DNA of 34,495 bases from the NCBI GenBank assembly GCA_010015585.1, contig ML975149.1; one strand, 5' to 3'. The position numbers were made by a program, and so were the translations under genes. Origin of the DNA: Eremomyces bilateralis CBS 781.70 (Eukaryota). Within the stretch, counting starts at the first letter, position 1; the number at the start of each line of letters is the position of its first letter. The notes under the pieces were generated by a model that saw only the letters and a list, made by a program, of their open reading frames with translations, made no database searches and was not told where the DNA came from. Below are positions 1 to 34,495 of this stretch, in pieces.

Positions 1-264
1 CGGCGCTGCGAGATCCCCCTCTGCAAAAGTTGGCTATGTTTGTTGGTCGGAACATCTGGACGAGGCACCGCGCTCGTACTGAGCCCTTTTTTTTTAATAG
101 AGAAAATGTGCTTGCAATATCTATTGAACTCTGTATGTCATAGGCCTAAACCACCAAGGATTTAGTAAGCTGGTAACGCTGTTGAATTGCTAAAGAGAAA
201 AGGAAAAGATCTCTCTCACTGCGATCTGCTATTTACCTCTGTGAGCAAAAGGTCTACCTATCTC

Positions 265-442
265 CAAGGGGGGGCGCTTACTCATCTCGCGGATCAATAA
301 CTGGCAACTTCCAACCAAAATTTCCAACTTTACTACATATAATTTAATAAGATTTTCATAGGTTTATAAGAGCCCAAAGGTACAGAATTTTGGTGGAGGG
401 CCGCTCATCTGCCCCCGCGCGATGAGTAAGCGCCCCCCCTTG
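265..442. mobile_element. MITE-like non-autonomous DNA transposon (178 bp)
   Basis: 28-bp terminal inverted repeats with 1 mismatch: CAAGGGGGGGCGCTTACTCATCTCGCGG (265-292) vs the reverse complement of 415-442. AT-rich non-coding interior. CTC directly flanks both ends (262-264, 443-445). Confidence 0.7.
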
Positions 443-3067
443 CTCTTCTGCCTTAGGCCGCAAGGCCACAACACACAGACTGGGCGAAGCCCAAGGCTGT
501 CACACTGTATCTGTATTATACAATTTGATATTCCTATATCCCTATCATTTATGGTGTATTTCTGGGCGAATCTAGTTGTTCTGCTCGATCACGGAGTTTT
601 GATGAGGTTCGGGGGAGATTACGCTAACTAAATGGGTTTAGGTTGTGCACTTCAGCGACGACGACAAAGGGGATATTACTGTTACGCCAAGTCTGTGGGT
701 CTCTATGCCTCACAGGAAGGGTTTCTCAAACATTGCTTCCTGTGCAACGTGCACCTTTTGAGTATATTTTGCGAGAGCCCTCTTTCGAGATGAAATATGT
801 ACTTGTAGATAAGACATTGTTGTCGACTGTCGAGGTACGGGGTATATGACTTTCTATGGAACTTCTTCACAGAGATACTCCAAGATGAAGGACTGTATCC
901 TAGGGGGGAGCCACTTTTCAACTGTGGCGTTAATAAGGCGGGCAGAGGGTAGTTTGCTTATTCAATGCCATCGAAGAGTCCCTCAGATGCATCTCTCCTT
1001 CTCTAATAATCATGCTGCACCATATTGCTTGACCGTCACTCCATCTCCTCTCCACAGCAAGTGAACTTGACGCGTCTCTCCAAAAGACATGTCGAGATCC
1101 TCGAATTCGGACCGGATACCCGCCCATCTCGACTCAAACGAAGTTTGAATCGAGCTTGCCACGGCGCTCGAGATGGGTGGTAGGGCGGTGGCGCATGAGT
1201 CCTTGGACTACCGTTGAATGCTTCGACAACAGTACATATTTATTGCCTTTCGACGCTCAACCGTGCAGATATGATAGGAATCGGCGCAGTCGACGCCTTC
1301 ATTGAGCGGAATACCGAGTCCATTGCGCCTTCAAGACGCTGCTTTCAGTGCGGATAGCAGCGGAGCGCCCCATTCGGCACAGGCGACATGCCGATAGGGA
1401 CTGTGGAGAATCGATCCGGAGCATCCCTCCCACATCGTGGATGATGGATTCGGTGATTGCGTGGTCTTACGAAAAGTTAGACCAAGCTTCCGGGACTGCA
1501 TTTGAGAACTATATCTCGCGCACAAACACGATCGCAGAATCTAGAACAATAGACAACCACGCTAGGAACCACGTGCAGCATATTTTCCGATCTCCTCTAG
1601 GAAGTAAGAACGCAGCCGTGATCGCTACGATGGAAGAACTGCAGAGTTTCTTCTCGACGCAAAGCTCAGTTCGCCTACCCAGGAGGTATAATTCCCCAGC
1701 CAGGACCGCGCAGATACTTTCAATAGTCGCGATGGTGGGAACCGTCGGATGATATCCGATAACCCGATCCCATGGTTTTGAGACTTGAGCGTGAATTGAC
1801 AGACGATGCTGGTGCCTAGTTTAGGAATGCATCAGTGCTTCCCTTTGGTGCAATGAGGAATCCGACTCTTGAAACCCCACACTATTTTCAGTTGCGCTAA
1901 GAGTACTCCGCAAATTCCGAATGGTTGTTAGCCTTCAAGAATGTCATGCCTCGGTTGAGGCTCATTTATTAATATGGCACGGAAAGGCCAGAACAAGAGA
2001 GTTCTACGTGCTCTCTGGCATACTTGGAGATCGGCTTCTACAAGACTACGCCCCGATGGTGAGGTCAACAATACAAGCAGCTTTTGGGGAGCCAGAATAA
2101 GTACAGGTGCACTCCAGAGTCCAGACTCCAAGCTGCGGATGAATCCTCCAGGCCTGGTCCCTGGAGCAGGGTTACATGGCTTATTTTGCAGTTCGAGGGT
2201 TCGACACATTCCATGTTCCTAGTCTATTGACTCCGCATGTCCCAGGTATCAACACCCCGGAAGGTATCGGCGCATCGCAGACCTGGCGTCTGGTAAATGG
2301 TAATGCCAATAGCCAACTTCGTCACCTTGTCACGCGTGAGATGATTCATGAGGAGTGGAAGATTGTTGGCCTTCCTATCGCAAGCACACCAAAAAAGCTC
2401 TTGGGGTTGTTCTACCATGTAGGTAAGTATGTGCCTTTCAAGTTATCTTCGACGCACCGGCTCAATATCAAGAACTCTATATTCATAGGATTTTCTTTCT
2501 TGGTGTCAATACTAGACCTCGACGGAAGACCAGAGTATGAAAATTTAAAGACAGGAAATAAGGAAGTCGACAATTGCACCACGAGACATCATCCTAGTCA
2601 TTCTCCGCATTAGCGTCTCCGTCGAACGCTATCCGCCCTTCCAGAAGCCCCTAAGCGAAGCAAATCCGGAGATATCTCCATTTTCTCTTACGCGCCCCAT
2701 GCAAGTTCTTTGCTCGAGCCTCGAACCTGCCCAAGCTCGAGCTAATGCAGGTCCTATTCCTTTAACAATCAAAACTGTTCAACAACCGTCAGTGACCGGA
2801 TGGTCAGACTGGCGACTGCAAAACAGCCATGCAAGCCTTCTGGAATCAGCTGTGGCGCTAGGATCGTAATTTTATTCCCAAGCACCGTGGCCACGACGGA
2901 ATGCGGACCGAATCCGGGGCCAGGAGAGGAATAGGGAAAGGTACGGTAGAGCGGTACCTTGCCCGGTATGGACGGAATGGGGAAGTATAAATACATATAG
3001 ATGAGAAGAGCTAGGAAGAAGCAGAAGTGGATTTCAACCAGTTCATCTTCGATCACCAGTCTTCAAT

Positions 3068-4537
3068 ATGCGGTTTACTCTTGCTGCTGTGGCTCTCTCG
3101 AGCCTGGTTGGATCTGTCCTGTCAGCTCCTACCGCGAGCGATCTCGAGGCTCGTTGGGAGTTTGAAAGAGAGATCGTCCAGAGAGGCGCCTCGGATCGCT
3201 CGTTGGAGCTCTTAGCCCAGCTTCAGAACACTCAAGCTGGACCAGCGCCCCAATCAATTGAAGGTTAGTGGTTCGACCTGTCGTATGATACTTTGCTGAT
3301 CCTTCACAGAGGCGCTTGCTTCAATAACACTGGTCCTCCAGATCGGCGACGGCATATATGACCTTGCAGTGGCGTTGATCGCGGCAGGCTTTGCTCCAGG
3401 AGACATCAGTTCTATTCTCTCCACCTACTCCATTGGAGACAACTCGCCGTTCAACATCAATCTTCGATCCCCCCAGGGTGATCGGATATTCCCCAAGAAG
3501 TCGCCGTCGGATGCGCCATACTCGATCCCCGAAATCATCCTTCGAGGAGCGATCCGTATCCCATCTTCTTTTACATATGGCCAGAAACCACCTCTCCTCA
3601 TGGTCCCCGGAACTGGGTCAACTGGAGGGATCAGCTTCGGCGGCAATTTCAGGAAGCTGTTTAAGAATGTGGCATACGCTGACCCTGTCTGGTTGAACAT
3701 TCCGGGCTTCCTGCTAAACGATGCGCAAGAGAATGCGGAGTTCGTCGCTTATGCGATCAACTACATCTCAGGAATCTCGCAGAACAAGAATGTGAGCGTC
3801 ATTGCTTGGTCTCAAGGCAACCTCGACGGTAAGTCAATCTAGCGGAGATATGGTAGCAACAATACTAACCGTCTCAGCGCAATGGGCGTTTAAATACTGG
3901 CCAAGCACCCGCGCCATAACCTCCGACCTGATCTCCATTTCTCCGGACTTCCATGGCACTGTGACTGCCCTCCCATCTTGCCCAGGATACCCGACCGAAT
4001 CATGCAACCCCGCCATCGTGCAGCAAGATTACAACTCCAACTTCATCACCACGCTCCGATCCAATGGTGGCGACTCCGCCTACGTCCCAACCACCACGAT
4101 CTACACCAATACCGACCAGGTCGTCCAGCCACAGGATGGTACTGGCGCTTCGGCATATCTCTTGGATGCTCGCGGGGTTGGCGTCACGAACAACCAGATC
4201 CAGACCGTCTGCCCAGGCCTGCCTCCGGGTGTTAGCTACAGCCACGAGGGTATGCTGTTCAACCCTGTGAGTCATGCGCTTGCGGTGGATGCATTGACGA
4301 ATCCGGGGCCCGGGCAAGTCAGTCGAATTAACATGGCGACTGAATGCCTCAAGCTGGCCGCCGATGGGTTGACCACGGCTGACATCGTTGCGACGGAAGG
4401 TGAGCTAAGGACCAAGAGCCAGACTATTGAACCATTCTAATTATGCCTTAGGTAATAACATTATATCGGTTGTGGCCATTATCGTATATCCAGCGAAGGT
4501 CAATGCCGAGCCACCGATCAAGGCGTATGCTGCCTGA
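3068..4537 (+). CDS. Secreted lipase B (CALB-like alpha/beta hydrolase), 4 exons
   Basis: Signal peptide MRFTLAAVALSSLVGSVLS. Introns 3264-3309, 3829-3877 and 4400-4451 join the frames. CALB-type motifs: LLMVPGTG, nucleophile elbow AWSQG, ISPDFHGT, DQVVQPQ, SHEG and C-terminal EPPIKAYA. Stop TGA at 4535-4537. Confidence 0.9.
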
Positions 4538-4954
4538 GCAGGACTAGCACCAGGAGTTTAGTTGGACTAAGCGGTTGGGAATCCCACTTTGATAGTTTTG
4601 ATATAATGTAATATAGGATGCTCATAATTAGATCGTTCTACAGTGTCGTAACGATAATTTGGTTCAAAAATCAACCACTTGAGCAATTCATGGCGTTCAT
4701 GGACGACAGTGAGCATCTGACTAGCATTGTATACATGAAACTAATCATACATACCTAAATGAATACACCAAATCCCTACATCTCGCCCCCGTCTCCATAT
4801 GTACTGATGCCCAGACGTCTCAACTCCGGAAGAAAAGTCGCATCAACTTCACTCAAGGGAAGACTCTCGCCCCATCCTCTGATATTGTACTGAATCCTCA
4901 CTACGCTAGGTAATTCCTTGATTGATATCATTCCCTCAAGCCCAGCACGCTACA

Positions 4955-5582
4955 TCATCTCTTGCCCACGTTATATCGTCCATACGTTTCCTGGGACACC
5001 TCAACAAATCCCGGAGTGAAACTTCCCTCCCTCGCAGTAGAATGACCAACACCCTGCCCGTCTTCCGACTCCTTTTCTTTTCCCCGCAGTGACTCCTCCA
5101 CAACCGGGCTCAGGTATCGGCTCGTTGGTGGTCCACGGAAGTCTGGATGCATGGAAGAGCGGGAAGCAAGCGCCTCGCGGCTATGGTGTGCGGTACGTTT
5201 CATTGCGGACTTGGAGGGGGTCCTCTGAGACCTCAGGAACACTGCGCATCCGGTGATGAGGAGCCCGAAGACAAGGCCTAGGTATTGCTTTAGTAACGTT
5301 CCGAGTAGTCAAGGACTACGTAGAGGAGGGGAGTGGGATGGCTGCGCTGGGACACTTACCGGCCGTAGCTGCGCCGACGGTTGCTCCGATCCACGATGGG
5401 ATGGAAACGTGGTTCGCTGCATTTGGGAATCTGCCGAAGTAAGCAGGGTATACCGAAGACCATGTTGCTGTATGGATCGGGGAGGTGGAGCGGATAGAGT
5501 TTGTGGTCTTATCGGTCAACTTTGATCTTAAAATTCATTCCCGGTACCTGCTTACTGGGATGGCGGATGTTGTCGGTGCCAT
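4955..5582 (-). CDS. Small single-pass membrane protein (S/T-rich N-terminus, one TM helix, cytoplasmic tail), 3 exons
   Basis: ATG at 5582 (MAPTTSAIP). Introns 5555-5508 (GTAAGC..AAG) and 5359-5278 (GTAAGT..TAG) join two track ORFs in frame and create the TM segment WIGATVGAATAGLVFGLLITGCAVFL followed by RSQR. The C-terminal end is less certain. Confidence 0.6.
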
Positions 5583-6508
5583 GATTTAAGGCTAGGTTCA
5601 AAGTCCAGAAAAAGGAACAAAATTATCGGAATCGTCGGACAAAACGGAAACTCGACCCTTACCAGACACCTGGATGGTATAATACGTCGTTTAGGGGACA
5701 GGAACCTTTGGATTTTCATAGATATCTCTTCCACGCAGTTCTCAGTTCGTCCTGGATACTGCCTCTTAATGAACAGCCAGCCCTATCTTTTAGATAAATT
5801 CGTTGTTCGTACCGGCTCGAATAGTGGTTCCAAGACTAAGTACAACTGAGTACTGAGGGGAAGGCGACAACAGAAACGACGCTACCATGCAGGGCAGCCA
5901 TGAGAATAGATATTTACCGCAACAGTCATAGGACGCGTGACATTTGTGGCCATGTGAGAATGATCATATCAATAGGTGGCAAGGGATTGGCCATGAGTGT
6001 GAGTGAATTGTCGAACCGATCGAAAGAACGAACAGAAGAAGTACCAACGCATGAATCCAGCGGGAACTCCATTCCCTGACGTCCAACATCATTCATGAGG
6101 TTATTAGGTCCAATAGCGTTGGTCTGGTGCATGCATAGACTTTATTCTGCTGAAGGTGACGAAGAACAAACTTTGACGATAGGGTTAGGACCCTTCGCTG
6201 CTTGGGTGAGTCATGTTCGCGCTGCGGCCAAACGGGCGATTTGGAGATAAGTATGGTAGGACTCTGGAAGGGTTGGCATAAAACCGATACATGAACAGAC
6301 GATGACCAAAATATCAAGGTACATTGGGAATTGGGTGCGAGATGAATTGTAGATTTTTGTACACGCTAAAGCGCATTGCTTCACAGCCCAATTTGTGTCA
6401 AGGAAAGTCCGTAGCATGCAAATCGGCGCAGTACCAACGGATGCCTCGGTGTTTTCGTTTTACAGAAATAGCAAACCTAATCCGCCATCCTAGGATGCCA
6501 TCAGTCCC

Positions 6509-7617
6509 TCATGACAATTTACCCAACACGTATGGATGACCAGCGCTCAAACCACCGCAAACTGCCCACGCCTGTCCATTGACATAGCTCGCCTCATCGC
6601 TCCCCAAGAACAGAGCCACACGCGCGACCTCATCCGCCGCCGCGCCTCTTCGTAGCGGATTCAGCTGGCCAATCTTCTTCTCCGTTCCTCGCGCACGTGC
6701 CGCCGAGTACATGCCGGCGGTCATCCCCGTCTCGATGACGCCGGGGCAGATGGCGTTGCAGCGGATCCCGGAGCCCACGAGCTGGTACGCGCAGGTTTGC
6801 ATGAGTGAGACGACGGCAGCTTTGGAGGCGGAGTAGTCGGTGGCGCCGGCGTTGGAGCGCAGGCCGGCGACGGAGGCGGTGCCGATGATGGAGCCCGAGG
6901 GGAAGGGTTTTGAGGCGGAGGTTTTGCGCATGGCGATGGAAGCGTGTTTGGCGGCGAGGAAGACGCTGGAGAGAAAGTTGTTAGAATATGTCGCTCGTTC
7001 GGGGAGAGCAGAGGTGGAGAGGGAGTTACCTCAGCACATTCGTCCTCATCATGTTCATGAACGTATCTGCCTCCTCCTCCCAGAATACCTGCGCGTTCGC
7101 GATGCCCGCATTCGCGAAGAAGACGTCTAGTCGGCCATACTTGTCCAGGGCCTCCTGCACCACGCCCTTTACTGCATCCTCATTAGCCGCGTCGAATTGC
7201 CGAATGTGGACATCGACATTGGGGTAGAGCGATTCGAGCTCTCGTTTGTGGGTAGGGAGATATTGGTCGCTGAAATCGCAGAGGAACACGGCCTTGGCTC
7301 CGTTGTGAGCGAATTGGTGCGCGGAAGCGCGTCCGATTCCAAGGACAGAGTTGCATCCTGTGAACGACATCAGCTTCGGTGAGATCCCAATGGCAGTGGA
7401 ATGCTTACCGGTGACGATGACCACCTTGTCTTTCACGCGCCTGTTCGTGCTCAGCTTCTGCCATATCGACATGTACGAACTAAACTTACGGGCCAGCCGA
7501 ATCCCCAGCGATCCTCCGAATCTTTTGGATATCCTCGAACATTCCCGGATCCTGCGGGCCATTGGCGAGCTGTTCGCTCACTGCCTGAGGCGCGGCGACT
7601 TTTCCAGGGGACGGCAT
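6509..7617 (-). CDS. Short-chain dehydrogenase/reductase (classical SDR, FabG-like), 4 exons
   Basis: ATG at 7617 (MPSPGKVAAP...). After splicing: VVIVTGCNSVLGIG Rossmann motif, FANAGI, catalytic YSASK, NAICPG and VNGQAW. Three GT-AG introns. Confidence 0.92.
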
Positions 7618-7918
7618 TGTAGATTATAGAGTACAGTAGTTCAAATATAGCAAATATAGGATATATTCAAAGAAAATAGAAGAACCAACGGAGGCGCCAT
7701 CGGACTTGATGTACGACTCGGAGTCTCACTGCTATTACCGCCAATACCGCGCGGGGTGCCAGGATTGAATGAAGTTAGAGAGCGGGAGGCTGCCGAGGTT
7801 GTCCATTACTAACTCCATCTAAACTCTAAACGCGAGCGAGGCTTGGTGGACCGTGGAACAGGTTTAGCACTGACATAGTATCAATATTATCGGATAATAA
7901 CGCACTAATACACGCAAT

Positions 7919-9827
7919 ATGGCTCGACATAGGATTATCATCGATACAGACCCGGTACTTGAGTAGAATACCCTTGCTATTGTCAGTATACGCGACTGAG
8001 GCGCATACTATAGGGAATAGACGATATCTTAGCATTGCTGCTCGCACTATCGGCGTCACCAGAGGACTTGGAAGTTCTTTTGATTTCCCTCACATATGGG
8101 AATATTGATGTCGAAAAGTGTGTAATCCTATCCTTTGCGTTCTCTCTAGCCTGTTGGTGACCATTTGAGTCCAGCTGTCTTCGAAATGTGGTCTCCCTCT
8201 TCCACCACGTGGAGAAAGAGCGGGAATGGAGAAAGTCTAAAGGTCTCCCCGAGGGCTTTGATGCATTGGACGCAAGGAAGCCGATTGGTACAAATCCCTT
8301 TATATATATTGGTGATCGAAGTATTAACTGGTGCTAGTGGCCGTAGGCGCTGTGGGACCCCTCGCAGCCCAAATCATATTGGCGGACTACTACCGTAAGT
8401 GTCTCCCCTTGATGTGACATAGCACATGGCAGAGACTGAAGGAACCTAGACGGGATCGACGGACTTGGGGGTATCCATCATACTGTACGGTATCCTTCGC
8501 TGCCGTCTCGTAGACGTGGTGTCTTCGAAGCCTTTTTGAAGCCTTACGCTGACACAACTCCCAGCATCCTCATCTCTCCCCGGAAGCGACATGGAGACAT
8601 CTCTTCCAATCATCCCAAGCCGCCGACGACGACGCCATCCGCGACCAAAACCCCCCCAATCTCTTCATCCCCTCCAAACGGCCCGCCCATGAAGAAATCC
8701 TTCAGATCCTCCGGGACAACCCACCCGACACCATCACGATCGTGACCATCGGGCCCTTGACGAACGCCGCTCATGCAGCGGCAGTCGACCCGGAGACGTT
8801 CCTGCGCGCCAAGCAAGTGCTCACCATGGGCGGGGCGGTGGAACTCGAAGGAAATGTAAATGAATCCCTATCATCCCAGGCATATTCCCAGCTCCTTGAC
8901 ATTTCCCGTCATTCGTCGTGCCAAAGCAAGTGGCGGAGGCAGAGGCAGACACCACCACTTCCCCTCCCCACCAAATTCCCGAACCCCCCTCTCCATATCG
9001 AATATCGCTGAATATCAGAAACCAGATGAACCCCGTTGCAGAATTTAATATTTACGCCGATTCGATCGCTGCTGCTCGGGTCTTCGCGCTTTCGTCCCCG
9101 AAGCCGCTGAGCACCATGCCTCTAGTGCCACCTGCTAAGGAGGCTGGGGTCGCTGAAGACCCTTGCCTGGCTGCGTATCCGGCAACGTTGGGTAGGAGGT
9201 TGGAGTTGAAGCTGTTTCCTTTGGGTACGTACGGAAGTTCCATGCCATTCTTCGCGTTGTTTTTCTAGTAGGTGTGGAGCGTACTGACGAGGCCGAGATA
9301 TCACGACGACCCATAACCTGACACGCCAGTATTGGGACAAGATGATGAAGCAGCCACTTGAAGATGGATCGCCGCTGGCTCATTGGATGTCCGCATTTCT
9401 CGAATCGACGTTTCGAAAAGCCGAGGAGCTGTACCATCTCCGGCCGGAGGAGGTGGGATTGAATCTTCACGATCCACTGCCCATTTGGTAAGTTGTCGTT
9501 TTCGCCTCTCACCATCCGCTTCAACAATATGGTATTCATGACGATTGCAACAGGTACCTCCTCTCCGAAGCAGCTGGCGGGTGGACGCTCTCCAAGCCGA
9601 CTGATGTGCGCATCGAGACATCCGGCCAATGGACCAAAGGGATGTGCGTCATTGACAGACGCCCGAGGAAGCGTCGTGAGGAGGACGATGAGCGTGGGGA
9701 GATTCCTGGAGACTCGGGCGATTGGCTGAGCTGGAATTCCGGAAACCGCGTGAGCATCGTCAAGGATAGCCCCGGGGTGGATGTTGCGCAGCAAGTCCTC
9801 CTGAGGAGCATCTTGCACGGGTTGTGA
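7919..9827 (+). CDS. Inosine/uridine-preferring nucleoside hydrolase family protein, about 9 exons
   Basis: MARHRIIIDTDP|GIDD reconstitutes the DxDxxxDD motif across intron 7955-8013. Also TYGN, HGIDGLG, TIGPLTN, MGGA, PVAEFNIYAD, PLDIT, LHDP and IETSGQWTKGMCVID. Confidence 0.9.
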
Positions 9828-9863
9828 GGATCCACTCGCATAGATGAGGTGTCTTTTGTCGGT

Positions 9864-10660
9864 TTAGCTCAGCTTCTGTAGATAGCCTTGTTGGATGAGT
9901 CGCTCGACGTCGCTTTCCTTGACATAGAGCTGGCTGTTTTTAGACAGTGTGATGGCGCTGTCCGCACGTTAGTCTTCCAAATACATCTGGAATAAATGGC
10001 GAATACGAAACAATTGGAAACCGGTTGATACATACCCATACTCCGTCTGAATCTCCCCCGCATCCTTCAATACCCTCACATCAACAAACAAATCTCTCGG
10101 CGGCTCCAAGCTCCCCGTCAGGTCGATATCCGTCCATTGTCCTTTATACGCTGCCAGCAGATCGGAATAGCGCCTCACATACTCCTCTTCTTCGGGACTC
10201 AAATTCATCGCCGCCGCACCTCCCTGCCCTCCTTCTTCGCCGTTCCCCGCGCCGTCCCCACCCGCCTGCCGATCCAACACATCTACCCCCGCCCAGCACG
10301 CCTCCTCCAATTTCTGCGCACGCACTCGGTGATACGCTAGCAAGCACCGCTTGTTCCGGCGCATGGCGAGGTGGTTCACGAGGAGGGCGCATGCGGTGGC
10401 TGGGTCGTCCTGGGGGTTGAAGGTGGAGGGTGTGCCGGCTTGGGAGGCGGAGGTGTAGGGTTCGAGGATGCGGGCATTGTCGCGGTCGAGATCGCGGACT
10501 TCACGGACGGTGGAGCGGACGAGGTCGGTTTGGTAGGAGGGGAGGGAGGGGAGGTTTTGGACGCGTTTGGCGTCTCGGACCTGGAGCGGGGGTGAGTGAT
10601 ATGATCGTTTGGGAAAGGATACATGGAAGTTACCAGCTTGAGGCCTAACTCGCCGTACAT
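9864..10660 (-). CDS. PSF1: DNA replication complex GINS subunit Psf1, 3 exons
   Basis: MYGELGLKL|VRDAKR..., NHLAMRRNKRCLLAYHRVR, LSPEEEEYVRRYSDLLAAYKGQWTDIDLTGSLEPPRDLFVDVRVLKDAGEIQTEYG|AITLSKNSQLYVKESDVERLIQQGYLQKLS*. Stop TAA at 9866-9864. Confidence 0.95.
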
Positions 10661-10903
10661 TGTGGGCAACTAAGCATGAAATGGCGCCAAATCTCGGTTC
10701 TGAATAGCTTTTTGGATTTCGATTTTTGAATAAGTGTAAATATATGTTGACGCCCATCGCGACGTGGATCTGATACTGCAGCAATGGCGCGCCTAGTCCG
10801 CCGAGACAATATTTCCTCTCACCAACCTCCATCATCAGTTCATCACATTTCTCTCCCGAACCTCGTCAACTTCTCCTCCCTCATCTGGACCCCTTAAACT
10901 CAC

Positions 10904-11764
10904 ATGAGCCCGTCAATTGGGCCCATCCCCTCCGCCATGACATTTCCACGTCGCCTCCAACCCCTCTTCCACCGCCCCTCCCTCTCCCCCATTCTCCACG
11001 CCCGCTTCCCCCGACCTACCCCCTCCCCCTTCACAACCAGCGCCCTACGCCCCGCCGCCCGAAAACCCAAATCAAAAGCTCCCGTGCTCGAAAAACCGGA
11101 CGCGTTCCGACCCCCATCGCATGGCGCGCGGCTACCCCGACGGCGACCCGATGCCACGCGATATGGGCCGTCGTTGACGGAGGCGGAGGCGCAGACGCAG
11201 AAGACGAAGCAATATCCGCGGATGATGCCGCCGGAGGGGTCGTTTCTGCACTGGTTCCTGTCGGATCGGAGCATCCACGTATGGATATCGATGGTACGTA
11301 TTCAATTATCTATTCTAACGTTGGCTCGCTAATCCCGCAATCAGTCCGTCCTCCTCTCCCTCACCCTCGCCATGCTCCACAACCGCCTCTCCACCTTCCA
11401 GCAATCCGACCCCCTCGCCCTCGCCGTCGACCTCCCCCCGCCCTCCCACCTCATCACCCACCCGATCCGTACCATCCCGCAGTACCTCGCCATGTACCGC
11501 CTCACCGCCGAGCGCCGCAGCCAGGAGGTCGCGGAACGGAGACGGCAGCGGCAAGAGGATGCAGAGCGAAGGAGGGAGTTTCGGAAGGTGCATGGGGAGA
11601 CGGAGGGGTTCGAGGTGTTGGGGGTGAAGTTTGGGATGGAGGAGGAGGGGGAGAAGGGGGTGGAGAGCGCGGTGGATGGGGCGAGTCCGGTGGCAGTGGT
11701 GGGGCAGGGGGAGGATTTGGAGACGAGGAAGAAGCCGAAGAAGTGGTTTGGGATTTGGGAGTGA
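10904..11764 (+). CDS. Uncharacterised protein, probably mitochondrial single-pass membrane protein, 2 exons
   Basis: Arg/Ser/Pro-rich, acid-free N-terminus (presequence-like; the start could be 10937). PVLEKPDAFRPPSHGAR segment. Intron 11294-11344 (GTACGT..GCTAAT..CAG) joins two ORFs in frame and gives the hydrophobic stretch IHVWISMSVLLSLTLAML, then a charged coiled-coil-like region and C-terminal KKWFGIWE. Confidence 0.8.
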
Positions 11765-12785
11765 GGAGGCGCGAGGAAGAGAAGATGGACGTTGACGTAG
11801 AGACGGTTATGTACACTACGTTAAGGCCGTATATACCCTCATGTTGGAGAAATACGGCATGTATCAATATCACTCGACTCGAAGAAGTAACCACATCATT
11901 TTCCTTTATACTGAACTGCCAAAACGGTGCCTTAACTCCCCAAATTTCGATCCTGAATGAAAGTTCATCCCACCTAGAAATATGAGGACACCGTTCACCG
12001 GATCCAAGAATTCTTCACTGGAGACCAAGCCCTCACAACTCCAACCAGGATACATACCACCAGTCCCCAAGCATATTACGCATATTCAAACGGTCATTCT
12101 ACGATCACAATCACACCAACCCCACAACCCAGCAACTCAAACCAATGATATTGTCAAACTATCTCCAGTATTAAGGCCCTCTCCACCGGCCACCGCGCGA
12201 TCAAAAGCAGGGAAATGCAAAGCATCTTGGTATCAATAAGCAAAGCCAACGCAACAGACAGGGAAAAGCAGCGGAATCGCAATCCGATCCAGCCCCACGA
12301 GTCCGACCGAGCCCATACGAACCCGACCGACCCTCATGAGTCGAAACCGAACCACCATAATGTTCATGTCGAGGATCGATGATGATGATGTTGATGATGT
12401 CTGACGAACATAGGAAACAGGATGAAAAAAGCAACCAAGGAACGAATGCAGGAAAACTAAAACTAACAAACAACGAGACCGGGGTATCGGGTATAATTCG
12501 CAGCCCTGTCAAACCATCCCCTTTTCTTTCCATTCTTCTCTCCCACTCTCTCCTCCATGCCATCATATAAGGAACCCATTAAGAATCCGGAAAACGCGAG
12601 AAACATAGAAACCGTAGTGTGGTGGAGAAGGCATGAGTGAGCCGAGTCAAACCAAACCAACCGAACCGAACCGGATCGAGTTGAAGAAAAAAACACCGCA
12701 CCATACCATAGCGCAAAAACGACATCCCACACGAGCAAAAGAATCCAAGTATCCCACGAGCATCACCCTGAATACGTATCCTCCT

Positions 12786-13421
12786 TCACGAGCCATCCCG
12801 GCCCATCAGCGCTATTTCCTCCACCACCGACCCATCGCTCGCACGCATCGACCCCTCAGGCGTCGGTGCGGGAGCCGTCGAAATCGCACCATCATCAACC
12901 CCATCGCCACCAATCCCCCGATCGCTCCCACTCCTCTCACTCCCCCGCGTCCGCTTCCCACCGCCACCGTCATCCCCGCTGCCGTGCCGCTTCGCGATGC
13001 GCTGCGATCGGGGGTGACGGAACGAGTGGTGGGGTGTGTAGCGCGGGTTCGACGTTGGCGTAGGCTGAGGATCACCAGGACGGAAGGGGTCCGGCGGGGA
13101 AGAGCGACCGGGCACGGGGTTAGGGCCGGGGAACGGGACGGGTTCGGTGGGGGTGGGGGGAAGCGGGACTGCGGCGGTCGTCGCCGGAGATTGGAAGAGG
13201 GGTCGGAGCGGAAGCCCGCTAGAGATGCGGTTAGCAGCCACTTCCAGGGTTGATGCTAACGGGACGGAGTGGTGTCAGATCGGGGAGGGGACGGTCGCGT
13301 CAGGTCGTTTGTTCGGGGGGGGGGTTCAAGGTACCATATCTCATGCTGCTCGACAATGATACTCAAATTCTTGTGCTTTTCTTTTTGCTCATGCGGTAGT
13401 GTGCTTTTGGTTATGTGTGTG
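12786..13421 (-). CDS. Putative alternative 3' coding exons (13421-13335 and 13218-12786) of the PH-domain gene
   Basis: Donor GC|GTAGGT at 13526 overlaps the stop codon. Acceptor CTACAG| at 13422. 87-nt symmetric exon. Intron 13334-13219 has a GCTAAC branch and TCTCTAG acceptor. All junctions are phase 2 and the frame is open to TGA at 12786. Confidence 0.5.
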
Positions 13422-13522
13422 CTGTAGGTGCTCTTCAATTCAATTCCACTCCATCCGGCTCAGCCAGCTAGCTAGCTCGATCCAGCTCAGCTGCTCATCC
13501 TCCTCGCATCATCAAGGTCTAC

Positions 13523-16102
13523 CTACGCAGTCGCCTGAACCGTCTTCCCCGCTGGCGGCGGATCCGACACGGTCACGCTCTCTGCGGTGACATCGCCAAT
13601 TGCAGCCGGCTTCTCCTCCTTCGTGACTTCCGGCGTCGTGGTCTCAGGCTTGGTCTCCTCAGCTGGCTTGGCGGTTTCCTCGGTCGCGACAGCCTTCTCA
13701 TCGGCGGGCTTGGCCTCCTCAGCGAGCTTGGACGCCTCGCCCTTCTCGGTACTGGAGGTAGGCTTAGCAGCCTTGTCCTTGCCGCCCTTGATAATCTTGC
13801 TAAAGTTGCGGGACAGTCCGGAGAGGCCCTTGGAGACGTGGGACTTGGTCGTCTTCTCCTCCTTCTTCTCCGCAGACTTGGTCTCCTCGGCGGCGGGAGT
13901 CTCAGTGGCAGCAACCACAGGGGTAGCGGTCTCAGCAACGGCCTCAGCGGGTTTGTCAGCCTCAACAGTCTCGGTGGCGGCGGGAGTCTCAGTCTCCGCG
14001 GGCTTGGCGGCTTCCACGGGCTTGACCTCAGCAGGCTTCTTCTCACCGATCTTCTTCACGCTGCCGCCAAGAGAACCGAAGAAGCTTGACCTGCGCTTCT
14101 CAGATTTAGTGGGAGCGACAGGAGCAGCAGTCTCGGTGGTTGGCGAGGTGCCATTAACGGGCTCTTCAACCTTGGTAGGCTCGTCCTTAGCGGGGACGGC
14201 AGGAGCGGCTTCCTCGGCAGGCTTGGGAGTCTCTTCCGTGGCAGCAGGAGCAGGCAAGACGGGAGCAGTCTCGGTGGTGGGAGACTTGGACTTCTCGGAC
14301 TTGTGCTTGAAGATGCCGGAGATGAAGGACGGCTTGCGGTCAGTAGCAGGAGCAGTCGCAGTCGCGGCAGCGGGCTTGTCGGCTTCCTTGACGGGCTCCT
14401 CCGTGGCGGGAGCAACGACGGCAGGAGTCTCGGTCGCGGGGGTTTCGGTCGCGGGCTCAGTGGCAGCAGCCGCGGTTTCCTCTGCCTTGGTCTCCTCCGC
14501 CTTAGCGGCCGGGACAACTTCAGACTCCTTCTTCTCGTGGCTGGGGCTGCGGAGCTTCTGGACGCGCTCCTGGAGGCCGCCAAAGATGGAAGCGCGCTTA
14601 GCGGGCTTGGAAGTCTCAGTCGCTGGGGTAGCGGCTTCCTCCTTGGCCTCCTCCTTGGGAGCTTCGGTAGCTTCGGTGGTAGCCGGAGCATCTGGGATTT
14701 GCGTCAGTTATGCATTCACTAGGTTAATAAGAATCTCGAGGCTACTCACCGACAGCAGGCTCGACAGCAGCCGCGGCCTCAGTGGCAGGAGTCTCCTCTT
14801 CCTTGGTCTCAGTCTTCTTCTCCTCGGCCTTCTTGGCCTCTTCTTCCTTCTTGCTCAGGAAGCCGAACACGCTGCCACGCTTGCCACGGCTGATGGAACG
14901 AGACTTCTTCTCAGCGGCCGGGGCTGGGGTGGTGGTTTCAGCCTCAACCTTGGTTTCGGCGGGCTTGCTTTCGGCCTTGTCCTTGGTGGTAGCCGCGGTG
15001 GCAGGGGCAACTGCAGCGACGGTGTTTGGCTTGCCTGTTGGGAGGATGATATTAGCTTCATGGTAATAATTGAATTATTAATGTTTCGTTGAGTGAACTG
15101 GGGTGAAGCTAGCGCTGCTAAATTCAACGCGGCGTGATGGCCCTTGCAGGAGTGATGCAGGGGCAACGATGTTGCATGGGCTTGTGGGGAAGTCCGCATC
15201 AAAATTTTACTTTTGCACCTGGCAACAGCCGACGTGTAACCGTTTTCGAAAACACCACTCAAAATTGAAATTGGGGCAACATACCGAGCTCAGCAATGCT
15301 CGCCTTGTAGCCTTCGCTGTTGAGGATCTCCTCCTTCTTGGCCTTCGCATCCTCGGATGCGGCCTTCAGCGCCAACAACCATCCGTCACGCTCACGGCTA
15401 TTGATGGCCTCGAGGACGTGCTTCTCGGCCTTCTTCTCGCCATCGAGCTTGAAGGAGAGGTCTTGGATGCCGGATTTCTCGAGGTCAGTGATTTCAGCCT
15501 GTAGAACATTGATATTAGTTTGGTGTCCAGGTTGTTGTGAGGTATAGTCACGTGAACTTACCAGGTTGAACACGTGAGCGGGGGTAGCCTTGAGCTCAGC
15601 GGTCTTGGAGAAGAACAGCAGTCCCTTTCCGGTCTGCGAGGCCCAGGCAGCAGTGGGCTGAGAGATCTTCGGCTCTTCGCCACGAAGATACGAGGCAAGG
15701 CTCTGGGTTGAGACAGCCTCCTCGGTGCCGAGCCAGAAGTACTTCTTCTGAGGAACGAAGTGACTGATCACCAACAGTCAGCACCAATTCCAAATACACG
15801 AAAACATGCTGTCAGAGAAAGGGCCACACTTACGAAATATGGAGACCTGGAGCCTTGTACTTCAACGAACCCTCAGTGATCGGCTCGATGGGCTTAACAG
15901 CAGGCTTCTCCTTCTTCTCAACCGGCTTGGCCTCCTCCACAGCAGTAGCAGCAGGTTCAGCAGCAGGTTCGGCAGCCGTCTCAGCGGGCTTGTCCTCCAC
16001 AACGGGAGCTGCGGGAGTGGTGGTCTCTTCAGGCTTGGTGACCTCGACAACGGCAGCCGGAGCGTCGGCGACGACAGTGGGCTTGGTGGCTTCGGTCGAC
16101 AT
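13523..16102 (-). CDS. Meu6-like pleckstrin-homology (PH_6-type) domain protein with long A/E/K/P/T-rich disordered tail, 5 exons (short isoform)
   Basis: ATG at 16102. Introns 15833-15764, 15561-15499, 15284-15035 and 14749-14692 all keep frame. PH-like segment EGSLKYKAPG..KKYFWLG..AAWASQTGKGLLFFSK..FNLAEI..ERDGWLLALK. Strong codon bias. Family name is from recall. Confidence 0.82.
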
Positions 16103-16537
16103 GGTTGATGATGAGGGTGATTATAAGTTTGTTGGTGTATGGGGTATCTCTGTTTTGCAAATGCAAAAGAAGCAAACAAGAAGTAATCTCGAGGGTTGCG
16201 TGACTAGGTTTTTTGTAAGAGTCCAGGACTTTTTTGGCGAATGAAGCGGGTGAGAAATGACTGGTTTCTTTGCGAAAGAAAAACAACAAGCACACTCAGA
16301 TGAGGTGGGTGTTTGTGTTGAGTTGGTTGGGGGAGAGGAGGGAAGACGAATTCATGCGAATCGTCCGCAACAAACAAACGAGGAGTCAAAAGAGGCAGGA
16401 GAGATGACATACCTAGAAGTAGCGATGGAAGTTGCTACGGTAATTACAAGTCGGTGATGATGACAACGATAATAGTTGCCAAGTCTCACGAAGAATTGGA
16501 AGTCTGGGAAATGAAACGCGAAGCTTCAGAATGAGCT

Positions 16538-16583
16538 GGGTATCTTTGGGGTATCTTGGGGTATCTTTAGGGGTATCTTTAGG
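16538..16583. repeat. Short tandem repeat, about 4 copies of GGGTATCTT(T/TA)
   Basis: gggtatctttggggtatcttggggtatctttaggggtatctttagg, upstream of the PH-domain gene; another GGGGTATCT lies at about 16616. Confidence 0.75.
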
Positions 16584-19500
16584 AGGTAGGCAGCAAGCAA
16601 GTCAGCTAACAGCCTGGGGTATCTCAAGAAGCAAATGACAATGAAGTCGGATGGGGAGTCAAGGGAGACGTTTGGATGGAAGCGGGTGATTATTGTGATG
16701 AGAAGGTGAGAAGGAGGAGAGAAGAGGAAGAGAAGGAAGAAATATGAGAGCGGGAGGTTGAGGATTGGGAGATGGTCGATGCTGTGGTCGGTGCTGTGGT
16801 CGGTGCTGATTGCTGTGGTGCTGTGGAGTGTTGGACACTTGGACTGTGGACTCCCTGGACTGTCTGGACACTTGGACAGGTTGGTGGTGGATGGAGGGAA
16901 AGTGGGAAAGGAGGCGGCGTTGGAGGGTTTTAGCGTCAGCCAAGCTGCAGGGGGGCGCCCGGGGTCGGCCCAGGGTTTAGGGCCTGAGAACCTAAGGGTC
17001 CGCAACGGTGCTGGGGGTCCAGTGACGGTTGTTGGGGCTCTACTTTGCTGGCTGAACGGATGTTGAACAGGAAGTTTGGTGTGGTTGTTAGAGGTTACTT
17101 GTCGACTCTGCGCTCACAGAACTCCGATGAACTCGATGGATTTGATGAGCTGAAGTCCTTTGATGAGGATGATGATAATGATGGTGATGATGCTGAGGTG
17201 ACGGATTGATTGATCGATGGTTGAAATGATGGATCACGAATTCATTATTTTATTGACCATGGCCAGCTAGTCCAGGCGCCAAGCGGACCCTCCTCTCCAC
17301 CCAATGGCGCCAGTTAGTGGGCGCTACTTTAAATGAGCTTCCCGTTCGTCAAAAGCTTCCTGTGGACCAATGATCCATCGGAACTCCAACTTCCCAGTTT
17401 ATTATTCCATCCGACCCATCGCCATTGTGTGCATGCTTTCTCGGCTGATAGATGCTCTAAGTTAGATGAGAAGGTCTATCTTTAATCTTTATGAACTGTT
17501 GGAACGCGAAGAAGGATGAACTCGATCCAGATCTGGCAGTAGCCCTAGGGTGTGGTGATATACAGCCACACGCCAATCCAACGCCCATCAAACGTGATTC
17601 TCTGCCCTCTGCCCTCTACCCTGGAGAGGTATTGGAGAGGTATTCCCTCTCCACTATTTAACAGTCAGCTCCATTAGCCATCCAAGTCCCATCACGCAAA
17701 TCTCCTCCCTCGAGTCCAGTCGATTCCACAGCCCATTTCCAAATCTCCAACATCCAAATATCCCAATGTCCAGTCTCCTGTCCGGTGCAGGGCGGTTGGC
17801 TGTTCAGTTGGCAGCTGCATGCATGAGGTGAGCTGCAGGTGTCGCATGACCTCCCTATCGTGCGGGCCTGCATCTCCACCCCGCCCACCATCCAATCATC
17901 CCGCCCGAAGGTTACGATAGCTAATCCGTGTGTAAGATCAATATTGGTTTCATGGATTGATGGATGATCGCGGATAAGAGAGGAGGAAGTTGGAAGATCA
18001 GATGTCGAGAGGATGGATCAGCACGGGGTCTAAGAAGTCTATCGGAAGTAGCGGTCTGGTCTAGCCTCGAGCATCTATTACGCGACGTTGATCGAAGAAT
18101 TGAAGAGGGTCGATCACGTCGAATGTGGTGATTATCGCATAACGATAAGGTAGTTAGGCAGTAGGCAACAATGTCGCAACTCCCATCAGGTGTATGAACT
18201 ACAAAGTTTATGAACGAAAATTTAACCTTGGGGTTCGACTGCCTTGAAAGATGAAACCTACCTTCATCTATCAGATACGCTATCATGCTATTCTGGTGTC
18301 CGTCATCTGTCATCCGTCATCCGTCATCCGTATCGAGTATTGCCTCGCAATTCGGTTGAGTAGAGACGACCAGGTATGCCCTGTCCTTTAATCCCCGAAT
18401 TGCCCGTGTTCATCCCAGCCCTCTTCTTGCCACCCATTCCGATTGCTCTTAATACGCTGTGAAATAATAAGTCTCGTCATTTTGTCAACAACTGTACCAC
18501 CGCCACCATCACTCCGATAGCAGCTCTCCGTATACGATCCTCGACGTGCAGCCTCATGTTCCTTCCTGGGTAGTAGTACCACCCGAGCGTTCTGCCATGC
18601 CGCCATGCGAGCCCTCCCTCCAATCGTCAACGATGGATCAACGAGCCCCAGCTTCCCCCCAGCACATGGTCAAAGTCCGACGGATGTCGTGACCCGTGAC
18701 ACACAGCGCCTCCGGGATATGAAGACGTTCGAGAATAATAATCGCGCGCGCCAAATGTCCAACATCAAGGAACCTTCCTTATTACCATTGACGATTGCTC
18801 GACACCCCCTTTCCAATTCTTAACTCATCTGAGACCCAACTCCTCTTCCCCCCATCGTCACATCACCGTAGTTCTCCGTTGCCCATTTCCCATCGCTACC
18901 CTCACATCTCATCTCACCCTCCAGCCATCAGACAGCGACCATCACCACCCCAACCGCAACCGCGCCAACTAATAAACGAGCCCACCCCCTCCTAGCCCCG
19001 AACGCTAACCAATTTCCCGCTGTCATGACTTGACCCGCTTCCTGCCGACGACCGGCACGCCACTGGCCAACCCGGGCTCGCTCGGCGGTCCAAGACCGTC
19101 AAAGGCCCATGATCGGCGGAAAACTAGGATGCGTCCGAGGCCGTGTCCGCAATTCATTTGAAGTTTTGAGTTTGGAGGGCCATTTTAAAAAAAATTCGGG
19201 GGCGCTGAATGGGAGAGGGTTCGGTTGGTGGGGGACGAGGTGGCTGGGTCACTGTCGGGGCTTTTTGAACTTCTTGTCGGTACGTGAAGCGCATCATTGG
19301 ATTGGATTAAACGGAAGGGACATATGGATGGATGTTGTGCATCGGAGATGCCTTAATATTTGTCCCACTTCAACATCGCTCGCCGAGGGATGCATAGCCG
19401 CTGTAGTGCAACGGGAAGATTTCAATAGACAATAGTCTAGAATGGACTGAACGGGTGCGAGAGGTAGTCGGTCATCGTTCTACTCTACGTGCAGCCAGAC

Positions 19501-20222
19501 CGTAGCGAACTCAATTGCGATGATGGAGGCTGGGTCAGCCATCTGATCCGTGAATATTCCGTCCATCACAGTCCTATCCGACGAGGACCTGTCAGTACGT
19601 CGCAGCGCCGACCTCCAAACAAGAAATCGTATCACGAACCACAAGCTCAACACATCAATCACTACCCGGAATGTGAATACAAGATGAGACGTGTATCAAC
19701 CCCGCCAGCCGATCCTGTTTCACCCCGTTTCCCACCCGGGTACACGCAGGTCGCAGATGGACCCCTTTTTGCGTCTCTGGTTGACGGATCCAGGGAACCA
19801 GGAACCGGTCGCGGTGGTTGATTTGTGTGTATCGACGACGTGGCAGCCGTGGGATCGGTGACGTGAGTGTAAGAAGCGCAGAAGGAGCTCGGGAAGGGTG
19901 AAAAAATACGGTATCGTATGATATCTGGAAGCCGATAGCGAGAGTGCCGATATGACGATAGGTGCCAGCATGTGGTGCTCATCAACAACAAAATCCGCAT
20001 CCGATGGATCACTGTGCAGACCCGGATTCCATCATCGATATCAGCTCCACGCCGCGACACGTCTGGTCACACAAGGCAGTGGGGATATTCGAGCCGGAGT
20101 TTGAGGTGCCTTGCTCGGCACGATCTTTACAACGTTTATCATAAGTTAATAGATTTAAGTTTCTTATTCAACTGGACGGCCGGGATCGTTCCGAATGAGT
20201 GTACTTTTTAGCCACGAGGGGT

Positions 20223-20237
20223 CCGGAAACGTTCCGG
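20223..20237. promoter_or_regulatory. Palindromic CGG-containing element, candidate Zn2Cys6 binding site
   Basis: CCGGAA-ACG-TTCCGG (contains CGG-N7-CCG), about 200 bp upstream of the P450 ATG. Zn2Cys6 factors are known to bind CGG triplet pairs. Confidence 0.3.
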
Positions 20238-20437
20238 TGTCAACTCGGGGTTCGTAATGTTGAAGAAGAGCAACACAATAACGCACTACGACAGGACTAC
20301 CCATTTCCAGCTATGATCTTAAGAGTCGATGTTTTTTCTTCCTGAAAGCGTTCTTAGTTTCGATTGTGCGTTTTGAGGGAAGCTTTTCAGCTCGGAGTCA
20401 CTGTCTTTCTGTATCAAGTCACCACTTAATAATAGTC

Positions 20438-22113
20438 ATGGCCATCCATAGTGAGCTACTTGTACTCGCAAGTGAGCATCCCGCCAAAGCTATCGTGAGT
20501 CTGTTGCTAGCTGCGGTGACTTTATCTCTTCTAGTCATCAAGAAAATCTTCCAACCCATCGGGAAGCGAAGTTCGAAAGCTCGACTACCACCAGGGCCAC
20601 CAGGAGTCTTCCTCCTAGGCAGTCTACTAGACTTCAAGAACAACAGATATGATCCAGAACACAAATATGTACTCTTTGCTCCAACCGCACGACCAACCCA
20701 TCGTTAATCCTCCACAGCTAAAATCCCTTACCCAATATGGCGAAATGACCACCATCCATCTCGGCTCCAAAACCTGGATCCTCCTCAACTCCCCGCGCGT
20801 CGTCTCTGAAATCATCGCCAAGCGTGGCACCCTCACCAACGGCCGCTCCCCGATGCCCATCGCCTCCGGCATCGTCAGCCGCTCCCGCCGCTCCCTCTTG
20901 CTCCCGCCGTCCAGCTGGACCGAGCCCCGTCGTGTCATGCACCACCTCCTCAGCGGCGCCGCGCTGACACAGTACGGTGCCTGGCAGGAGCTGGAGAGCG
21001 CGCAGATGATGGCCGAGTATCTGCGGCAGCCGGGACGCTGGTTCAGGCACCATTATCGGTACGCGAACTCGGTGGTGCATCGCATCGCGCTAGGGGAGCG
21101 GCTGATGAAGTCGGGGAAGGAGCTGGAAGACCTGCAGGACGTGGTCACGAAGTTCGTTGGGAGCATCGGGATGAGCTTGGTGGACTGGTTTCCCGACCTG
21201 GATCACCTACCGCGGTTTCTGCAGGTCTGGCGACCCTATTGGGAGCGCCTGGACCGGTGGAACTACGACATCTACCGATCATGGTGGCTCCCCGTGAAGG
21301 AGCAGATCGTCAACGGCACCGCGCCGCCCTCGTTCGTCCGCGATGTGCTCCTGGCCGAGAGCACTAAGTATACCGGAAACGATCAGGACGCCATGTACGT
21401 CGCCATGCAGCTCATCGAAGCCGGCAGCGACACCACCCGCGAGGCGCTCAACGTCTTCGTCATGGCATCCCTCTGCCACCCGGACGCCTTCCGCCAAGCG
21501 CGGCTCGAAGTCGACCGGGTCTGCGGATCCAACGCCGAGCGGCTGCCCGGGCTCGCCGACATGGATGCCCTTCCGTACATCTGCGCCATGATCAAAGAGG
21601 TGCTACGTTGGCGGCCGATATTCCCGCTGACCCCCGACCACACGGCGACGGCGGATTTCGACTTCGAGGGGTACCACTTCCCCGCGGGCGTGGGCTTCGT
21701 CATTAATGGAATCCCGGTCTGCAACGCCTGTGAGGATCCGGATGAATTTCGGCCGGAGCGGTGGCTAGATGGACATGAGATGGATGCGGCTCACGGGTTG
21801 TGGCAGTTTGGTGGAGGGCGGCGAATTTGTGTGGGGTATCGGCTTGCGCAGAGGGGGTTGTTCATCAATATGGCACGGTTGGTTTACTGCTTCGACTATG
21901 CTCCGGTATGTGCTCGGTGGCCGTGACGGAACGTCCCGCTACAGGAGATCGACTCACTGACTGGGATAGGATGGCGATATCAACCCGATTATACTCAATC
22001 ATCATAGAATCGATGAACCCTTTCCGGTGAAGGTTACCGTTCGGAGTCCAAAGCATGAGAAGTTGGTTTTGGATGAGGCGAAGAGGCTAGATGTCCTGCA
22101 GTTTGCGGAGTAG
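20438..22113 (+). CDS. Cytochrome P450 monooxygenase, 3 exons
   Basis: N-terminal membrane anchor plus LPPGPPG hinge. Introns 20669-20717 and 21906-21969. I-helix EAGSDTT, K-helix EVLR, FRPERW and heme motif FGGGRRICVG. Stop TAG at 22111-22113. Confidence 0.95.
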
Positions 22114-22869
22114 GGGATTTGATGACGATGCACTCTCAGACCGCTGTTCAGTCATCAAGTGTAAGTAGCATTATCTAGATACCCCGTTGAGGGATACCAT
22201 GCTTTCAATGACGGCATGGATCTGACAGGGAGAGAAGATGGTTAGGACGTGAGGATGATCGCTATGGTGAGGCATGGGTGGAGTAACAGGTCGTGGAGTT
22301 GGGAGAGTGTGGAACCGCGGATGATGTTGAGTAGGAGTTTGTATGAGACTGCGAGGAGAGTGAGTCCCTGTCCGCTGTGCGCCGTGTGGAGCAAACTGGA
22401 AAATCTCAAAATCTTAAATCTTAGTTGCTAACGGTGCTCTTGACTCTCATACAATGCATCTAGCTAGTTCGGAACATGGTGTCGAGCTTGTATTGTTCAT
22501 GGAGGCTTCCGGAGGATAGGGGGAATCCTAATGTCTCTCACCGGAATCATCCCGCGTGTACTAACACAACCCCAAGAATGGCTATTCTATGATACTGAAC
22601 ACGGAAAACTTATCACCGGAGCAAGCTTAATTTTACATGATGGGTATCGCATTCGATGGCACGCTTGTTTCGTTCGTTGCATATTGTCCCCATTCGGGAT
22701 ATTAATCCATTTTCACCCCGTCACCGAAAATATTCCACCACAACCCCACTCAGTTGGAATAGAAATGCGGTTATTCCTATATGAAATGATCGAAACAAGA
22801 GTCAAAATTATGTTCTGAGCCTCAGTCCTTGCATCAATCATTACGTCGGTACCGTCAAGTCCTAAACCT

Positions 22870-22920
22870 TGAAAGTCCGGGTCGATCCCAGTAGAGTTCG
22901 TGAAAGTTCGGGCCGATCCC
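22870..22920. repeat. 20-bp direct repeat TGAAAGTYCGGGYCGATCCC, two copies
   Basis: Copies at 22870-22889 and 22901-22920 with 2 mismatches, upstream of the BVMO relic. Confidence 0.7.
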
Positions 22921-23131
22921 GCGGATATGGAAGCGGAATCAGTGGAATTCGAGAACGCCTCAAAAAGGAAGATAGACTTCAGAGGCAGCTCAGCTCCTAA
23001 CGAACTTGCGATGCAGCTGTTTGACTACAGTTAGTACTCCAGAAGTCGCATAAGTAGGAGTACCGAGGACCAAGCTGGGAAACCCAACGGTGACCCCAGC
23101 TATGCTCTTCTTATAGAACTATCACTCACCA

Positions 23132-23528
23132 TGTACATGGCAAGGGGAAACCTCGAGACGGCGCATCCTCGCGGGTGACCTGAACACTGGCGAGCGGCTG
23201 GTCCACGAGTGCCAGGTTCTCTTCTTAGCAGCAGACCAGCTGGTGCATCCCAGCGAGCTCGATAGTCCGGGTGTCGAACGCTTCAAAGGCCCATCTTCCG
23301 CTCCGCCCCTTGGGATACCAGCATCGCCCTGTGAGGGAAAGATGTCGTCGTCTCGGTAACGGCTGCACCGCCACGGAAATCGTGCCGGCAATCATCAACG
23401 AGACGCAAAGTTGGGCGCAGATCGTCCTGTCGAAGCATCGGATCTTCGCTCTGACCGAAGTCTCTTACCCTAACTGGACGCGGCGGCTGTTGAAACACGC
23501 TCCACTGACGCTTTGGCTGTTAGTCTAA
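23132..23528 (+). pseudogene. Fragment of a Baeyer-Villiger/flavin-containing monooxygenase, frameshifted and truncated
   Basis: Stitching three frames gives CTWQGETSRRRILAGDLNTGERLVHECQVLFLAADQLVHPSELDSPGVERFKGP/IFRSAPWDTSIAL*GKDVVV/LGNGCTATEIVPAIINETQSWAQIVLSKHRIF. This is a degenerate FxGxxxHxxxW(P/D) fingerprint followed by the NADPH-binding GxGxxA motif, with two frameshifts and one stop. Confidence 0.8.
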
Positions 23529-23547
23529 GGTAGGTAGATGATATCCG

Positions 23548-25857
23548 TCAAAGCAAGGACATCCCATATTCATCCATCGCGAAATTGAAGGCAGAATCGT
23601 TGAAAATGCTTCCAAGATACTCGTTGTACTGATGAGGTTCAAGGTGGAGATTAAAGCCGTCGATCAGGGTTGGAGAGTCTACATGTTCAGCAGGAGCATA
23701 ATGTCCCTCTTGTTGCTCTGTCGATACTTGGCCATGGCCAATGCCGATTCCACTCCCCAGTCCAAGATCCGCAGGGTTCGATATCGAGCGAAGGGTGAGC
23801 ACTTGTTCGTGCATTTTCTCCAACGTCTGCAAACACGTCTGCACCAACGTCTCCTGAGGCAGCTTATAACGAAGGGTGGTTCGACATTTCTGCCAGGACG
23901 AAGCCAACGTGGCGCTCCCAATGGACTCACGCACTGGAGCACAGACATCCGCAAGGAGGATGACCATTGCGGCGGTCCGGATGTAGAACATGCTATACCA
24001 CCATGCTCCGGATTCATTGGTCGCGGCTTGCCGTTCGGTCATGTCGATAAGGTCAATTGCGCTTCTCACGCAGGTCAGAGACGAACATTGAGCGAAAGAT
24101 GTCGCCAGAGATGATGCTGGCGAGGCATTGCTCCGGTCCTTCTTTGATGATGTGAACCGCGCGGACGAAGAATTCAGTCGGCAGAATTGAGTCAAACTTG
24201 GTCGGAACAGGAGGATGCGAAGATGGAGGTGTCTCGCATGCAGGATGTTGGTTTGTTGTCCCAGTGGTGGGCTACGACGGAGAAATTCCCCATCTTCATA
24301 CGTCCACTTGAGAGTCTCTGGTACTTGGTCCGCAAACTTGGCAAGCTCTCTGTCAAGCTCAATGAGCAGATCGAAGCTTCCGTACCCGCATAGGGTGTCT
24401 AACCGGTCGGTCTCCTGGCCATATATTCGAGACAATATCTTGCTTAGAGTGGTGTCCAGCTTGATCGATTCGACAAAGAATTCCATATATGAGACTTGAT
24501 CTAGCGGCTGCGGTTGGTTCCGGTCGAGATACTCGTCATCAATTGCGGTTGGCAATGCGACCCCTGAGCTCTGATGTAACATGGCGGGCCGCCCGAGTGT
24601 CATGCTCACGATCATGTCTAGCATCGCGCAGGCATGCCAGATCCTCTTCCTTAACTCAATCTCAACAGGTTCGAAATGGCCATGCAGCTGCCCGTCGGGG
24701 AGGTGGAGGCCCAGACCTTGGGCAAGTCGGCACGCTGCCCCCATGGTACTCCAACATCGAGTGGGGAACGTCGTGAACTGGAAGATTTGGACCAGTAGCA
24801 AGAGGGTCTGGATGACGTGAATACTTCCGTCGTCAAAGAGGTCGAGATCGAACTGGCTTTTGCATTTCAATGTCAGGGTCGCGACCAGACTATTCCTTTG
24901 CGCCAGCGGCAGGTCAGAAAACTGTACTCCCAGTATCATCATCGCATTGAGTGCGCAGTGAAATACTGATGATGTATATCCGCACTGGTCTGATCCACCA
25001 AGTCCAAGACGGGGTCGCTGCGGTATGCTTTGAGTAGAGGCAGGGGCCCAGAGCTGCTCATATGCTGCCATGAACGTCGCCCGATGCAAGAATGGATATA
25101 CATGATGTGACCGATTCCAGTACAGGTCCAAAAGGTAGTCGGTCAAAACCCGGGGCATTAAAGAAAAGCTCTCCGGACCGCCAAAGCACGGCCTTGGTAA
25201 TGAGCCGCTATTCTGTTGAGGTTCGTTTACTGTCGTTCTGCAGCCGCTGACTTCGGTTTGCGGCGCAGCGGCAGTATCGCCGTTACGCAAGATCATATTA
25301 TAGAATTGCTTCATAAATGACATGGAGGAGGAGCTGCCGTAAAATTTCTCATCCATGTCGGGCAAATCCACACTACTGGCGTTTCCACCCATTCCATCCA
25401 CTGGACTGGAGATGTCGACGATACAATTAGTTGGGGAGATCGATTTCGGATCCTGGTGAGTGTCTGCAGCCGCCAAAAGGAGCGCCTCGTGGCTCTCGCG
25501 ACGACGGCCATCGCTCGCCAGAATTGGGCCTAGACCCGCGGAAGGAGTTCCAGGTTGACTTTGGCCCAGCAACTGCATCGCTGAGGCCGCCGATAGGGCA
25601 TCTCTCGACTGCTGAATTTCACCCTCTAGGTCCGCAACCCGATTCAACAGCGAATCAATGTACTCGTTGGTATCGGCGAGATGTGCGCTGGTCCGCTTAT
25701 ACACACATCGTTCATGTCGCTGGACGCAGTTCCCGCATTGTGGCTTGGCTCCATTGCATCGTGCCTTGCGAGTGCGACAGGCTTCGCAGGCTAGACTTAT
25801 CTTCCGTCTTTTCGCAACTGACCCGGCTTGCCGGGATGGTTGTCCCTCCGCCGGCAT
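23548..25857 (-). CDS. Zn(II)2Cys6 transcription factor with fungal-specific TF middle domain (769 aa, single exon)
   Basis: ACEACRTRKARCNGAKPQCGNCVQRHERC zinc cluster, coiled coil, FYGSSS, YPFLHRATF, AQGLGLHL..ELRKRIWHAC..SMTLGRP, LPTAIDDEYL and an acidic C-terminus. Confidence 0.96.
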   Translation of the reverse strand: MPAEGQPSRQAGSVAKRRKISLACEACRTRKARCNGAKPQCGNCVQRHERCVYKRTSAHLADTNEYIDSLLNRVADLEGEIQQSRDALSAASAMQLLGQSQPGTPSAGLGPILASDGRRRESHEALLLAAADTHQDPKSISPTNCIVDISSPVDGMGGNASSVDLPDMDEKFYGSSSSMSFMKQFYNMILRNGDTAAAPQTEVSGCRTTVNEPQQNSGSLPRPCFGGPESFSLMPRVLTDYLLDLYWNRSHHVYPFLHRATFMAAYEQLWAPASTQSIPQRPRLGLGGSDQCGYTSSVFHCALNAMMILGVQFSDLPLAQRNSLVATLTLKCKSQFDLDLFDDGSIHVIQTLLLLVQIFQFTTFPTRCWSTMGAACRLAQGLGLHLPDGQLHGHFEPVEIELRKRIWHACAMLDMIVSMTLGRPAMLHQSSGVALPTAIDDEYLDRNQPQPLDQVSYMEFFVESIKLDTTLSKILSRIYGQETDRLDTLCGYGSFDLLIELDRELAKFADQVPETLKWTYEDGEFLRRSPPLGQQTNILHARHLHLRILLFRPSLTQFCRLNSSSARFTSSKKDRSNASPASSLATSFAQCSSLTCVRSAIDLIDMTERQAATNESGAWWYSMFYIRTAAMVILLADVCAPVRESIGSATLASSWQKCRTTLRYKLPQETLVQTCLQTLEKMHEQVLTLRSISNPADLGLGSGIGIGHGQVSTEQQEGHYAPAEHVDSPTLIDGFNLHLEPHQYNEYLGSIFNDSAFNFAMDEYGMSLL

Positions 25858-26225
25858 CGTTCCGTTAAGTTGGGTGGCCGGACAAGAGAGGGATGGAGAA
25901 GCGGAGAAAGCGAGAGAGATGAAGAGGAGTGACTGGTGAGCATTTGCGAGGAAATTTATTGGACACTGACTACTTAATACAGAGGAAGAGGAGATGTTGA
26001 ATGAACCGAGGGCTTGCTCTGAAGCAACATGTGTGATGTTGTTTGCCTTTGGTTCTGCATCCGTAGCATTGGAGCATCAGATTGTGGCGGAGGCCCAGAC
26101 CCAACCGAAAAGGGCGGTGGGGTTGGCAGGGCCGACCGAGGCTGGCCCGAACGGGTGCACCCGCAGGAATCAATCAATCAATCAATTGACATTGGACTCG
26201 TTACGATCCTGACGATTTCTCATAC

Positions 26226-26270
26226 GTCGACCCTTTCTCATGTCGACCCTTTCCCATGCTGACCCCTTTT
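26226..26270. repeat. About 3 copies of a 16-bp unit (GTCGACCCTTTCYCAT) in the divergent TF/WSC intergenic region
   Basis: gtcgaccctttctcat gtcgaccctttcccat gctgacccctttt; an (AATC)n microsatellite also lies at about 26168-26186. Confidence 0.65.
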
Positions 26271-26542
26271 CAATAGCCATGAAAGGTGCGTCAATATATA
26301 TTAGGTGGCGCCGACTATTGTCTTGGTATGCGCCGTGATATATATTCGCTGCACAGGATGGCTAAGATACATTATCACCGCAAACTCACCTGGTTAAAGT
26401 CTAGAACTTAGATAAGGATAATGAGCAGGATAAGTACTGACAATGAGCCATCCTGTTGAGAATTCCTCCAATTATAAGTTTACCATAGTAGCGTTGTCAT
26501 TCTCTGGCCTGCATTCGTTACCATCACCACCCACCTACCAAG

Positions 26543-27988
26543 ATGATGCCTCGCCCTTTACCGAGTACTCGTCTCCTAGCTTTGCTGGGAGCCGTGGCCA
26601 GCACGTTCGCGTGCGTGATCCCCGACGAGCCACTCTCGAATAACATCCCCGAGAAGTTCAGCATCTTTGTTCAGAATGCATCCATTCCGATAGTTCATAA
26701 CCGCGTCATGAACTTCCGGCCAAATGGCGAGGATAAACATCTGGTGCTGCGCCCAAGTGGCGAGCCTACCTTTGACCTGATGTATCTTGAAAATGGCCTT
26801 CTCCAATATGAAGGCCGTCATGCCGTTATCGATCTTGAGGTAAGGTTCTCATGGTCGGTCTATAGATTCTGGGACGAGCAATATTGAGAGGTAATTTCAT
26901 TAGTATAACCCCGCCGATGACACTACCAAGATGTTTATGACGGACCGGACTTTCCACCCAACCGCCATCTTTCAGCCGGTATACAGCTGTAATCCGGACA
27001 CGGATGAGCTGCAAATCGGACTGGAACTTGTGTCCCGCCTCACTGATCCACCCGTGGTAGGTGGGCAGATCGGCATACAGACAGCGGGAGACACGTATGA
27101 ATTCCGATATACACCTCCACATAACGCTTGTAACGTCTCCCCAAAAATGTAGTGCGGGTGTTGTGCTTGCTGACACGCATGTCTACATTAGTGCTCGACG
27201 CAAGGTTCATGTCGGTTACAATGGTGATATTCCGCGACGGCCTGAGCCCTCCTACTCCGAGCTCGACTGTTTCTAGCTCGACTAGTTCTGCTACCCCCTC
27301 TCAATCTTCGACTTCCTCCTCGACCCAGTCGGCAACAAGCACAACGGGATCTACAATACCAACCGACCCAGCAAGTTTTCCGCCGGTCGGTAACTACAAC
27401 TTTGTATCCTGCTATGCCGAGCCACCTACCGGTCGAGCACTTCCCGCCACATATGCCAGTGCTGATGATATGACGCTTGAAAAATGCGCGGCACTCTGCT
27501 CTCGCTACCCGTACTTCGGCACCGAGTGGAGCCGAGAGTGTTGGTGCGACGAGGAACTGACAGCGGGATCAGCTCCAGTTCCATTGTCTGAGTGCAACTA
27601 TCCATGCATCGGTGACACAACGGAGATATGCGGCGGCTCACAACGTCTCTCGCTCTACCACAACGACAACTGGACTGGTCCGCAGCACCCGAATAACGTC
27701 AACGACTTCGAGTTGTACGGCTGCGTCACCGACAGTCCATCGCACCGTACATTAACGGAAATTTCGTTTGCGAGCCCTGGTATGACATTAGAGGCGTGTG
27801 CCGATTTCTGCAGCGATTATCAGTACTTCGGAGCTGAGTGGAGCATTGAGTGCTGGTGCGGAAATGATTTCACTGAAGGGGCCGGCCAGGTTGACATCAG
27901 CCAGTGCAGTATGACTTGTGGAGGGAATAGGGACCAGCTGTGTGGGAACGCGGATCGATTAAGCGTTTACCAACTGGCAGCGATATAA
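26543..27988 (+). CDS. Secreted protein with an N-terminal domain, S/T linker and two C-terminal WSC carbohydrate-binding domains, 3 exons
   Basis: Signal peptide LLALLGAVASTFA. Introns 26840-26903 and 27130-27191 keep frame. Two repeats of CY/CV..MTLExCAxxC..YFGxEWSxECWC..C...C.G...CG...RLSxY. No TM or GPI tail seen. Confidence 0.9.
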
Positions 27989-28078
27989 TTTGTTTTTGGG
28001 ATATACCTGGTGGGCAGAGGGTAGTTTGCTGAAGGACTGAATTCACTGAAACAAGTATGTAGAGGTTAAGTTTACTAG

Positions 28079-29642
28079 CCTCCGGGGGGGACGAAATTGA
28101 ATTACGTTTCTTGGCATTCCCCCAACCATACAGCTCCCGCGACCTTAACCACCAACTTCTGACTATCATCAACTTACTCTACCGCATTCAATGTTTGATG
28201 GATTCTTGTCCAAATACGCCAGATAAACCGATTAAACGTCATGAATACACTACAACCAAAAAATCACACTTTTTCGCGCTCTACGACAACCGGAATGACG
28301 GCGAAAAGGTGCCTACCGTTTGCAAACGCCTTGACTTTCGCCTTGAACCTGCAACTGCGAGAACATGGCTGCGTCATCGGCTCATCGCGGTAAAGTCGGA
28401 GACCGTGTATGTCGGCGATCGCGCAGAATAAGCGATGAATTAGGGCGAAATCGAGCTATTTCTAACCCTCAATTGGATATGATATTATCCCCAGGCAATC
28501 CTGTTCGAGACCGTCCTCATGAGGCTAATATTGAATGGTTTAACTTTGATATCACGCCTCGTCGCCTGCGCGCAAACCTCCGCGATCGTCGTAAAGCCTC
28601 GCGTTTTAAGATGGAGCAAGTCAAACCCATTTCAGCTAAGAATAAGAGAGAGAGAATGGACTATGGGCGCTTCGGAATGGAACAGCCCCTCTTCGGATAT
28701 TGGGATCAGATTGATTTTACGGACGAGGCGCATGTCGACCCCAACGAGCAGACAAAAGGGCGGGTTATACGAGAGGAAGGCAAGCGGCTTGAGCCTGAAA
28801 ACCTACAGGCTAGGCCTAAGAGGTCTGGAAATGCTCTTCATTTTGCAGCCTCTATTTCATACTGGCATAAGGGCGAGCTCAATTCTATCACGACAAGTCT
28901 GAAGACCCTCCGAAGGCCCCTAAGCGACCGCGAATGCCCCGGAAAAGTAGTGTAGAAACGGTCGAAGAGTATGAAGCGAAATTAGCGAAATGGAACGACG
29001 AATCGCACCATCCTGTGGAGGTAAAGAGGAAAGGAAATTCTATGACAGCCAAATATTACGCCGAGAACCTCCTCCCTCTATATATCGACGAGATTAACGC
29101 CGCGCGCGTGGAGCGCGACGGGGGTTGTTTTGGAGTCGATGATTGGGGGGATGGAGCTCATATGATACTTCAGGAGGATAATGATCGATCACATGGGACG
29201 ACGCAGGGCAAGAGTCTACCTCGTAGCCTCAAGGATCGATGTTGGATCTATCGATTGAAGCATCCTGCGCAGTCGCCTAATCTTAACCCGATTGAAGCGA
29301 TTTGGGGCATCCTCAAGCAGCGTATTAAGCGTAGAATATGGGATACCCTAGACGAACTGAAACAGATACTGGTTGAGGAGTGGGAAAAGATCACGATGGA
29401 GGAAATCCGGGCGCGAATCGCAGAGATGCGGCTTCGCTGTAGGATGGTGGTAGACCGCGGCGGAGAATTCGTCAAAACAGACCTCTGGTAATCGCCGAGT
29501 TAGGAAAAGAGTACACTTTTTGATATTATGCTACTTTTGAGCGAATTGGACCTGCCCGTGCGAAGCGCGGTCTGCCTGTGATGGTGGTCATGGTCGTTGG
29601 GGGAATGCCAAGAAAAGTAATTCAATTTCGTCCCCCCGGAGG
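28079..29642 (+). mobile_element. Tc1-like (IS630-Tc1-mariner superfamily) DNA transposon, 1564 bp, with inactivated transposase
   Basis: TIRs 28079-28126 and 29596-29642 (CCTCCGGGGGG(G)ACGAAATTGAATTACKTTTCTTGGCATTCCCCCAAC; 1 mismatch plus 1 G indel). TAG on both flanks. Internal DDE transposase. Confidence 0.93.
28198..29491 (+). pseudogene. Tc1-like DDE transposase with two frameshifts
   Basis: ATG at 28198. Motifs WDQIDFTDEAH, GNSMTAKYYAENLLP, ILQEDNDRSH and HPAQSPNLNPIEAIWGILK. Frameshifts at about 28375-28388 (8-bp imperfect duplication) and about 28881 (1-nt loss). Confidence 0.88.
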
Positions 29643-29701
29643 TAGGTTGGCCTTAGGCCACAAGGCCATGATACTGCCCCTTACCCTTATCTCAGTTGGG
29701 A

Positions 29702-29840
29702 CTCAGGCGGCAATGGTGCCCCCTGGCCATTATGGGGCTCCGCTATATACCCAATGAAGCCCAGCCTCTTTTTTAGCATTCGCCACTAAATATTGACCAA
29801 TCATATGCCATAAAGCCAGAGGGCACCACTGCCGTCTGAG
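29702..29840. mobile_element. MITE-like element (139 bp)
   Basis: Inverted repeats CTCAGGCGGCAATGGTGCCCCCTGGC (29702-29727) vs the reverse complement of 29815-29840, 3 mismatches in 26 bp, extendable inward through TTATGG. No clean TSD (GGA/AGA). Confidence 0.55.
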
Positions 29841-30195
29841 AGAAGTCTGCAGAGTTTGTGTGGATGGTAGAGCATCATATCATGAAATAGGTGAGAGAAC
29901 TCCCATCGCTAAGTGTACTTGATACAGAATGTTTATCGCTAATCTGTTTTCAGAAATTGGTTCTACGCGTTGACTTCTACATTTCATCAAGTTTTAGGAC
30001 CAATCCAACCACTCTACAGTCCGTCACGGTTCAGACATTGGCCGGTTATAATATCACATGACATCACATGACCAACGCCTGAGTGCTTTTGTAAAAGTTA
30101 CATATCAGGGAGACTCTCCGCTTGATGGATCTTCCTCCTTTGTACTAATATTATCTTTCACATGTAGTACAATGCACGTATTCCAGACAACATCA

Positions 30196-30494
30196 CTACG
30201 TGTCTACGTCCTTGACACTAGGGTTTGACAGCGAATCATGAAACTCGTCGCTAACTGCTTGCTCAGGACTCATCAAGATATGGGTGTATAATCCAGCTGC
30301 AATCTCCTTTAACAGGTTCGGATTCGTGCGCTTGGTCTCCGCTGTAACAAGGCAAGGCCTGACCTCTTCTGCTCCTCTCCAAGCTTGCTTGAAGGAATCA
30401 ACTGGATGGCAATTTTGCCGATAAAGATTGGGATAGCATAAAAGATGATGCTCTTCCCAAAATCAGTCTGAGCAGAGACAGTAACCTCCCTCTC
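30196..30494 (-). pseudogene. RecQ-family (SF2) helicase fragment, degenerate
   Basis: EREVTVSAQTDFGKSIIFYAIPIFIGKIAIQLIPSSKLGEEQK (motif I AxTGxGKS with G>D, and motif Ia), then a frameshift into RPCLVTAETKRTNPNLLKEIAAGLYTHILMSPEQAVSDEF (motif Ib-like SPE). A stop occurs before any DExH box. Confidence 0.72.
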
Positions 30495-31628
30495 TGTGTG
30501 CCGGGCACCCCTGCGTGCCGAGCAAAACGATAGGTACTTCGACTTCAGAGCAAGCTAGACACTGCACACATATTGATATTTCTTAAATTCGGTTTAAATA
30601 TTGAATTGTAGCCGTTCCTTAATATTCGAGACCCTCCTACTAAGAAAATTACCTTAGCGTGGCTGTGTCCGAGCCCGATTTACGAAGAGTCTACCTTCTT
30701 AGCATACCAGAATATCTCTACCACAGCGCCACCATCGAACTGAATCGAACTTTTAAAAACATAGGAAGTTCATATCTAAGCCTTAGGGTCGCGGTACGAA
30801 GTTAGATATCATTATCAACGACCGTGACTACTGCAGCGTGAAAGTTCGCCACGCCGGTCGGTACTTCGAGTCAGATCGTGGAACGCTCCTAGCTAGCGCG
30901 ATACGATTATACACGTACTATACTTCATTAACGTATCATAACTTAAGTAATGCGCTATATTGTTCATGCCAAGGTCTTGGCTGAATTCGCCTGTGGCTGC
31001 CGCTGTCTAACCACTCCTGGCAAACGCAGAACTCCCTGCGTGCAGAAACGGGAACACCGTCGTTACTTGCCATACTTGGACTTTGCTGAGAATGCCTCTT
31101 ACTGTAGCCGCGCTACGAAAAGTTTCTTTTAACGTGTTGCTCGGCTTTGGTTTCTGGTTTCCGCACCCGTGGGGGCTAAGGCTAAAAAGGTGTGGAGGAT
31201 CAAAGTAGAGTTTGCAGAGGTTGACTTTGATGCGGATCGATTTGATACGGGAAATTCCAGCAGTCCTCGATATCCGTTACTGAATGTATGATCGAGAGTT
31301 AGTTTCGTCCTGTGGTTCGGCGCCATATTAGAGGACTGCGTTAAAATGTGACTGCACGCGATCATGAATGTCCCAGCGCGACGCATGCATTAGCGCCTGG
31401 TCAGGTCGCAAAGCGCAAGGCTGAGGTCGCGGAGAACAAGCTGCGAAGTGACCGGAAAACGAACGCAGCCTTGGACCAGAACTAATAATGGCCTTTCTCT
31501 GCCGCTGCGGTCGTCGTCCTTGTCCTTCAAGGGCGACTCAACTCTAGCTTCTTCGTTGACCGAGGCGAACCGCATAACCTGTCATTCCACCCGCCCATCT
31601 GCCGGCCTGGCGCGCTTCCCTCCACACC

Positions 31629-34495
31629 ATGGCACCCCGCAACTCTCTCAACAGCCCCGACTCCTATGCGGTCGCCTGGATCGCAGCTCTTCCCATCGAG
31701 CGGGCCGCTGCAGAAGCGATGTTCGACGAGGAACATGCGCCTCCAACTGGCTTCGCTAGGCACCAAATCGACGCGAACCGTTATACATGGGGTCGTATGG
31801 GAGAGCACAACATCGTTATCGTCAGTCTTGCCGCCGGAGACTATGGAACCACCTCGGCTGCGACCACGGCCTCGAACCTGCTTGCCTCTCTGCCATCCAT
31901 CCGTGTTGGTCTTCTGGTCGGCATAGGCGGCGGCATCGCACGACCGGACGATGACCGCGATATCCGGCTAGGCGACATTGTCGTGAGCCAGCCCGATGGG
32001 ACCAGAGGCGGCGTCTGCCAGTACGACTTGATCAAGGCAAAGCCTGGTGACAGGCGTGAGCGCAAAGGCTTCCTCGGACGGCCTCCGACGGTCCTCCTCA
32101 ATGCGCTTGCCAGCATCCAGGCCGATCACGAGCGGAAAGACTCCAAAGTTCGCTGCTTCCTTCAACAGATGCTAGAGAAATACCCGAAGATGGGCAAGAG
32201 ATCCAAGATAAGTCCTGGCTATACTCACCAGGGCTTCGACAAAGACCGCCTCTTCAAGGCTTCTAGTGGCCACGTCTCCGGGCCGGACTGTCGGGGCTGC
32301 GACGCGGCTGGCGACGTTCAACGCGATCCTCGGGACACCACCGACCCCGATATCCACTACGGGACCATCGCATCCGGCAACACGCTGGTCAAAGACGCCG
32401 CTGCGCGCGATCGGATTGTTGCCGACGTCGGCGAGGATTGCATCTGCTTTGAGATGGAAGCAGCCGGCCTGATGAACCACTTTCCCTGTCTTGTGATCCG
32501 AGGGATCTGCGACTACGCCGATTCCCACAAGAACGATCGATGGCAACGTTACGCCTCGGCCACCGCCGCTGCGTATACTAAGGAGCTCCTGGCGTACGTG
32601 CCGGCCGCGGAGGTCCAGGAGACTAAGAAAGCGCTGGAAATGCTTCAATCAGGTTAGTGATCCATATCCTCCGACAGGGTCCTGGCCTGGCGAATAAATA
32701 AGGCGGAGTAATAATATCACGTCGAACATATTCTGACCTGCCTTAGTTGAACAAAAAATCGATAGTATGCAGCAGACCATAGGTGTAGCGAAAATAGCCA
32801 CTGATTCTATCCAGGCCGACCTTCGTACCGAGAAGATCGAGCGCTGGCTTCGCCCCTCCGATCCGTCTAGAAACGCCAACCACGCGAGGGAGCTCCGCCA
32901 TGAGGGGACAGGTGCGTGGCTCCTAGAAAACCCGGCCTTCCAGGAGTGGCACTCAGGGTCGCGTCGACATTTGTGGTTGTATGGTCTCACGGGATGTGGA
33001 AAGACGGTTCTCAGCGCAACTGTGCTGGATCATCTCGAGAAGGGAAACGACCGTCTTATCCTCAGCTTCTTCTTTGACTTTGGCGACACGGAAAAGCAGA
33101 CTGTGGATGGCATGCTGCGGTCGCTTGCTTTCCAACTCTACCGAGGCCGCGGTGCCTCTGCAGGTCTTCTTAACGCCTCATTCCAAGCACACCAGGATGG
33201 CCGTGACCAAATTGCGACAAAGGCGCTCTCGGATGTTTTATTCAAGACTCTCACAGTCCAGACGAAGGTCTCTATCGTTCTGGACGCCTTGGACGAGTCG
33301 ACAACGAGGCGCGAACTACTCCTCTGGATCAAGGACGTAGTTTCCAGGCCAGATCTGGGCCACGTCCAGCTGATTTGTACCGGTCGGCCTGAAGCCGAGT
33401 TCCTAAGCGATATCCCCTCGTTAATAGGCGAGGAAAACAGCTTGGCACTCGACAAGCACTCTATCAACGCTGATATCCGATCGTACGTCGCAGCACAGCT
33501 TTCGCAACGACGTGAATTTCGGAACAAGCACTTGTCCCGGGATCTCCTTGAGGGGATCCGGAGGAAGATTGGCGACGGAGCCGACGGGATGTGAGATATT
33601 ATTGCTTCAATTGATATGCTGATGGTTTGCTGACGCTCTGCGTAGGTTCAGATGGGCGTTCTGTCAGTTGGACAGCCTGGCTCGATGTCGTCACGAAGCG
33701 GACATGGCGAAAGCGCTTGCATCTTTGCCGCGGAACCTAGAAGAAACGTACCGACGCATGATTGAATGCATACCGATGGAGCTCAAAAACGATGCGATAC
33801 GGCTCCTACAATTCCTAGTACACTCCGAGCGACCTCTCAAGCTGGTCGAGGCTAAAGAAGTAATAGCAACACAGATCGAAAACGGGTCGCAGGGATTTGA
33901 TATCAAGCGTCGACTGTTTTGCGAGACAGATGTTTTAGACTACTGCCCCGGCTTAGCGACATTCGTTCACGCCACCGATAAAGAGCTGCATCTTGCCCAC
34001 TTTTCTGTCAAAGAGTACCTTCTTAGGGAGAATCGGTTCAAGATTTCGACTGCCAGCATTTCTATCACGAGGACATGCTTGACATATCTTACGGACATTA
34101 ATGGTAGCCACCAAAAGATCAAGCAGGAATTTCCGATGGCAAGATTTGCAGCGGAAGTCTGGACAGGCTTTGCTGCGTTGGCTCAGGCTTCAGAAGATAT
34201 AGTTCGAGGGACGGTCAGGTTCGTAGAAGAGGAAGTGACGTTCCAGCGATGGGCTCGCTTGTATCAGGCTGATATGCATTGGGTCGATGACCCAGGTCCT
34301 CCACGAGGTTCCAAGCTCTACTATGCTTGCTTCGTTGGGCTCATAGCGCCTGCGCGAGATCTTATCGGCAAGGGAGCAGACGTCAATGCCCAGGGCGGCT
34401 TCTACGGCAACGCTCTCCAAGCCGCCTCATTTCGAGGCCATCAAGAGATTATCGCGCTACTCTTAGACAAGGGAGCAGATGTCAATGCCCAGGGC
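31629..34495 (+). CDS. NLR-like protein: PNP_UDP (purine/uridine phosphorylase-fold) effector, NACHT NTPase, ankyrin repeats; 3' truncated by the window end
   Basis: YAVAWIAALPIE, GLLVGIGGG, DIRLGDIVVS, FEMEAAGLMN and IRGICDYADSHKN. Introns 32653-32746 and 33591-33645. Walker A GLTGCGKT, Walker B IVLDALDE, GM|FRWAFCQL, LAHFSVKEYL, then KGADVNAQGGFYGNALQAASFRGHQEIIALLLDKGADVNAQG. Confidence 0.95.
34369..34495 (+). repeat. Start of a 99-bp-period ankyrin repeat array
   Basis: CAAGGGAGCAGAYGTCAATGCCCAGGGC at 34369-34396 and 34468-34495, exactly 99 bp apart, 1 mismatch in 28 bp. Confidence 0.85.

Follow-up and report, generated by a model that had tools for sequence, protein, structure and literature searches.

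A reading frame that crosses the stop codon of the PH_6 (Meu6-like) gene in the +1 register in Pleosporales-like fungi is very probably protein-coding and under purifying selection, and this tail is the most solid new result of the present analysis. It lies hidden in the nominal 3′ UTR of the orthologues and is carried by no database protein. The window, i.e., the whole stretch of 34,495 nucleotides analysed here (Eremomyces bilateralis CBS 781.70, contig ML975149.1), contains a PH_6 gene for which an earlier note had proposed a splice donor hidden in the stop codon and an isoform with an extended C-terminus. We consider it reasonably probable that this gene has one functional product, the 712-aa short form only; the production of some C-terminal extension is possible, though rather doubtful. 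Taken alone, the window offers a predicted splice variant in a gene of unassigned function.

The PH_6 gene and its C-terminal tip

The gene is located on the minus strand and consists of five coding exons (16102–13523) separated by four GT-AG introns of 70, 63, 250 and 58 nt. The exons are as follows:

15834..16102, minus strand: coding exon 1 of the PH_6 (Meu6-like) gene, with the ATG at 16102
15562..15763, minus strand: coding exon 2, start of the PH domain (PF15406 match)
15285..15498, minus strand: coding exon 3, remainder of the PH domain (PF15406 match)
14750..15034, minus strand: coding exon 4, preceded by the 250-nt intron
13523..14691, minus strand: coding exon 5, closed by TAG (13525–13523) after the family-conserved IGDV...VQATA tip

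The 712-aa product of this five-exon model is identical, letter for letter, to the protein record P0001, named Eremomyces bilateralis, a Dothideomycete of uncertain placement. The cluster of P0001 has a single 712-aa member and contains no longer form. The PH_6 domain (PF15406) was found at residues 92–203, with 86.8 bits against a curated cut-off of 30. The window protein shares this domain, the C-terminal tip and a long Ala/Glu/Thr/Pro/Lys-rich body with the PH_6 proteins of filamentous ascomycetes, which resemble fission-yeast Meu6. No function of Meu6-like PH_6 proteins (PF15406) was found in the literature; in the part of PMC7712723 seen, meu6 is a mere table row.

Among the 86 PH-domain homologues, P0001 included, 81 end in [VI]-x-[AST]-[ASTF]-[AV] (the V-x-A-x-A tip), and hence the stop has been held at this position across Pezizomycotina. 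In the remaining five the tip is absent, which is not the same as a protein continuing beyond it, and none of the five contains the tail motifs of the relatives described below. The conserved stop position suggests that the free tip is probably functional, and it probably binds a partner via its carboxyl end. As a regulated binding end, the tip would give a first handle on the function of the family. Under the favoured reading, the 712-aa protein would be the sole functional product, its free tip kept across Pezizomycotina, and the region 13522–12480 would be a long 3′ UTR.

A +1 frame across the stop codon in the relatives

The relatives were collected by a motif scan of metagenome contigs, which yielded 20 loci, of which 19 are orthologues; L005, without a stop at the motif, was left out as a non-orthologue. 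The best named matches of most loci belong to genera such as Didymella, Nothophoma, Periconia and Delitschia, at 49–86% identity. The order of Didymella, Pleosporales, was checked, and the other three named here are presumably Pleosporales genera as well.

The +1 frame of 16 orthologue loci out of 19, which are Pleosporales-like, crosses the stop for 26–29 codons with the pattern K-V-W-W-(E/D)-D...H-D-G-x-T-E-K...S-L-(V/I/F), followed by a stop. Selection was analysed in 10 distinct loci, 6 near-duplicates being left out. The pN/pS ratio is 0.29 for the tail and 0.275 for the last 25 codons of the main ORF, and none of 2000 column permutations reached the tail's value in any frame. Third positions of the tail vary most often, in 20 of 28 columns versus 10 and 12 (P = 0.009). 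Length changes in the tail are multiples of three, a rule that is obeyed by 0 of 42 downstream UTR windows, and DNA identity drops from 0.74 to 0.49 directly after the tail stop. The other five frames over the tail show ratios of 0.46–1.44 and internal stops; antisense coding was rejected on these ratios, with internal stops in 3–7 of the 10 loci. In-frame readthrough and A-to-I editing were rejected too, as the tail lies in +1, whereas frame 0 shows no pattern and is open for just 4–112 codons.

Protein searches gave three further tail ORFs, all of them unnamed stand-alone frame calls, and no database protein match had the tail fused to the PH protein. Two proteins were set aside, P0088 as a probable chimera and P0091 as an unrelated repeat protein. 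The tail loci have no intron at the stop and no annotated product. Some observations speak against a purely coding reading. The tail DNA blocks are retained in L006 with the frames broken (nhmmer E 2e-6), L020 resembles the tail block and stops after 16 codons, and L013 shows no likeness to the tail. In part of the tail block, not even third positions vary, and the tail may rest on an RNA element or coexist with one.

Six contigs have an intron-free ORF of 572–688 aa with the whole PH domain and are for this reason taken to be spliced RNA; five of the six pass unspliced through GCG-TAA-G. The layout at the stop is identical in genomic and spliced contigs, as far as assemblies showing major forms only can tell, minor splice forms lying below this view. 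The last codon and stop read GCG-TAA-G in 8 of the 19 loci, GCA-TAA in 5, GTG-TAA in 3, and GCG-TAA-A, GCT-TAA and GCC-TAG in 1 each. In all 16 tail loci the last codon is GCG, GCA or GTG, i.e., purine-ended; Ala codons in the body are GCT or GCC, pyrimidine-ended, in 171 of 217 cases. A dual-coding constraint could be another source of the purine-ended last codon.

Given that the tail is coding, our best guess, and a fairly probable one, is that it would be entered by a +1 ribosomal shift at GC(G/A)-UAA. The shift is proposed because the tail frame is closed 14 codons upstream in 4 of the 16 loci, no intron is present, the tail Lys codon of L009 is AAA and so has no in-phase AG, and the last codon is purine-ended. 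To our knowledge, programmed +1 frameshifting occurs in few cellular genes, namely antizyme and a handful of yeast genes. The antizyme shift sites of yeasts are GCG-UGA and GCG-UAG in the part of PMC1874602 seen, and the P-site codon steers the frame at antizyme-type shifts according to the portion of PMC9841425 consulted. The relatives differ from antizyme in that ORF1 encodes the complete protein, to which the +1 part would add a short tail; their stop is UAA, and GCA and GTG lie outside the P-site table in the same part of PMC1874602, where only GCG is listed. No published description of the tail or the shift was found in a search mainly outside subscription papers and in main texts only. 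If true, a conserved +1 shift among the moulds and plant-associated fungi of this large order would add substantially to the few known cases.

On the unspliced window sequence, the +1 ORF over the stop has one codon and then TAG, which sets the window apart from antizyme-type shifts. The tail profiles did not match the window region, including both exons of the proposed extension. In the favoured reading, the tail would be real in Pleosporales-like fungi, with no detectable counterpart in the window. The relatives very probably have an alternative C-terminus at the stop, which goes against a short form only.

Splice signals around the stop codon in the window

The features at and beyond the stop are the following:

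13517..13526, minus strand: two GT donors 4 nt apart spanning the stop; GTAGGT at 13526 removes it, GTAGAC at 13522 keeps it (scores 3.6 and 2.5)
13422..13526, minus strand: 105-nt intron of the earlier note, probably spurious; it is purine-rich and devoid of a branch point
13335..13421, minus strand: 87-nt exon of the earlier note; A-rich, without coding signal; 13434–13369 weakly resembles the relatives' post-stop block
13219..13235, minus strand: strong branch point (GCTAAC at 13235–13230) and TAG acceptor ending at 13219, score 17.5
12786..13218, minus strand: segment rich in GC (69%) and open for 143 codons in the phase of the 13526 donor; this frame is the best of six by a small margin
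12482..12501, minus strand: tandem ATACCC (Khd4-type) 3′-UTR element, common to the relatives and implying an mRNA that extends at least 1 kb past the stop

Splice matrices were self-trained on 52 introns and the coding model on 139 ORFs, with no annotation used, on 60 stretches of 10 kb from the same genome. The training introns were picked partly by branch score, so percentiles are rough and the model is harsh on weak branches.

The extension proposed in the earlier note is present as letters. With its first letter at 13526, GTAGGT shares letters with the final Ala codon and with the TAG; 13526–13422 is 105 nt long and ends in CTACAG; 13421–13335 is 87 nt, and 13334–13219 is 116 nt, with GTACCT at its start and GCTAAC...TCTCTAG at its end. 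All junctions are of phase 2, as claimed, and removal of both introns would give 884 aa (+172). The caveat that the donors are non-optimal was also justified, both being at the bottom of the genome's score range. One of the 52 trained introns has a donor as low as that at 13526, and 2 of them start with the hexamer GTAGGT. GTACCT scores 3.2, lacks +5 G and has no equal among the 52, none of which is as low or has C at +5; the post-stop donor at 13522, with A at +5, is the lowest of all. In the real introns of the PH_6 gene, donors score 4.2–10.7 and branches 8.6–10.9 at 13–18 nt. Stop codons are inherently similar to donors: GT stands at the same place in 11 of 42 control gene ends, 5 of 42 also have +5 G and 1 of 42 has an equally high score. 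A short form only would make the donor in the stop an ordinary likeness of G + TAG + G to a 5′ splice site and leave the 105-nt intron unused.

Conservation of the donor, set as a test in the earlier note, was absent: none of the 19 orthologue loci has GCGTAGGT/GCGTAAGT, 7 of 19 have no GT there, and the T at +6 of the predicted donor occurs in none of the 19, all of which are distant relatives. The forms of last codon and stop in these loci thus show that the stop donor is not conserved. Nor did the claimed branch site of the 105-nt intron survive scoring. The best branch reaches only 0.2 and lies 39 nt away, a value that none of the 52 trained introns falls to; the purine content is 0.64 (only 1 of 52 at 0.63 or more), non-coding DNA contains 12.6 acceptors per kb that are as good as 13422, and the coding score of the 87-nt exon is about zero.

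Some likeness to the relatives' post-stop block was noted, weak and at the DNA level: 7 of 13 blocks map to about 13436–13369 (summed-z P 0.010, post hoc and not composition-matched), and at the peptide level P is 0.076, with no profile match to the 87-nt exon. The string 'IWYLEP' near 13340 was rejected as a relic of the relatives' 'VWWEDP', as its rank of 19 among 68,938 is at chance level. The weak likeness of the 87-nt stretch, the similar stop distance after removal of about 105 nt, the fitting phases and the strong 3′ end of the second intron favour removal of 13526–13422 and 13334–13219. Even so, with a first intron that is purine-rich inside and has no branch point, weak unconserved donors, GTACCT without +5 G, an exon score near zero and added exons without homologue, the exact 884-aa isoform was not upheld and is highly improbable. 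The broader idea of an alternative C-terminus at the stop gained support from the relatives' selected +1 tail and from a possible in-phase 308-nt intron.

The latter intron would use the acceptor at 13219, with a score that just two sites among 203,594 non-coding bases match or surpass. After 42 control stops, no acceptor within 400 nt scores above 14.9, and across the 19 orthologue loci none above 15.1 lies within 700 nt of the stop. An acceptor so much stronger than usual by chance stands against a short form only. Joined directly to 13526 in the same phase, a path not in the earlier note, it would define a single intron (13526–13219), whose removal would lose the stop, add 143 Pro/Gly/Ser/Arg-rich residues and mask the tip in an 855-aa product; unspliced or post-stop-spliced mRNA would give the 712-aa form. 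This would be the likeliest extended form: the better donor and the strong acceptor are used (branch 12.8 at 13 nt, at motif level only), the gene already contains a 250-nt intron, the frame entered is GC-rich and the best of six, and the UTR after the long stop is about as long as in the relatives. The route nevertheless appears unlikely, its donor being low and unconserved, its acceptor without an equal in the 19 orthologue loci, and its added segment weakly periodic and without homologue. On the short-form reading, the acceptor would be unused, would serve a UTR intron, or would take part in trace splicing without a selected product.

The earlier note held that exclusive use of the post-stop donor would reduce the introns to 3′-UTR introns, which is too strict a view. 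Because the two donors differ by 4 nt, an mRNA spliced so as to keep the stop holds the downstream frame in the +1 register. If a 304-nt intron joined 13522 to 13219, or a 101-nt intron joined it to 13422, ribosomes shifting at GCG-UAG could enter that frame in the manner proposed for the relatives. Yeasts use GCG-UGA and GCG-UAG as antizyme sites in the part of PMC1874602 mentioned above, and the relatives have a selected +1 tail; against this route stand the lowest-scoring donor, profile comparisons in which neither window exon is significantly similar to the relatives' tail, and the need for two unproven steps. It seems very unlikely. Tandem 5′ splice donors are known from human and mouse (Bortfeldt et al. 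2008, PMC2423196, seen in part). The window likewise has two GT donors 4 nt apart with out-of-frame alternatives, one removing and one keeping the stop; unlike those of that study, its donors are weak, unconserved and predicted only.

The stop of this family might be an old C-terminal switch, operated in the relatives by a +1 shift and in the window via the tandem donors and 13219, with 143 residues. The relatives' half of this idea has about an even chance of being right. That the window's fungus reaches the +1 register through the tandem donors and 13219, adding the 143 residues, would be rather unlikely, and the whole switch would be distinctly unlikely. If it were true, the conserved free tip would be masked and replaced in both groups.

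The downstream segment and the 3′ UTR

The 143-codon frame scores best of six, with 0.103 per base (real exons 0.07–0.14). It leads the next sense frame by 0.021, compared with 0.086–0.127 in five real exon tests; a margin as small was found in 70 of 328 held-out coding chunks. Its frame contrast against local shuffles has a P of 0.19, and exons 2, 3 and 5 gave 0 of 1000. Three of the six frames are free of stops over 13217–12830, and the frame is fully open in 13–24% of composition-keeping shuffles. It is open with an equally good score in 0–7 of 1000 shuffles. That the best of six frames is open and as good in just 7 of 1000 dinucleotide shuffles speaks against a short form only, and so does the GC content at +200 to +700 after the stop, 0.68, which is above all 40 control gene ends (maximum 0.65).

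The C-rich to G-rich gradient that the earlier note had likened to real genes does exist, but both strands are alike and it is flat over codon positions (0.98, 0.90, 0.81). In genome ORFs with a strong C-to-G gradient, it resides mainly at position 3 (36 of 45). A long hairpin was rejected as the source of the gradient, since 98 of 100 shuffles fold equally well. With its own strand-symmetric C-rich to G-rich unit, 13330–12780 could be a separate small gene or an antisense unit inside or against the 3′ UTR, for example a stop-free plus-strand ORF of 206 codons with its ATG at 12633. We find this quite improbable: the plus-strand frame scores 0.054 per base versus 0.103, minus-strand ATGs joined to 13219 yield other frames, and the conserved UTR element of the PH gene lies beyond 13330–12780.

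Neither added exon contains a Pfam family, and exact look-up in protein records and a search of the Atlas with the added exons gave no match and no usable match, respectively. Among proteins of 78–251 aa, 0 of 355 candidates were homologous at E ≤ 1; these blanks are weak evidence, as the segments are of low complexity. Rfam gave no matches in 12000–13600 or in 4 of the 19 orthologue loci. The suggested SH3-ligand role found no footing, since the 7 PxxP motifs lie within a stretch of 18% Pro and are not informative. In the part of PMC4207609 seen, cryptic C-terminal isoforms of fungi arise by alternative splicing or readthrough, and the extension is likewise hidden behind a normal stop; unlike the peroxisomal ones among them, the modelled long forms end in ...RDGS or ...TPSR, without the PTS1 tripeptide of peroxisomal proteins, and the relatives' tail, ending in S-L-V/I/F, also has no PTS1 and lies in +1, not in-frame.

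The earlier reading of 12000–12780 as a 3′ UTR is supported by the tandem ATACCC at 12501–12482, present in the relatives too. Fifteen of the 19 orthologue loci carry the ATACCC pattern between +390 and +418, and its core has 0 occurrences in 1.2 million control bases, for a pattern that was defined after both the window and the relatives had been seen; nhmmer did not detect the element. The distance to the element is 1024 nt from the normal stop of the window and 390–418 nt from that of the relatives, which suggests a window UTR about 620 nt longer than theirs and an mRNA that would span the whole region through the element. From the stop of the long form the distance is 285 nt, and from the relatives' tail stop about 305–330 nt; this better match of the long-form stop counts against a short form only. 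Production of an extended form is inferred not to reach a meaningful level. In the part of PMC10450656 seen, binding of Khd4 to AUACCC, an mRNA-stability element of Ustilago maydis, was shown in a basidiomycete only. AUACCC occurs in both the 3′ and the 5′ UTR of the window gene, and copies are also present in the 3′ UTRs of the relatives.

Tail across the stop codon

In the metagenome-contig loci orthologous to the PH_6 gene, a +1-frame tail running over the stop codon is under selection in L002, L012 and 14 further loci, and is a candidate product of programmed +1 frameshifting.

L002, 656-739, plus strand: +1-frame tail (26-29 codons) across the stop of the orthologous gene
L012, 2377-2463, minus strand: +1-frame tail (26-29 codons) across the stop of the orthologous gene
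L006, about 2182-2090, minus strand: DNA blocks of the tail kept, frames broken twice

The broken frames of L006 may reflect a decayed tail, an assembly error or an RNA element. The tail of the orthologues ends in S-L-V/I/F, which resembles a class I PDZ ligand. Eight codons upstream of the stop, CCG-AAA-AGC is conserved at the DNA level in 8 of the 10 distinct loci (L002, L004, L008, L011, L012, L015, L017 and L018); these codons appear rare for the PH_6 gene, and the three-codon run could stimulate the shift or offer another site for slippage.

Untranslated regions

The 5′ region of the PH_6 gene carries 6 of the window's 14 minus-strand copies of ATACCC, a Khd4-type element.

Window 16622-16538, minus strand: five ATACCC copies, 5′ leader
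Window 16412-16150, minus strand: candidate 5′-UTR intron, 263 nt, GTATGT...CAG
Window 16147, minus strand: one ATACCC copy, past the candidate leader intron

In the 3′ UTRs of L002-L021, several more blocks in which (G)ATACC motifs recur are conserved among the Pleosporales-like loci; an Rfam scan of four of these loci gave no match.

Other reading frames and composition

Window 12633-13253, plus strand: ATG-started ORF, 206 codons, antisense to the PH_6 gene 3′ UTR, low coding score
Window 28347-29491: two ORFs, putative DDE transposase remnant
Window 11333-11764, plus strand: example of a C-rich to G-rich gradient

The two ORFs, with a HPAQSPNLNPIEAIW-type motif, resemble a DDE transposase remnant. 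The C-rich to G-rich change along the gene is common to many genes of this genome and, genome-wide, lies mostly at third codon positions in 36 of 45 strong cases.
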